From Alphaproteobacteria bacterium (GTDB lineage: Bacteria; Pseudomonadota; Alphaproteobacteria; UBA828): a DNA stretch of 64,000 bases. The position numbers and the translations under genes were made by a program. The notes under the pieces are model-generated. The model was not told where the DNA came from, did no database searches, and was given only the letters and a program-made list of their open reading frames with translations. Shown piece by piece: positions 1 to 64,000 of the stretch (positions within the stretch are counted from its first letter, which is position 1; the number at the start of each line of letters is the position of its first letter). The DNA lies in contig CBDCRW010000005.1 of assembly GCA_965221125.1 (NCBI GenBank), forward strand, positions 544,001 to 608,000, written 5' to 3'.

Positions 1-141
1 CTGCGCAGGCTCAGGCCCCGGATGGCGGCGCTGCTGGCCCGGCCGGCGCCCGGCCTCGAGGACGTGCGCTCTTACGCGCCGCTGGCCGATGTGGCGGCGG
101 CCCGCCATGAGGAGGCGGCGGTCCGACTCTTCAGCAACTGA
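1..141 (+). CDS. ureF: Urease accessory protein UreF, 3' end (partial)
   Basis: Frame 1 reads ...YAPLADVAAARHEEAAVRLFSN*, matching the UreF C-terminal P-x-x-D...HE...RLF motif; directly upstream of urease genes. Confidence 0.75.
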   Translation: MRRLRPRMAALLARPAPGLEDVRSYAPLADVAAARHEEAAVRLFSN

Positions 142-156
142 TCAGGGTGGCCCACG

Positions 157-852
157 ATGCTGCTGACACCGACGGAGACGGAGCGGCTCACCATCTTCAC
201 CGCCGCCGAGCTTGCGCGCCGCCGCCGCGCACGGGGCCGCGCGCTCAACCACCCGGAGGCCGTGGCGCTGATCAGCGACGAGATCCTGGAGGGCGCGCGC
301 GACGGACGCTCGGTGGCCGAGCTGATCGAGCAAGGTGCTGCCATCCTCACCACCGACGACGTCATGCCCGGCGTCGCCGAGATGATGCCCGTGCTGCAGG
401 TCGAGGGCACCTTCCCCGACGGCACCAAGCTGGTGACGGTCCACGAGCCGATCCGCCCCGGCAAGAAGGTGCAGGACGAAAGCGTGCGCCCCGGCGAGAT
501 CATCCCGGCGGACGGCGAGATCGAGATCAACGCCGGCCGGCCGACCGCCACGGTCTCGGTCACCAACACCGGCGACCGGCCGGTGCAGATCGGCAGCCAC
601 TACCACTTCTTCGAGGTGAACCGGCACCTCGACTTCGACCGCGCCGCGTCCTTCGGCATGCGCCTCGACATCCCTGCCGGCACGGCAGTCCGCTTCGCGC
701 CCGGCGAGACGAAGGAGGTGACCCTCGTGGAATTCGGCGGCAGCGGCGAGATGGTGGGGCTCAACGACCTCACGCAAGGCTCGCGGCGCTCCGAGAGCGT
801 CAAGCAGGAGGCGCTGGCCCGTGCCCGCGCCCGCGGCTTCAAGGGAGCTTGA
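157..852 (+). CDS. ureAB: Fused urease gamma/beta subunit
   Basis: [18 protein letters not shown] (gamma) followed by [31 protein letters not shown] (beta). Confidence 0.93.
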
Positions 853-855
853 GCG

Positions 856-2568
856 ATGGCACGGATGAGCAGGGCGGACTACGCGGCGCTCTACGGGCCC
901 ACCACCGGCGATTGCGTCCGGCTGGGAGACAGCGAGCTGCTCGCCGAGATCGAGCACGACCACGGCGTGCCCGGCGAGGAGTGCCTGCACGGCGGCGGCA
1001 AGACGCTGCGGGACGGCATCGGCCTCGTCGCCGGCCTCGACAGCGCGCAAGGCTCGCTCGACATGCTGGTCTCCAACGCCGTTGTCATCGATCCCGTGCT
1101 GGGGATCGTCAAGGGCGACATCGGTATCAAGGAGGGGCTGATCGCGGGCGTGGGCAAGGCCGGCAACCCCGCGGTGATGGACGGGGTGGACCCCGAGCTT
1201 CTCTGCGGCGCCGCGACCACGGTGCGCGATGCCGAGGGGCTGATCGCGACGCCCGGCGGCATCGACGTGCACGTCCACTTCGACAGCGCGCAGCTCTGCC
1301 AGCACGCCATCGCGAGCGGCGTCACGACCATGCTGGGCGGCTCGCTCGGGCCGATCACCGTCGGCATCGACTGCGGCGGCGCCTGGAACGTGGGCAAGAT
1401 GCTGCAGGCGGCCGAGGAATGGCCGATCAACTTCGGCTTCCTCGGGCGCGGCAACTCGGCCAGGCCGCACTCACTGGTCGACCAGATTGCGGGCGGCTGC
1501 ATGGGCCTCAAGATCCACGAGGACTGGGGCGCCATGCCGGCGGCGATCGACACCTGCCTCGGCGTCGCCGACGACATGGATTTTCAAGTCCAGCTCCACA
1601 CCGACACGCTGAACGAGAGCGGCTTCCTCGAGGAGACGCTGGCCGCGATCAAGGGCCGCACGATCCACATGTACCACGCGGAAGGCGCCGGCGGCGGCCA
1701 CGCGCCCGACATCATCCGCATCACCGGCGAGCCCAACTGCCTGCCGTCGTCCACCAACCCCACCAACCCGTACACGCGCAACACCTTCGACGAACACCTC
1801 GACATGATCATGGTGTGCCACCACCTGAACCCGGCGGTGCCGGAGGACGTGGCCTTCGCCGAGAGCAGGATCCGCGCGCAGACCATCGCGGCCGAGGACG
1901 TGCTGCACGACATCGGCGCGATCTCGATGCTGGGCTCGGACAGCCAGGGGATGGGGCGGATCAACGAGGTCATCTGCCGCACCTGGCAGCTTGCCTCCAA
2001 GATGAGGGGCCAGCGCGGGCGGCTCGTCTCGGAGCGGACGGCCAAGGGCGACAACGAGCGCATCAAGCGCTACATCGCGAAGTACACCATCAACGCCGCC
2101 CGCACCTTCGGCATCGACAGCCACATCGGCTCGCTTGAGGCGGGCAAGCTCGCGGACGTGGTGCTCTGGCGCCCGGCCTTCTTCGGCATCAAGCCGGAGC
2201 TGGTCATCAAGGGCGGCTTCATCGTGTGGTCGGCGATGGGGGACAGCGCCGCCTCGCTGATGACCTGCGAGCCGCTGATGATGCGCCCGCAGTGGGGCGC
2301 CTTCGGCCGGGCCAAGGAGGCGCTCAGCCTCAGCTTCATCTCGCAGGCGGCGGCGGAGGCAGACGTCGCGGGCAGGCTCGGGCTGCAGAGCCGCACCGTG
2401 CCCGTGCGGGGCACGCGCAAGCTCGCCAAGGGCCACATGCTGCACAACGACGCCTGCCCCGAGGTGACGGTCGATCCCCAGACCTTCGAGGTGATGGTCG
2501 ACGGCGAGCTTGCGACCTGCGAGCCGGCGGACGAGCTGCCGCTCGCCCAGCGCTACATGCTGCGCTAG
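856..2568 (+). CDS. ureC: Urease alpha subunit (divergent clade)
   Basis: [50 protein letters not shown] motifs. Confidence 0.92.
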
Positions 2569-2595
2569 GGGGCGCGCGCACGCGAGGGCGAGGGC

Positions 2596-3822
2596 ATGGA
2601 CCGGATCCTGCGCGGCGCCCTCGTCGCCGGCGGCGACGGCGCCCGGCTCGACATCGGCATCGCCGACGGGCGCATCGCCGAGATCGCGCCCCGGATCGAG
2701 GCGGATGCGCCGGTGCTGGACGTGGACGGCCGCCTCGTGGCCCCCGGCTTCGTCGAGACCCACATCCACCTCGACAAGGCCTGCATCCTCGACCGCTGCA
2801 GCGCGGAGAGAGGCGATCTCGCCGAGGCCATCGACGAGGTGGCGCGGGTCAAGCGGGCGTTCACGGCCGACGACGTGAACACGCGCGCACGCCGCGTGCT
2901 CGACGCCTGCATCGCCCAGGGCACGACCCACATGCGCACCCACCTGGAGGTCGACCCCGGCATCGGCATGCGCGGCTTCGACGGCGTGCTGCCGCTGATC
3001 GAGGCCTACCGCTGGGCCATCGACCTGGAGATCTGCGTCTTTCCGCAGGAGGGGCTGCTCAACAATCCGGGCACCGACGCGCTGATGGTCGACGCGCTGG
3101 AGCGCGGCGCCCGCGTGGTCGGCGCCGCGCCCTACACCGACAGCGACCCGGCCGGCCAGATCGACCGCGTGTTCGCGCTCGCCCGGCAGTTCGACGTCGA
3201 CATCGACATGCACCTCGACTTCGGCGAGAGCGCGGATGATCTCGACCTTGACCAGGTCTGCGCGCTGACCGAGCGCTTCGGCTACGGCGGGCGGGTGACG
3301 GTCGGCCACGTCACCAAGCTCTCGGCGGCGACGCCCGAGCACCTGGCGCGCGTTGCCGGGCGCATGGCGGAGGCGGGGGTCGCCTGCACCGTGCTGCCGG
3401 CGACCGACCTCTTCCTCATGGGGCGTGGCGATGCGGCCAATGTGCGGCGCGGCGTCACGGCCGCGCACCGGCTGCTCGGCCATGGCGTCAACTGCTCGCT
3501 CTCGTCCAACAACGTGCTCAACCCTTTCACGCCCTTCGGCGACTGCTCGCTGGTGCGCATGGCCAACCTCTACGCCAACGTGGCCCACGTGGGCGCGCGC
3601 GCGGAGATGCTCGACTGCTTCGACATGATCACGCGCCGCTCGGCCCGCATCCTCGGCCTCGACGACTACGGCATCGCCGTGGGCAAGGCGGCCGATCTCG
3701 TGGTGCTGGACGCGCAAGATGCAGCCCAGGCCGTGGCCGCGGTGGCCCCGCCGCTCTACGGCTTCAAGCGCGGGCGCATGACCTTCCGGCGCCCGCCGGC
3801 GGAGCTCCTGGGACCGCCCTAG
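2596..3822 (+). CDS. Cytosine deaminase-like metal-dependent amidohydrolase
   Basis: ETHIHLDKA, FPQEG, GHVT, NPFTPFG, G..ADLVVLDA motifs of the CodA/AtzC-like family. Confidence 0.85.
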   Translation: MDRILRGALVAGGDGARLDIGIADGRIAEIAPRIEADAPVLDVDGRLVAPGFVETHIHLDKACILDRCSAERGDLAEAIDEVARVKRAFTADDVNTRARRVLDACIAQGTTHMRTHLEVDPGIGMRGFDGVLPLIEAYRWAIDLEICVFPQEGLLNNPGTDALMVDALERGARVVGAAPYTDSDPAGQIDRVFALARQFDVDIDMHLDFGESADDLDLDQVCALTERFGYGGRVTVGHVTKLSAATPEHLARVAGRMAEAGVACTVLPATDLFLMGRGDAANVRRGVTAAHRLLGHGVNCSLSSNNVLNPFTPFGDCSLVRMANLYANVAHVGARAEMLDCFDMITRRSARILGLDDYGIAVGKAADLVVLDAQDAAQAVAAVAPPLYGFKRGRMTFRRPPAELLGPP

Positions 3823-3978
3823 CGCTGCAGTGCAGCGTGTGCAGTGAACGTCGCAGGTTGTGCGGTCGCGACGGCGCCGGTCATTGGACGAGTCGATTCG
3901 AGAGCGCACCGCTATAATGTTCTGCCCCCCGGTCCGGCCGGGGGCCTCTCGCGCTTGCGTCCGAAGAAGGAATCGCCG

Positions 3979-5040
3979 GTGAAGCGCTGGGGCTACATCG
4001 GACTCATCGTCGGCATCGCGCTGGTCATCGGGCTCGTCTGCTATCAGGGCGCCGGCGACGTGGCGGCTGCCGTCGCCGCGGTGAGCTGGGGCATCGCGGT
4101 GGTCGTCCTGGTGCGCCTCGTGCCGATCATGCTCGACGGCTACGTCTGGCGGCTGCTCTTCCTGGACGGCCACCGGCCGTCGGTGCTGACGGCGCTTTGG
4201 GCGCGCTGGATCGGGGAAGCGGTCAACACGCTGGTGCCGGCTTTCCAGGTGGGGGGCGCGGTGGTCCGCTCCAGGCTCCTGGTGATGCGCGGCGTGCCGG
4301 GGCGCATCGCAGGTGCCAGCGTCGTCGTCGACCTCACCCTCAGCACGATAACGCTCCTGTTCTTCACCCTGGTCGGTATCGGCCTGCTGATGGCCCACCA
4401 CGGCGAAAGCGATATCGCGCGGGCCATCGGCTACTGCGTGGCGGGCGGGTTCGTGGTCGTCATCCTGCTCTGCGTCTTTCAGCAGCGCGGGCTCTTCGGC
4501 TGGATCATCGGCCGCGTGGCGCGCTTCGCCAGAGGCAAGGCATGGGACAACGCCATCGGCGGCGCCCAGGCGCTCGACGAGGCGATCCTCGACCTCTACC
4601 GCCACCGCTGGCTGCTGGCGGGGAACGCGAGCGGGCAGCTTGCCGCCTGGGTGCTGGGCGCCGCCGAGATCTACGCTGCGCTCCACTTCATGGGCTACGA
4701 GGTCACCGTCGCCGACGCGCTGCTGCTGGAAAGCCTCATCCTGGCGACGCGGACGGCCGCGTTCTTCGTGCCGGGCGCGCTCGGCGTGCAGGAGGGCGTG
4801 CTGGTGCTGCTCGGCGGCATGATCGGCTTGGGGCCCGAGGTGGCGCTCGCGCTCTCGCTGATCAAGCGGGTGCGCGAGCTGGTGATCGGCGTTCCCGGCC
4901 TCATCGCCTGGCAGATCGCCGAAGGGAAGAACCTTTTCTCCGGCGTGCGCAAGCGTCGGGGCAAAGCACCGTCGGCGCCGGAGCCGCCGGCCTCTGTCGC
5001 GCCCGCGCCCGCCGCCGGCCGTTCGCGCGAAGCTCTCTGA
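3979..5040 (+). CDS. Lysylphosphatidylglycerol synthase-type (HpnL-like) flippase-domain membrane protein
   Basis: Multi-TM; ARWIGEAVNTLVP and FFVPGALGVQEG motifs; GTG start after AAGGA. Confidence 0.75.
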   Translation: MKRWGYIGLIVGIALVIGLVCYQGAGDVAAAVAAVSWGIAVVVLVRLVPIMLDGYVWRLLFLDGHRPSVLTALWARWIGEAVNTLVPAFQVGGAVVRSRLLVMRGVPGRIAGASVVVDLTLSTITLLFFTLVGIGLLMAHHGESDIARAIGYCVAGGFVVVILLCVFQQRGLFGWIIGRVARFARGKAWDNAIGGAQALDEAILDLYRHRWLLAGNASGQLAAWVLGAAEIYAALHFMGYEVTVADALLLESLILATRTAAFFVPGALGVQEGVLVLLGGMIGLGPEVALALSLIKRVRELVIGVPGLIAWQIAEGKNLFSGVRKRRGKAPSAPEPPASVAPAPAAGRSREAL

Positions 5041-5073
5041 GACGGCGACCCACCACCAAATGGAGACCATTCG

Positions 5074-6063
5074 ATGGGCAGGATGATCGACGGCGTGTGG
5101 CACAAGGCCGATACCGACCGGAACGCGGCCGACGGCCGCTTCCTCCGGGCCACGACCTCGTTTCGCGACACCGTCACCGCCGACGGCTCATCCGGCTTCA
5201 AGGCCGCGCCCGGCCGCTACCATCTCTACGTCTCGCATGCCTGCCCGTGGGCGCACCGTACGACCATCCTGCGGGCTCTGCGCAAGCTGGAGGACGTGAT
5301 CTCGCTCTCGGTGGTGGACCCCTTCATGAGCGACGAAGGCTGGCACTTCAGCGACGGCCCCGGCTGCATCCCCGACACCGTGAACGGCGCGCGGTACCTG
5401 CGCGAGGTCTACAAGCTGGCGAAGGACGACTACACCGGGCGTGTCACGGTGCCGGTGCTCTGGGACAAGCGGGAGAAGACCATCGTCAACAACGAGTCTT
5501 CCGAGATCATCCGCATGCTCGACACGGCGTTCAACGCCTGGGGCGACGGCGAGCCGGAATTCCATCCCGCAGCGCTGAGGGACGAGATCGATGCGATCAA
5601 CGAGCCGATCTACGAGCACGTGAACAACGGCGTCTACAAGACCGGCTTCGCCCGCTCGCAGGCGGCCTACGAGGAGGCCTTCGACGCGCTGTTCGCGACC
5701 CTGGACGAGCTCGAGGCGCGGCTTGGCAGGCAACGCTATCTGGTGGGCGCGCGCATCACGGAGGCGGACTGGCGGCTCTTCGCCACGCTGGTCCGCTTCG
5801 ATGCCGTCTACGTCGGACACTTCAAGTGCAACCGGCACCGGATCGAGGACTATCCCAATCTGAGCAACTACCTGCGGGACCTGTACCAGCAGCCGGGGAT
5901 CGCCGGTACCGTCGACATGACGCACATCAAGCGGCACTACTACGAGAGCCAGGACAGCGTGAATCCCTCCCGCGTCGTGGCGAAGGGGCCGGTGCTCGAC
6001 TTCACCCGCCCGCACGACCGCGACCGCTTTTCGCTGCCGGAGGCGCAGGCGGCCGCACAGTAG
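5074..6063 (+). CDS. yqjG: Glutathionyl-hydroquinone reductase (GST omega/Xi class)
   Basis: CPWAHRT, RVTVPVLWD, NNESSEIIRM, NNGVYKTGFA motifs. Confidence 0.9.
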   Translation: MGRMIDGVWHKADTDRNAADGRFLRATTSFRDTVTADGSSGFKAAPGRYHLYVSHACPWAHRTTILRALRKLEDVISLSVVDPFMSDEGWHFSDGPGCIPDTVNGARYLREVYKLAKDDYTGRVTVPVLWDKREKTIVNNESSEIIRMLDTAFNAWGDGEPEFHPAALRDEIDAINEPIYEHVNNGVYKTGFARSQAAYEEAFDALFATLDELEARLGRQRYLVGARITEADWRLFATLVRFDAVYVGHFKCNRHRIEDYPNLSNYLRDLYQQPGIAGTVDMTHIKRHYYESQDSVNPSRVVAKGPVLDFTRPHDRDRFSLPEAQAAAQ

Positions 6064-6243
6064 CCCTGCGCCCCGCAGCCGTCGGGGGCCGCGAAGGGCC
6101 GGGGCGGAGCAGGGCAATGTTGCGATGCAACAATCTGTTCACAACGGCGTTGCGTTTGTTACAATGACCTCATGTTGCGGCGCAGCATGACGCGCCGGGG
6201 CGGCCGCGAGCCGCCCGCACGGCCTCGCAAGGGAGGCAACGAC

Positions 6244-7083
6244 ATGGCCAACGACAGCCCGGTCCGGCGGCTCACCGTCCGCAATATCGCCCGCGCCAAG
6301 GGGGGCGAGCCCATCGTGAGCCTCACCGCCTACACGGCGCCCGTCGCCCGCATCGCCGACGAGGCCTGCGACTTCATCCTGGTGGGCGATTCTCTCGGCA
6401 TGGTGCTCTACGGCATGGAATCGACGGTCGGCGTCACGGTCGACATGATGGTCGCGCACGGCCGCGCCGTGGTGCGCGCCACCAGGCGGGCCTGCATCGT
6501 CGTGGACCTGCCCTTCGGCTCCTACGAGCAATCGCCCGCCCAGGCCTTCGGCACCGCCGCCCGCATCGTGGCGGAGACCGGCTGCGCGGCGGTCAAGCTC
6601 GAGGGCGGCCAGGAGATGGCGGAGACGATCGACTTCCTCACGGCGCGGGGCGTGCCCGTGCTCGGCCATGTCGGGCTGATGCCGCAATCGGTGAACGCCG
6701 CCGGCTTCCAGGTGCAGGGCAAGACCGAGGAGAGCGCGCGCCGCATCCGCGCCGACGCACGCGCGGTGGAGGCCGCAGGCGCCTTCGGCATCGTGATCGA
6801 GAACACGGTCGAGCTGCTCTCGCGCACGCTGACGCAGGAGCTCTCCGTCCCCACCATCGGCATCGGGGCGTCGCCGGCCTGCGACGGCCAGATCCTCGTC
6901 ACCGAGGACATCGTGGGCCTCGCCGGCGCCTTCACGCCGCGCTTCGTCAAGCGCTACGCCGAACTCGGCGACGGACTCGCCGATGCGGTGCGGAACTACG
7001 CGGCCGACGTGCGCGCCCGGCGCTTCCCCGGGCCTGAGCACACGGCCAACCCGGCAGTGCCGCAGGCAAAGTCCAAGGCCTGA
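6244..7083 (+). CDS. panB: 3-methyl-2-oxobutanoate hydroxymethyltransferase
   Basis: [34 protein letters not shown]; GGAGG RBS before ATG 6244. Confidence 0.95.
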
Positions 7084-7311
7084 GGACCGTGTTCCCGCGC
7101 TCTCCTTCCGGAGACGACGGGGCCGCTCGATGCCCGTTTGCCGCCAATGGGCTCGATTCGCATGCCGGTCTGCCACATTGCGAACACAAAGATTTGACAA
7201 CAGCACGGGTTCTGCACAGATCATGATGTGTGGGCTGGAACGCGCGCCCGGAGTCGGCGCTCCGGCTCCTGCAAGCCGGGACTGGGGGTTAGGGACGTGA
7301 GGAGACGATCC

Positions 7312-7785
7312 ATGCACAAGTTCAAGTTCGCGCTGCTCGGCATCGCCGCGCTGGCATTGGCCGGCTGCAGCGAGACTACCGGCTCGAAGGAGGGCCTGGG
7401 TACGCTTCTCGGCGCCGTGGCCGGCGGTGTCGCCGGCGCGCAGGTCGGCGACGGCCGCGGCCGGCTGATCGCCACGGGTGTCGGCACGCTCCTCGGCGCA
7501 GCCATCGGCAGCGAGATCGGCAAGTCGCTCGACCGCGCCGATCAGCTGGCGCTGCAGCATGAAACGCAGAACACGTTGGAGTACGCGCCCTCCGGCACGA
7601 CGAACACGTGGCACAATCCGGACAGCGGCAACAGCGGCACGATCACGGCGGCCCCGGCGTATCAGCAGAACGACGGGACCTACTGCCGCGAGTTCACCCA
7701 GACCGTGACGGTTGCCGGCGAGACCCAGCAGGCCTACGGCACCGCCTGCCGCCAGCCCGACGGGACCTGGCAGATCGTCTCGTAA
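7312..7785 (+). CDS. 17-kDa surface antigen-like lipoprotein (glycine zipper, RT0821/Lpp0805 type)
   Basis: Lipobox LAGC, glycine-zipper helices, WHNPDSG, CREF, GTACRQPDGTW. Confidence 0.88.
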   Translation: MHKFKFALLGIAALALAGCSETTGSKEGLGTLLGAVAGGVAGAQVGDGRGRLIATGVGTLLGAAIGSEIGKSLDRADQLALQHETQNTLEYAPSGTTNTWHNPDSGNSGTITAAPAYQQNDGTYCREFTQTVTVAGETQQAYGTACRQPDGTWQIVS

Positions 7786-7831
7786 CGAGCGGCGCGTCTC
7801 GGGAAACGCCGTCCCGGGACGCTGGCCGCCG

Positions 7832-8686
7832 ATGGCGCCTGCGGTCATCGAGAGCGTCGCCGGCTTGCGCGAGGCCGTCGGCGCGTGGCGCAGGCGCGGC
7901 CTGACGGTTTCTCTCGTCCCCACCATGGGGGCGCTGCACGAGGGCCACATGGCGCTCGTGCGGGCCGCCCGCGTGCACGGCGGGCGCACGGTGGTCAGCC
8001 TCTTCGTCAACCCCGCGCAGTTCGCGCCGAACGAGGATTTCGACCTCTATCCCCGCAATCCGGCCGACGACCTCGCGAAGCTGGCCGAGGCGGGCGTCGA
8101 GGCGGTGTTCATGCCGACGGTGGACACGGTCTACCCGCCGGGGTTTGCCACCACGGTGCACGTGGACGGCGTCACCGCCGGGCTGGAGAGCGCGGCCCGG
8201 CCTCACTTCTTCGACGGCGTCGCCACCGTCGTCGCCAAGCTCCTGCTCCAGTGCCTGCCCGATGTCGCGCTCTTCGGCGAGAAGGACTATCAGCAGCTCG
8301 CCACCGTGCGTCGCCTCGTGGCCGACCTCGACATCCCCTGCCGGATCGAGGCGGTGCCCACCGTGCGCGACGGCGACGGCCTCGCGCTCTCCTCCCGCAA
8401 CGTCTATCTCTCCGCCGAAGAACGCCGGGTCGCGCCCCGGCTCTTCGAGGTGCTGAGCTGGATGGCGGCGGCGCTCGCCCAAGGTGCGACCTCGGCCGAC
8501 GCGATCGCCAACGGCGCTTCTGCGCTCACGGCTGCGGGCTTCACCCGTATCGACTATCTCGCGGTCTGCGATGCCGAGACGCTCGCGCCGGTGGAGCGCA
8601 TTGCCGCACCGGCACGCGTGCTCGCCGCCGCCTGGCTCGGCGAGACGCGGCTTATCGACAATGTGCCGGTGAACCCTGCCGACTGA
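7832..8686 (+). CDS. panC: Pantoate-beta-alanine ligase
   Basis: PTMGALHEGH, FVNPAQF, FGEKDYQQL, GLALSSRN, RLIDN. Confidence 0.95.
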   Translation: MAPAVIESVAGLREAVGAWRRRGLTVSLVPTMGALHEGHMALVRAARVHGGRTVVSLFVNPAQFAPNEDFDLYPRNPADDLAKLAEAGVEAVFMPTVDTVYPPGFATTVHVDGVTAGLESAARPHFFDGVATVVAKLLLQCLPDVALFGEKDYQQLATVRRLVADLDIPCRIEAVPTVRDGDGLALSSRNVYLSAEERRVAPRLFEVLSWMAAALAQGATSADAIANGASALTAAGFTRIDYLAVCDAETLAPVERIAAPARVLAAAWLGETRLIDNVPVNPAD

Positions 8687-8698
8687 CGGCCGGCGTTG

Positions 8699-8963
8699 GC
8701 CCGCAATTCTCACCAAGGTCATGGTTTGCGCGGCGCTGTCCGGCCGACAGGCAAGGAGAGGCGCGCAGCGCGATGTGGGGCATCGGGCAAGCGCATCGAC
8801 GCAGCATGTCGGCCGGAGAGCGCCGCCCTTCGGGTCGCGCCCAGGCGCCCGCCCGCGGCGTCGCGGGCCTCAACCGTATTCCCCGATACGCTTTTCGGCC
8901 CGCTCCTGGCGGATCGAACGCCTGGGTGCGACGCAGGCCGTGACCTTGGTGAGAAATGCGGGC
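8699..8963. mobile_element. MITE-like element, copy 1 (~265 bp, 26-bp imperfect terminal inverted repeats)
   Basis: Ends GCCCGCAATTCTCACCAAGGTCATGG / CCGTGACCTTGGTGAGAAATGCGGGC; near-identical inverted copy at 51275-51540. Confidence 0.85.
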
Positions 8964-9024
8964 TAGGAGAAAAGAAAAGCGACGAACCCAGGTCCGTCGC
9001 CGCTCGGACCGTGGATGCGGAAAC

Positions 9025-9189
9025 TCAGTGGGAGTCTCTCGCTCCTCCGTCGACCTCGCCGGGGCCCGCGTCGGTGCCCTCCTGCCGGCGCGCGTCGAAC
9101 AGCAGCGTCTTCGCCGACCAGAAGATCCCGATGGACAGGATAAGGGTGGCGAGCGCGACCAGCAGCGGCAGTCCAAGGTCCCAGGGCAT
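9025..9189 (-). CDS. Small single-TM hypothetical protein (54 aa)
   Basis: Manual translation MPWDLGLPLLVALATLILSIGIFWSAKTLLFDARRQ...; below ORF-track cutoff. Confidence 0.5.
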   Translation of the reverse strand: MPWDLGLPLLVALATLILSIGIFWSAKTLLFDARRQEGTDAGPGEVDGGARDSH

Positions 9190-9270
9190 GGGTTGCGAAG
9201 CCCCCGTTTGGCGATCCGACAGCGCTGAATAGCCAAGCGCCCCGGCCGCGTCAAGATGGAGTGGTGTACT

Positions 9271-10173
9271 CTAGTCGGGCACGATCATCGTGCCGGTGCC
9301 GTGCTCGGTGAATAGCTCGAGCAGGATCACGTGCGGCACGCGGCCGTCCAGGATGTGGGCGGCCCCGGTCGAGCGCTCGATCGCCTCGAGGCAGGTCTCG
9401 AGCTTGGGGATCATGCCGCCGCTGATCGCGCCGCCGGCGAGCATCTGCCGCGCCTCGCCGGTGGTCATCTGGCTGACGAGCGCGCCGCCCACGTCCAGCA
9501 CGCCGGGGACGTCGGTGAGCAGCAGCAGCTTGATGGCGGAAAGCGCCGAGGCGATGGCGCCGGCCGCCGTGTCGGCGTTGATGTTGTAGGTTTCGCCGCC
9601 GGCGCCCACGCCGACCGGCGCGATCACCGGGATGATGTCGGACTCGCCCAGATGGTCCAGCAGCTCGACGTTGACGCGATCCGGCTCGCCGACGAAGCCG
9701 AGGTCGACCACCGTCTCGGCCCCGGTCTCGGCATCGCGCGTGCGCCGCTTGAGCGGCGTCGCCTCGATGAGACGGCCGTCCTTGCCGCTCAGGCCCACCG
9801 CGGTGCCGCCCTCCGCGTTGATCGTGGTCACGATCTGCTTGTTGATGGTGCCAGAGAGCACCATCTCGACGACCTCGATAGCCGCTTCGTCGGTGACGCG
9901 CAGGCCGTCGACGAAATCACTCTCGATGCCGAGGCGGCCCAGCATGCGAGCGATCTGCGGCCCGCCGCCGTGGACCACCACCGGGTTGATGCCCACCTGC
10001 TTCAGCAGCACCACGTCGCGCGCGAAGTCTTGGGCGAGCGCGGCATCGCCCATGGCGTGGCCGCCGTACTTGATCACCAGGCTCCGGCCCGCGAAACGCC
10101 GCATGTAGGGCAGCGCCTCGGAGATCGTGGCCGCGGTGCGCAGCCAGTGCTTGGTATCGCTGATGCGCTGCAT
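9271..10173 (-). CDS. argB: Acetylglutamate kinase
   Basis: [36 protein letters not shown]. Confidence 0.96.
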
Positions 10174-10235
10174 GGGGGTGTCCGGGTCGCTCGCAGGCGC
10201 CGGCGCACGCAGGGGCGCCGGCCGGCCGGGGATGA

Positions 10236-10922
10236 CTAGCCTATTCTCTCCGCCGTGGCCAGCGCGGCGAGATGGCCCCTGAGCGCCGGAATGCCGGCGC
10301 CGGTGCGCGCGCTCGTGGCGATCAGCGACGGATAGGCGGCGACGTGAGTGGCGAGCGCCGCCTCGATGGCGACGACCTGCGCCGTCAGCGCTTCCGCCGT
10401 GAGCTTGTCGCACTTGGTCAGCACCGCGAGAAAGGACACCGCGCTCTGGTCGAAGGCGGCCATGACGGGCTCGTCGGCGGACGTGATGCCGCGCCGCGCG
10501 TCCAGCAGCAGGCAGACCCGCTGCAGCGTCGGCCGGCCGCGCAGGTAGGCCTCCGCGAGGCGCGTCCAGGCCTTGATCTTCTGCCGGGAGGCGGCGGCAT
10601 AGCCGTAGCCCGGCAGGTCGACGAGGGTGAGCCGGCCGTCCAGGTCGAAGAAGTTGAGCTCACGCGTGCGCCCCGGCGTGTTCGAGGTGCGGGCCAGCGC
10701 GCGCCGGCCGGTGAGCGCATTGACGAGGCTCGACTTGCCGACGTTGGAGCGTCCGGCGAAGGCGATCTCGGGCAGGCCGGGCGCGGGCAACCCGTCGGGC
10801 CCGGCTGCGCCCGCGACGAAAAGGCAGGGCCGCGCGAACAGCCTGCGGCCGGCCTCTAGCGCCGCCTGGCGCGCTTCCGCGTTCTCTGCCGGCGCGGCCT
10901 CGGCCGGTCCTGGCTCGTCCAT
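10236..10922 (-). CDS. engB: Ribosome biogenesis GTPase EngB/YihA
   Basis: [24 protein letters not shown]. Confidence 0.94.
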
Positions 10923-13561
10923 TCGCTGCCGTCGGCGGGCGCGTCCGAGGATGACTCGGCCGCCGCCGCGTCGCCATCGTCCGCTGCCTCGGCTTCCGCT
11001 GCTTCCGCCTCCGCCGGCGCCTCGTCGAACGCCGCCTCGGCCGCGTAGTCGCCGTCCTCGTTGGCGCGTGCGGCGGCGCGTTCCGCCTTGCGCTGGCGGC
11101 GCGACTTCCTGGGCTTGTCATCGGAGGCGCGCGGGGGCGGCGCGGATGCGCGGGCAGGGGCGTCGTTGGCAGGCGGAATCCCGAGGCCGGCCTTCAGGCG
11201 ATCCATGAAGCCCGAGGGCTGGTTGGCGGCGGGCGCCGCCTTGCGCCGGCTCGCGGCCTTCTGCCGCTGCTTGCGGGCCATGGCCTTCCGCCGCGCGATC
11301 CGCGCACGCTCGGCGGCGGCCTGCTTGAACGACGAAGGCCGGGCGCCGCCCTCGCTCCGCGCTTCGGTCTTGCGGTCGCTGCGGGAACCGCTGGCGCTCT
11401 TGGCGTGAGGCTTCTGTGCGCCGGACGCATCGCTTGCCCGGCTGCGGGTCTGGCCTTCCTTGCGCCCGCTCGCGCTGGCGGTGCCGGTCTTGCGGCGGGG
11501 CGCATCGCCCTTGCGCTGGTCCCCCTCGCGGCGCTTATTCCCGGTGCGGGGCTGGGCCTTGCGGGCGCGGGCGGCGCTGTCTCGCTGCGTCCCATCCTGG
11601 CTGCGCGCGGCATCCTCGCGACCCGCCGAGCCCTCGGCTCTGGCCTCGGCGCCGGCGTGCGCCTTGTCCTTGGCCGGGTCCGGCCGCTTGGTCTTCTTGC
11701 GAGAGGAACGGCTCGGCTTCAGGAGGTCGCCTTTCTCCGCCGCCTCCTTGATCTTCTTTATCTTCTCCGCGTCCTCGGCGAGGCTCTGGCGGGTGATGCC
11801 CATGCGCCGCATGATCAGCCATTGCTGGCCGATGGAGAGCACGTTGTTCCAGGTCCAGTAGACGACCAGCCCCGCCGGGAAGCGCGCGAACAGGAAGAGG
11901 AAGATGATGGGCAGCGCCATCATGATCTTCTGCTGGATCGGCTCCATCGGCTGCGGGTTGAGCTTCATCTGCAGCCACATGGTCGCACCGAAGATGAGCG
12001 GCCAGATGCCGACCAGCAGGAACTCCGGCGCCGGCCATTCGAGCAATCCGAAGCCCGTGATGAAGGTCATCGGGTCCGGTGCGGAGAGATCGTCGATCCA
12101 GCCGAAGAAGGGCGCGTGGCGCATCTCGATGGTGACGAACAGCATGTAGTAGAGGGCGAAGAACACCGGAATCTGCGCCAGCAGCGGCAGGCAGCCCGCG
12201 ACCGGGTTGGCCTTCTGCTCCTTGTAGAGCTTCATCAGCTCCGAGTTCATCCGCTGCTTGTCGTCCTTGAAGCGCTCGCGCAGGCGGATCATCTCAGGCT
12301 GGAGCTTGCGCATCCGGCTCATGGACGCGTAGGCCTTGTTGGCCAGCGGGAAGAGCAGCACGCGCACGCAGATCGTCAGCAGCAGGATGGCCACACCGAA
12401 GTTGCCGGTCGCCCTGTTGAAGAAGTCGATGACGTAGAACATCGGCTTCGACAGGAACCAGGCCGGCCCGAAATCGACCGAAAGATCCAGGCGGTCCGCA
12501 CCGAGCGACTCCTCATAGGCGTCGAGCAGGCTGATCTCCTTGGCGCCGGTGAAGAGGTGCGAGGTGAGCGAGACCGCCTGCCCCGGATTCACCGTGAGCA
12601 CCTCGGCCTCGTAGATGGTCTGGAAGGAATCCGCCTGTCCGCCGTCCACCGGCACGTACTCGAAGCTGCCGCGGAACGGCATCTGCTGATCGGGGATCAG
12701 CGCCACCAGCCAGTACTTGTCGGTCAATCCCATCCAGCCGCCGGTGGCCTCGTAGCGGTAATCGACGCCGCCTCTGGGGTTCTCCACCCGCGCGTCGTAG
12801 GCGTCGCGCATGTCCTCGTAGTCGGCGTCGCGATAGTCCTCGCCGAAGACGCCGAGCGCGCCGTCCTGGAAGATGAAGAGCGGCTTGAACGGCAGGATCG
12901 ACTCGGTGGCGTCGCTGAACCGTGCGATCCGTGCATAGGGCGTGAGCGCGAGCGGGGCGCCGGTCGTGTTCAGCACCGACTGGGTGACGGTGAAGACGAA
13001 ATTCTCGTCGATGTCGATCTTGCGCGTGAACTGAAGCCCCGCGCCGTTGTCCCAGCGGAGCGTCACGGGCCGGCCGGGGGCTACGGTCGACTTGTCGGCG
13101 GCCCAAAGGGTGTCGGGCTGGGGCAGCGCGATGCCTTGGGCCGCGGTGATCCAGCCGAAATCAGCGAAATAGGGCCGCACTGAATCGCGGGGCTGGAGCA
13201 GCACGATGTTCGGGCTGTCCTCGTCCGCTTCCTCCCGGTAGTCGAGGAGTGTGATGGAATCGATGCGCCCGCCGAGGCGCGCGATCGAGCCGCTGAGGCG
13301 CGGTGACTCGATCGTGATGCGGGGGCTGTCGATACTCGCTTGGCGCAGCTCGGCCTGGGCCGCGGCGTCTCCGCCTGTGCCGGGCGCCACCTGATCCAGC
13401 GACGGCGGCGCGGTCCCCGGCACGGGTTGCTCGGCCACGCGCCGCGGCCGCTCATCGGTCGGGAAAAGCGCCGGCATGAGGAATTGCCAGCCCAGCAGGA
13501 TCACGAAGATCACGCCGATCGCGATGAGGAGGTTGCGTTTGTCTTCGCCGCCGCCAAACAT
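10856..13561 (-). CDS. yidC: Membrane protein insertase YidC with long C-terminal extension (901 aa)
   Basis: DFG..WFLSKP, GNFGVAI, KLQPEM, NPVAGCLP, QIPVFFALY, GWIDDLSAPD, GLVVYWTWNN; canonical operon position. Confidence 0.93.
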   Translation of the reverse strand: MFGGGEDKRNLLIAIGVIFVILLGWQFLMPALFPTDERPRRVAEQPVPGTAPPSLDQVAPGTGGDAAAQAELRQASIDSPRITIESPRLSGSIARLGGRIDSITLLDYREEADEDSPNIVLLQPRDSVRPYFADFGWITAAQGIALPQPDTLWAADKSTVAPGRPVTLRWDNGAGLQFTRKIDIDENFVFTVTQSVLNTTGAPLALTPYARIARFSDATESILPFKPLFIFQDGALGVFGEDYRDADYEDMRDAYDARVENPRGGVDYRYEATGGWMGLTDKYWLVALIPDQQMPFRGSFEYVPVDGGQADSFQTIYEAEVLTVNPGQAVSLTSHLFTGAKEISLLDAYEESLGADRLDLSVDFGPAWFLSKPMFYVIDFFNRATGNFGVAILLLTICVRVLLFPLANKAYASMSRMRKLQPEMIRLRERFKDDKQRMNSELMKLYKEQKANPVAGCLPLLAQIPVFFALYYMLFVTIEMRHAPFFGWIDDLSAPDPMTFITGFGLLEWPAPEFLLVGIWPLIFGATMWLQMKLNPQPMEPIQQKIMMALPIIFLFLFARFPAGLVVYWTWNNVLSIGQQWLIMRRMGITRQSLAEDAEKIKKIKEAAEKGDLLKPSRSSRKKTKRPDPAKDKAHAGAEARAEGSAGREDAARSQDGTQRDSAARARKAQPRTGNKRREGDQRKGDAPRRKTGTASASGRKEGQTRSRASDASGAQKPHAKSASGSRSDRKTEARSEGGARPSSFKQAAAERARIARRKAMARKQRQKAASRRKAAPAANQPSGFMDRLKAGLGIPPANDAPARASAPPPRASDDKPRKSRRQRKAERAAARANEDGDYAAEAAFDEAPAEAEAAEAEAADDGDAAAAESSSDAPADGSEWTSQDRPRPRRQRTRKRARRR

Positions 13562-13581
13562 GTGACGCTCGCTCGCCCCGG

Positions 13582-13848
13582 TCAGCGGGGGGCGCGCCCC
13601 CCGGATGCGCTCAAGATGCGGAGCGGACGCTCGGGCACCTCGTCCACCCCGCCGGGGCAGAACGGGTTGCAGCGCAGCACCCGCCACAGCGCGAGCGCGA
13701 GACCAACCACCGCCCCGTGACGCTTCAGCGCGGTCATCGCGTAGTGCGAGCAGGTCGGCTCGAACCGGCAGCTCGGCGGCACCAGGGGCGAAATGAAATA
13801 CTGGTATCCGCGGATCAGGCCCACGATCAGTAACGCGATCGGTTTCAT
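13582..13848 (-). CDS. yidD: Membrane protein insertion efficiency factor YidD
   Basis: [26 protein letters not shown]. Confidence 0.93.
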
Positions 13849-14276
13849 GCGTCTCCCGCTCTTGGGCCCGCCCTGCGCTGCCGGCCGGCGGCGGCTTGCC
13901 GTCCGCCCCTCGGCGACCGATCGCGCATCCGCGCACTGACCCGCGCGAGCGCTGCGGCCAGATCGTCGAGCAGCGCGTCGAACGGGCGGGTCAGCGTGGC
14001 GGCGCGCGCGATGACGACATAGTCGCAGCCGCATTGCGCCGAGGCCGGCATAACATGGGCCACCGCCGCGCGCAATCGGCGCTTGGCGCGGTTGCGGGTG
14101 ACCGCGTTGCCGATGCGCCGGCTCGCGGTGTAGCCCACGCGCACATGTCCGGCTCCGGAACTCGCCTGCGCTGGTGCCGGCGCCGCCTGCAGCACCAGCC
14201 CCGGTGCTGCCCAGTGGCACGCCGCGGCGCGCACGCGCAGGAAGTCGCTCCGCTTCTTGAGTGTGGCGATGCGCAT
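13845..14276 (-). CDS. rnpA: Ribonuclease P protein component
   Basis: [31 protein letters not shown]. Confidence 0.93.
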
Positions 14277-14322
14277 CGAGCGTCCGGGAAGTAACCATGG
14301 GCGAGGCCGCGCCCCGCCAACC

Positions 14323-14457
14323 CTACACGGTGAGCCGCTTGCGCCCCTTCGCGCGCCTGCGCGCGAGTATGCGCCGGCCGCCGACGGACTTCATGCGCTG
14401 CCTGAAGCCGTGGCGCCGCTTGCGCACGATGTTGCTTGGCTGATAGGTCCGCTTCAC
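14323..14457 (-). CDS. rpmH: 50S ribosomal protein L34
   Basis: Manual translation (GTG start) [22 protein letters not shown]...GRKRLTV*. Confidence 0.95.
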
Positions 14458-14507
14458 GCCTTGTCTCCGCTCCCGGCAGGGTCGCTCGCGAGCGCCGGGG
14501 CCGCCGC

Positions 14508-14536
14508 TGTATAGGCGTGCCCCCGGCCCCTGTCAA
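14508..14536 (-). promoter_or_regulatory. sigma70-type promoter of rpmH operon
   Basis: Minus strand TTGACA-17 bp-TATACA upstream of rpmH. Confidence 0.7.
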
Positions 14537-14561
14537 CGCGCGTGGCGCGCTCCGACCGGAG

Positions 14562-15530
14562 TCAAGGTGGAATGCGGCCGGCGAGCCAGTCCTCGATCAG
14601 GCGGCGGGAGATCGAGTAGCGGCCCGGCAGGCGGAACGCGTCCGAGTCCCGCCGGCCCAGCAGGTCGCGCCGCTTGTACCAGTGCGCGTACTCCAGCTCG
14701 GTCTCGTCGACCGCGATCTCGCGGGAACGCGCTTCGGCCATGAACCCCACCATGATCGTGCCGGGGAAGGGCCAGGGCTGCGAGGAGTGGTAGCGGACAT
14801 CGCCCACCTTGATCCCGCTTTCCTCCTTGATCTCGCGGGCGACGCACTCCTCGAGGCTCTCGCCGGGCTCGAGGAAGCCCGCAAGCGTGGAGTGCATGCC
14901 CGGCGGCCAGCGCGACTGGCGGCAGAGGAGGCAGTCGTCGCCGTCGTGGACCAGCGTGATCACCGCCGTGTCCGTTCTCGGGAAGTGGACCGCCCCGCAG
15001 TCCTCGTTGGTGCAGCGCCGCTGGTGGCCGGCCTCCAGCGCCTCAGCAGGCGCGCCGCAGGCGCCGCAGAAGCGGTGCCGCCGGTGCCAGTAGGTGAGCC
15101 CCCGCGCGTATGCCACGAGCGCCGCGTCTGTGCCCGGTACGATCTGCACCAGCTCGCGCAGATCCATCAGCTCGCCGCCGGGCGAGCGGGCCAGCAGGGT
15201 CTCGGCCTCCACGTGCGAGAAATCGACGACGAAGTGCGCCGCGCCGGCCTCGGCGGCCGCGCCGTCCTCGCCGTTCTCGACCTCGACGCCCAGCAGCGAA
15301 GGCTCGGCGCCGGCGTCGAGCAGGCCGTCGAGGGTCTCGCGGTAGTGGATAACGGCGCGCGGCTCGGGGCCGAGGCGGACGACGGCATTCTGCCGCCAGA
15401 TCGCGAGGAAGCGCGTCGACGGGTCTTCGAGGCGCGCTGCGAGCCATGCGGCGTCGGTCCGCAGATGCGCGGCCCGGTCGAGCGGCATGCCGGCCAGCAC
15501 GTTGCCGTGGATGCGCGTGAGCCTGCTCAT
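14562..15530 (-). CDS. nudC: NAD(H) pyrophosphatase NudC
   Basis: FCGACG zinc site, FPRTD, Nudix box GFLEPGESLEECVAREIKEESG, SQPWPFP. Confidence 0.93.
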   Translation of the reverse strand: MSRLTRIHGNVLAGMPLDRAAHLRTDAAWLAARLEDPSTRFLAIWRQNAVVRLGPEPRAVIHYRETLDGLLDAGAEPSLLGVEVENGEDGAAAEAGAAHFVVDFSHVEAETLLARSPGGELMDLRELVQIVPGTDAALVAYARGLTYWHRRHRFCGACGAPAEALEAGHQRRCTNEDCGAVHFPRTDTAVITLVHDGDDCLLCRQSRWPPGMHSTLAGFLEPGESLEECVAREIKEESGIKVGDVRYHSSQPWPFPGTIMVGFMAEARSREIAVDETELEYAHWYKRRDLLGRRDSDAFRLPGRYSISRRLIEDWLAGRIPP

Positions 15531-15691
15531 GCCTCAACCTCGCACACAGCCTGGGTCTTTCATACCCCTCAGGCGCATCGCGCGCTCATGCGCGCGTAAC
15601 CGCGCGACGCGCTCGTCTCGCGGTCGCCGCAGGCGGGGACTATAGTGGCCGTCTCGATGCACGAAACGTCCGGAGGCCACGAACCACTGCG

Positions 15692-16582
15692 ATGAGCGCC
15701 CTTCTGCACGTCCCACTGGAAGACCGCGGCGTCGTATCCGTCGACGGGCCGGAGGCTGGTCCCTTCCTCCAGGGGCTGATCTCCAACGACATCGAGCGCG
15801 TGACGGATGCGCGCGGCATCTACGCGGCGCTGCTCACGCCGCAGGGCAAGTTCCTGCACGACTTCTTCGTGCTGCGCCGGGGCGCGGGCTACCTGCTAGA
15901 CTGCGAGGGCCCGCGCACGGGCGATCTCGGGCGCAGGCTCATGGCCTACAGGCTGCGCGCCGACGTCGCCCTTGCCGACGCCACCGAGGATTTTAGGGTG
16001 ATCGCGCTGTTCGGCGGCGATGGCGGCAACGGTGCGTTCGACCTGCCGGCGGACGAAGGCAGCGCGGCGCCCTGCGCGGGCGGCACGCTCATGCGGGACC
16101 CGAGAGGCGCGGTGCTCGGACTCCGCGCGGTGCTGCCCGTCGGCGCGGACCTCGCGTTCCTGGAGCAGGCGGGCTTCGCGCGCGGCAGCCCGGCCGACTA
16201 CGAGCGCCACCGCATCGCCATGGGCGCGCCCGACGGCAGCCGCGACATGGAGGTCGGCCGGGCGACGCTGATGGAGTGCGGCTTCGAGGCGCTCAACGGC
16301 GTCGACTTCGAGAAGGGCTGCTACGTCGGCCAGGAGCTGACGGCGCGGACCAAGCACCGGGGCCTCGTGCGCCGCCGCCTCGCGCGCGTGGCGCTGGAGG
16401 GCCCGCTGCCGCCGGCCGGCACGCCGATTGTGGCGGGCGAGCGCGAGGTCGGCGAGATCCGCTCCGGCCTGGGCGCTGCCGCGCTCGCGGTGCTGCGGCT
16501 GGAGCGGATCACCGCCGCCGCCGAGGCTGGCACGCCGCTCACCGCCGGCGACGCGCGGGTTATTCCTCCCGACCGTCCCTGA
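15692..16582 (+). CDS. ygfZ: Folate-binding Fe-S/tRNA-modifying protein YgfZ
   Basis: LLTPQGK and KGCYVGQE motifs. Confidence 0.92.
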   Translation: MSALLHVPLEDRGVVSVDGPEAGPFLQGLISNDIERVTDARGIYAALLTPQGKFLHDFFVLRRGAGYLLDCEGPRTGDLGRRLMAYRLRADVALADATEDFRVIALFGGDGGNGAFDLPADEGSAAPCAGGTLMRDPRGAVLGLRAVLPVGADLAFLEQAGFARGSPADYERHRIAMGAPDGSRDMEVGRATLMECGFEALNGVDFEKGCYVGQELTARTKHRGLVRRRLARVALEGPLPPAGTPIVAGEREVGEIRSGLGAAALAVLRLERITAAAEAGTPLTAGDARVIPPDRP

Positions 16583-19256
16583 GCGTTCCCGCTGCGCCCT
16601 CTACGTGCGCGATGGCGGCCTGGGCGGCCGCGAGCCGCGCCACGGGCACGCGGTAGGGGGAGCAGGAGACGTAGTCGAGGCCGACGCCCTCGAAGAAGTC
16701 GATGGACGCCGGGTCGCCGCCGTGCTCGCCGCAGATGCCGAGCTTGAGGTCGGGCCGCGCGGCCCGCCCGCGCTCCGCGGCGACCTGCACGAGCTCGCCC
16801 ACGCCTTCGCGGTCGAGGCTCGCGAAGGGGTCGCGCGCCAGGATCCCGGCGCGCTCGTAGTCGCCGACGAAGCTCGCCGCATCGTCGCGCGAGATGCCGA
16901 AGGCGGTCTGCGTCAGGTCGTTGGTGCCGAAGCTGAAGAAGGACGCGCTCTCGGCGATCTCGCCGGCACGGAGCGCCGCGCGCGGCAGCTCGATCATTGT
17001 GCCGATGGCGTAGGCGATCGCGGCGCCGGTCTCCTCCTCCACCGCGCCGTGGACGCGCTCGATGACGGCCTTGAGGATGTCGAACTCGCGCCTGGTCGCC
17101 ACCAGCGGAATCATGATCTCGAGCGCGACCGGGCGCTCGCTTCTCGCCTCCGCCGCCGCTTCGAAGATGGCGCGCGCCTGCATCTCGTAGATCTCGGGGT
17201 AGGAGATGCCGAGGCGGCAGCCGCGATGCCCCAGCATGGGGTTGATCTCGTGCAGCTGCGCGATGCGCGCGCGCAGCGCCTCCACCGTGACGCCGGCGGC
17301 CTGCGCCACGCCCGCGATCTCGGCGTCCGAGCGCGGCAGGAACTCGTGCAGCGGCGGGTCGAGCAGGCGGATCGTCACCGGCAGCCCCGCCATGATGCGG
17401 AAGAGCGCGGCGAAATCGCTGCGTTGCGCCGGCAGCAGCTTGGCGAGCGCGGCGCGGCGGCCCTCCGCATCCGTCGCCACGATCATCTCGCGCACGGCGA
17501 CGATGCGCGCATCGTCGAAGAACATGTGCTCGGTACGGCAGAGGCCGATCCCCTCCGCGCCGAAGCGGAGCGCCGTCTCGGCGTCGGCGGGCGTCTCGGC
17601 GTTGGCGCGGACCCTGAGCCGCCGCGCGCGGTCCGCCCAGCCCATGAGGGTCGCGAAATCGTCGGAGAGCGCGGGCTCGATGGTGGGCACCGCGCCGTCG
17701 AGCAGTTCGCCGCTCGCGCCGTCTATGGTGACCGTGTCGCCGGCGGCGATCACCGCATCGCCCGCCCGGCACTCGCGCGCCGCCTCGTCGATGCGGAGCG
17801 CGCTCGCCCCGGTGATGCAGGGCCGCCCCATGCCGCGGGCGACGACGGCGGCGTGGCTCGTCATGCCGCCCCGGCTGGTGACGATCCCGCGTGCCGCGTG
17901 CATGCCGTGGATGTCCTCAGGGCTCGTCTCGGTGCGGAGCAGGATCACGGCCTCGCCCCGATTGGCGCGGTCCTCCGCCTCGTCGGGGTCGAAGACGACC
18001 GTGCCGCAGGCCGCGCCCGGCGATGCCGGCAGGCCCCGCGCCAGCACCCGGCGGGGCGCATCGGGGTCGAGGGTGGGGTGGAGCAGCTGCTCGAGCGCGA
18101 GCGGATCCACCCGCGCGAGCGCCTCCGCCTCGCTCACCAGGCCCTGGCGCGCCATGTCGACGGCGATCTTGAGCGCCGCCTTGGCCGTGCGCTTGCCGGC
18201 GCGCGTCTGCAGGATCCAGAGTGTGCCGCCCTGCACCGTGAACTCGACGTCCTGCATGTCGCGGTAGTGGCGCTCCAGGCGCTCCATCACCGCCTCAAGC
18301 GCGGCGAAGGCGTCCGGCATCGCGCGTTCCATGGAGGGCGCGTCGGTGCCGCTCGCCTCTCGCCCGGCCTCGCTCACGGCGCTCGGCGTGCGGATGCCGG
18401 CGACCACGTCTTCTCCTTGAGCGTTGACCAGGTACTCGCCGTAGAGCGCGGCCTCGCCGGTGGACGGGTTGCGCGTGAACGCGACGCCGGTGGCGCAGTC
18501 GTTCCCCATGTTGCCGAAGACCATGGCCTGCACGGTGACCGCCGTGCCCCACTCGGCCGGGATGCCGTGCAGCCTGCGGTAGGTGACGGCGCGCGCGTTC
18601 ATCCACGAATCGAGGACCGCGCGGATCGCGCCCCGGAGCTGCGCCCGCGCATCCTGCGGGAAGTCGCTGCCGGTCTCGTCCCGCACCAGGGCCTTGTAGG
18701 CGTCGATCAGGCGGTACCAGTCGCCGGCCTGCATCTCGGTGTCGAGGCGGTAGCCCCGCGCTTCCTTCTCCTGCTCCAGCAGCTCCTCGAAGGCGCGGTG
18801 CTCGACGCCGAGCACGACGTCGCCGTACATCTGGATGAGGCGGCGGTAGCTGTCGTAGGCGAAGCGGGCATCGCCGCTGGTCCGCGCGAGGCCGTCCGCC
18901 GTCTCGTCGTTGAGGCCGAGATTGAGCACGGTGTCCATCATGCCGGGCATGGACGCGCGCGCGCCGGAGCGGACGGAGACCAGAAGCGTGCGGGCCGGAT
19001 CGCCGAAGCCAGCGCCCGCGATCCGCTCGACATGGGCGAGGCCGGCCTCGATCTCGGCGTCGAGGCCGGCGGGCACGGTGCGCGCTTGCGCGTAGTAGGC
19101 GTTGCAGAGCGCTGTCGTGATGGTGAAGCCGGGCGGGACAGGCAAGCCAATCGCGGCCATCTCGGCGAGGTTGGCGCCCTTGCCGCCGAGCAGCCCGCGC
19201 ATTTGGGCGTTGCCGTCCGCCTCGCCCCCGCCGAAGCGGTAGACCCAGCCGGCCAC
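16560..19256 (-). CDS. ppdK: Pyruvate, phosphate dikinase
   Basis: LGGKGANL, SMPGMMDT, GGMTSHAAVVAR, GLCRTEHM, FSFGTNDLTQ, GICGEHGG. Confidence 0.97.
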   Translation of the reverse strand: MAGWVYRFGGGEADGNAQMRGLLGGKGANLAEMAAIGLPVPPGFTITTALCNAYYAQARTVPAGLDAEIEAGLAHVERIAGAGFGDPARTLLVSVRSGARASMPGMMDTVLNLGLNDETADGLARTSGDARFAYDSYRRLIQMYGDVVLGVEHRAFEELLEQEKEARGYRLDTEMQAGDWYRLIDAYKALVRDETGSDFPQDARAQLRGAIRAVLDSWMNARAVTYRRLHGIPAEWGTAVTVQAMVFGNMGNDCATGVAFTRNPSTGEAALYGEYLVNAQGEDVVAGIRTPSAVSEAGREASGTDAPSMERAMPDAFAALEAVMERLERHYRDMQDVEFTVQGGTLWILQTRAGKRTAKAALKIAVDMARQGLVSEAEALARVDPLALEQLLHPTLDPDAPRRVLARGLPASPGAACGTVVFDPDEAEDRANRGEAVILLRTETSPEDIHGMHAARGIVTSRGGMTSHAAVVARGMGRPCITGASALRIDEAARECRAGDAVIAAGDTVTIDGASGELLDGAVPTIEPALSDDFATLMGWADRARRLRVRANAETPADAETALRFGAEGIGLCRTEHMFFDDARIVAVREMIVATDAEGRRAALAKLLPAQRSDFAALFRIMAGLPVTIRLLDPPLHEFLPRSDAEIAGVAQAAGVTVEALRARIAQLHEINPMLGHRGCRLGISYPEIYEMQARAIFEAAAEARSERPVALEIMIPLVATRREFDILKAVIERVHGAVEEETGAAIAYAIGTMIELPRAALRAGEIAESASFFSFGTNDLTQTAFGISRDDAASFVGDYERAGILARDPFASLDREGVGELVQVAAERGRAARPDLKLGICGEHGGDPASIDFFEGVGLDYVSCSPYRVPVARLAAAQAAIAHVEGAAGTLRDGREE

Positions 19257-21368
19257 CTAGCCCTCGATCTTGGAGAAGTCGGCGACCATATCCAGCGTCA
19301 CTCGGATGCGGGACAGCATTAGCAGGCGGTTGCGGCGCACCGCGGGGTCCTCGCAGTTGACAGTGACGTTGTCGAAGAAGGCATCTACGGGCTCTCGCAG
19401 CGTCGCCAAGAGCGCCATCGCTTTTTCGAAATCACCCCGTATGAATGCGTCATGTGCACGGGGGAGGGTCCTGTTAATTTGGATGTAAAGCGCGTGCTCT
19501 TCCGCTTCAGCGAAGAGTGATCGGTCCGAGAAACCGTCATAGCGCTCGGCGTCCTTCTTCTCCTCAATACGGAGGATGTTGGCGGCGCGGCGATAGGCGG
19601 TGAGCAGGTTGGCGCCGTCCTCACCGTCAAGGAAGCGAACGAGCGCATCGACCCGAGCTATCACACGCACCAGATCATTCTCTTCGCCCGCCCGATAGAC
19701 CGCGCTAATCAGATCGTGACGGTAGCCCTGCTCGCGCAAGTGCACCTTGACCCGGTCGGCAAAGAAAACAAGCAGCGCATAGCGAGTGTCTGCCTCGCCG
19801 GATTCCTTTGGCAGCAACACACCGTAGCCAGCCAGCGCATTGCCCAGTACATTCTTGAGGGATAGGCGCAAATCATTCTCGATGATGAGGCGGATCACCC
19901 CGAGGGCAGCGCGGCGTAGCGCGAAGGGGTCCTTGGAGCCGGTGGGCCGCTCGTCGATGGCGAAGAAGCCGGCTAGCGTATCCAGTTTGTCCGCGAGCGC
20001 CACGGCGACGCTGACCGGCTCGGTCGGGCAGGGATCACTCGGCCCCGCGGGGGAATAGTGATCGCGAATTGCGTCGCTTACCGCAGGCCCCTCACCACCA
20101 TACAGCGCATAGTAACGTCCCATGACGCCCTGGAGGTCCGGGAACTCGCCCACCATCTCGGTCACGAGATCAGCCTTACAGAGAAGGCCGGCGCGCGCCG
20201 CGTCGTCCGGTCTGGCTTCGCCCGCCCACTCCGGGTTCGCGTCCTGAATGACAATGAAGAGACTGTGCGCCAGCTTCTCGATGCGTTTGGCCTTCTGAGC
20301 CATAGAGCCGAGCCGAGTATGGAATACGACACCCTCAAGCTGCGGCACACGGTCGGCCAGCCTTGGTCTCTTGCCATGCTCCCAATAGAAGCGCGCATCG
20401 GCGAGGCGAGCCCGCAATACCCGCTCATTGCCGGCGATGACGGCGATTGCGCCTTCGGCCATCTCGGCATTTGCGACCATGACGAAGCGGGGTGCCAGCT
20501 TGATAATGTCGTCTGTGCTGAGCAGACCGAAATAACGCTGGTGGGTACGCATGGCGGAGCGCAGCACCTCTTGTGGCAAGTCCATAAAGCGCTCGTCGAT
20601 GGACCCCATCAGCACCACCGGCCACTCTACCAGTCCGGCGTTTTCCGTTACGAGCCAGTCGTCCGTCGCCAGCGTGAGCCCTGCGCCCTTCGCTAAAGCC
20701 CCGGCTTTGACTTTGATTTCTTGAGCCCGTTGCTCCGGGTCGAGCATGACCTTGGCGTCTTTGAGGGTCGTCGCGTAGTCGTTCACGTGTTCGATGGTGA
20801 GCGGGCCGGTAGAGAGGAAGCGGTGGCCGAGGGTGGCGCGGCCGCTCTCGATCGTGCCGAAGCGGAAGGGCACCACCGCATCGCCCAGCAGGCAGAGGAT
20901 GGAGCGGATCGGGCGTACCCAGCGCACGCCGCTCTCGTCCCAGCGCATGGACTTGGGCCAGGAGACGGCGGCCAGCGCCTCGGGCAGCAGATCGGCGAAC
21001 AGGTCGCTGGTGGGGCGGCCTTTCTCCTTTTTGACCGCGAACCAGACCGGGCCCTTGGGCGTCTCCCGCTGCTCGCAGTCGTCCAGCGTAAGGCCGGTGG
21101 ACTTGAGGAAGCCCTGAATCGCCTTCTCGGGCGCATCGACGCGGGGTCCCTTGCGCTCCACCGTGATGTCGGGTTGCCCCGTCGGCAGGCCGGGCACGAT
21201 CAGTGCGAGCCGGCGCGGCGTCGCGTAGGACTTCACCTCCGCGGCGTCGAACGCGAGCCGGGCCTCCTCCATCCGAGAGCAAACCTGCTTCTCAAGCTCC
21301 CGCGCCCCGCCCGCCTGCATCCGCGCCGGGATTTCCTCCGAAAGGACTTCGAGCAGCAGGTCGGGCAT
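19257..21368 (-). CDS. glyS: Glycine-tRNA ligase beta subunit
   Basis: EEIPAR, TPRRL, WPKSMRW, MVGEFPDLQG, PTGSKDPFALRR, DFSKIEG. Confidence 0.96.
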   Translation of the reverse strand: MPDLLLEVLSEEIPARMQAGGARELEKQVCSRMEEARLAFDAAEVKSYATPRRLALIVPGLPTGQPDITVERKGPRVDAPEKAIQGFLKSTGLTLDDCEQRETPKGPVWFAVKKEKGRPTSDLFADLLPEALAAVSWPKSMRWDESGVRWVRPIRSILCLLGDAVVPFRFGTIESGRATLGHRFLSTGPLTIEHVNDYATTLKDAKVMLDPEQRAQEIKVKAGALAKGAGLTLATDDWLVTENAGLVEWPVVLMGSIDERFMDLPQEVLRSAMRTHQRYFGLLSTDDIIKLAPRFVMVANAEMAEGAIAVIAGNERVLRARLADARFYWEHGKRPRLADRVPQLEGVVFHTRLGSMAQKAKRIEKLAHSLFIVIQDANPEWAGEARPDDAARAGLLCKADLVTEMVGEFPDLQGVMGRYYALYGGEGPAVSDAIRDHYSPAGPSDPCPTEPVSVAVALADKLDTLAGFFAIDERPTGSKDPFALRRAALGVIRLIIENDLRLSLKNVLGNALAGYGVLLPKESGEADTRYALLVFFADRVKVHLREQGYRHDLISAVYRAGEENDLVRVIARVDALVRFLDGEDGANLLTAYRRAANILRIEEKKDAERYDGFSDRSLFAEAEEHALYIQINRTLPRAHDAFIRGDFEKAMALLATLREPVDAFFDNVTVNCEDPAVRRNRLLMLSRIRVTLDMVADFSKIEG

Positions 21369-21371
21369 GGC

Positions 21372-22244
21372 CTACTCCGACCCCGCCAGCCATGCCTCGC
21401 AGCAGGCCTTGGCCAGCGCGCGCACGCGGCCGATGTAGGCCGCGCGCTCGACCACGCTGATCGCGCCCCGCGCATCCAGCAGGTTGAAGAGGTGGCTCGC
21501 CTTCATGCACTGGTCGTAGGCCGGCAGCGGCAGCGGCTTAGCGCACGCCAGCAGCGCCGCGCACTCGGCTTCCGCATCGTCGAAGTGGCGGCGCAGGCGG
21601 TCCACGTCCGCGTGCTCGAAGTTGAAGGCCGAGAACTCGCGCTCGGCGCGCAGGAACACGTCGCCGTAGACCGTGCCGTGGCCGTCCCAGTCGAGGTCGT
21701 AGACGTTGTCCACGCCTTGCACGTACATGGCGAGCCGCTCCATGCCGTAGGTGAGCTCGACCGGGACCGGGTCGCAGTCGATGCCGCCCACCTGCTGGAA
21801 GTAGGTGAACTGGGTCACCTCCATGCCGTCGCACCAGACCTCCCAGCCGAGCCCCCAGGCGCCAAGCGTCGGGCTCTCCCAGTCGTCCTCGACGAAGCGG
21901 ATGTCGTGGGCGCGAACGTCGATGCCGAGCGCGCCCAGGCTGCCCAGATACTGGTCCTGCACGTCGTCGGGCGACGGCTTCAGGATCACCTGGAACTGGT
22001 AGTAGTGCTGCAGCCGGTTGGGGTTCTCGCCGTAGCGCCCGTCGCCGGGCCGGCGCGAGGGCTGCACGTAGGCCGCGCGCCAAGGTTCTGGGCCCAGGCT
22101 GCGGAGCGTCGTAGCAGGGTGGAAGGTGCCGGCGCCCACCTCCATGTCGTAGGGCTGCAGGATGACGCAGCCGCGCCTGGCCCAATAGTCCTGCAGCCCG
22201 AGGATGAGCGACTGGAACGACCGGTCGCGGCTATTGGCGTCCAT
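21372..22244 (-). CDS. glyQ: Glycine-tRNA ligase alpha subunit
   Basis: [42 protein letters not shown]. Confidence 0.97.
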
Positions 22245-22344
22245 CGAAGGTCAGCGATTCGGATGAATGGGCGGGCGGACAATGCCCCCCGCCAGGGCAG
22301 CGGTCAACCGCGCGGATGCCGCCCGGCTGCCGCAGGCGCGCGCG

Positions 22345-22494
22345 TCAGCGGTTGTCGTCGATGTTCTGGTGCTCCTCGTGCTCGAGCGGCTCCGCGGCCT
22401 TGGCCTTGGCGCGCACCCGGCCGATTGCCTTGAAGCCGAACCAGACGGCCGCAATCAGCACCACGAGGATAAGCAGCTTCATCGGACTGAACAT
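22345..22494 (-). CDS. Small single-TM hypothetical protein (49 aa)
   Basis: MFSPMKLLILVVLIAAVWFGFKAIGRVRAK...; GGGAG RBS upstream; below ORF-track cutoff. Confidence 0.6.
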   Translation of the reverse strand: MFSPMKLLILVVLIAAVWFGFKAIGRVRAKAKAAEPLEHEEHQNIDDNR

Positions 22495-22649
22495 GTCTCA
22501 CGCTCCCATCGCACGGCAGGCCGCGCGGCGACAGCCGCAGGCGCGCCGTTACCTTTGCCGTAACTCTGAAGCCCGCGGGCGGACGGGTCAAGCATTGTCT
22601 CGACGGCACTGTCTCGGGATTGTGAACCGGGGCGGGATTGACGCTGTAG

Positions 22650-23375
22650 ATGCCAACGGCCATCGTCCGCCCCGTGCCGCGACTCCTCAGCATCGTGATC
22701 CCGACCCTCGACGCCGCCGGCGTTCTCGGCGCGACGCTCGCCGGCTTGCGCGGCGGCATCGCGGGCCTCGAAGAGCGCGGAATCGGCGTGGACGTCGTGG
22801 TTGCCGACGGCGGCTCAGAGGACGGCACAGCGGACGAAGCCCGCAGGCACGGGGCGCGGGTGGTGGCGGCAGAGGCCGGGCGCGGCCGCCAGCTCGCGGC
22901 CGGCGCGGCAGCGGCCGAGGGGGCGTGGCTGCTCTTCCTCCATGCCGATACGCGCCCGGCACCGGGCTGGCACGAGGACGTGAGCGCGTTCATCGACCAG
23001 CCCGCCAACCAGGGCCGCGCCGCCTGCTTCCGCTTCGCCCTCGACGACCGGGCCGCCGCCGCGCGCCTGCTGGAGCGGCTGGTGGCGCTGCGGTGCCTGC
23101 TCTTCGCGCTCCCCTACGGCGACCAGGGGCTCCTGATCCACCGCAGCCTCTACGAAGCGCTCGGCGGCTTTCGCCCGCTGCCGATGATGGAGGACGTGGA
23201 TCTCGTGCGCCGGCTCGGCCGCCGCCGCCTCGCCTACCTGAGAACCCCGGCGGTCACGTCCGCCGTGCGCTTTCGCCGCTCGGGCTACGCGCCCCGCATG
23301 GCGCGCAACCTCTGCTGCCTGCTACTCTTCTCCATGGGCGTGCGGGCCGAAACCGTGGCCAGGCTCTACGGATGA
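22650..23375 (+). CDS. GT2 glycosyltransferase, TIGR04283-like
   Basis: SIVIPTLD, DGGSEDGT, FLHAD, PYGDQGL, MEDV. Confidence 0.88.
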   Translation: MPTAIVRPVPRLLSIVIPTLDAAGVLGATLAGLRGGIAGLEERGIGVDVVVADGGSEDGTADEARRHGARVVAAEAGRGRQLAAGAAAAEGAWLLFLHADTRPAPGWHEDVSAFIDQPANQGRAACFRFALDDRAAAARLLERLVALRCLLFALPYGDQGLLIHRSLYEALGGFRPLPMMEDVDLVRRLGRRRLAYLRTPAVTSAVRFRRSGYAPRMARNLCCLLLFSMGVRAETVARLYG

Positions 23376-24142
23376 AACCGGGCGGACGCCACCTCGCGAT
23401 CTTCCTCAAGGAGCCGCGCCTCGGCCGGGCCAAGGGGCGCCTCGCCCGCGATGTCGGGCACGGCGAGGCCTGGCTCTTCTACCGACGGCTGGTGCGCCGC
23501 GTGCTGCCTCCCCTCGCGCGCGACGCGCGGTGGGCGACGTGGCTCGCGACGACGCCGGACGGCTGGCGCGGGCGGGAGCCCTTCTGGCCCTTCGCGCTGC
23601 CGTGCCTGCCGCAGGGCCCGGGCGATGTCGGCCAGCGCATGCTGCGGGTCTTCCGCAGCCTGCCGCCGGGGCCCGCGATCATCGTCGGCAGCGATATCCC
23701 GGACCTCACGCCTTCCCATGTGGCGCGCGGATTCGAGGCGCTCGGGCGCGCGGACATGGTGCTGGGGCCGGCAGACGACGGCGGCTATTGGCTGATCGGC
23801 CTCGCGCAGCGGGCGCGGGCGATCGACCCCTTCGCCGGCGTGCGCTGGTCGAGCCGGTGGGCGCTCGCCGATACCGAGCGCGCGCTGCCGGCGGGGTTCA
23901 GGCTCGCGCTGGTCGACCGCCTCGCCGATGTGGACGACGGGCTCGCCTACCTGCGCTGGCGGGCTCAGGTGAGCGTGGACATCGGACCGCGCCCTCGGGC
24001 GAGCGACTCTTCGAGCAAGCGCGCTCAGGAGAGCGACTCTTCAAGTATGCGCGCTCAGGCGAGCGCGACGCACTCGATCTCGATGTCGAACTCCATCGGC
24101 CAGGACGCCATGGCGACGAAGGTCCTGGCCGGCGGCTCGTGA
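23372..24142 (+). CDS. DUF2064 / TIGR04282-like glycosyltransferase; frame runs on through a tandem repeat
   Basis: KEPRLGRAKGRL, QGPGDVGQRM, GSDIP, LGPADDGGYWLIG, LADVD; ATGA overlap with upstream GT. Confidence 0.82.
   Translation: MKPGGRHLAIFLKEPRLGRAKGRLARDVGHGEAWLFYRRLVRRVLPPLARDARWATWLATTPDGWRGREPFWPFALPCLPQGPGDVGQRMLRVFRSLPPGPAIIVGSDIPDLTPSHVARGFEALGRADMVLGPADDGGYWLIGLAQRARAIDPFAGVRWSSRWALADTERALPAGFRLALVDRLADVDDGLAYLRWRAQVSVDIGPRPRASDSSSKRAQESDSSSMRAQASATHSISMSNSIGQDAMATKVLAGGS
23961..24066. repeat. Degenerate 30-bp tandem repeat, ~3.5 units
   Basis: TC(A/G)GGNGAGCG recurs at 23965, 23995, 24025, 24055. Confidence 0.75.
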
Positions 24143-24447
24143 GGGAAGTAGCGCCCGTAGATCTCGTTCACGATCCGATAGTAGGCGGCGTTGGTGACGA
24201 ACACCTGGCACTTCACCACGCGCTCCAGCGACGAGCCCGCGCTCTCCAGCGTGTGCTTCAGCACCTCCATCACCTGCCCGGTCTGCACGTCGATCCCGCC
24301 CTTCACCATTTGCCCGGAGTCGAGGTCGAGCGGCGGCAGGCCGGAGACGTAGAGGAAGCCGCCCGCGCGCACGCAGGGCGAAAGCGGCACGCCGATCTCG
24401 CGCAGCGCGTCCGAGAGCTTGGGGATCTCGACGATTTCCTTTTCCAC
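24055..24447 (-). CDS. RidA/YjgF family protein
   Basis: LYVSG, VNEIYGRYF, PPART, IEIECVA. Confidence 0.9.
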   Translation of the reverse strand: MEKEIVEIPKLSDALREIGVPLSPCVRAGGFLYVSGLPPLDLDSGQMVKGGIDVQTGQVMEVLKHTLESAGSSLERVVKCQVFVTNAAYYRIVNEIYGRYFPHEPPARTFVAMASWPMEFDIEIECVALA

Positions 24448-24501
24448 CGTTCTTCTCCTTGTTCCGGGGCTCGGGCCGCGCCCTATATGGCGCGCGCGGC
24501 G

Positions 24502-25050
24502 TTAAGCAGCGCCCCTTCGTTCGGTCTCCTGCAGGCGGGGCATCAGCTCGACCAGGTTGCAGGGGCGCCAGCGATAGTCGAGCTGGTAGCGGAGGATCTT
24601 GTCCCAGCCGTCCTTGCAGGCGCCGGGCGAGCCGGGGAGCGCGAACAGGTAGGTGCCGCCCGCGACCCCGCCCGTGGTCCGCGATTGCAGGGTGGACGTG
24701 CCGATGAGGTCGTAGCTCAACTGGCGGAACAGCTCGCCGAACCCCGGAATCTCCTTCTCGTAGACGTCGTGGAAGGCCTCCGGCGTCACGTCGCGGCCTG
24801 TCACCCCGGTGCCGCCGGTGGCGATCACCGCGTCGATCTCCGGGTCTGCGATCCAGGCCTCGAGCGCGGCGACGATCTCCGCCCGCTCGTCGGGGATAAT
24901 GCGGCGGTCGGCGACGCGGTGGCCGGCCCCTTCGATGCGGTCGACCAGCACCTGGCCGGAGCGGTCCTCGGCGGGCCCGCGGCTGTCCGAGACCGTGAGC
25001 ACCGCGATGTTGACGGCGCGGAAGGGCCTCTTCTCGTCGATCCCGATCAT
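24502..25050 (-). CDS. moaB: Molybdenum cofactor biosynthesis protein B
   Basis: [36 protein letters not shown]. Confidence 0.93.
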
Positions 25051-25916
25051 GTCGCCGTCTCTCCGTTCTTCATCTTGTCCTCGATGGCGAGCAGGTCGCG
25101 CCAGACCTCGCGCTTCGCCGACGGCGTGCGCAGCAGGTAGGCGGGATGGAAGGTCGCCGTGGCTTCGATCGTGCCCTCCAGGCGCGGCGTCGAGAAGGGG
25201 AACCACTGGCCGCGCAGGCGGGTGATGCCCTCGCGCCGGCCGAGCAGCGCCTTCGCCGCGATGCCGCCCACCAGCACCAGGATGCGGGGCGCGATCAGCT
25301 CGATCTGGCGCTCGAGAAAGGGCTGGCAGATGGCAAGCTCCTCGGCGGTGGGCGAACGGTTGCCGGGCGGCCGCCAGGGCAGCATGTTGGTGATGTAGAC
25401 GGCCGAGCGGTCGAGGCCGATGGAGGCCAGCATCCGGTCCAGGAGCCGCCCTGCCGGCCCCACGAAGGGGAGACCCTGGCGGTCCTCCTCGGCGCCCGGC
25501 GCCTCGCCCACGATCATCAGCCGGGCTGCGGGGTTGCCGTCGCCGATCACGGTGTTGGTCGCCGTGCGCTTGAGCGCGCAACCGTCGAAGGCGCGCACGG
25601 CCGCCACCAGCTGATCGAGGCTGGTGCAGGCGGCGGCGATCTCGTGCGCGCTCCAGGTGGCATCGCCCGGCGCGAGCAGCGGTGCGGGCGGGGGAGCAGG
25701 CTCTTGCGGGGCGGCGACGGCGGGCTGAGGCGTGCTAGGCGGCGCGGCGGCCTCCGGCACGGGCTCGCGGGCTACGGCCACAGGGGCGGTCGCTGCGGCA
25801 GCCGTCGCCGCTGCGGCTTCCCGGTAACGGTCGCGCGGCGCGTCGTCCATCGCTTGGTCGACGCCTGCCAGCACGTACCAGTCCAGCAATGCCCGCATCG
25901 CTCGATCGCCGCTCAT
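25047..25916 (-). CDS. Family 4 uracil-DNA glycosylase
   Basis: GEAPG, PFVGPAG, WRPPGNR, HPAYLLR. Confidence 0.92.
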
Positions 25917-25980
25917 CGCCGGCACGATATCAGAGCCGGACCGCAAGCTCATCCGCCGGCGCGTCGCCGGTTGCTGGCGC

Positions 25981-26247
25981 CTACGGCTTCTTGTCCCCGC
26001 TGCGCGGCAGGTCGATGACCCGCCCGCCGTCCCGGCGCGGATCGAAGTCGTATCCCTTGCGCACCTCGACATTGCGCAGGATGACCTCCAGCGCGGTCGC
26101 GTCGAAGGGATCGACGTCGATCGGCTCGCGATACTTCGCCTTCAAGCTGTGCAGCATCTCGCGCTCGTTGGGCATGAGACTCTCCTCGACCGCGTCCGCC
26201 TGCTCGATCAGGCGCTGAAGCGCGACGAAGGCCGCCAGTTCGACCAT
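25981..26247 (-). CDS. Hypothetical protein (88 aa)
   Basis: GC3-biased ORF with GGGAGAG upstream of ATG; no recognisable motif. Confidence 0.6.
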
Positions 26248-26386
26248 TCCGCTCTCCCGTCTCTCCGCGTTCCCCCTTCCAAGCGATCTTCTGCCGTTTG
26301 TCAAACGCGCAGGCGATTGCAACGTCAGTGCGCGCGGCTCAGGATGGAGCGAGGCGGCCATGCACATGCGGCAGGGGGAGAGACGA

Positions 26387-27397
26387 ATGAGCGACTACGA
26401 GATTTTCGACGCGGGCGACGTGGTGCTGCAGAAGGGCGCGACGCTGAGGGACGCGAAGCTCGCCTACAAGACCTACGGCACGCTGAACGCCAAGAAGGAC
26501 AACGTCATCATCCAGCCGACCTGGTACTCCGGCCATCACACCGACGTGGAATGGACCATCGGCGAGGACCAGGCCCTCGACCCCCGGCAGTACTTCATCA
26601 TCGTGCCGAACATGCTGGGCAACGGCCTCTCGTCATCGCCCAGCAACACGCCCGCGCCCTACGACAAGGCGCGCTTCCCCAACGTGACGGCCTGCGACAA
26701 CGTGCGCCTGCAGCATCGACTCGTTACCGAGGTCTTCGGGATCGAGCGCATCAAGCTCGTGACCGGCTGGTCCATGGGCGCGCTCCAGACCTTCCACTGG
26801 GGCTGCCTCTACCCCGACATGGTGGAGCGCATCGTGCCGACCTGCGGCTCCGCCAAGTGCTCGCGCCACAACTTCGTGTTCCTGGAAGGCGTGAAGGCGG
26901 CGCTCACGGCCGACGACGCGTGGCAGGGCGGCTGGTACGACGCGCCCCCTACCAAGGGGCTGCGCGCCATGGCCCGGGTCTACGCGGGCTGGGGCTTCTC
27001 GCAGACCTTCTACCGGGTGGACGAGGACTTGAAGCTGGGCTTCTCCTCGCTCGAGGATTTCCTGGTCGCGTTCTGGGAGGGGTTCTTCATCCACAAGGAC
27101 GCGAACAACCTGCTCGCCATGCTGTGGACCTGGCAGAACGGCGACATCGGCGACAACGAGCTCTACGGCGGCGACTTCAAGAAGGCGCTCGCCGGGATCA
27201 AGGCCAAGGCCATCGTGATGCCGGGGCGCACCGACCTCTACTTCCCGCCGGAGGACAGCGAGATCGAGGTCGCGAACATGCCCAACGCCGAGCTACGCGT
27301 GTTCGAATCCTACTACGGCCACTTCGCCTCGAGCTTCCTCAACCCGGCGGACGTGGCGTTCCAGAACGAGGCGATCAGGGAGATCCTGGCAAGCTGA
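26387..27397 (+). CDS. Homoserine acetyltransferase-like alpha/beta hydrolase
   Basis: YKTYGTLN, GNGLSSSPSN, GWSMG elbow, DLYFPPED, GH; lacks the MetX HALTG motif. Confidence 0.85.
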   Translation: MSDYEIFDAGDVVLQKGATLRDAKLAYKTYGTLNAKKDNVIIQPTWYSGHHTDVEWTIGEDQALDPRQYFIIVPNMLGNGLSSSPSNTPAPYDKARFPNVTACDNVRLQHRLVTEVFGIERIKLVTGWSMGALQTFHWGCLYPDMVERIVPTCGSAKCSRHNFVFLEGVKAALTADDAWQGGWYDAPPTKGLRAMARVYAGWGFSQTFYRVDEDLKLGFSSLEDFLVAFWEGFFIHKDANNLLAMLWTWQNGDIGDNELYGGDFKKALAGIKAKAIVMPGRTDLYFPPEDSEIEVANMPNAELRVFESYYGHFASSFLNPADVAFQNEAIREILAS

Positions 27398-27478
27398 TGC
27401 ACTGAAGCGGGTGGTATCGGCCTTGCCGGCCTTGAGGGGCGGTATCGGGCGAAGCCCCTCGGAGAGGGGAATTCGTGA

Positions 27479-27790
27479 TCAGGCGGCGTCACGGGGGCCC
27501 GAGCGCCAGGTAACCGCCTCGCGCAAGCCGTCCAGCAAGCCTTCGAGCTTCGCCATGCGCTCCCGCAGCTCCGCCTGACCCTCGCGCAGCTCGACCTGGC
27601 CCTCGCGCAGCGCGGAGAGTTCGCTCTCCGGCTTTGTTCGCGGCTGAGCTTGCGGCATCTTGAGTGCCATGCGTAGATCAGCCATGGCGCCCCGAAGCTC
27701 GGTGCGCGCTAACTGAATTTCCCTACGCATCAAAGCAGTCAAGACGATCAGCAGGATCGCAAGGCCGACAAATCCACTGATCTTGATCAT
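27479..27790 (-). CDS. Small TM-anchored coiled-coil protein
   Basis: N-terminal hydrophobic helix, heptad repeats LREGQVE-LREGQAE-LRE, RMAKLEGLLDGLRE; AT-richer 5' half. Confidence 0.65.
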   Translation of the reverse strand: MIKISGFVGLAILLIVLTALMRREIQLARTELRGAMADLRMALKMPQAQPRTKPESELSALREGQVELREGQAELRERMAKLEGLLDGLREAVTWRSGPRDAA

Positions 27791-27929
27791 CGCGGCCCAC
27801 CATCACCCGCCCCGTAAGTGCGCGTCAACGACAAAGCCCCAGCTATAGCGCAAGGGGAATAGATCGGGACTTGAATGGATATATCGCGCGGGTGGCGCTC
27901 AGACGACGAAGCAGAGTCGCGGCCAAGCG

Positions 27930-28688
27930 CTAACCCCGCCCGATGAACGGCATCGTCGTCGCCATCACCGTCATGAACTGGACGTTCGCATCGAGCGGCA
28001 GGCGCGCCATGTAGACCACCGCTTGGGCGACGTTCTCCACCGCCATCGTCGCCTCGGAGGCGACCGAGCCGTCGGCCTGCGGCACCCCCTGGCTCATGCG
28101 CTGGGTCATCTCGGTCGCCGCGTTGCCGACGTCGATCTGGCCGCAGGCGATGTTGTACTTGCGCCCGTCGAGGGAGGTGGAGCGCGTGAGGCCGGTCACC
28201 GCGTGCTTGGTCGAGGTGTAGGGCGCGGAGTTGGGCCGCGGCACGTGCGCCGAGATCGAGCCGTTGTTGACGATACGCCCGCCCATGGGCTCCTGCGCCT
28301 TCATGATGCGGAAGGCCTCCTGGGTGCAGAGGAAGACGCCGGTGAGGTTGGTGTCGACCACCTGCTGCCACTTGTCGAAGCGAAGGTCCTCCAGCGGCAC
28401 GGCGGGCGCGCTGATGCCGGCGTTGTTGAGGAGCAGGTCGAGCCGGCCGAACACGCTCTTGGTCTCGGCGAAGAGCGCCGCGACCTCGTCCTGCTTGCCG
28501 ACGTTGCAGGGCACCGCAAGCGCGGTATCGGGGCCGGCACCGGCCTCGGCGATGGCGCTCTCCAGCGTCTCCCGCCGGCGGCCCGAGAAGACCACGGACC
28601 AGCCGTCCTCCAGCAGCGCGTGCGCTGCCGCCTTGCCGATCCCCTGCCCTGCGCCCGTGACGAGGGCGACCTTGCGCTCAGCATTCAT
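27930..28688 (-). CDS. Short-chain dehydrogenase/reductase
   Basis: [17 protein letters not shown]. Confidence 0.92.
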
Positions 28689-28787
28689 GCGTGATGTCTC
28701 CGCGCGCCGGCCGCAGCAAAGGGCGGCGTGCGCCGTGTTCGTGAGGCGCCGCGTATAGCACGGCGCGGAACCATCGCGAAGTAGAGC

Positions 28788-30398
28788 CTATCGCGCGCGC
28801 TTGCGCTCCCGCAGGTCGTGACAGCCGGCGACCGTGCGCGGGTCCACCTCGGCGGGGAAGAGGCTCACCTTCTGCACCTTCTGGGTGCTGGTCACCGGCA
28901 GCGTGTCGAGGAACAGCAGGTAGCCCGGCGCCTTGTAGTAGGCGAGCCGCTCCAGGCAGAGGGTCTGCAGCGCCTCCGCCGCCGCCAGATCCGCGCCCGC
29001 GCCCGCCGCAGGCACGATGCAGGCCATGACCTCCTCCTGCCGCAGCTCGTCGGGCACCGCGATCACCGCCGCCTGGGCCACGCGCTCGTCCGCCTGCAGC
29101 ACCGCTTCGACTTCGGCGGCGGCGATGTTCTCGCCGCTGCGGCGGATGATGTTCTTCTTGCGGTCGACGAAGCAGAGCATGCCGTCCGCCGCCTGTGTCA
29201 CTACGTCGCCGGTGTGGAACCAGCCGCCCCGCCAGGCTTCAGCAGTCGCCTGCGCGTCCTTCAAATAGCCGGAGAAGAGCCCGCGCCTCGGATCGTCCCC
29301 GGTCATCCGCAGCGTGAGCTCGCCCGGAACGCCCGGCGGAACCTCGCGGTCGCTGTCGTCGACGACGCGCACCTCGCAGCCGGCGAGGGGGCGGCCGAAG
29401 GCGCGCGTGTCGACCTGCCTGGGCTCCACGCTCGCCCACGTGGGCATCGCCACTTCGGTCATGCCCCAGCCCTCGATGAGCGGAAAGCCGAAGCGCGCCT
29501 CGAAGGCCTCGTGATGCTTGGGGTCGATGCCCGCGCCGGCACCGAAACGCACAGCATGGGCGCGGTCCTCGGGCCCCGGCGGCAGGCTGAGCAGAAGCGG
29601 CGGCATGATGCCGAGATAGTGGATGATCGTCGCCCCGGTCGCCGCCACGTCGGCCCACCAGCTCCTGGGATGGAAGCGATCGGCCATGACGATGCAGCCG
29701 GCGGCGCTCAGCATCGCCATGCTGCCGATGGCGAGCGCATTCGCGTGGTGGAGCGGCAGCGGGTTGAGCAGCCGCTCGCAGCCGTCCTCCAGCGCCATCA
29801 GGCCGCCCGCCTCGCGATACCAGCGCGCCGCGTTCAGGAAATAGCGGTTGGTGAGGATGCAGCCCTTCGGCCGCCCCGTGGTGCCCGAGGTGTAGAGCAG
29901 CGCCGCCTCGTCGTCGGCGCCGGGGGCGCCCCCGCTTGGGCTCATGCGGGGCGCCGGCAGCCGGGCAGGAAGGTCGGCGGCATCGACGATGGGCGGCGGA
30001 GCGGCGGAGCCGGCGACGGCGGCCTCCACATCGCCCAGCCGCTCCGGCACCGAGACCACCAGGGCAGCCTCCGAGTGGTCGAGGAGATAGATCGTCTCGT
30101 CCCGCCGATAGGCCGGGTTGATCGGCACGATGCCGCAACCCAAGGCATTGAGCGCCCACCAGTGCAGGTGGAATTCGGGCCGGTTCTCCAGCAGCAGCGC
30201 CACGCGGAGGCCGCGGCCATAGCCTGCCGCCCGATAGAGGGCGCTGAGCGCCGCCACCCGCTCGCGCGCGTCGCGGTAGCCGATCTCGATGCCGTCGGGG
30301 TGGTAGGGCCTGCCCGCCATGAGCGGGGCGCAGAGGCAGCCGCCCGCCGGCGCACGCCTGGCCGCCGCTTCGAACAGCTCGAACACCGTCTCCGTCAT
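28788..30398 (-). CDS. CaiC-like acyl-CoA ligase (AMP-binding)
   Basis: YTSGTTGRPKG, GWGMTE, GWFHTGD, RRSGENI. Confidence 0.9.
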   Translation of the reverse strand: MTETVFELFEAAARRAPAGGCLCAPLMAGRPYHPDGIEIGYRDARERVAALSALYRAAGYGRGLRVALLLENRPEFHLHWWALNALGCGIVPINPAYRRDETIYLLDHSEAALVVSVPERLGDVEAAVAGSAAPPPIVDAADLPARLPAPRMSPSGGAPGADDEAALLYTSGTTGRPKGCILTNRYFLNAARWYREAGGLMALEDGCERLLNPLPLHHANALAIGSMAMLSAAGCIVMADRFHPRSWWADVAATGATIIHYLGIMPPLLLSLPPGPEDRAHAVRFGAGAGIDPKHHEAFEARFGFPLIEGWGMTEVAMPTWASVEPRQVDTRAFGRPLAGCEVRVVDDSDREVPPGVPGELTLRMTGDDPRRGLFSGYLKDAQATAEAWRGGWFHTGDVVTQAADGMLCFVDRKKNIIRRSGENIAAAEVEAVLQADERVAQAAVIAVPDELRQEEVMACIVPAAGAGADLAAAEALQTLCLERLAYYKAPGYLLFLDTLPVTSTQKVQKVSLFPAEVDPRTVAGCHDLRERKRAR

Positions 30399-30496
30399 CG
30401 CCGCCCCGTTTGTTGACCGCCGCGCCCTGGGGAAACTACCTTCTCGCCCGCCGATGATGCGCGCCGGACCCGCCGGCCGCCGCCGGCGCGGAGACC

Positions 30497-31252
30497 ATGC
30501 CCATGGGCGCCATCGAGGACAAATACTTCCACCGCCCCGCAGGCGAGATCACGCTGTTGCCGCCCATCGACATCGAGCTTGGGCGGACGGCCCTCGTCGT
30601 GATCGACATGCAATATCACGACGCCCACCCGGAGCAAGGCGTCGTCGCCGCGCTGGAAAAGCTCTATCCGGGCTCGACGGCCTACTATGCCGAGCGCCTC
30701 GCCACCGTGGTGCCCGCCATTCGCCGCCTGCTCGATCATGCGCGCGCCACCGGGCTCGAGGTGATCCACGTGGTGGTCGGCTCCAGCCATCGCGACCTGC
30801 GCGACTTCAACAAGCGCATGCGGAGCTGGATCCTCGACCTGCAGGAGCGCTCCGGCATGGCCGATTTCTACTGGACGGAATCGCCCACGTACCAAATCCT
30901 GGAGGAGCTGACGCCGGCGGACGGCGAGACCGTGTTCCAGAAGCGGAGCTACGGCGCCTTCAACAGCACCAACTTCGAGAACCTGCTGCGCGAGATGGGG
31001 ATCGACACCCTGCTCGTCACCGGCTGCGTCACCAACTACTGCGTCGAGACGACCGTGCGCGACGCGGCGGACCGCGGCTTCGCCTGCGCGCTGATCGACG
31101 AGGCGGTGGCGGGCTTCAGCCAGGAGTCCCACGACGCGACGCTCGCCTCGCTGCGGGGCGGCTTCGCCGCCGTCATCCCGACGGTGGACGGCGCGGTGGC
31201 GATGCTGGACGAGATCGCAGGGCGCGCCGCACCGCGCGCCGCGGCCGAGTAG
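30497..31252 (+). CDS. Isochorismatase-family cysteine hydrolase
   Basis: IDMQ, K..YGAF, GCVTNYCVETT (D-K-C triad). Confidence 0.88.
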   Translation: MPMGAIEDKYFHRPAGEITLLPPIDIELGRTALVVIDMQYHDAHPEQGVVAALEKLYPGSTAYYAERLATVVPAIRRLLDHARATGLEVIHVVVGSSHRDLRDFNKRMRSWILDLQERSGMADFYWTESPTYQILEELTPADGETVFQKRSYGAFNSTNFENLLREMGIDTLLVTGCVTNYCVETTVRDAADRGFACALIDEAVAGFSQESHDATLASLRGGFAAVIPTVDGAVAMLDEIAGRAAPRAAAE

Positions 31253-31262
31253 GGGGCGCGGC

Positions 31263-31508
31263 ATGGGCAAGTTCTACGAACCCGATCTCGGCGCGAGCCC
31301 GGACGACCCCTTCGCCCGCGACGGCGAGGGCAAGCTCATCCGGCGCGGCTTCTGGCTCGACATGAGCGACCGCTCGCTGGTGCTCGCCATGACGCAGGGC
31401 ATCGGCGCCGCGCTCAGCAACGACCACAAGCGCGCTCACCTGGCCGACATCGGCCGTGCCCACGTGATCGACCAGGTCTGCGTTCAGGAGATCCTGCCGC
31501 CGGAGTGA
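31263..31508 (+). CDS. Hypothetical protein (81 aa)
   Basis: Strongly GC3-biased ORF co-oriented 10 bp after the hydrolase. Confidence 0.7.
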   Translation: MGKFYEPDLGASPDDPFARDGEGKLIRRGFWLDMSDRSLVLAMTQGIGAALSNDHKRAHLADIGRAHVIDQVCVQEILPPE

Positions 31509-31521
31509 CGGACGGATTGGC

Positions 31522-33075
31522 CTACGACCAGCCTGCGGACAGCAGATCGGAGGCCCGCTCGGCGACGGCGACGATGGCCGCGTTGACCGGGCCGGTGGTG
31601 AGGCTCGGCAGGATCGAGCCGTCGACGACGTGAAGCCCCGGCACGCCCGCGACCGAGAGGTCGGGACGGACCACGGCGCCGGGGTCCGTCCCCATCCGGC
31701 AGGTCCCGACCGGATGGTGGTGGGTGAAGGCGGCGTGCTCGATGAAGGCCAGTCGCGCGTCGTGGCTCGCGAGGTCGCCCGGCTGCGGCAACAGCTCCTC
31801 GCCGCGCCACGGCGCATAGGCGTCCGCCCCGCCGAGGCGCCGCGCCCAGTCGAGCGCCTCCAGGAACAGCAGGCGGTCCTGCGCCGCGCTGAGATAGGCC
31901 GGATCGACGATCGGCTTCGCGTGCGGGTCCGCCGAGGCGATGGTGAGACGGCCGCGGCTCTGCGGGTGCGTGATGCCGAACATCAGGGTGTACGCCGCGC
32001 CGGGTGAGGGCACGCGGATACGGTCCGCCAGGGCCTCCGAGACCACGGGGAGCGTGACGCACCCCACTACGAGGTCCGGCGCGTCTCCGGGCGACTGCGA
32101 GCGCGCGTGGATGTAGGTGAGCGCTTCCGAGTGCTGCGTCGTGGTCGGCGGAAGCGTTTTTCGGGCGCGGTACAGGTTGCCGGCGGCGAGAAGATGGTCC
32201 TGCAGGTTCTGCCCGACACCGGGCATGTCGTGCCGGACCGCGATTCCGAGCGCCGCCAGCACGGAGCCCGGACCGAGGCCGGACCGCATCATGATGGCGG
32301 GCGTGCCGACGACCCCGGCGGCCAGCACGACGGCGCGCCGTGCGTGCAAGCGGTGGCCCGTGCCGCCTGCGAGGGCGTGGACCCCGTTGACGCGTCCGGC
32401 GTCGTCGAAGGCCAGCCGGTCGATGAGCAGGCCCGTGCGCAGCGCGAGGTTCGGTCGGGCGCGAACGGCCCCGGTCAGGTAAGCGTCGGCGACGCTCTGG
32501 CGCCGGCCGTCCGCGATCGTGAGCGTGTTGAGCGTGGACCCCGCCAGGTCCGGCCCGTTGTGATCGCGGATAGGCTGCAGCCCCAACTCCCTCCCGGCCT
32601 GGCAATGGGCGAGGCTCAACGGGTGCGGCGCGGCGGGCTGGCAAAGTCGCACGGGGCCGTCTCCGCCATAGCCCTCTTCCGGCGCGAAGGGCGAGGTTTC
32701 CGAGCGGATGAAGTAAGGCCGCAGGGTCGACCAGTCCCACCCCTCGGCGCCTGCGTCCGCCCAGCGGTCGAAGTCGCTCGGGTGGCCGCGCACATGGCCC
32801 ATCGCGTGGATCGCGCTGCACCCGCCCACGACGCGGCCCCGCGGCCATGCGTGCGCGCGCCCGGCCGTGGAGCGCTGCGGCACGGTCGCGAACTGCCAGT
32901 CGACCTCCGAGCCTTGCAGGAGAGGCCAGGCGGCGGGGTCGGCGATGGCGGGGTTCTCGGGCTCTCCGCCCGCTTCCAGCAGGAGGACGCGGAGGTCCCG
33001 CCGCTCGCTCAGCCGGGCGGCCAGCACGCAGCCTGCCGAGCCGGCTCCGACGATGACGACGTCCGCCTCGCTCAT
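31522..33075 (-). CDS. GMC oxidoreductase, pyridoxine 4-oxidase-like
   Basis: GAGSAG, PAAWPLLQG, HAMGHVRGHPSDF, DHLLAAGNLY, QHSE, FGITHP, THHHPVGTCRMG recall M. loti pyridoxine 4-oxidase. Confidence 0.82.
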   Translation of the reverse strand: MSEADVVIVGAGSAGCVLAARLSERRDLRVLLLEAGGEPENPAIADPAAWPLLQGSEVDWQFATVPQRSTAGRAHAWPRGRVVGGCSAIHAMGHVRGHPSDFDRWADAGAEGWDWSTLRPYFIRSETSPFAPEEGYGGDGPVRLCQPAAPHPLSLAHCQAGRELGLQPIRDHNGPDLAGSTLNTLTIADGRRQSVADAYLTGAVRARPNLALRTGLLIDRLAFDDAGRVNGVHALAGGTGHRLHARRAVVLAAGVVGTPAIMMRSGLGPGSVLAALGIAVRHDMPGVGQNLQDHLLAAGNLYRARKTLPPTTTQHSEALTYIHARSQSPGDAPDLVVGCVTLPVVSEALADRIRVPSPGAAYTLMFGITHPQSRGRLTIASADPHAKPIVDPAYLSAAQDRLLFLEALDWARRLGGADAYAPWRGEELLPQPGDLASHDARLAFIEHAAFTHHHPVGTCRMGTDPGAVVRPDLSVAGVPGLHVVDGSILPSLTTGPVNAAIVAVAERASDLLSAGWS

Positions 33076-33116
33076 GCCTGCCCGAATGCGCCCGGACGGG
33101 CGCTCAAGCCCGAGGC

Positions 33117-34010
33117 TCACGCGTCGCCGGGTACCGTGCCCTTGGGCAGGCTCTCGACGTGGGCGCAGATGTCGCGCGGGCGCGTGAGCCAGATGCGCTC
33201 GCGCTGCGGCGCGATGTGCTCGAAGAAGCGGCGCAGGTGGCGCAGCCGGTAGGGCCGCCCCATCACGAAGGGATGGAGCGAGATGGGGAAGACCAGGGGT
33301 TGCCCCTCGCTCTGGGCCAGCATCTCGTCGAAGCCGTCGATCAGCATGTCGACGAATTCCTGGGCCGTGTGGCCGTACCAGACGATGCCGCGGGTGTCGT
33401 TGCACTCGACCGGATAGGGCATCGCCAGGATGCGCCCCGCGCGGGTCGTCATCCAGATCGGCTGGTCGTCGCAGGTCCAGTCCATGAAGTAGCGGTAGCC
33501 CGCCTCCTGCAGCAGGTCGGGCGTGACCGCGCTGTTGGAGATCCAGGGGCTCATCCAGCCCACAGGCGGGCTGCCCTCGTGGCGCTCGATGGTGCGTGTG
33601 ACCTCGGCGATCATCGCGGCCTCGGCTGCTTCGTCCAGGTGCTCCTGCATGTCCGAGTTGGTGATGCCGTGGCCCAGGATCTCGTGGCCGCGCTCTCTCA
33701 GCGCCGCCGGGATGTCGGGGCAGTGCTCGTAGACGGCGAGGTTCATCTGGGCTTCGATGGGCACGTCGAAGGCGTCGAACAGCTCCAGCATGCGCCAGAT
33801 GCCGACCCGGTTGCCGTAGTCGCGCCACGAATAGACGCTGTGGCTGTTCGCCTGGTCCGGCGGCGCGATGGCCGCGCCCTTGCCCTCGCCGAAGCTGAAT
33901 TGCTCGACATTGACGGCGACATAGACGGCGAGGCGGGCCCCGTTCGGCCAGTCGTAGACCGGGCGCGCGGCGATGCCGGAGTAGGGGTAGCGTCCGTGGG
34001 TGCGAATCAT
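33117..34010 (-). CDS. Polysaccharide deacetylase-family (PuuE-like) hydrolase
   Basis: WPNGARLAV, DYGNRVGIWR, GWMSP, DDQP, LHPFVMGRPYR. Confidence 0.87.
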   Translation of the reverse strand: MIRTHGRYPYSGIAARPVYDWPNGARLAVYVAVNVEQFSFGEGKGAAIAPPDQANSHSVYSWRDYGNRVGIWRMLELFDAFDVPIEAQMNLAVYEHCPDIPAALRERGHEILGHGITNSDMQEHLDEAAEAAMIAEVTRTIERHEGSPPVGWMSPWISNSAVTPDLLQEAGYRYFMDWTCDDQPIWMTTRAGRILAMPYPVECNDTRGIVWYGHTAQEFVDMLIDGFDEMLAQSEGQPLVFPISLHPFVMGRPYRLRHLRRFFEHIAPQRERIWLTRPRDICAHVESLPKGTVPGDA

Positions 34011-34049
34011 GTGGACCTCGATACCGGGCGCCGCCCCGATCCCGGCCGA

Positions 34050-34397
34050 TCAGTCCCGCGCTGCAGCCGTGCCGACTGGGTTGAAATCGTGCTCGCCCAC
34101 GCCTTGCACGAGGGTCACGCGGCAGCGTCCGCCGTCCTTGCCGCAGACCCGGTGCGCGGTGAGCGGCGGCACGACGCAGTGGTCGCCGGGCGCAAGCTCG
34201 TGACGGGCGCGGGGCGCGCGGGTCTCGATCACCACCGTGCCTTCGAGGCCCACGAACACGTCGGTGACGGCCGTGTGGTAGTGCCAGGGAACCTCCTCGC
34301 CCGCAGCCAACGTCATCACTTGGACGCGCATGCCGTCGGCTTCGGCGACGATGTCGTGGCCGGCGATCGAATAGGGCAGGTCTTCCACCGCCGTCAT
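34050..34397 (-). CDS. Cupin domain protein
   Basis: PWHYH...D and VPPLTAHRV cupin motifs. Confidence 0.8.
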   Translation of the reverse strand: MTAVEDLPYSIAGHDIVAEADGMRVQVMTLAAGEEVPWHYHTAVTDVFVGLEGTVVIETRAPRARHELAPGDHCVVPPLTAHRVCGKDGGRCRVTLVQGVGEHDFNPVGTAAARD

Positions 34398-34452
34398 GGC
34401 GTCTTCCGCTCGTTCGCGCGCTGTCGTGCGTCGGCCAGCATAGCCCCTTTGG

Positions 34453-34478
34453 CCGTGACCCTGGTGAGAATTGCGGGC
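34453..34478. repeat. Solo terminal repeat of the 265-bp MITE family
   Basis: CCGTGACCCTGGTGAGAATTGCGGGC followed by TA matches the element ends. Confidence 0.8.
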
Positions 34479-34538
34479 TAAACCCTTCTGCGCCATGATC
34501 CGGCCCACTCACAGCACGGCACGGATGGGGGATGCGTC

Positions 34539-35303
34539 ATGGCCAAGGTACTCGTAATCGTTCCCTTCGCCTTCGACGAGAAGGGGCTCGCGAACCGGCG
34601 TTCGCAACTGGAATCGGTGGCGCTCGGGCCCGACCTCGCGTTCGACTTCCGGGGCGTCAAGGCGGGGCCGGCGCTGCTCGACTGCTACCACGACTACGCC
34701 ATGGCCGACATCGCGCTGTTCGAGGCGGGCTTGAGCGCTGAGGACGACGGCTACGACGCGGTCTGCATCGACACCATGAGCGATTCCGGCATGAACGCGC
34801 TTCGCTCCGTGCTCGACATTCCGGTGATCGGGCCGGGCCGCGCTTCCTTCATGACGGCGCTGATGCTCGGCAACCGCTTCTCGGTCGTGACCCAATGGGA
34901 CGGCTGGATCCCGCTCTACAAGAAGGGCACGCAGGAATACGGCGTCGCCGACAGGCTTGCCTCCATCCGCTCCATCAACGTGATGCCGGACGTGGAAAAC
35001 CTGCTGGGCGGCAAGGAGGAGGTGGTCTTCCCCAAGCTGGTGGACTGCGCCATGCGCTGCATCGAGGAAGACGGCGCCGAGGTGATCCTGCTCGGCTCCA
35101 CCACCATGCACCAGGCGCACGGCCACATGGCCGCCAACCTGCCGGTGCCGGTCATCAACCCCGGCCCGCTCACCTACAAGCTCGCCGAGTTCGTGCTGGG
35201 CCTAGGGCTAACCCACAGCCGCAAGGCCTATCCCAAGCCCAGCGTGCCGAAGCCCGCCATGGTCCACGCCATGATGGACGGCGCGGCCACGGTCGGCGAC
35301 TGA
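34539..35303 (+). CDS. Asp/Glu/hydantoin racemase-family protein
   Basis: GYDAVCIDTMSDSG, IPVIGP, ILLGSTTM, PVINP. Confidence 0.83.
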   Translation: MAKVLVIVPFAFDEKGLANRRSQLESVALGPDLAFDFRGVKAGPALLDCYHDYAMADIALFEAGLSAEDDGYDAVCIDTMSDSGMNALRSVLDIPVIGPGRASFMTALMLGNRFSVVTQWDGWIPLYKKGTQEYGVADRLASIRSINVMPDVENLLGGKEEVVFPKLVDCAMRCIEEDGAEVILLGSTTMHQAHGHMAANLPVPVINPGPLTYKLAEFVLGLGLTHSRKAYPKPSVPKPAMVHAMMDGAATVGD

Positions 35304-35321
35304 CGCAGGGAGGACGGCAGG

Positions 35322-36116
35322 ATGGCACGACGACTGGACGGCCGTGTCGCGCTGGTCACCGGGGCCGCGAAGGGCATCGGCAAGGCCTGCTGCCGCGCTC
35401 TCGCGGCGGAGGGCGCGCCGGTGGCGCTCGCCGATATCGACAGGGAAGGGGGTGAGGCGCTCGCGGCCGCGCTTGCGGCGGACGGCGCCGAGACGACGTT
35501 CATCGCCCTCGACGTGACGAGCGAAGCCGACTGGGAGGCCGCGATCCCGGCGATCGTCGACCGTTTCGGCGGCCTCGACGTGCTCGTGAACAACGCCGGC
35601 GTCGGCATCATCGAGCCTTTGCCGGACGTGACGCTGGAGAGCTGGCGCAAGAGCATGTCGGTCAATTGCGAGGGCGTCTTCCTCGGCACCAAGCATGCCA
35701 TGGCGGCGATGCGGCCGGGCGGCTCGATCATCAACGTCTCGTCGATCCTGGGCTTCACCAGCATTCCGGGGCTTTCCGCCTATAGTGCCACCAAGGGGGC
35801 GGTCAGGCTTTTCAGCAAGGGAGCCGCGCTCGACGGCGCCAAGGACGAGCGCCGCATCCGGGTGAACTCGATCCACCCCGGCTACATCCATACCGAGATG
35901 ATGGAGGCCACCTGCTACCGCGACTACGGCAGCCTGGAGGCGGGCTTACGCGAGCTTGCGAAGCAGCACCCCATCGGCCGCGTGGGCAAGCCGGAGGACA
36001 TCGCCAACGGCGTGGTCTTCCTCGCCTCCGAGGAATCGAGCTTCGTCACCGGCACCGAGCTGGTGATCGACGGCGGCTACCTCGCGGTCGGCGGCTATTC
36101 GGTCTTTCCGCAGTAA
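35322..36116 (+). CDS. Short-chain dehydrogenase/reductase
   Basis: TGAAKGIG, NNAG, YSATK, RVNSIHPG. Confidence 0.92.
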   Translation: MARRLDGRVALVTGAAKGIGKACCRALAAEGAPVALADIDREGGEALAAALAADGAETTFIALDVTSEADWEAAIPAIVDRFGGLDVLVNNAGVGIIEPLPDVTLESWRKSMSVNCEGVFLGTKHAMAAMRPGGSIINVSSILGFTSIPGLSAYSATKGAVRLFSKGAALDGAKDERRIRVNSIHPGYIHTEMMEATCYRDYGSLEAGLRELAKQHPIGRVGKPEDIANGVVFLASEESSFVTGTELVIDGGYLAVGGYSVFPQ

Positions 36117-36176
36117 AAGCATCGCGCAGGCGACAGCCCTTGTCGCCACTTGTCCGGGAGTACGAAAAGAAACACC

Positions 36177-36283
36177 CCCACCTCTCCCCATCCCTCTCCT
36201 CCCCAAGGAGGAGAGGGGGCGCTAACCGGCCGGGCTGCGTTCCCCCTCCGCCCATTGGGGGGAGGGGGACAGGGGGAGGTGGG
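36177..36283. repeat. Alphaproteobacterial CIR/RPE-like palindromic element
   Basis: Outer IR CCCACCTC.../...GAGGTGGG enclosing hairpins CCCTCTCCTCC-CCAA-GGAGGAGAGGG and CCCCCTCC...GGAGGGGG. Confidence 0.7.
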
Positions 36284-36321
36284 AATGTTCGGCGCAGGCC
36301 GAAGCGAATGGAGAGAGCATC

Positions 36322-37338
36322 ATGAACGCCGTTATCAATCGCCAGATCACGCTCGCGGCCAGGCCCGTGGGCATGCCGAAGGGGAGCGACTTCTCGCTGG
36401 CCGAGGAGCCGGTGCCGGAGCCTCGAGCGGGCCAGGCGCTGGTGCGCGTGCTCTACCTTTCCCTCGACCCCTACATGCGGGGCCGCATGAGCGCGGCAAA
36501 GTCCTACGCCGCGCCGGTCGGCATCGGCGAGGTGATGACCGGCGGCGCGGTCGGCGAGGTCGTGCGCTCGGAGACGAGCGGCCTCAAGGAGGGCGATCTG
36601 GTCGAAGGTATGTTCGGCTGGCAGGAGTACGCGCTCTGCTCGCGCGGGGCGGTGCGGGTGCTGCCGCAGTCCGGCCATCCGCCGTCCTACGCGCTCGGCA
36701 TCCTCGGCATGCCTGGCGCCACCGCCTATTTCGGCCTGCTGGAGGTGGGCCAGCCGCATCCCGGCGACACGGTGGTGGTCTCGGCGGCCTCGGGCGCCGT
36801 CGGCGCGGTGGTGGGGCAGATCGCCAAGATCGGCGGCTGCCGCGTGGTCGGCACGGTGGGCAGCGACGAGAAGGCGGCCTACGTTACGGGCGAGCTGGGC
36901 TTCGACGCGGCCATCAACTACCGCACGGCGAACGACATTGGCACGGCGCTCGACGAGGCCTGCCCCGCCGGCATCGACGTCTACTTCGACAACGTCGGCG
37001 GCCCGATGACCGACGCGGTGATGCAGCGCCTCGCCTTCAAGGCGCGCGTCGTGGTCTGCGGCTGCATCCACCACTACAACCTGACCGAGCCCTATCTGGG
37101 CCCGAGCCACCTGCGACACATCCTCGTCAACCGGGCGCGGGTCGAGGGTTTCCTGGTGTTCGACTGGCTGGCTCGCTACCCGGAGGCGTTCGCGCGGCTG
37201 GGCGCGTGGCTCGAGGACGGCGCCATCAGCTACCGGGAACACGTGATCGCGGGGCTGGAGAACGCGCCGGAGGGGCTCGGCATGCTCTTCGAGGGGAGCA
37301 ACTTCGGCAAGCTCGTGGTCAAGGTGGCGGAGCGCTGA
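36322..37338 (+). CDS. NADP-dependent alkenal/one oxidoreductase (CurA/PTGR-like)
   Basis: SLDPYMRGRM, GMPGATAYFGL, SAASGAVG, YFDNVGG, NFGKLVV. Confidence 0.9.
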   Translation: MNAVINRQITLAARPVGMPKGSDFSLAEEPVPEPRAGQALVRVLYLSLDPYMRGRMSAAKSYAAPVGIGEVMTGGAVGEVVRSETSGLKEGDLVEGMFGWQEYALCSRGAVRVLPQSGHPPSYALGILGMPGATAYFGLLEVGQPHPGDTVVVSAASGAVGAVVGQIAKIGGCRVVGTVGSDEKAAYVTGELGFDAAINYRTANDIGTALDEACPAGIDVYFDNVGGPMTDAVMQRLAFKARVVVCGCIHHYNLTEPYLGPSHLRHILVNRARVEGFLVFDWLARYPEAFARLGAWLEDGAISYREHVIAGLENAPEGLGMLFEGSNFGKLVVKVAER

Positions 37339-37342
37339 CGCC

Positions 37343-38443
37343 GTGACCGAGACGGGGGTGAGCGCTCCGGAATCGGCCGTCTGCGCGCTGATCGAGGACA
37401 TCTTCGGGGCGCTGGGCTTCACCGCGGACGAGCGCGCGGTGCTGACCGAGACCCTGCTGGAGGCGAGCCGCGCGGGCTATCACTCCCACGGCGTGATGCG
37501 GATCCCGACCTTCGCCGAGAACACGCAGGACGGGATGATCGTGCCGGCGACAGCACCCGTCGTCGTGCACGAGACCGAGGCCGCGGCGATGATCGACGCG
37601 CGGCGCTGCCTGGGGCCAGTCTCCTGCGTCTTCGCCGTGGAGCAGGCCGGTGCCAGGGCGCGGGCGCAGGGCATCGGCTGCGCCGCGGTGCGGAACGGCA
37701 ACGACGTCGCCCGCCTCGGCGCCTACGTGGGCGGGCCGGCACGCGACGGCCTGATGACGCTGCTGCTGGTGAACGACGCCGGTGGCGGCGCCTGCGTCGC
37801 GCCCTTCGGCAGCGCAGCGCCCTTCCTCAGCACCAATCCGCTCGCCTGCGGTATCCCGCGCGCAGCCGTCGAACCGCCGCTGGTGATCGACATCTCCACC
37901 TCCGTCGTGGCCCTCGGCAAGATCAGGATGGCCGCGAACCAGGGCGAGCCCGTGCCGGAAGGCTGGCTGATCGACCGTGCGGGCAGGACGACCACGGAGC
38001 CATCTGGCTTTTTCGACTCGCCGCGCAGCGCATCGCTCCTTCCCCTCGGCGGCGCGGCCGACGGCCACAAGGGTTTTTTGCTCAGCCTCATCATCGAGGC
38101 CTTCGCCGGCGCGCTGGCCGGCGCGGGCATGAGCCGGGGCAACGAGAACGAGGACCAGGGCAACGGCCTCTTCGTGCTCGCCGCCGACCCGCAGGCGCTC
38201 GGCACGGGTGGCGCGTTCGTCCGCGCGATAGAGGAATTCGTGGCCGGGCTGGAGGCGCTGCCGCCGGCGGAAGGCAGCGCAGGCGTGCGCCTTCCCGGTG
38301 CGCGTGCGGGCGGCGGGCCGGGCGGCCCCTTCCCCATCGACGGGCCCACCTGGGCGCGGATCGCGGCGATCCTCGATGCGCTCTCGCTCGGACGCGACTA
38401 CGACGTAAGGCCCGCCGCAGGCGGGGAGCGGTCGCCGCCGTGA
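37343..38443 (+). CDS. Ldh_2-family (malate/L-lactate dehydrogenase-like) oxidoreductase
   Basis: [31 protein letters not shown]. Confidence 0.85.
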
Positions 38444-39282
38444 GCGACGAGGCGGCGCGAAAGGCCCGCGCCTGCGCCTGGTTCGAGGCGCTGCGGGACG
38501 AGATCTGCGCCGCCTTCGAGGCGATCGAGGACGAGGCGGAGACGGCGGGCGACCGCTCCGGCCGCTTCGCGCGCAAGGCCTGGGAGCGCCCCGGCGGCGG
38601 CGGCGGGGTCATGGCCATCATGCGCGGCCGCGTGTTCGAGAAGGTGGGCGTCAACGTCTCCACCGTGCACGGCACCTTCTCCGAGACCTTCCGCCACAGG
38701 ATTGCCGGCGCGGCGGAGGACGGCCGCTTCTGGGCGAGCGGACTCTCGGTCGTGGCCCACATGCGCTCGCCGCTCGTGCCGGCGGTGCACATGAACACGC
38801 GCCACATCGTCACCAGCAGGTGGTGGTTCGGCGGCGGCAGCGACCTGACGCCCGCCTACCCAGACGAACGCGACACGGCGGATTTCCACGCGGCGCTGAG
38901 GGCGGCCTGCGAGCGCCACGACACGGCCTACTACCCGCGCTTCAAGGAATGGTGCGACCGCTACTTCCACCTCGCCCACCGCGACGAGCCGCGCGGCGTC
39001 GGCGGCATCTTCTACGACGACCTCAATACGGGTGACTGGGAGGCCGATTTTTGCTTCACCCAGGATGTCGGCCGCGCCTTCCTGGACGTCTACCCGGCCA
39101 TCGTGCGCCGCCGCATGGCGGAGCCCTGGACCGAGGAACAGCGCCAGCACCAGCTCGAGCGCCGCGGCCGCTACGTCGAGTTCAACCTGCTCTACGACCG
39201 AGGAACGCGCTTCGGGCTGGAGACCGGCGGCAACACCGAGGCGATCCTGATGTCGCTGCCGCCCGAGGTGCGCTGGCCCTAG
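38440..39282 (+). CDS. hemF: Oxygen-dependent coproporphyrinogen III oxidase
   Basis: [48 protein letters not shown]. Confidence 0.96.
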
Positions 39283-39428
39283 AGCGCGTCCGACTTTGAC
39301 GGACGCGCGACAGGCCGCGCCAGCGGCCCGCCGCGCATGCGGCGCCCTCGCGGAGGCGCCGGCCGAAGGTCGGCTGCCGTGAGCGATAAAGAATCAGAGC
39401 GTTTCCGCATAAAACGGAAACGCTCCAA
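39280..39428. repeat. RIME-like palindromic element, long copy
   Basis: TAGAGCGCGTCCG...CGGACGCGC hairpin at left, GAGCGTTTCCG...CGGAAACGCTC hairpin at right; related to 42663-42720 and 56750-56783. Confidence 0.72.
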
Positions 39429-39496
39429 GCGAAGCCGCCTCGCGCCGCCCGCCTGCGGCTCTTGCCGCGCTCGCCCCGCCCTCGTAGCGTATCCGC

Positions 39497-40774
39497 ATGG
39501 AACAGGCGGGAAACGGCGGAGCGGATACCGCAGCGCTCGGCGGCAAGCGGGTGCTGCTGCTGATCGCCGGCGGCATCGCTGCCTACAAGTGCCTCGACCT
39601 CATCAGGCGGCTTCGCGAAAACGGCGCCGGGGTGCGCTGCATCCTGACGCGGGCCGGCGCCGCGTTCGTCACCCCGCTCTCGGTCGAGACGCTGAGCGGC
39701 GAGACGGTTTTTTCCGACACGCTGGCGCTCACCGAGGAGAGCGACATCGCTCACATCCGGCTCGGGCAGGAGGCGGACATCATCGTGGTGGCGCCGGCGA
39801 CCGCCGACATCATGGCCAAGATGGCGCACGGCATCGCCGACGACCTGGCCACCTCCACTCTGCTTGCCACGGACAAGCCCGTGCTGGCGGCGCCCGCCAT
39901 GAACACGCGCATGTGGTTTCACCCGGCGACCCAGCGCAACCGCGCGCGGCTGGAGGCGGACGGCGTGCGCTTCGTCGGCCCGAATGACGGCCCGCTGGCG
40001 GAGGGCGAGAGCGGCCCCGGCCGCATGGCGGAGGTGCCGGAGATCGTGGCCGCCATCGCCGGGATGCTGGGCGGCACTCGGCCCCGCCCGCTCGCGGGCC
40101 TGCGCGTGCTCGTCACCAGCGGCCCGACCCATGAGCCCATCGACCCGGTGCGCTTCCTCGGCAACCGCTCCTCCGGCAAGCAGGGCCATGCCATCGCATC
40201 TGCCTGCGCCGATGCGGGCGCGGCCGTGCTGCTCGTTTCCGGCCCGACGCAACAGCCGGCGCCGGCCGGCGTCGAGACGGTGCAGATCGAGACGGCGGAC
40301 GAGATGCTGGCCGCCTGCGAGCAGGGTCTCCCGGCCGACATCGCCATCTGCGCGGCCGCGGTCTCCGACTGGCGGGCGGCGGCGCCCCGCACGAGCAAGC
40401 TCAAGAAAGGCGAAGGGGGAGACGGCCCGCCCACCCTGGAACTGGCCGAGAACCCGGACATCCTGGCCCGCCTCAGCGCCGCCGGGCCCGAGCACCCGCG
40501 CCTGGTCGTGGGTTTCGCCGCCGAGACCGAGGACCTGGAGGCGAACGCCACCGCCAAGCTCGCCGCCAAGGGCTGCGACTGGATCCTCGCCAACCGGGTG
40601 GCGGAGGGCGCGGTGTTCGGCGACGACGAAAACGACGTCTGCCTCCTGACGCGGGGCGCGGACGGCGAGCCGCCGGCGGTCGAGCGCTGGCCCCGCATGA
40701 GCAAGACCGAGGTGGCGGCGCGGTTGGTCGCGCGCATCGCAGACGCGCTTTCAGCCGACCAGGAGTCCGCATGA
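39497..40774 (+). CDS. coaBC: Bifunctional PPC decarboxylase/synthetase
   Basis: [39 protein letters not shown]. Confidence 0.96.
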
Positions 40775-41253
40775 GCGAGGCGGTCGCGGCCGCGGTCACC
40801 GTCCAGCGCCTCGCCCACGCACGCGACCTGCCGCTGCCGCGCTACGCCAGCGCCGGCAGCGCCGGGCTCGACCTCCATGCCGCTTCCGGCCCGATCACGC
40901 TCGCGCCGGGCGCGCGCACCCGGATCGGGACCGGGATCGCGCTCGCGCTCCCCGAGGGCTTCGAGGGTCAGGTCCGGCCGCGCTCGGGCCTTGCGCTGAA
41001 GCACGGCGTGACCGTGCTCAACGCCCCCGGCACCATCGATTCCGATTACCGGGGCGAGATCGGCGTGCTGCTCGTCAATCTGGGCCCGAGCACCTTCGTC
41101 GTGGAGCGCGGCATGCGCATCGCCCAGCTCGTGATCGCGCCGGTCGCCCGCGCACATCTGGTCGAAGGCGATATCGACCCCACCGGCAGGGGCGCTGGCG
41201 GCTTCGGCTCGACCGGGCCCGGCCCCGAAGGCGGGGAGGGTCCACGGTCGTGA
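40771..41253 (+). CDS. dut: dUTP diphosphatase
   Basis: [32 protein letters not shown]. Confidence 0.96.
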
Positions 41254-41343
41254 GCGAACGTCGTTGATCGCATGCGGCGCCCGTTGCACAATGCCCTGCC
41301 GGTGCCGGAGGGCGCGGAGCCGGCTGCGAATGGGGAGCGGAGC

Positions 41344-41619
41344 ATGACGATGAGGCGCAGAGGTCGGTTTGGTGTTGGGGCCGTGCTGTCCATGGCGTTT
41401 GTCGCAGGCTTGGCGGTCGCGGCGGTCGCGAGCCACGGCGCCGGCGAGGCGCGCGCGGACGACCACCAGATCGAGCTGGTTTCGATCGAGGCGGAAGACG
41501 GCAAGGCTCAGTCGAGCATCGACCAGGCGCAAGCCACGCACGTTGCGTCCACGGCCGTCGAAGAGGCCGACACCCCGAAGGTCATGAAGAAGAGCAGCTG
41601 CCCGAGAGCCTCCAAGTAA
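41344..41619 (+). CDS. Small putative secreted protein
   Basis: Basic N-terminus, hydrophobic stretch and A-R-A cleavage-like site; GGAG upstream. Confidence 0.5.
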
Positions 41620-41680
41620 CACGGTCGGCGGCCGACTGCCGCCGCCCGTAAGAGTGCGTTTACCCAGCCCCCCCCCTTGC

Positions 41681-41845
41681 TTGGCGCGGCTGGAGGGCAT
41701 CCCGGTGGGCATCTCGTCCGGCGCCGCAATCGCCGCGGCGCTCCAGGTCGGCGCACGGGAGGAGATGGCGGGCAAGCGCGTCCTCGTCATCGTGCCGTCC
41801 TTCGCCGAGCGCTACCTGTCGACCGACCTCTTCGCCGGGATGTAG
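41681..41845 (+). pseudogene. cysK: C-terminal remnant of cysteine synthase A
   Basis: [16 protein letters not shown]...[16 protein letters not shown] is the CysK C-terminus; upstream ~85% of the gene is absent. Confidence 0.85.
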
Positions 41846-41850
41846 GACCT

Positions 41851-42666
41851 ATGTTCAACGAACGCCAGCTCGAACGCTACGCCCGCCACATCCTGCTGCA
41901 GGAGGTGGGCGGGCCCGGCCAACAGAAGCTGCTGGAGTCCAAGGTGCTGGTCGTGGGCGCGGGCGGACTCGGCTCGCCGCTCATGCTCTATCTCGCGGCG
42001 GCGGGCGTCGGCACCATCGGCGTGGTCGACGACGACGCGGTGGCTCTCTCCAACCTGCAGCGGCAGATCGCCCATACCGAGGCCCGCATCGGCGATCTCA
42101 AGACCGAGAGCGCGGCCGAGACCGTGGCGCGGATCAACCCGGAGGTGACGGTCGAGCGTCACCCCGTCCGCCTCGGCCCGGACAACGCCATGGACCTGAT
42201 CGGGCGCTACGACCTCGTCGCTGACGGCAGCGACAACTTCGCGACGCGCTTCCTCATCAACGATGCCTGCTACCTGTCGCAAACGCCCCTGGTCTCGGCC
42301 TCGATCCTGCGCTTCGACGGCCAGCTCGCGACCTTCAAGGCGCATCTCGGCGGCGACAACCCGTGCTATCGCTGCATCTTCCCCGAAGCGCCGCCGCCGG
42401 GGCTGATCCCGTCCTGCGCCGAGGGCGGAATCCTGGGCGCCGTCGCCGGCTCCATGGGCTCGCTGCAGGCGACCGAGGTGCTGAAGGAGCTGCTGGGGAT
42501 CGGCGAGAGCCTGTCGGGCAGTCTGATCGTCTACGACGGGCTCGCCGCGGTCTTCCGCAAGATCAAGGTGAAGCCCGATCCGGCCTGCGCGCTCTGCGGC
42601 GCCCAGCCCACCATCGTCGATCTCTCGGGCCACGTGGGTGCCAACGCAGAGCACTGCGCGGCTTAG
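41851..42666 (+). CDS. moeB: Molybdopterin-synthase adenylyltransferase MoeB/ThiF family
   Basis: RYARH, GAGGLG, SNLQRQ, DGSDNF, CYRC, CALC. Confidence 0.92.
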   Translation: MFNERQLERYARHILLQEVGGPGQQKLLESKVLVVGAGGLGSPLMLYLAAAGVGTIGVVDDDAVALSNLQRQIAHTEARIGDLKTESAAETVARINPEVTVERHPVRLGPDNAMDLIGRYDLVADGSDNFATRFLINDACYLSQTPLVSASILRFDGQLATFKAHLGGDNPCYRCIFPEAPPPGLIPSCAEGGILGAVAGSMGSLQATEVLKELLGIGESLSGSLIVYDGLAAVFRKIKVKPDPACALCGAQPTIVDLSGHVGANAEHCAA

Positions 42667-42720
42667 AGCGTTTCTCGGTCGCGGCCTGTCGCGCGTCCGT
42701 GCACGACAGACGCGCTCTAA
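42663..42720. repeat. RIME-like palindromic element, short inverted copy
   Basis: Reverse complement matches the left ~40 bp and right end of 39280-39428; ends TTAGAGCG/CGCTCTAA. Confidence 0.75.
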
Positions 42721-43724
42721 TCTCCGGCGCTCACCACGCGGATCATCTCGTCGCGGGTGAAGCGCGGCACCGCACCGCCTGTGGAGAAGCCGACGCCGCT
42801 CCCCGCCTCGGCGCGGGCGATGGGCGCACAGGCGAAACCCTCGTCCGCAAGCGTCGCGCGCGCCGTCTCGGCGGCACCGGCGGGGAAGGCCGCGAGCAGC
42901 GCGCCGGAGGCGAGCAGGCCCCAGGGGTCGATGCCGAGCGCTTCGGCCATCGCGCGGCCCGGCTCGTACCAGAGGACGGCGTCGGCGGCGACCACGAGCC
43001 GGATGCCCGCCGTCTCCGCCATCTCGTAGAGCCCGGCCGAGAGCCCGCCCTCGGTCGGGTCGTGCATGGCGGTGGCGCCGAGCGCGGCGGCCCGAAGCGC
43101 CGCGTCCACCACCGAGATGCCGGGCTTGGTCAGCGCGCCCGCGCCCGCCGCCAGCATCGCCGGCGCCACCCTGCCCTCGAGCTGCGCGCCCGCCTCGGCG
43201 GCGAGCACCGCGGCGCCCTCCACCGGCGCGGGGCCGATCTGCAACACCACGTGCCCCGGCTCCAGCGCGGCCGTGCGGGCGAAGCCGCCGTCCTCCCGCA
43301 GGCCCATCATGTGGCCCACGACCACGGTGCGGCGCACCGCGTCGGTGATCTCGACGTGGCCGCCCACCAGCACCGCGTCGAGCGCTGCCAGCGCCTCGTG
43401 CATGCGCCGGTAGAGCACGCGCACGTCCGCCTCCGTGGTCCCCGGCGGCAGCAGGACCGTCGCGGTGAACCAGCGCGGCCGCGCACCCATGACCGCGATG
43501 TCGTTCGCGTTCACGAGCACCGCATGGGCGCCCACGTCCTGTCCGGTGAGCGTCACCGGATCGCTCGCGGCGATCAGCGCGCCGCGCTCGACGGCGACGA
43601 CGCCCGCGTCCTCGCCCACCGTCGGCGCCAGCAGAAGCTCGGGTGGCACGGGCCGCCCTGTCACCAGCACCTCTGCCAGCAGCGCAGGCGGCAGCTTGCC
43701 GACTTCGAGAACCTCGTCGCTCAT
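42717..43724 (-). CDS. AIR synthase-related (PurM/HypE-like) protein
   Basis: GKLP, GEDAG, SDP, NANDIA, GGHVE, MHDPTEGG, ASGALL. Confidence 0.85.
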   Translation of the reverse strand: MSDEVLEVGKLPPALLAEVLVTGRPVPPELLLAPTVGEDAGVVAVERGALIAASDPVTLTGQDVGAHAVLVNANDIAVMGARPRWFTATVLLPPGTTEADVRVLYRRMHEALAALDAVLVGGHVEITDAVRRTVVVGHMMGLREDGGFARTAALEPGHVVLQIGPAPVEGAAVLAAEAGAQLEGRVAPAMLAAGAGALTKPGISVVDAALRAAALGATAMHDPTEGGLSAGLYEMAETAGIRLVVAADAVLWYEPGRAMAEALGIDPWGLLASGALLAAFPAGAAETARATLADEGFACAPIARAEAGSGVGFSTGGAVPRFTRDEMIRVVSAGD

Positions 43725-43816
43725 GTCACAGATCTCACACGATTCGCCGCCACTGAAGACCACGGCAGCGGCATGTAACAGACAACCGGGGCGTGTGCCA
43801 CCACCCCGCGGGCGCG

Positions 43817-45511
43817 TCAGCCGTCCGACGCCCCCGCGACGACCGCGAGTGGCGCGAAGGCATCGATATCGCTCACCACGTCGATCACCGCCGGCCGTCC
43901 GGCAGCGAAGGCGGTTTCCAGCGCGCCGGGGATGTCGGCGGGTTTTTCGACACGCAGGCCCAGCGCTCCCATGGCCTCGGCGATCGTGGCGAAGTCGACG
44001 TCGCTGTAGGTCCAGAGCTCGCGCCCCTGCTCGGTCTGCTGTCCGCCGTAGGCGCGGTCGAAGCCGGGCGCCCCCTGGTTGCCCGAGCTGTTGTTGTTCA
44101 CCAAGGTGACCGTGTTGATGCCGCAGCGGACGGCGGTCTCGATCTCGCCGAGGTGGTACCAGAAGCCGGCATCGCCGGTGAAGACGAAGACCGGGCGCTC
44201 CGGCGCGGCGCACTTCGCGCCGAGGCCCGCCGGGAAGGCCCAGCCGAGATGGCCGGCGCTCCGGATGTAGCTCTGCCGCGGCGAGCGCAGGTCGTACATC
44301 CCGCCCATCCACATACCGGAGTGCCCGGTGTCGGCCATGACGATGGCGTCCGCGGGCAGGTGCCGGGAAAGCTCGTGGCAGATGCGCTCCGGCCTGATGG
44401 GCACGGCGTCGGACTCCAGAAGCGGCCGGTAGCGCGCGCGCCAGTCGTCCACGATCCCGCGCGCGCGGGCCGTCCACGGCGCGCGGCGCTCTGCTGAACG
44501 GGTGTCGGCATGGTCGAGCATCCAGGCGAGCGCCAGCTTCGCGTCGGCGCAGACCGCCGCTTCGAGCGGGTAGTTGCGGCCGAGGGACTGGGGCTCGATG
44601 TCGATCTGCACCGCCGGCGTGCCGATGGGCGGCACCTGCCAGAAGTGCGTGGTCATGCCGCCGGTCTCGGAGCCGACGAAACAGACGAGGTCGGCCTCGC
44701 CCACGACCCGGTTGGCGGTCTCGCGGGAGTAGGTGCCGACCACGCCGACCGAGAGCGGATGATCGCCGGGAATGGTGTCCTTGCCGTGGAGCGAGGTCGC
44801 GACCGGGACGGCGAGGCGCTCGGCGAGCGCCACCAATTCCGCCGCCGCGCCCGATGCGCGCACGCCGCCGCCCGCGACGAAGACGGGCCGCTCGGCCGCC
44901 TCGATGGCCGCGAGCGCGGCGCGGGCGTGCTCCGGGTCGGGCGGGGGCCTGAAGGGCGGGACGCGCGCGAACAGGGCTTCCGCCAGCGGCTCCATCTCCG
45001 CTTCCTCGTAGTCGATCTGCCCCTCGTTGCCCCGGAACTGCAGGTGCACCGGGCCGGGCTTGCCCGAGACGGCGACGCGGAAGGCCTGGCGCACCAGGTC
45101 GGGTATGCGCGTCACCTCGTCCACGGTCGCGTTGAACTTGGTTACCGGCTCGAACGCGGGCACGTCGTCCAGGTCCTGGTACGCCTTGCGGAACTTGGTG
45201 TGCGGGTCGCGCCCGCCGGTCATGGCGATCACCGGCGCGTTGGCGAGATGCGCGTCGCGCAGGCCGGCGGCGAGGTTGAGCGCGCCCACCACCTGCGCCA
45301 TGCAGATGCCGGGCCGGCCGCAGGCGCGCGCGTAACCGTCGGCCATGTAGGCGGCCGCCTTCTCGGCGTGGACCTGGATGCGTCGGATCGACGTCCGCCG
45401 CTCCATTTCGGCCAGCGTGGGCCGCAGGACCGACGGCACCATGAAGACATGCGTGACGCCGTAGCCCTGCAGCATCTCCGCCAGCACGTCCGCGCCCGTT
45501 CGCTTTACCAT
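43817..45511 (-). CDS. Thiamine diphosphate-dependent enzyme (acetolactate synthase-like)
   Basis: EKAAAYMADGYAR, PGPVHL, GDAGF...NN ThDP motif. Confidence 0.9.
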   Translation of the reverse strand: MVKRTGADVLAEMLQGYGVTHVFMVPSVLRPTLAEMERRTSIRRIQVHAEKAAAYMADGYARACGRPGICMAQVVGALNLAAGLRDAHLANAPVIAMTGGRDPHTKFRKAYQDLDDVPAFEPVTKFNATVDEVTRIPDLVRQAFRVAVSGKPGPVHLQFRGNEGQIDYEEAEMEPLAEALFARVPPFRPPPDPEHARAALAAIEAAERPVFVAGGGVRASGAAAELVALAERLAVPVATSLHGKDTIPGDHPLSVGVVGTYSRETANRVVGEADLVCFVGSETGGMTTHFWQVPPIGTPAVQIDIEPQSLGRNYPLEAAVCADAKLALAWMLDHADTRSAERRAPWTARARGIVDDWRARYRPLLESDAVPIRPERICHELSRHLPADAIVMADTGHSGMWMGGMYDLRSPRQSYIRSAGHLGWAFPAGLGAKCAAPERPVFVFTGDAGFWYHLGEIETAVRCGINTVTLVNNNSSGNQGAPGFDRAYGGQQTEQGRELWTYSDVDFATIAEAMGALGLRVEKPADIPGALETAFAAGRPAVIDVVSDIDAFAPLAVVAGASDG

Positions 45512-45626
45512 TGCCGAGGGTCCCCTTGTGGCTATCGCGCGTTCGCTTTGCGCGCGTTCGTGGCGTCACAATCCTGCTCGCGGCGCATCCTGTCACATCT
45601 GCCGCCGCAGCGAAGCCCGGTTGGCG

Positions 45627-45654
45627 TTGACTCGCGGGCGGGCGCGGTGGTAAT
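45627..45654 (+). promoter_or_regulatory. Candidate sigma70 promoter for rpsM operon
   Basis: TTGACT-16 bp-GGTAAT ~70 bp upstream of rpsM. Confidence 0.45.
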
Positions 45655-45721
45655 GACCCATCGCCAAGGCGCGCGGCGCAGGCATCGCCGCGCGCCTTTC
45701 CCCCATTGAGGAGGCTCCAGC

Positions 45722-46090
45722 GTGGCGCGCATTGCTGGCGTCAACATCCCGACCAACAAGCGGGTCGAGATATCGTTGACCTACATCCACGGTATCGGGC
45801 GCACCAAGGCCCGGCAGATTCGCGAGACGGTCGGGCTCCCGCCGGAGAAGCGGGTGAGCCAGCTCAGCGATGCGGAGGTCATCCGCATCCGCGAGGTGAT
45901 CGACCAGAGCTACGTGGTCGAAGGCGACCTGCGGCGCGAGGTGGCCATGAACATCAAGCGGCTCATGGATCTCGGCACCTACCGGGGGCTCCGGCATCGG
46001 CGCGGCTTGCCGGTGCGCGGTCAGCGCACCCACACCAACGCACGCACCCGCAAGGGGCCGGCGCGCCCGATTGCGGGCAAGAAGAAGTAG
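45722..46090 (+). CDS. rpsM: 30S ribosomal protein S13
   Basis: [35 protein letters not shown]. Confidence 0.98.
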
Positions 46091-46102
46091 AGGGCAGCGA
46101 AC

Positions 46103-46489
46103 ATGGCGAAGCCGACGCGCACGCGGCGCCGCGAGCGGAAGAACATCTCCTCCGGCATCGCCCATGTCAGCGCCACCTTCAACAGCACGATGATCACCAT
46201 CACCGACGTCCAGGGCAACGCGATCGCCTGGTCGTCGGCCGGCAGCATGGGCTTTCGCGGCTCGCGCAAGTCGACCCCCTACGCCGCCCAGATGGCGGCG
46301 GAGGAAGCCGGCCGCAAGGCCGCCGAGCACGGCGTGAAGTCGCTCGAGGTCGAGATCAAGGGTCCGGGCTCGGGCCGCGAATCGGCGCTGCGCGCGCTGC
46401 AGAGTGCAGGCTTCGTGATCACCGCGATCCGCGATGTCACGCCGATCCCGCACAACGGATGCCGGCCGCCAAAGAGGCGGCGCGTCTGA
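46103..46489 (+). CDS. rpsK: 30S ribosomal protein S11
   Basis: [26 protein letters not shown]. Confidence 0.98.
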
Positions 46490-46571
46490 CGGCATCGCTC
46501 CGGCGCGCAGCCGCGCGCCACATCGCTCATCCGGCGGGCGAACAACCCATCACACGGGGACAGTCTGCGTC

Positions 46572-47585
46572 ATGAAGAAGAACTGGCAGGAACTCATCAA
46601 GCCGTCCAAGCTCGAAGTGACGCCGGAGGGCGATGGCTCCCGCTTCGCCCGTATCGTCGCCGAGCCGCTGGAGCGCGGCTACGGCATGACGCTCGGCAAC
46701 GCGCTCCGGCGCATCCTGCTGTCGTCGCTGCAGGGTGCTGCGGTCACCTCGATGCAGATCAACGGCGTGCTGCACGAGTTCTCCTCGCTTCAGGGCGTGC
46801 GCGAGGACATCACCGACATCGTGCTCAACCTGAAGCTGCTCGCGCTCCGCATGCACGGCGAGGGGCCGAAGCGGATGACGCTCAAGGCGTCCGGGCCGGG
46901 CGAGGTCACGGCGGCGCAGATTCAGGCCGGCCACGGCATCGAGATCGTCGATCCCGGCGTGGTGATCTGCACGCTCGACGAGAACGCGCAGATCGACATG
47001 GAGTTCATGGTCGAGACCGGCAAGGGCTACGTCCCCGCTGCGCAGAACCGCCCGGAGGACGCGCCGATCGGGCTGATCCCGGTCGATGCGCTCTACAGCC
47101 CGGTGCGCAAGGTCGCCTACAAGGTGGACAACACCCGCGTGGGCCAGGTGACCGACTACGACAAGCTGACCATGCGGGTCGAGACCAACGGCACCGTCTC
47201 GCCCGAGGATGCCATCGCGCTCGCCGCGCGGATCATCCAGGATCAGCTGCAGCTCTTCATCAACTTCGAGGAGCCGCACGAGCTGCCGCGCGCCGAAGAG
47301 GCGGTCGAGCCAGAGTTCAACCCGAACCTGCTGCGCAAGGTGGACGAGCTGGAGCTTTCGGTCCGCTCCGCCAACTGCCTCAAGAACGACAACATCATCT
47401 ACATCGGCGACCTGGTGCAGTACTCCGAAGCCGAGATGCTGCGGACGCCCAACTTCGGCCGCAAGTCGCTCAACGAGATCAAGGACGTGCTGGCCGGCAT
47501 GGGCCTCTATCTCGGCATGGAGCTCAGCGACTGGCCGCCCGAGAACATCGAGGAGCTGGCCAAGAGGCTGGACGAGCCCTACTAG
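46572..47585 (+). CDS. rpoA: RNA polymerase alpha subunit
   Basis: [43 protein letters not shown]. Confidence 0.98.
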
Positions 47586-47620
47586 GGCGCGTACCGGGCC
47601 ACGCCGCAGGGGGACAAGCC

Positions 47621-48058
47621 ATGCGCCATCGACATGGCCAACGCAAGCTGAACCGGACGTCGAGCCACCGCCGCGCGATGTTCCGCAACATGGCGACGTC
47701 GCTGCTCAAGCACGAGCAGATCGAGACCACCGTGCCGAAGGCGAAGGAGCTGCGTGGCGTGGTCGAGCGCATGATCACGCTCGGCAAGCGCGGCGACCTC
47801 CACGCGCGCCGGCAGGCGCTGGGCTACCTCGTGGACGAGGCGGTGGTGCGCAAGCTGTTCGACACGCTGGGCCCCCGCTACGCCGAGCGCCCCGGCGGCT
47901 ACACGCGCGTGCTCAAGGCCGGCTTCCGCTACGGCGATTCCGCGCCCATGGCGATCATCGAGCTTGTCGAGCGGGACGAGGACGAGAAGGGCAAGGATTC
48001 CGGCCCCGTCCCCGGCGACGACGACGACGAGATCGAGGAGGAAGAGGCCGCCGCGTAA
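47621..48058 (+). CDS. rplQ: 50S ribosomal protein L17
   Basis: [21 protein letters not shown]. Confidence 0.98.
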
Positions 48059-48100
48059 GGCGTCGCGCGCCTCTCCACACCCCCCTCGACAGACCCCGAT

Positions 48101-48733
48101 TCAGGTCGGGAACACCTCTCGCAACTCGGCGACCTGCTCGTCCGTCAGCAGCCGCACCGGCGCGCCCCGCAGCAGCAGGTGCAGCTTCGCCGTCTCCTCC
48201 AACTCTTCCGCCGCATAGACCGCCGCGTCCAGCGCCTTCCCCGCCACCACGGGGCCGTGGTTGGCGAGCAGCACGGCGTGATGGTCTTCGGCGAAGTCGT
48301 ACACGGCCGAACCCAAGGCGCGGTCGCCCGGCCGGTAGTAGGGGATGAGCGGCAGCCGGCCCACGCGCATCACGTAGTAGGCCGTGAGCGGCGGCAGCAC
48401 GTCCGCCGGATCGACATCGGCGAGGCAGGAGACGGCGACCGAGCAGGTGCTGTGCAGATGTACGATGGCGCGCGCGTCCGGCCGGGCGCGGTACATCGAC
48501 TGGTGAAGGAAGGCCTCCTTCGACGGCGCATCGCCGGAGAGATGCGCACCGTCCGGCCCGAGCTTCGCGATCCGCGCGGGGTCGAGCCGGCCGAGGCAGG
48601 AGTTGGTGGGCGTCACCAGGATGCCATCGTCGAGCACGACGCTGATGTTGCCGGACGCGCCGCAGCCGTAGCCGCGCGTGAACAGGGATTCGCCGTGAAG
48701 GGCGATCTGCTCGCGAAGGGCGCTCTCGCTCAC
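48101..48733 (-). CDS. otnC: 3-oxo-tetronate 4-phosphate decarboxylase (class II aldolase)
   Basis: [39 protein letters not shown]; overlaps otnK stop. Confidence 0.85.
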
Positions 48734-50028
48734 GGCAGGACCGTGAACGCCCGGGTGAAGAAGTCCGGCCCGCCGAAGTTGCCGGACTTCAGCGCGAGGT
48801 GGAGCCGGGGCTCGCCCACGCTCATGGTCCAGGGCACGCCGGGGTCGATCTCGGCCCCGATGCGGAGCGCCTGCACGCCGAGCGCGCCGACCACCGCGCC
48901 TGCCGTCTCGCCGCCGGCCACCACCAGCCGGCCCACGCCCGCGTCCACGAGGCCGCGCGCGATACGGGCGAGGCAGCGCTCGATCATGGCGCCGGCCTTG
49001 TCCGCGCCGAGCCGCTTCTGAATCCGCCTGACCCGCGCGGGCGGAGCGCTCGCGTAGATCAGGACCGGCCCGTCGGCGAGCCTGGGCCGCGCCCAGGCCA
49101 GCGCCTCCGCCGCCACGCGCCGGCGCGCGGCGAGCGCCTCGGCATCGACGAAGAACGCCGGACACGACGCCGCCATGGTCTCGATCTGCCCGAGCGTCGC
49201 CGGCGAGCAGCTTCCGGCGATCACCGCCGCGTGCCCGCTCGACGCCGGCAGCGTGGCCGCCTCCCCCGCCGCAACGAGCAGCCCGGCCGCCCGGAAGTTC
49301 GCCGGCAATCCCATGGCGACGCCGGAGCCGCCCGTCATCAGCGGCAGGTTCGCGCACGCGGCGCCGATGGCCATGAGGTCCTCGTCGGCGATGGCATCGA
49401 CGACGGCGTGGCGCGCGCCGGCGCCCTGCAGCCCGTCGAGGGCGCGGCGGATGGCATCGGCGCCCTCGCGCACCGTCGCGTGCTCGACCAGCCCCACCGG
49501 GCGGGGCGTCTGCGCGCCCAGCACCGCCACGAGATTGGAGTCCCGCATGGGCGTCAGCGGGTGGTTGCGCATGCCCGAGTTCTCGAGCAGCACGTCGCCC
49601 ACGAAGAGGTGCCCCTTGTAGACGGTGCGCCCGTTGGTCGGGAAGGCCGGGCAGGCGATGGCGAGGCCGGCGCCGAGGTCGTCGAGCAGCGCGTCGGCCA
49701 CCGGCCCGATGTTGCCGCGCGGCGTGGAATCGAAGGTCGAGCAGTACTTGAAGAAGATCTGCCGCGCACCGCCTTGCTTCAGCCATGCGAGCGCCGCGCG
49801 GGACTCGCGAACGGCCTTGGCCGGCGCCACCGTGCGCGACTTGAGCGCGACCACCACGGCATCGGCATCGGGCACCGGGGTCTCCGCGCGCGGCACGCCG
49901 ATCACCTGGACCGTGCGCATGCCGCCCGCCACCAGCGTGTTGCAGAGGTCGGTCGCGCCGGTGAGGTCGTCGGCGATCGCGCCGAGCAGAAGCCCCGTTC
50001 TTCGCCGCCTGCCGCCGCGCCGCGCCAT
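48730..50028 (-). CDS. otnK: 3-oxo-tetronate kinase (four-carbon acid sugar kinase)
   Basis: IADDLTGATD, KYCSTFDST, HPLTPM, AGGET, LKSGNFG. Confidence 0.88.
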   Translation of the reverse strand: MARRGGRRRRTGLLLGAIADDLTGATDLCNTLVAGGMRTVQVIGVPRAETPVPDADAVVVALKSRTVAPAKAVRESRAALAWLKQGGARQIFFKYCSTFDSTPRGNIGPVADALLDDLGAGLAIACPAFPTNGRTVYKGHLFVGDVLLENSGMRNHPLTPMRDSNLVAVLGAQTPRPVGLVEHATVREGADAIRRALDGLQGAGARHAVVDAIADEDLMAIGAACANLPLMTGGSGVAMGLPANFRAAGLLVAAGEAATLPASSGHAAVIAGSCSPATLGQIETMAASCPAFFVDAEALAARRRVAAEALAWARPRLADGPVLIYASAPPARVRRIQKRLGADKAGAMIERCLARIARGLVDAGVGRLVVAGGETAGAVVGALGVQALRIGAEIDPGVPWTMSVGEPRLHLALKSGNFGGPDFFTRAFTVLP

Positions 50029-50030
50029 GG

Positions 50031-51245
50031 TCAGGCGAAGGCCTGGATGCCGGTCTGCGCCCGGCCGAGGATCAGGGCGTGGATGTCGTGGGTGCCCTCG
50101 TAGGTGTTGACCGCCTCGAGGTTCATGACGTGGCGGATCACGTGGAACTCGTCGCTGATGCCGTTGCCGCCGTGCATGTCGCGGGCGGTGCGCGCCATCT
50201 CCAGCGCCTTGCCGCAGGAGTTGCGCTTGATCAGCGAGATCATCTCGGGCGTGGCGCGGCCCTCGTCGAAGAGCCGGCCCACGCGCAGGCACGCCTGCAG
50301 GCCGATGGCGATCTCGGTCTGCATGTCGGCGAGCTTCTTCTGGATGAGCTGGTTGGCGGCGAGCGGCTTGCCGAACTGCTTGCGGTCCATGGTGTAGTCG
50401 CGGGCCGCCCGCCAGCAGAACTCGGCGGCGCCGAGCGCGCCCCAGCCGATGCCGTAGCGGGCCCGGTTGAGGCAGCGGAAGGGGCCGGACAGCCCGCTCG
50501 CGCCGGGCAGCTCGTTCTCCGCCGGCACGAACACCTCGTCCATCTGGATCATGCCCGTGACCGAGGCGCGGAGCGAGAACTTGCCCTCGATCTTGGGCGC
50601 CGCCAGCCCCGCCATGCCCTTCTCCAGCAGGTAGCCCCGGATCGTGCCCTCGTCGTTCTTGGCCCAGACCACGAAGACATCGGCGATAGGCGAGTTGGAG
50701 ATCCAGTTCTTCGCGCCGGAGAGGAGGAAGCCGCCGTCGACCGCCCTGGCGCGGGTCGTCATGCTGCCGGGGTCGGAGCCCGAGTCCGGCTCGGTGAGGC
50801 CGAAGCAGCCGATGGCCTCGCCGGCAGCGAGCCGCGGCAGCCACGCCTGCTTCTGCGCCTCGGTGCCGTAGGCGTCGATGGGATACATCACCAGGCTCGA
50901 CTGCACGCTCATCGCCGAGCGGTAGCCGGAATCCACCGCCTCGATCTCCCGCGCCGCGAGGCCGTAGCAGACGTAGCTCACGCCGGCGCAGCCGTGGCCC
51001 TGGATGGTCGATCCCAGCAGGCCGAGGGCGCCCATCTCGTTCATGATCGCGCGGTCGAAGCGCTCGTGCCGGTTCGCCTCGAGGATGCGCGGCATCAGCT
51101 TCTCTTGGGCGTAGGCGCGGGTGGTGTCCCGCACCAGCCGCTCGTCCTCGCCGAGCTGATCGTCGAGAAGGAAGGGATCGTCCCACTGGAACGCGGGCTT
51201 CGTGCGGGGCGGTGCGGCCTCGGCGGCCGCGGCGGACTGGACCAT
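50031..51245 (-). CDS. gcdH: Glutaryl-CoA dehydrogenase
   Basis: [52 protein letters not shown]. Confidence 0.92.
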
Positions 51246-51274
51246 GATTCCCTCCTGGACGATGCGCCGTTTTA

Positions 51275-51540
51275 GCCCGCATTTCTCACCAAGGCCACGG
51301 CCTGCGTCGTGCCCAGGCGTTCGATCCGCCAGGAGCGGGCCGAAAAGCGTATCGGGGAATACGGTTGAGGCCCGCGACGCCGCGGGCGGGCGCCTGGGCG
51401 CGACCCGAAGGGCGGCGCTCTCCGGCCGACATGCTGCGTCGATGCGCTTGCCCGATGTCCCTGCATCGCGCTGCGCGCCTCTCCTTGCCTGTCGGCCGGA
51501 CAGCGCCGCGCAGACCATGACCTTGGTGAGAATTGCGGGC
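51275..51540. mobile_element. MITE-like element, copy 2 (inverted relative to copy 1)
   Basis: Near-identical reverse complement of 8699-8963 with the same TIRs. Confidence 0.85.
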
Positions 51541-51542
51541 TG

Positions 51543-51568
51543 GCCCGCATTTCTTATCAAGGCCACGG
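51543..51568. repeat. Extra MITE terminal repeat abutting copy 2 back-to-back
   Basis: GCCCGCATTTCTTATCAAGGCCACGG, 2 bp after the element end. Confidence 0.75.
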
Positions 51569-51770
51569 TGAGGGATGCGGGCGGACGGCCCGGACCATGG
51601 TGCGGTGCAGGGTGCGCACGCGCTGCGTCAGGATCGCGCCATGAAGCAGGGGAGCATACGCGCCGCCGCGGCCGAAAGCAGGACCGGGGGACGCGCGGGG
51701 CTGCGGCAAATGGCCCCGCACGAGCACCGCCCAGGCCGTTGCGGGGGCCGTTCGGACACCCGGCAGCCCA

Positions 51771-51830
51771 TCTCGCCTTGTCTCACTTTGTCTCGCCTTG
51801 TCTCGGAATATCTCGGCTTATCTCGGCTTT
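51771..51830. repeat. 10-bp period tandem array (6 units)
   Basis: TCTCGCCTTG TCTCACTTTG TCTCGCCTTG TCTCGGAATA TCTCGGCTTA TCTCGGCTTT. Confidence 0.85.
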
Positions 51831-51958
51831 TTCGGCAAAAAAAGTTGCTAGGCGCGCCTCACTTAGCACTGCGCGGCGCGCACGACGGGCGGGCTCTTGG
51901 CGTCGCGCGCGTCCCCGCGAGACTTGCTTCGGCGCACGTTCCGCAAGAGGCTCCGCCC

Positions 51959-52897
51959 ATGCCCGCCGATCAGCCCGCAGCGGAGAAACCCGGCGCCGCC
52001 GCCCGTCCGAGTCTTCTATTGATCGGGATGCTGTTCGTCCTCGGCGTCTCCTTCGCGCTCGCGGTCTCGCTCAACCGCTTCGCGGCCGATGGCGGCGTGC
52101 CCTTCCTCCCTTACGTGTTCTGGCAATCGTTCGGCGGGGGTGCGGCGCTGATGCTGCTGGCTGCCGCGCTTCGCCGTCTGCCGCCGGTGGACTTCCGCCA
52201 CGTCCGCATCTTCCTCTCCACCGGGGCGCTGAACCTCGCCTTCCCCTACATGCTGCTCGCCTACCTCGCGCCCAAGGTGCCGGCGAGCCTGCTGTCGCTG
52301 GGTCTCGCGCTGGTGCCCATCATGGTCTACGTGCTGGCGCTCAGCCTCAGGCTGGATCGCTTCCACTGGCTCCGCTGCAGCGGCATCCTGCTCGGGTTCG
52401 CCGGCATCCTCATCGTGCTGGTCCCGCAGGCGAGCCTGCCGGCGCCCGGCATGGCAGGCTGGGTGGCGCTCGGCCTGGTGCCGTCGCTCTCCTACGCGGT
52501 GAACGCGGTCCTCGTCGCGCGCTGGCGGCCGCAGGAGACGACCTCGCTGCCGCTTGCCGGCGGCCTCATGCTGGCCTCCGGCGGCTACGTGCTCGTCGTG
52601 ATGGCGGCGATGGGGGAGTGGTGGGCCTTCGGCGGCGATTTCGGCATCGGCCACGGGGCGACGATCGGCGCCATGGCCAACAACTGCGTCTCGTTCTACC
52701 TGGTGTTCGAGATCATTCGCCGCGCCGGCCCGGTAATCTTCTCCACCGTCAACTACATCGCCACGCTGTCGGGCATGGGCTTCGGCATGTGGTTCTTCGG
52801 CGATGCGCCCTCGGCCTATATCTGGGGCGCGATCGTCCTGATGTTCGCCGGCCTCTTCCTGGTGACCACGACCGGCCGCAGCGAGAATTCGGGCTAG
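51959..52897 (+). CDS. DMT/EamA family transporter
   Basis: ~10 TM helices in two EamA-like repeats; IIRRAGPV..STVNY. Confidence 0.85.
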   Translation: MPADQPAAEKPGAAARPSLLLIGMLFVLGVSFALAVSLNRFAADGGVPFLPYVFWQSFGGGAALMLLAAALRRLPPVDFRHVRIFLSTGALNLAFPYMLLAYLAPKVPASLLSLGLALVPIMVYVLALSLRLDRFHWLRCSGILLGFAGILIVLVPQASLPAPGMAGWVALGLVPSLSYAVNAVLVARWRPQETTSLPLAGGLMLASGGYVLVVMAAMGEWWAFGGDFGIGHGATIGAMANNCVSFYLVFEIIRRAGPVIFSTVNYIATLSGMGFGMWFFGDAPSAYIWGAIVLMFAGLFLVTTTGRSENSG

Positions 52898-52906
52898 CGC
52901 CGAACT

Positions 52907-53398
52907 CTACTGAGCGACATCCCCGCTCGACGAGGACTCGCCGCCTTCGCCGGCGCCGGCGTCGCCTTCCGCCGCCCCGGCCCGGCGCCGCTTCTGGCCG
53001 AGGCCGATCTGCTTCGCGAACTCCGAGCGCCTGCGCGCGTAGTTGGGTGCCACCATCGGGTAATCGGGGTCGAGCCCCCACTTCGCCCGGTATTCGTCCG
53101 GGGTCATGTTGTAGGTCGTGCGCAGGTGCCGCTTCAGCATCTTCAGCTCGCGGCCGTCTTCGAGGCAGACCAGGTAGTCCGGCGTGATCGACTTCTTGAC
53201 CGGGACGGCGGGCTTCGGCGCCGCGGAGACGGCGGTCTCGCTGGCCTGTGCCTGGCGCAGGGACGCATGAACCGTACGAATGACATCGGCGAGGTCAGTC
53301 GGCGCCACTGTATTATTGCCCACATAGGCGGTCACGACGTCTGCAGTCATGCGTAACAGGGCGTCGTTCGAGCCGGGGTTTTCTGTCTCGTCGCTCAT
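52907..53398 (-). CDS. mucR: MucR/Ros transcriptional regulator
   Basis: TADVVTAYVGNN, PAVPVKKSITPDYLVCLEDG, LKRHL, YPMVAPNY; AT-rich upstream region. Confidence 0.93.
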   Translation of the reverse strand: MSDETENPGSNDALLRMTADVVTAYVGNNTVAPTDLADVIRTVHASLRQAQASETAVSAAPKPAVPVKKSITPDYLVCLEDGRELKMLKRHLRTTYNMTPDEYRAKWGLDPDYPMVAPNYARRRSEFAKQIGLGQKRRRAGAAEGDAGAGEGGESSSSGDVAQ

Positions 53399-53554
53399 TT
53401 CACTGTCTTTATCATATGTGACCGGATATTCGTCACGAGTATATTGATGATATGCTTGCGTTGTCAAATGCGATTCTTCAACTCTAGTCTGCGTTGCTAT
53501 AAGACGAAGACCGCGCCGAGCCAGTCAACGACCCGCTGCACCGGAGATTTCGCC

Positions 53555-54958
53555 ATGATTCAAACGCCCGCGACGCGCGACGCCCCTGCCTTCGAGGCGC
53601 TCTATGCGCTGGTGAGCGAGAACCTCGACCCGGGCGCCGGCGACATCCCGGTGGACCGGCTCATGCAGGTCTTCCGCTGCCTCTCCGACCTCTACGACGC
53701 CGATGTCAGCAGCCCGCTCAACATGGGCTACTTCTGCATCGACGCGGACGCGGCCTCGCTCGCCGCCATGGACGAGACCAACCGGCGCGGCGCGAACGTG
53801 GCGGTCCGGGGGCAGCATCCGGCCTCCGCCGCCTTCGAGCAGTACGGCGTCGACCTGCTTCTCGAGGCCTTCGGCATCGACCCTGCGGGCGGGGCCGGCC
53901 ACTTCACGGCCTGCGGCACCGAGGCGAACCACACCGCCATGATCGTCGCCCTGACCGATCGGCTCTCGCACCGCAATCCGCGCTGCCGCGCCTACGATCC
54001 GGCGCTGTGTACCGACGAGGCCGGGCGCGAGGAGCCCTTCGAGTACTGGCGCCACGGCGCGCTGCCGCTCCGGGTGCGGCCTGCGCTCTACGTCTCGCCC
54101 CAGACCCACGTCTCGATCGAGAAGAACGCGCGCAACCTGATCGGCACCGCGTCGATCCGCACCGTGCCGGTCGACGGCGCGCTGCGCATGGACGTGGGCG
54201 CGCTCGCCGAGATGATGGCGGCCGACGCGGCCTCGGGCGCCTTCCTGCCCTTCCTCGTCATCGGCTCGGTCGGCGCGACGCCGTCGGGCATCGTCGATCC
54301 GCTGGCCGAGATCGGCGCTGTCTGCCGCGAGCAGGGCGCATGGTTCCACGTGGACGCACCGTGGGGCGCCATCGCGGCGTTCTCGCCCCGCCTGCGCGAG
54401 GCCTGCCTCGCCGGCCTGGAGGCCGCGGACTCCCTCATCTTCGACCCGCACAAGACCCTGGTGCCGCTGGGGGCGGGCGGATGCGGCATGTTTCTCTGCC
54501 GCCACCGCGCGGCGGTGGAGCGCGCGTTCAACGTCTCCGGCGGCGACGTGAAGCCGCACGAGTTCGCCTATCTCTCGCTCCAGGGCTCGCGCGCCAACAG
54601 CGGGCTCCGCGTGCTGACGTCCATTCTCCAGCCGGACGCGCTGGCGCAGCGGATCGAGCGGGAGGCCGCGCTGGGCGACACGCTTCGCCGCCTTCTCGGC
54701 GATGCGGGCTGGGAGATCGTGAACCGGACGCCGCTGCCGGTCGTCTGCGCCGTTCACCCGGCGATGCGGGCGGGCGCGTTCACCGCCGCCGAGGCGGTCT
54801 GGCACCTGCGGACAGAAGGCGTGCTGGCTTGGGCGGAGGCGCTCAGGCCGGGCGAGCCGGAGGCCGTCCGCCTCGGCATCATCAGCCGCCGGACGACCGA
54901 GGAGTCGGTGCGCTTCGTCGTGGAGCGGCTCTCGGCCTTCGCCGCAGAGCGGACTTAA
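53555..54958 (+). CDS. Group II PLP-dependent decarboxylase-like protein
   Basis: GTEAN, THVSIEK, HVDA, DSLIFDPHK PLP-lysine motif. Confidence 0.8.
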   Translation: MIQTPATRDAPAFEALYALVSENLDPGAGDIPVDRLMQVFRCLSDLYDADVSSPLNMGYFCIDADAASLAAMDETNRRGANVAVRGQHPASAAFEQYGVDLLLEAFGIDPAGGAGHFTACGTEANHTAMIVALTDRLSHRNPRCRAYDPALCTDEAGREEPFEYWRHGALPLRVRPALYVSPQTHVSIEKNARNLIGTASIRTVPVDGALRMDVGALAEMMAADAASGAFLPFLVIGSVGATPSGIVDPLAEIGAVCREQGAWFHVDAPWGAIAAFSPRLREACLAGLEAADSLIFDPHKTLVPLGAGGCGMFLCRHRAAVERAFNVSGGDVKPHEFAYLSLQGSRANSGLRVLTSILQPDALAQRIEREAALGDTLRRLLGDAGWEIVNRTPLPVVCAVHPAMRAGAFTAAEAVWHLRTEGVLAWAEALRPGEPEAVRLGIISRRTTEESVRFVVERLSAFAAERT

Positions 54959-55374
54959 CCCTTTCCGGGCCGCCAGCCGGGCGGAGCCAGCTCGAAGCCC
55001 GCGAACGCGAAGGCCGGCGCCACCGTGCAGCCGACCAGCGTCCAGTCGCCTTCCGAACGCGCGCTCTGCCAGGCGCGCACGGGAACCGTGACCTGCGGCC
55101 ATGCGCCGTCGCCCACTCCCAGGCGATGACTCGCCGTCGCCACGCCGTCGAGCGAGAGCTCGAGCCTGAGCGCGGCGCCGGCATGGTAGTGCCAGATCTC
55201 CACCGCATCGATCCGGTGCCAGTGGGAGACCTCGCCCGCCCGCAACAGGTAGTAGATGGAGGTCACCGCGCCGCGTCCGCCGCCTTCGGGCAGGGCACGA
55301 TATGTCTCGCGGTAGTGACCGCCCTCCGGGTGCGGGACCAGTCCGTAGCGGGCGATGATCTCGTCGGCGTTCAT
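54955..55374 (-). CDS. DUF985 cupin
   Basis: PHPEGGHYRETY, TSIYYLL, EIWHY, LVGCTVAPAF. Confidence 0.9.
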   Translation of the reverse strand: MNADEIIARYGLVPHPEGGHYRETYRALPEGGGRGAVTSIYYLLRAGEVSHWHRIDAVEIWHYHAGAALRLELSLDGVATASHRLGVGDGAWPQVTVPVRAWQSARSEGDWTLVGCTVAPAFAFAGFELAPPGWRPGKG

Positions 55375-55510
55375 CGGCGCTCTCCCTCCGGCGGACGGTG
55401 ACGGCACTGCGCGGAAACCGCCTCGGCAGGGCGGCCGGCGTGCCGCTTCGGAAGCATGGCAGCGCCCTCTTCTGTACTATACTGGGCGCATGATGGAATG
55501 CTCTTTCGGC

Positions 55511-56752
55511 ATGGCTCGATCGAGGTGGGCGGCGAGGCCGGTGCGGACCGTGCGACACCGGGTGGGCGCGCGCGTTTTCGCGGCGGCGGCGGGGCTGGCG
55601 GCGCTGACGATGTGGTCGAGCGCCGGGGCGGCGGAGACGCTCATCGAGGGCTTCTCCTTCGGCTGCGAGACCGCCGACGGCACGATCGTCAAGCCCCGCC
55701 ACGGCGACATCGAGGGCATGTCCTACCCGGACCTTCCGGCTCAGCGCGCCCAGTGCCTCGGCACCATCGATCGCAAGATCGCGCTCTGCTGGGAGAACAC
55801 GGAGTTCGCGACCGGGGCCGACAACCAGGAGTACGCCGCCTGTCTCTCGGTCTTCCAGGATCAGGCGCGCGCGTGCGTCGGGCACTTCTCGTTCGAGCGA
55901 TCGAAGTGCGGCGCCGAGGGTCCCGATTCCGACGCGGTCCAGGCGGGCGAGCAGGACGGCCAGCCGGCGCTGGAGGGCCCGCCGAGAGACCGTTACCGCG
56001 TGAAACCGCTCGTGCGGCTGATGACGGTGAGAGAGGCGGCCAATGTCAGGACCGGCCCCGGCCCCGACTACGACATCGTGGGCACGGTCATGGTCGGCGA
56101 CGAGGTGCGCGTGACCGGCGAAGTGCGCGGCCGGGACTGGGTGCGGGTGGTGTACCCCGGCACCGGCGAGCCCGCCTTCATATACGCGCCGCTCCTGCAT
56201 GGGGCGCGGGAGCCAGCGCCGCAGCCGGCACCGGATGCGGCGACTGCGGCGCCTGCGGAAACCGCGGTGCCGGCGCAGACGGCATCGCCTCTCGAGCCTT
56301 CCGGCCCGAGCTGGTCGGTCGCCGAGAACACCCCTTGCCTCGTGTGGAACTACGGCAACAGGGACTACGAGCCGTTCACCTGGTCGGGTGCCTGCGTGGA
56401 CGACAAGGCCTCCGGCGAAGGGCGCCTGGTCTTCCGCGGCGGCGAGGGGGTCTACGAAGGCCCCATGCAGGCCGGCAAGATGCACGGACGCGGCGTCTTC
56501 GAATGGACCAACGGCTTCCGCTACGAAGGCGAGCTTCGCGAGGGCAAGCAGCACGGGCACGGGGTCTACGTCGGCACCAGCGGCGAGCGCTACGAGGGCG
56601 AGTGGCGCGAGGGCAGGCCGCACGGGCAGGGCACCTACATCGAAGCCGACGGCACCGTCTATGAAGGCGCGTGGCGCGACGGCTGCTTTGGAGACCGCGA
56701 CAGCCGCTGGGCCTCGATCGGAACCTCGGCGGCGGCCTGCGGCTTCGAATAG
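55511..56752 (+). CDS. Secreted protein: Cys-rich domain, SH3b-like domain and MORN repeats
   Basis: Signal-like segment ending AGA; ANVRTGPG..Y SH3 motif; repeated YEGEW..G..HG.G; start uncertain. Confidence 0.78.
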   Translation: MARSRWAARPVRTVRHRVGARVFAAAAGLAALTMWSSAGAAETLIEGFSFGCETADGTIVKPRHGDIEGMSYPDLPAQRAQCLGTIDRKIALCWENTEFATGADNQEYAACLSVFQDQARACVGHFSFERSKCGAEGPDSDAVQAGEQDGQPALEGPPRDRYRVKPLVRLMTVREAANVRTGPGPDYDIVGTVMVGDEVRVTGEVRGRDWVRVVYPGTGEPAFIYAPLLHGAREPAPQPAPDAATAAPAETAVPAQTASPLEPSGPSWSVAENTPCLVWNYGNRDYEPFTWSGACVDDKASGEGRLVFRGGEGVYEGPMQAGKMHGRGVFEWTNGFRYEGELREGKQHGHGVYVGTSGERYEGEWREGRPHGQGTYIEADGTVYEGAWRDGCFGDRDSRWASIGTSAAACGFE

Positions 56753-56783
56753 CGCGCGTCCGATTGTGACGGACACACCCTAA
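56750..56783. repeat. RIME-like palindromic element, minimal degenerate copy
   Basis: TAGCGCGCGTCCGATTGTGACGGACACACCCTA resembles the left arm of the 39280 element. Confidence 0.65.
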
Positions 56784-57592
56784 ATCAGGACACCCCCGTC
56801 CACGTTGATGGCCTGCCCGGTGACGTGTGGGGCCTCCACCAGGTAGAGGGCGAGCGCGGCCATGTCGTCGGCGGTCTGCGGCACGCCTTGCGGAATGAAG
56901 CCCTCGACGATGCGCGAGAAGGCCTGATCGGGCGTCTCCCCCGGCTCCAGCTGGGCCTCGGTGAGATGCGTCCACATCTGCGTTCCCACGATGCCCGGGC
57001 AGATGCAGTTCACCGTGATGTCCTCGCGCGCGACCTCCTTGGCGAGCGCATTGGTGAACCCGACCACGGCAAATTTCGACGCGCAGTAGTGCGTGATGTT
57101 CTTGTAGCCGTTCCGGCCCGCGATCGACGCGATGTTGATGATCCGCCCGCCTCCGCCTTGCGCGCGCATGCGGATGACCGCCGCCTTGTTCACCAGGAAG
57201 GTCCCCCTGGCGTTCACGTCCATGGTGTAGTCCCACTCGGCTTCGCTGATATCGGCGATGGCGTGGGTGACGATGACCCCGGCGGCGTTGACCACGACGT
57301 CGACCCGGCCGAAGCGTTCGACCGTCTGCGCGAACATGGCGTCGACCTGGGCCCCGTCGGCGACATCCGCCTCGATGGCGACGGCATCGCCGCCGATCTC
57401 GGCCGCCACGGCCTCAGCCGCGCTGTAGCCGCCGATGTGGGTCTTCTCGTACTGGTTGCCGGCGCTCGGCGCATGCTCCAGCCCCGCGAGCGCGACCTTC
57501 ATCCCCTCCTCGGTGAAGCGGAGCGCGATGCCCTTGCCGATGCCGGTCCCGCCGCCGGTGACGAGCGCGACCTTGCCCGCTGCGTCCGTCAT
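56780..57592 (-). CDS. Short-chain dehydrogenase/reductase (acetoin reductase-like)
   Basis: TGGGTGIG, YCASKFAV, CPGIVGTQMW. Confidence 0.9.
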   Translation of the reverse strand: MTDAAGKVALVTGGGTGIGKGIALRFTEEGMKVALAGLEHAPSAGNQYEKTHIGGYSAAEAVAAEIGGDAVAIEADVADGAQVDAMFAQTVERFGRVDVVVNAAGVIVTHAIADISEAEWDYTMDVNARGTFLVNKAAVIRMRAQGGGGRIINIASIAGRNGYKNITHYCASKFAVVGFTNALAKEVAREDITVNCICPGIVGTQMWTHLTEAQLEPGETPDQAFSRIVEGFIPQGVPQTADDMAALALYLVEAPHVTGQAINVDGGVLI

Positions 57593-57693
57593 GTCCGTCC
57601 CACTCCCTCGTCAAGCTCTTCACGCACCGCTGCGTCGCGGTGGCCGTGAACGTGTGGCTTCGCGCGCCTGGAGTCCAGGCCTATGATCGTCCC

Positions 57694-58992
57694 GTGCAAA
57701 CGCTCTGCCGCGACTGCGGCCACCGGCCGCTCGGCCCCGCCGGCAGCTGCCCGGCCTGCGGGTCTGCGCGCGTACTCAGCCACGCGGAGCTGCACGACCT
57801 CGCCATCGCCCACCTCGACTGCGACGCCTTCTACGCCGCGATCGAGAAGCGCGACCGCCCGGCGTTGCGCGAGCGCCCCGTGATCGTCGGCGGCCGCCAC
57901 CGGGGCGTGGTCGCCGCCTGCTGCTACATCGCCCGCACCTACGGCGTCCGCTCCGCCATGCCCATGTTCAAGGCGTTGCGCGCCTGCCCCGATGCCGAGG
58001 TCATCAAGCCCGACATGAGGAAGTACGCGGCGGTCGGCCGCGAGGTCCGCGCCATGATGCTGGACTGCACGCCGCTGGTGGAGCCGCTCTCCATCGACGA
58101 GGCGTTCATGGACCTCTCCGGCACCCAGTCCCTGCACCGCGCGAGCGCGGCGGAGACGCTGGCGGCCCTCGCGCGCCGCGTGGAGGATGCGCTCTCCATC
58201 ACCGTCTCCGTCGGCCTCAGCTACAACAAGTTCCTGGCCAAGATCGCCTCCGACCTCGACAAGCCGCGCGGCTTCGCGGTGATCGGCCGGGCCGAGGCCC
58301 GCGCCTTCCTCGCCGACAAGCCGGTGGGGCTGCTGTGGGGCGTGGGCGCGGCGATGCAGCGGCGCCTCGCGCGGGACGGCATCACGCGCATCGGTGAGCT
58401 TGCCTGCCTCGACGAAGCCACGCTCGTTGCCCGCTACGGCAAGATCGGCAAGCGGCTCGCCATGTGCGCGCGCGGCGAGGATGATCGCCCGGTCAACCCC
58501 GAACGCGAGACCAAGAGCATCTCCTCGGAGATCACGCTCGACGAGGACATCACCGATCCGGCAGCGCTGCGCTCGATCCTCTGGCGCCTCACCGAGACGG
58601 TGGCCCGGCGCCTGAAGAAGGCCGGGCTCGCCGGCGGCGGCGTCACGCTCAAGCTCAAGACCGCCGACTTCCGCATCGTCACCCGCGCGCGGCGGCTCGG
58701 CGCCGTGACCCAGTCGGCGGACGAGATGTTCCGCGCGGCCGAGGCGCTGCTCGCCCGCGAGTGCGACGGCCGCGCCTTCCGCCTCATCGGCATCGGCGCC
58801 CACGCCCTCGCTCCGGCCGGGGACGCGGCCGAGGCCTCCCAGGGCGACCTCTTCGCCGATCCCGCGCCTGCCGAGGACAAGGTCGACAAGGCATTGGATG
58901 CCGTGCGCGACAAGTTCGGCGAGGACGCCATCGTCAGGGGCCGCGGCTTCGGCACGAAGCTCGTCCGCCAGGGCCCCTCCAAGGTGGAGTAG
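57694..58992 (+). CDS. dinB: DNA polymerase IV
   Basis: N-terminal CRDC/CPAC, HLDCDAFYA, GVRSAMP, SIDEAF, KIASDLDKP. Confidence 0.95.
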   Translation: MQTLCRDCGHRPLGPAGSCPACGSARVLSHAELHDLAIAHLDCDAFYAAIEKRDRPALRERPVIVGGRHRGVVAACCYIARTYGVRSAMPMFKALRACPDAEVIKPDMRKYAAVGREVRAMMLDCTPLVEPLSIDEAFMDLSGTQSLHRASAAETLAALARRVEDALSITVSVGLSYNKFLAKIASDLDKPRGFAVIGRAEARAFLADKPVGLLWGVGAAMQRRLARDGITRIGELACLDEATLVARYGKIGKRLAMCARGEDDRPVNPERETKSISSEITLDEDITDPAALRSILWRLTETVARRLKKAGLAGGGVTLKLKTADFRIVTRARRLGAVTQSADEMFRAAEALLARECDGRAFRLIGIGAHALAPAGDAAEASQGDLFADPAPAEDKVDKALDAVRDKFGEDAIVRGRGFGTKLVRQGPSKVE

Positions 58993-59064
58993 ACTCGGCG
59001 ATTTCCGTGTGCAATTTCGCAAGTGCGAACCCTCGCCAATCTCAACACTTTGATCGCAAAGCGG

Positions 59065-59106
59065 AAAAAGAAAAGAGGGGACTTCCGGCTGGTGCTGGAA
59101 GTCCCC
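59065..59106 (-). terminator. Intrinsic terminator downstream of the HTH gene
   Basis: GGGGACTTCC...GGAAGTCCCC stem followed on the minus strand by TCTTTTCTTTTT. Confidence 0.75.
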
Positions 59107-59213
59107 ATATGAGGCCCAATGACCCTGGAAACATCTCCCCGAGATGATCGCTTGTCGACGAACAGCCGGGGCTGTGATCTTGGCGTACAGGGCCCTCAGA
59201 CTAGGGTGAAGCC

Positions 59214-59720
59214 CTAATCTGGAGCCTCAACAGGTCGCCTGCGAAGGCCGGGTCGGGTCACTTCGCGGCGGCGTTTCTTGTTTTCCTCCTCGACTTCGCG
59301 AAATTCGGGCTCTAGCTCCGCCAGACGTGCTACGAGCCCACTGAGGTCGTATTCGTTGCTGAGTTTGCCCCGGTGGGGGGCCGTGCGCTCTATACGCTTG
59401 ACGTAACCCATTTCCTCAAGCTCGGCGATGTAGCGTTGCACCTGTCGAGCGCTCAGGTTCAGGCGCTCGCCAAGCGTCTGCTTCTTGGGCCACGGTCTGC
59501 GCTCTGCATCCCACCAATAGTCGGCGAGGTGCATCACAACCGCTAACTGCGTCGGGCTCAGTTTCAATCTGGCCTGAGCTCGAAGCAGTAAGGAGGGCAC
59601 AATGCAAAAGCCTAGCTTCATAACGGCTTTGCCCCACTTTCTCTCGGAAGCTTTGGCGGCACTCCGAGGGCGCAGGGCTATGATCTTGGCGGAATCGCGT
59701 GTCATATTGAGTTTTCCCAT
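59214..59720 (-). CDS. Winged-HTH protein, replication-initiator/DnaD-N-like
   Basis: GFCIVPSLLL, WPKKQTLGERLNLSARQVQRYIAELEEMGYV, SNEYDL; start may be 59705 or 59804. Confidence 0.75.
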   Translation of the reverse strand: MGKLNMTRDSAKIIALRPRSAAKASERKWGKAVMKLGFCIVPSLLLRAQARLKLSPTQLAVVMHLADYWWDAERRPWPKKQTLGERLNLSARQVQRYIAELEEMGYVKRIERTAPHRGKLSNEYDLSGLVARLAELEPEFREVEEENKKRRREVTRPGLRRRPVEAPD

Positions 59721-59979
59721 GTCGACGCGTGCTTCCCAGCGAAGATATAGCTCTAAATCAGGTATTTCAATGGACATCAATGAGACATACATGTCGCGTG
59801 CCACAGGACAGTAGTGACCAGTGCCTGGAGTTGGCCATGTCTTGTGAATAAGGACTGCCTAATGTCCATACCAAGCTATACTTACGAACGAGGACCAGAT
59901 GCGTGCGGTCACTCATGTCCTGTCGGCTGAAGCGCCAAGGCCCCTCCAAGGTGGAGTAGGCCCGGCCGGAAACCGACTC

Positions 59980-60867
59980 TTACCGCCGCATCCCGACGGC
60001 AGCCTGCCCGCCGATGCTGCCGAGGATGATGAGCCCGCCGACGAGAGTGAGCACGCTCGGCACTTCGCCGAAGGCGAGCCATACCCAGATCGAGGCGAAC
60101 ACCACCTCGGTCAGCGACAGCACAAGCAGCTCGGCCGCCGGCACGTTCCTGGCGCCGATGGTCAGCATGAAGATGCCGGCGCCGATCACCAGCACGCCGT
60201 ACATCGCAGCCAGGCCCACATCGACGATGGGTGCTGCGAGCCCGGTGCCGTCGGCTGCCGCCATCACGGCGCTGAATGCGGCGGTGATCGCGGCGCCGAT
60301 CAGGATCGTCGGCGACATGTCCGTGTGGCGGCCGCGCCGGATCGCGACCGAGAAGCCCGCGAAGCCCACCGCCGAGGCGAGCGCCGCGAGGTCGCCCAGC
60401 AGGTCGGACTCGGCCAGCCCCTCGCCGATCATGATGGCGACACCCGCGATCACGCCGAACATGGCGAACCACATGGAGCGCGCCACCCGCTCGCGCAGCA
60501 CCATCCAGCCGAGGAAGGCCGCGACCAGCGGCGCCGCGCTGATGAGGAAGAGCGCGTTCGCCACCGTGGAGTGCATGACCCCCCACACGTAGCCGGTGAA
60601 CGCCACCGCGAGACCGAGGCCGCCCACCAGCCCGTTCGCGCCCGCGCTCCGCACCATCTCCAGCACCGGGCGGCGGGTGATGAGGAAGTAGAGCAGGATC
60701 ATCGCCGCCGCGCCGAGGGAGCGGTAGAACAGGAACTGCCACGGCGTGCTCTCGTCGGCGAGCCGGATGATCGGCCCGCCGAGGCTCATGCAGAGCCCGG
60801 CCGAGAGCACCCAGAGCCGGCCCGTGATGCGGCCGCGGTCGGGCCCGGAACCCGGGATCGTGGTCAA
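59980..60867 (-). CDS. DMT/EamA family transporter
   Basis: ~10 TM; AAPLVAAFLGWMVLRE, WVWLAFGEVP. Confidence 0.87.
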   Translation of the reverse strand: MTTIPGSGPDRGRITGRLWVLSAGLCMSLGGPIIRLADESTPWQFLFYRSLGAAAMILLYFLITRRPVLEMVRSAGANGLVGGLGLAVAFTGYVWGVMHSTVANALFLISAAPLVAAFLGWMVLRERVARSMWFAMFGVIAGVAIMIGEGLAESDLLGDLAALASAVGFAGFSVAIRRGRHTDMSPTILIGAAITAAFSAVMAAADGTGLAAPIVDVGLAAMYGVLVIGAGIFMLTIGARNVPAAELLVLSLTEVVFASIWVWLAFGEVPSVLTLVGGLIILGSIGGQAAVGMRR

Positions 60868-60942
60868 GAGGCCTCCCCACGGTCTGCGAGAGCGGCCGGG
60901 ACGCGCCGGGGCGCCCGCCGGAAGCGCGCAAGCATGCCCGCA

Positions 60943-62193
60943 TTAGGCCGGCTTGTCGCCGTCCGATTCCGTCTCCGAACGCGGGTCCAGCTCGTAGAGC
61001 GTGGGCGAGGTGCGGGGCACCGCCACGAAGCCGCTGCGGTCCTCCTGCACCGGCCGCCGGCTGAGCGCGATGCGGGCGACGGTGAAGAGCGCCAGCGCCG
61101 CGTGGACGGAGGTGGTGAACAGGAACAGCCCGCCGCTGCCGTAGCGGTTCATCAGCGCCGATGCGATCAGCGGCCCGAGGGACGCGCCGAGGCCGTATAT
61201 GAGAAGGAGCCCGCCGGCCGTCGCCACGAAGCGGGTGTCCTCCGCCTTGTCGTTCGCGTGCGCCACCGAGACCGCGTAGAGCGGCATGGCGAAGCCGCCG
61301 AACGCGGCAGACAGCCCGATCAGCAGCGTGGTCGACGGCTCCGCCCAGGAGCTGAGCAGCACCCCGCTCGCGGCGGCGCAGAGCGTGGCGCCCACGATCA
61401 CGAAGCGCCGGTCGATCCGGTCGGAGATCAGCCCGAGCGGCCACTGCAGGATGGCGCCGGCCAGCGTCGCGCCGGCCACGAAGTAGACCAGGCCGTCGAT
61501 GTCGAGGCCGCTCCGGCTCGCGAACACCGGCCCCAGCGACCAGAACGAGCCGTTGACGAGGCCGACGCTGAGGCAGCCGACGAAGCCCACCGGCGAGAGG
61601 CGCCAGAGGCCCAGGATGTCGAGGCCGATGGCGGCCGGCCGGGGCGGCTCCGGCGCCCTCGTGAGCGAGACCGGCACCAGCGCGATGGCGATGAGGATCG
61701 CGATCAGCGCGAAGGGCTCGAAGCCTGCGGGATCGTACGCCGTCAGCAGGAACTGCCCGGCCATCAGCACGCACAGGCTGATGAAGGTGTAGGCCGACAT
61801 GATCGCGCCGCGGTTGGCGGGGCCGGCACGGTCGTTCAGCCAGCTCTCGATCGCCACGTAGAGGCCGGCGAAGGCGAAGCCCACGAGGAAACGCAGCACC
61901 CCCCACGCGATGGGGTCGATGATGAGCACATGGGCGAGCGCCGTGGCGGCGATGACGCCGGAAAGCGTCGCGAAGGTCCTGATGTGGCCGACGCGGCGCA
62001 CCACCAGCGGCACGTTGAGGCAGCCCAGGATGAAGCCCGCGAAGTAGACGGTGCCGAGCAGGCCGATCTCGAGCGTCGAGAAGGCCTCGATCTCCGCGCG
62101 CACGGGCAGCAGCGTGTTGATCAGCCCGTTGCCGGTGAAGAGGATCGCCGTGCTGAGCAGCAGCGCTGCCAGCTGACGAAGTGTCGTGGTCAT
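60943..62193 (-). CDS. MFS transporter (YcaD-like)
   Basis: RVGHIRTF, ESWLN, QWPLGLISDRIDRR, AHAND. Confidence 0.88.
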   Translation of the reverse strand: MTTTLRQLAALLLSTAILFTGNGLINTLLPVRAEIEAFSTLEIGLLGTVYFAGFILGCLNVPLVVRRVGHIRTFATLSGVIAATALAHVLIIDPIAWGVLRFLVGFAFAGLYVAIESWLNDRAGPANRGAIMSAYTFISLCVLMAGQFLLTAYDPAGFEPFALIAILIAIALVPVSLTRAPEPPRPAAIGLDILGLWRLSPVGFVGCLSVGLVNGSFWSLGPVFASRSGLDIDGLVYFVAGATLAGAILQWPLGLISDRIDRRFVIVGATLCAAASGVLLSSWAEPSTTLLIGLSAAFGGFAMPLYAVSVAHANDKAEDTRFVATAGGLLLIYGLGASLGPLIASALMNRYGSGGLFLFTTSVHAALALFTVARIALSRRPVQEDRSGFVAVPRTSPTLYELDPRSETESDGDKPA

Positions 62194-62280
62194 GGCGATG
62201 TGCAGGTAGGGTGGCGGACCCCTGTGAGCAACACAATTTCGCCCGCCACCGGAAGATTTTATTGGGCGGCGATGTCGCCC

Positions 62281-63576
62281 CTAAGCCACCGTCACGGCGA
62301 CGCGGTGGAGCGCGTTGTTGAGGTAGCCCTTCGGGTTCCAGGCGACGGCGTGGGGCTGGCCGACGCCTTCCGAATCCGTCGCCCTGGCCCAGATCTCGTA
62401 GTAGCCCGGCCCCGGAAACTCCACCGAGGCGCGCCAGTTCTGCCAGGCCCCGGCGTTCACCGGCGTATCCAGCGCAGCGTCCGTCCAGGTCGCGCCGAAA
62501 TCGATGGAGAGGCGGACCGCGCTCACCGTCCGCTCCCCGGCCCAGGCGTGCCCCCGCGCCTCCACCGCCCGCGCGCCCGTGCGGTGGCCGGTGGCCGGGC
62601 GCGTGATCAGCGATTTCACCGGCATGGCCTCGATGATGACGAAGTCCGCCTCGCCCAGCGCCTCCCCCGGCGCCAGCGGGCGGGCGGGAACGCGGTAGGA
62701 TGTGCCGGTCATCTTCGCCCCGTCGTGCACCCGGTCCCGCAGCCGGAGGCGCGTGAGCCACTTCTGGGAGCACGACCCCGGCCATCCGGGCACGACTAGG
62801 CGGAGCGGCGCGCCGTTCATGGGGTGGATCGGCGCACCGTTCTGGGCGAAGGCGATGAGCATGTTCGGGTCCATGGCCTTCGCGATCGGCACGCCGCGCG
62901 AGATCGGCTGCCGGCCCGGCTCGCCCGAGGGGTGCGCGTCGGCACCTTCGTGCGCGGTATAGACGGCGCCCGCCTTCACGCCGGCTGCCTTCAGCACGTC
63001 GGCGAGGCGGACGCCGGTCCACTCCGCGCAGGCGACGGCGCCGTAGGTCCACTGCGCGCCGTCCGCCGGCGGGTCGAAGAAGGCGCGGCCGTTGCCGGCG
63101 CACTCCAGCGTCAGCGCGGCGGTGACGACATCGAACCGGCGCCTGAGGTCGGCGATGCCGAGCGTGAGCGGAGTCTCCACCAGGCCGTCCACGGTGAGCG
63201 TCCACGCCGCCGCATCCACGCTCTCGGGCAGGATGCCGTTGTTGCGGATGAAGTGCCGCGCGCTCGGCGTGATCGCGTCGTCCAGCAGGTGCGCCAGCGT
63301 CTCCGCGCTCAGCGGGCGCTCGTTGAGCACGACCAGGCCGTCCTTGCCCCGGATGACCGCTTCGCCGGCAAGCGCCACCGGCATGAAGTGCTCCGGCATG
63401 GTGCGGTGGAAGGGGATGCCCGCGCCCACCAGCGCCGCCATGGCGCCGAGCCCCGCGCCCTTCAGGAACCCGCGCCGGTCAGAATGGGTCACGCGGCCGA
63501 ACATCAGACGGTCGGCCCTGTCCGGGTCTTCGCGATAGAGCGTGTGCAGGCCCCGGCTCGCGGGGGTCTCGCCCAT
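62281..63576 (-). CDS. Tat-exported sulfite oxidase-family molybdoenzyme (SorT/SorA-like)
   Basis: RRGFLK Tat motif, FIRNNG, ECAGNGR, GAPLRLVVPGW, WNPKGY. Confidence 0.88.
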   Translation of the reverse strand: MGETPASRGLHTLYREDPDRADRLMFGRVTHSDRRGFLKGAGLGAMAALVGAGIPFHRTMPEHFMPVALAGEAVIRGKDGLVVLNERPLSAETLAHLLDDAITPSARHFIRNNGILPESVDAAAWTLTVDGLVETPLTLGIADLRRRFDVVTAALTLECAGNGRAFFDPPADGAQWTYGAVACAEWTGVRLADVLKAAGVKAGAVYTAHEGADAHPSGEPGRQPISRGVPIAKAMDPNMLIAFAQNGAPIHPMNGAPLRLVVPGWPGSCSQKWLTRLRLRDRVHDGAKMTGTSYRVPARPLAPGEALGEADFVIIEAMPVKSLITRPATGHRTGARAVEARGHAWAGERTVSAVRLSIDFGATWTDAALDTPVNAGAWQNWRASVEFPGPGYYEIWARATDSEGVGQPHAVAWNPKGYLNNALHRVAVTVA

Positions 63577-63715
63577 GGCCCGCCTCGTATTCCCTGGCGG
63601 CGTGTACCATAGCGCCTGCGGCATGGAACGAACAGGCGTCGCGCCCAACGCAGCGCGGCACCGATCGGATAAACTGCGGGCGGTTTGGCAAGTGGAGAGC
63701 CGGGGGACACCAGAC

Positions 63716-64000
63716 ATGACCGCCGACTACGAGACCATGACGCTCACGCGCGACGGCCGGCTGCTGCGCATCGAACTGACGCGGCCGGAGCGGCTCAACG
63801 CCTTCGCCATGACCGGCACGCGCGAGCTGCTCGACGCGGCCCGGCGCATCGCCGCCGACGAGGACGTGCGCATGGTCTCGATCGCCGGATCGGGCCGGGC
63901 GTTCTCCACCGGCATCGACCTCAAGGACCTCGCCGCAGGCAGGATCGAGCAGAGCTATTTCGACATGTGGGACGCGGCGCTCCGCGTCTTCGAGACCATG
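63716..64000 (+). CDS. Enoyl-CoA hydratase/isomerase family protein (partial, runs off window)
   Basis: MTADYETM...LTRPERLNA...GSGRAFSTGIDL crotonase motifs. Confidence 0.85.
   Translation, partial: MTADYETMTLTRDGRLLRIELTRPERLNAFAMTGTRELLDAARRIAADEDVRMVSIAGSGRAFSTGIDLKDLAAGRIEQSYFDMWDAALRVFETM

What the first reader, a model, noticed from the sequence alone, without database searches (positions are those of the whole stretch)
1..3822. Urease-like operon with a remodelled substrate pocket, possibly hydrolysing something other than urea
Seen: all Ni-ligand motifs and the flap MVCHHL are present. The loop that is GGGTGP..GT.ATTCTPG in canonical ureases (carrying the urea-contacting Ala167, K. 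aerogenes numbering) reads [15 protein letters not shown] at ~1336-1380 and is about 3 residues shorter. SDSQAMGR (Ala363) is SDSQGMGR and KFGGGK is LHGGGK. Gamma and beta are fused, ureF lies upstream, and a deaminase-like gene follows 27 bp after ureC. Inference: a Ni-amidohydrolase clade acting on a substituted urea, carbamate or amide, coupled to the neighbouring enzyme in an uncharacterised nitrogen-scavenging pathway.
Basis: partly seen in the sequence, partly recalled or inferred. Interest (0 to 1): 0.72.

Follow-up and report, generated by a model that had tools for sequence, protein, structure and literature searches.

The report
Short-loop urease operon, neighbour link unsupported
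This is an intact nickel-urease gene set of a widespread but biochemically untested lineage whose urea-contacting loop is consistently altered; it most likely still splits urea, and the supposed partnership with the neighbouring deaminase-like gene does not hold up.

Summary
ureF (3' end), fused ureAB, ureC and a CodA-like gene sit exactly as described. Against K. aerogenes UreC the loop at 1336-1380 is 3 residues shorter, both urea-contacting alanines are glycines, and all Ni ligands and the flap Cys-His are kept.

It is not a private oddity. All 80 best relatives (79-97% identical, of 488 found) carry the same loop, and they form one clade. The scan met this clade before on other DNA. Its usual operon is ureE-F-AB-C-G-D, often beside AmiC/AmiR-like regulators, an ABC importer and the amidase amiE.

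The CodA-like neighbour follows ureC in only 12 of 80 loci, all close kin. Its own family is otherwise almost never next to ureC (4 of 80), and it lacks the catalytic Glu and Asp of cytosine deaminase. The proposed coupling is therefore not supported.

A non-urea substrate is neither shown nor excluded. For urease: curated urease models pass, catalytic residues are intact, and a complete clade-type ureE/F/G/D set exists, dispersed over three loci. For a shifted substrate: 0 of 53 neighbouring binding proteins keep the urea-binding Gln/Asn of UrtA, and this genus typically keeps three UreC types.

This genome has lost its canonical urease.

The parts
1..141 (+). 3' end of ureF; the gene starts upstream of the window, near G000:C5:543446
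   Evidence: PF01730 UreF match at G000:C5:543572-544012, 114.2 bits. The ORF is listed. It is 40-98% identical to the ureF that precedes ureAB in 70 of 80 relatives.
157..852 (+). ureAB, fused urease gamma/beta subunit (231 aa)
   Evidence: NF009671 364.5 bits, cut-off 243. PF00547 plus PF00699.
856..2568 (+). ureC, short-loop urease alpha subunit (570 aa)
   Evidence: TIGR01792 812.5 bits, cut-off 680. All Ni ligands and catalytic residues aligned to PDB 1ejw. Member of the GSLG clade of 138 sequences.
1336..1380 (+). Active-site loop [15 protein letters not shown], 3 residues shorter than canonical; the Ala167 position is Gly
   Evidence: Present in all 80 of 80 relatives.
1936..1959 (+). 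SDSQGMGR: Ni ligand Asp360 kept, Ala363 replaced by Gly
1810..1827 (+). Mobile-flap motif MVCHHL (Cys319, His320 equivalents)
985..1002 (+). LHGGGK, where canonical ureases read KFGGGK
   Evidence: CLHGGGK occurs in the short-loop clade members shown.
2596..3822 (+). CodA-like amidohydrolase lacking the deaminase Glu and Asp. It is a lineage-specific insertion at the place where relatives have ureG-ureD.
   Evidence: Below all NCBIfam cut-offs: 260.2 against 408, and 229.3 against 438. HLDF and SSNN stand where CodA has HCDE and GHDD. Found in 12 of 80 ureC loci.
3844..5040 (+). HpnL-like flippase-type membrane protein; same strand, short gap
   Evidence: TIGR03476 296.7 bits, cut-off 195.65. 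Syntenic in 5 of 80 relatives. No terminator-like site found in 1-7200.
5074..6063 (+). GST-family protein; same strand
   Evidence: PF13410 and PF13409. Syntenic in 5 of 80 relatives.

Best explanation
The window holds the structural genes of a nickel urease of the 'short-loop' lineage: fused gamma/beta UreAB plus a UreC with the loop [15 protein letters not shown] and Gly at both urea-contacting Ala positions.

How it most likely works:
- UreAB and UreC assemble into a urease-type complex.
- A lineage-specific accessory set loads the carbamylated-Lys di-nickel site. That set is now scattered: ureF in the window, ureE-ureG on another contig, and ureD behind a second short-loop paralogue.
- The enzyme hydrolyses urea to ammonia and carbamate for nitrogen scavenging.

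In most bacteria this lineage is a compact ureE-F-AB-C-G-D operon inside a short-chain amide/urea utilisation island (AmiC/AmiR-type control, ABC importer, often amiE). In this genus ureG-ureD were displaced from the operon and an unrelated CodA-like gene was inserted.

Shown: gene content, motifs, clade membership, dispersal of the accessory genes, and loss of the canonical urease in this genome. Inferred: nickel loading, urea as substrate, and co-transcription with the downstream genes.
For: - Curated models: TIGR01792 at 812.5 bits (cut-off 680) and NF009671 at 364.5 bits (cut-off 243).
- Every Ni ligand and catalytic residue of K. aerogenes UreC is kept.
- Of 80 relatives, 62 have ureG directly after ureC, 60 of them followed by ureD; 70 have ureF before ureAB; 53 have ureE. 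The lineage therefore keeps a full nickel-insertion kit.
- The own genome has exactly one ureG, one ureD and one ureF, plus a ureE next to ureG (NF009752 189.9 bits, cut-off 162).
- The own UreG is 64-75% identical to the UreG of short-loop operons, but 52.6% identical to the sister genome's canonical UreG.
- The short-loop UreC is the only UreC-like match in Dongia soli. In a sample of 301 alphaproteobacterial genomes, 6 of the 11 that carry the clade show no canonical-type copy. This count includes the own genome and one partial hit, and only 4 candidates per genome were scored.
- The own genome has lost its canonical urease, leaving only a 3' ureC remnant.
- Contigs 90-99% alike occur in four metatranscriptome libraries. 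This is weak evidence.
Against: - No member of the clade was found to be biochemically characterised. Searches covered an open-access library only.
- The two residues whose backbone carbonyls bind the urea nitrogen (Ala170 and Ala366 in S. pasteurii; PMC7433671) are both Gly, and the loop is 3 residues shorter and more hydrophobic.
- 0 of 53 binding proteins or sensors next to short-loop ureases keep the Gln144 and Asn246 that hydrogen-bond urea in UrtA. The 2 binding proteins found beside canonical ureases do keep them. P. syringae pv. cilantro has both systems side by side in one genome.
- The sensors are closer to the acetamide sensor AmiC (320 bits) than to solved urea-binding proteins (about 200 bits).
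- 17 of 20 genomes of this genus keep three UreC types, which suggests non-redundant roles.
- There is a precedent for an intact, transcribed second urease operon that adds no urease activity: Brucella ure2 (PMC2868824, passages read). It is a different, unfused cluster, and I did not test its clade membership.
Confidence: 0.6

Rival explanations
1. The short-loop clade is a nickel amidohydrolase whose physiological substrate is not urea, or not only urea. Candidates are a short-chain amide (formamide or acetamide type) or an N-substituted urea. The substrate would be delivered by the neighbouring amide-type ABC importer and induced through AmiC/AmiR. The Ala-to-Gly changes and the shorter, more hydrophobic loop would reshape the side of the pocket near Ni(2).
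For: - Clade-wide pocket changes.
- 0 of 53 adjacent binding proteins or sensors have the urea-binding Gln/Asn; they read like AmiC.
- In P. syringae pv. cilantro, Dongia soli and Aminobacter the importer genes run straight into ureE-F-AB-C-G-D with no other hydrolase between.
- The same P. syringae genome pairs a urea-type UrtA with its canonical urease.
- Three UreC types are retained in 17 of 20 genomes of the genus.
- amiE lies in 22 of 80 loci.
- Many named carriers are methylotrophs, but this was not tested statistically.
Against: - All residues that bind the urea oxygen and protonate the leaving nitrogen are unchanged.
- The Ala-to-Gly changes keep the backbone carbonyls.
- The curated urease equivalog is passed.
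- Where amiE is present, an amide hydrolase already exists.
- A characterised amide-type importer also carries urea.
- The P. syringae binding protein still passes the UrtA model, 535.1 bits against a cut-off of 492.75.
- The AlphaFold model could not place the loop (pLDDT below 50), so there is no structural support.
Confidence: 0.3
2. One reading: UreC and the adjacent CodA-like 'deaminase' form a two-step pathway for an uncharacterised nitrogen compound.
For: A 27-bp gap on the same strand, with no terminator-like site in 1-7200. The adjacency is kept in 12 close relatives. One contig from an RNA library bridges the junction at 2483-2702 (weak evidence).
Against: The adjacency is confined to relatives whose UreC is at least 87% identical (12 of 80). 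The CodA-like family lies near a ureC in only 4 of 80 loci; in the 4 other loci inspected it is followed directly by an amidase, which in the one tested (L228) passes NF006169 (PRK08310). It lacks the Glu217 and Asp313 equivalents needed for CodA-type deamination, and this holds in all 12 orthologues. Within the lineage, L018 keeps ureC without it.
Confidence: 0.05
3. The window's copy is a decaying or inactive remnant, because ureE, ureG and ureD have left the operon.
For: The operon is truncated to ureF-ureAB-ureC. The canonical urease in the same genome has decayed.
Against: The reading frames are intact and 92-97% identical across 19 of 20 genomes of the genus. The loop and catalytic motifs are invariant. 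Clade-type ureE, ureG and ureD are intact elsewhere in the genome. Five complete sister genomes show the same dispersed second F/G/D set.
Confidence: 0.05

Closest known systems
Canonical bacterial nickel ureases (K. aerogenes UreABC, S. pasteurii; PDB 1ejw, 4ubp and others)
   Same: Same fold family by sequence: 696 bits to 1ejw and 53-58% identity to canonical-loop UreC. The Ni ligands, carbamylated Lys, His219, Asp221, flap Cys-His and Arg336 are identical. It needs UreD/E/F/G-type accessory genes.
   Different: Gamma and beta are fused. The loop carrying Ala167 is 3 residues shorter and reads ITVGIDCGG. Ala167 and Ala363 are Gly. There are further clade signatures: [24 protein letters not shown] and [13 protein letters not shown]. 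The operon order is ureE-F-AB-C-G-D rather than ureDABCEFG.
Fused ure(AB)C / ure(AB)CFGD clusters annotated in Streptomyces and other bacteria (PMC5489568, passages read; NCBIfam NF009671)
   Same: Fused gamma/beta subunit with a separate alpha subunit. They are annotated as urease and co-occur with a canonical ureABCFGD cluster.
   Different: I did not test whether the Streptomyces copies carry the same short loop. The activity of the fused type alone was not separated in that paper.
M. methylotrophus fmdCABDEF and the P. aeruginosa amiEBCRS amide systems (review PMC10781810; PMC13209695)
   Same: The usual surroundings of the clade: an AmiC-like sensor plus an ANTAR regulator, a Liv/Urt-type ABC importer with an AmiC-like pocket, and amiE.
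   Different: Those systems end in an amidase or formamidase, not in a urease-type enzyme. In this window none of these genes is adjacent. The genome has its amiE and its importer at other loci.
Brucella ure2 operon (PMC2868824, passages read)
   Same: A second, intact and transcribed urease gene set that co-exists with an active urease and has an unexplained role.
   Different: It is unfused (ureABCEFGDT plus nik genes). Membership of the short-loop clade was not tested here, so it serves only as a precedent.

Membership tests
Urease alpha subunit (UreC, TIGR01792, EC 3.5.1.5) | Profile score above the curated equivalog cut-off | tested here: met
   812.5 bits against 680. The own paralogue scores 732.8 and a canonical P. 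syringae copy 996.7.
Urease alpha subunit (UreC, TIGR01792, EC 3.5.1.5) | Di-nickel ligands HxH, carbamylated Lys, His, His, Asp | tested here: met
   Aligned to His134, His136, Lys217, His246, His272 and Asp360 of PDB 1ejw. Invariant in alignment A1.
Urease alpha subunit (UreC, TIGR01792, EC 3.5.1.5) | Catalytic and substrate residues His219, Asp221, flap Cys319/His320, Arg336 | tested here: met
   KIHEDWG, MVCHHL and ESRIR are present.
Urease alpha subunit (UreC, TIGR01792, EC 3.5.1.5) | Canonical urea-contacting loop (GGGTGP..GT.ATTCTPG with Ala167) and SDSQAMGR (Ala363) | tested here: not met
   The loop is 3 residues shorter and both Ala are Gly. The contacts are made by backbone carbonyls (PMC7433671), so a loss of function does not follow.
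Urease alpha subunit (UreC, TIGR01792, EC 3.5.1.5) | Accessory genes ureD, ureE, ureF, ureG available | tested here: met
   One copy of each in the genome, at three loci.
Urease alpha subunit (UreC, TIGR01792, EC 3.5.1.5) | Hydrolysis of urea | not testable with these tools
   No characterised clade member was found in the paper searches.
Bifunctional urease gamma/beta subunit (NF009671) | Gamma and beta domains in one chain, with a score over the cut-off | tested here: met
   364.5 bits against 243. PF00547 at residues 1-99 and PF00699 at 112-208.
Short-loop ureE-F-AB-C-G-D operon type | Compact operon with ureE and ureF upstream and ureG and ureD downstream | tested here: not met
   Only ureF-ureAB-ureC lie here. 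ureE-ureG are at C4:279011-280104 and ureD is behind the paralogue at C5:410365-410961.
Short-loop ureE-F-AB-C-G-D operon type | UreC signature [12 protein letters not shown][CS][GS]G plus SDSQGMGR; monophyly | tested here: met
   The clade of 138 sequences contains no sequence without GSLG. FastTree support at the clade node itself is low (0.268), but support is 0.98 and 0.999 at the next two nodes out.
Cytosine deaminase CodA (for the neighbouring gene 2596-3822) | HxH, His214 and His246 metal and substrate residues | tested here: met
   ETHIHLD, MH and GHV aligned to PDB 1k6w.
Cytosine deaminase CodA (for the neighbouring gene 2596-3822) | Catalytic Glu217 and metal-binding Asp313 | tested here: not met
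   Phe and Asn at these positions, conserved in all 12 orthologues. Three paralogues in the same genome keep Glu and Asp.
Cytosine deaminase CodA (for the neighbouring gene 2596-3822) | Score over the curated cut-offs | tested here: not met
   229.3 against 438, 205.8 against 483 and 197.2 against 403. The best match, NF004636, scores 260.2 against 408.

The most novel reading that the evidence does not exclude
The short-loop UreAB/UreC lineage is found in at least 488 species-level genomes and usually sits beside amide sensors and amide-type importers. It may not be a second urease but a nickel hydrolase tuned to another small carbonyl-nitrogen compound, such as a short-chain amide or an N-substituted urea like methylurea. 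This genus would then keep two such specialised paralogues that share one dedicated, split set of nickel-insertion genes, separate from the canonical urease system.
Probability: 0.3. Interest if true: 0.8.

Novelty: new variant of a known kind. Interest (0 to 1): 0.45.

Why it matters
Genome annotation names every member of this lineage 'urease', and ureC surveys count it as urea-degrading capacity. Yet it differs from all solved ureases at exactly the two backbone positions that hold the urea nitrogen. It commonly co-exists with a canonical urease, and it is wired to amide-type rather than urea-type sensing and import.

One expression-and-assay experiment on one clade member would settle the question. 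Either hundreds of species carry a regulatory isozyme of urease, or they carry a new nickel amidohydrolase activity. That result would also show how far urease specificity can move.

For this particular window the practical message is narrower. The operon is a truncated member of that lineage, it is the only urease type left in the genome, and the adjacent 'deaminase' is an unrelated and probably non-deaminating insertion.

Tried and rejected
- All-against-all clustering of 3,723 flank ORFs gave no answer from the script machine. I replaced it with tblastn of chosen reference proteins.
19 of its 105 loci had no UreC, including Pseudorhodobacter sp. E13 and Pseudovibrio axinellae, whose genomes hold only a 54-56% identical UreC. 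It is therefore no census, and the 'urease-producing' strain E13 paper (PMC6554599, whole text read) says nothing about this clade.
- AlphaFold2 model of UreC from a 31-row alignment: mean pLDDT 78.4 and pTM 0.87. The loop 164-173, the flap 309-337 and residues 365-367 are below pLDDT 50. No coordinates are available to me, so the pocket could not be modelled and I ran no fold search.
- Rfam scan around the operon: only a sub-threshold 5_ureB_sRNA match antisense in ureC (26.9 bits against 40). I take this as sequence likeness to H. pylori ureB.
- Promoter and terminator scan: no terminator-like site in 1-7200, and one promoter-like site at 6138-6165 before panB. These are consensus matches only.
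- RNA libraries: only contigs, mostly 90-95% alike, so from relatives. They show presence in RNA libraries of four studies, not transcription of this locus. Parts without cover mean nothing.
- Paper search with 'ANTAR' was swamped by 'Antarctic'. The search with 'urease-like' returned nothing relevant.
- Protein atlas for the CodA-like protein returned only generic 'cytosine deaminase / amidohydrolase family' clusters.
- The TIGR03407 (UrtA) cut-off is not a reliable guide to ligand: a binding protein without Gln144 and Asn246 passes it.
- Lack of a urea-type UrtA in this genome is uninformative, because sister genomes with a canonical urease lack one too.
- No complex prediction was run, because I do not claim binding between UreC and its neighbour.
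Full report
**What is in the window.** Window bases 1-6063 carry six genes on the + strand with gaps of 3 to 33 bp:
- the 3' end of ureF (1-141);
- fused ureAB (157-852);
- ureC (856-2568);
- a CodA-like amidohydrolase (2596-3822);
- an HpnL-like membrane protein (3844-5040);
- a GST-family protein (5074-6063).

panB and panC follow. No terminator-like site was found in 1-7200, and the only promoter-like site lies before panB. Upstream, on the other strand, lies a D-aminoacylase-like gene. The window is G000:C5:544001-608000 of a 4.58-Mb, 69% G+C assembly that is 92% complete. DNA holders of the stretch are mainly sponge metagenomes.

**Check of the observation.**
- The alignment to K. aerogenes UreC (PDB 1ejw, 696 bits) shows all Ni ligands, the carbamylated Lys, His219, Asp221, the flap Cys-His and Arg336.
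- The loop at 1336-1380 reads [17 protein letters not shown] against [20 protein letters not shown].
- Ala167 and Ala363 are both Gly, and KFGGGK is LHGGGK.
- In S. pasteurii numbering these are Ala170 and Ala366. Their backbone carbonyls accept hydrogen bonds from the Ni(2)-bound and distal urea nitrogens, and the C-beta of Ala366 lines the site (PMC7433671, passages read).

**It is a clade, not a private change.** A scan of one genome per species found 488 relatives, and the 80 best (79-97% identical) were kept. They carry alpha-, beta- and gammaproteobacterial labels, plus one MAG labelled Dehalococcoidia.
- All 80 have [12 protein letters not shown][CS][GS]G and SDSQGMGR.
- In a tree of 150 distinct UreC sequences the 138 with GSLG form one clade with no intruder. 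Support at that node is low (0.268).
- A second copy from the own genome (64% identical, loop GGTMGPLFAIDCGGPW, flap MACHLL) is sister to the clade (support 0.98). A 62% copy from Aminobacter comes next (0.999). Canonical-loop sequences lie outside.
- Further clade signatures are [24 protein letters not shown] and [13 protein letters not shown].
- NCBI's curated models still call the proteins urease: TIGR01792 at 812.5 bits against 680, and NF009671 at 364.5 against 243.
- Earlier notes of this scan describe the same lineage on other DNA. I treated them as leads and re-derived everything here.

**Usual anatomy of the clade.** Among the 80 loci:
- 70 have ureF before ureAB, and 79 have ureAB;
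- 62 have ureG right after ureC, 60 of them followed by ureD;
- 53 have ureE before ureF.

Around this core lie Urt/Liv-type ABC importer genes (permease hits in 27-28 loci), a UrtA/AmiC-like binding protein or sensor (about 25 loci), the aliphatic amidase amiE (22 loci; NF009802 at 719 bits against 427 for one of them), ANTAR regulators and HupE/UreJ.

Named isolates show the same pattern:
- P. syringae pv. cilantro has importer-ureE-F-AB-C-G-D on one strand.
- Aminobacter has AmiC-ANTAR-importer-ureE..D-hupE.
- Aliihoeflea, Chenggangzhangella and an Oxalobacteraceae genome have AmiC-ANTAR with or without amiE.

**The neighbour.** The CodA-like gene follows ureC only in 12 of 80 loci, all with UreC at least 87% identical to the window's.
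- A search with the CodA-like protein itself found at least 552 relatives. Of the 80 best (59-92% identical), only 4 loci contain a UreC-like gene: 3 of this lineage and 1 canonical type.
- In all 4 other loci inspected it is followed directly by an amidase-signature gene. The one tested (L228) passes NF006169 at 517.5 bits against 391.
- Against E. coli cytosine deaminase (PDB 1k6w) it keeps HxH, Gln156, His214 and His246. It has Phe for the catalytic Glu217 and Ser-Asn-Asn for His312-Asp313-Asp314.
- This holds in all 12 orthologues. In the family at large, 74 of 80 matched my pattern and all have Phe or Leu at the Glu position; 66 of 80 matched S[ST]NN. The sequences that did not match the patterns were not inspected.
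- Three paralogues in the same genome keep Glu and Asp.
- It reaches no curated cut-off.

So the gene is not a credible deaminase, and its position after ureC is a recent, lineage-specific event.

**How the locus arose.** A genome of the same family but another genus has the D-aminoacylase-like gene divergent from a complete ureE-F-AB-C-G-D operon (L306). In the window's genus the operon is cut down to ureF-ureAB-ureC.
- Clade-type ureE-ureG sit alone at C4:279011-280104.
- ureD follows the second paralogue, whose ureAB and ureC lie at C5:407776-410182 and whose ureD lies at 410365-410961.
- The own UreG is 64-75% identical to the UreG of short-loop operons, but 52.6% identical to the canonical UreG of a sister genome.
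- Five complete sister genomes each have two ureF, two ureG and two ureD. One set is contiguous with a canonical ureA-B-C-E-F-G-D operon plus a metal transporter. The other set is dispersed exactly as here.
- 19 of 20 genomes of the genus have the short-loop UreC (92-97% identical), and 17 of 20 have three UreC types: short-loop, the 63-65% paralogue, and a 54% canonical copy.
- In the own genome the canonical operon is gone. Only a frame-broken 3' piece of ureC, 77-93% identical to the sister's canonical copy, remains at C4:340666-341144 beside what I take to be a transposase fragment (identified by eye, not searched). No canonical ureA, B, E, F, G or D was found. The assembly is 92% complete, so this is 'not found', supported by the remnant.

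**Urea or something else?**

In favour of urea:
- intact chemistry of the active site, the full nickel kit and passage of the curated urease equivalog;
- genomes where this is the only UreC type. Dongia soli is one. In a sample of 301 alphaproteobacterial genomes, 81 have a UreC-like match and 11 carry the clade. Of these 11, 5 also have a canonical-type copy and 6 do not. The 6 include the own genome and one partial hit, and only 4 candidates per genome were scored;
- Chenggangzhangella, whose canonical-type copy has two in-frame TGA stops while the short-loop copy is intact.

Against a simple second urease, I mapped the nine urea-pocket residues of Prochlorococcus UrtA (Trp120, Ser122, Tyr141, Gln144, Glu146, Tyr190, Phe192, Asn246, Ser274; PMC10392092, passages read). 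The mapping went through the printed alignments to PDB 8hic, 7s6e, 8tg1 and AmiC 1pea onto every UrtA/AmiC-like gene in my loci.
- None of 53 such genes beside short-loop ureases (this count includes the own genome's importer, which is not adjacent to the window) keeps Gln144 or Asn246. They read Y-S-Y-(Y/L/F/W/C)-E-Y-(W/Y/F)-V-x, like AmiC, which reads Y-S-Y-P-E-Y-Y-V-T.
- As a control I examined seven canonical-urease loci of other genomes and the sister-genome locus L300. Binding proteins were found in two, P. syringae pv. cilantro and B. australafricanum, and both read W-S-Y-Q-E-Y-Y-N-S.
- P. syringae therefore has a urea-type importer with its canonical urease, and an AmiC-type importer fused to its short-loop urease operon.
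- The cytoplasmic sensors are also nearer to AmiC (320 bits) than to solved urea-binding proteins (about 200 bits).

This is indirect evidence, and it cuts both ways. [quoted passage not shown] The P. syringae binding protein still passes the UrtA model (535 bits against 492.75). The genus of the window has no urea-type UrtA even where a canonical urease is present.

**Structure.** An AlphaFold2 model from a 31-row alignment has pTM 0.87, but the short loop (164-173), the flap (309-337) and residues 365-367 fall below pLDDT 50. The pocket could not be modelled, and no coordinates are available to me.

**Literature.**
- I found no biochemical characterisation of a fused-ureAB, short-loop urease. 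The library holds open-access papers and preprints only, and supplements were closed.
- Fused ure(AB)C clusters are counted as urease genes in Streptomyces (PMC5489568).
- ureAB of M. extorquens AM1 is reported as up-regulated in one transcriptome (PMC12797532, one passage).
- Brucella ure2 is a precedent for an intact, transcribed second urease set without measurable urease activity (PMC2868824). It is unfused, and I did not test its clade.

**Verdict.**
- Observation: confirmed.
- Interpretation: the pathway with the neighbouring gene is not supported; the altered-substrate idea remains open.
- Best reading (0.6): a true nickel urease isozyme of the amide/urea-scavenging lineage. Here it sits in a truncated operon that depends on dispersed accessory genes, and it is the only urease type left in this genome.
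- Main rival (0.3): a nickel hydrolase with a shifted substrate range.
- Novelty: a new variant of a known kind, already noted by this scan on other DNA.
- Interest: moderate. One assay would decide a question that touches hundreds of species.

Noticed in passing
window 2596-3822; loci L217-L296: The CodA-like protein belongs to a large family: at least 552 relatives, the best 80 being 59-92% identical. Its members have Phe or Leu for the catalytic Glu217 and Asn for Asp313 of cytosine deaminase. In 4 inspected loci (L223, L228, L248, L270) it is followed directly by an amidase-signature gene; the one tested (L228) passes NF006169 (PRK08310). The family's function is unknown.
   Followed up: partly
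G000:C4:340666-341144 (locus L298 6150-7147): A frame-broken 3' remnant of a canonical ureC, 77-93% identical to the sister genome's canonical copy. It lies beside what looks like a transposase fragment (identified by eye, not searched) and a DNA methyltransferase-like gene. The rest of the canonical ureABCEFGD operon was not found in this genome.
   Followed up: partly
G000:C5:407776-410961 (locus L297): A second short-loop paralogue, ureAB-ureC-ureD. Its UreC is 64% identical to the window's, its loop is one residue shorter still (GGTMGPLFAIDCGGPW) and its flap reads MACHLL. It is kept in most genomes of the genus.
   Followed up: partly
loci L210 and L310 (P. syringae pv. cilantro); L311: One genome holds a urea-type UrtA (pocket WSYQEYYNS) beside its canonical urease, and an AmiC-type binding protein (FSYFEYWVA) at the head of its short-loop urease operon. 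The latter still passes the TIGR03407 UrtA cut-off.
   Followed up: yes
L020 8001-9710 and 15708-17399: A Burkholderiales MAG carries a short-loop UreC and a canonical-loop UreC (56% identical to the window's UreC) 6 kb apart in one locus.
   Followed up: no
loci L085-L189 (names): Many named carriers of the clade are methylotrophs or methylamine users: Methylorubrum, Methylobacterium, Methyloversatilis, Methylopila, Hansschlegelia, Chenggangzhangella, Methyloligella, Methyloceanibacter and Aminobacter.
   Followed up: no
L207 (Chenggangzhangella methanolivorans, G008:C1:5537619-5538944): The canonical-type UreC match covers only residues 2-445 and has two in-frame TGA codons, while the short-loop copy in the same genome is intact.
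   Followed up: no
G000:C5:30271-35195 (L301); G000:C3:331852-332877 (L302): The own genome keeps an importer at a separate locus: UrtB, UrtC and UrtE are over their cut-offs, and the binding protein has an AmiC-type pocket (YSYFEYYVV). At another locus it keeps an aliphatic amidase amiE (679.7 bits against 427) next to a dihydropyrimidinase/hydantoinase gene.
   Followed up: partly
window 6138-6165: The only sigma-70-like promoter match in 1-7200 lies just before panB (6172-7083). panC follows at 7712-8686.
   Followed up: no
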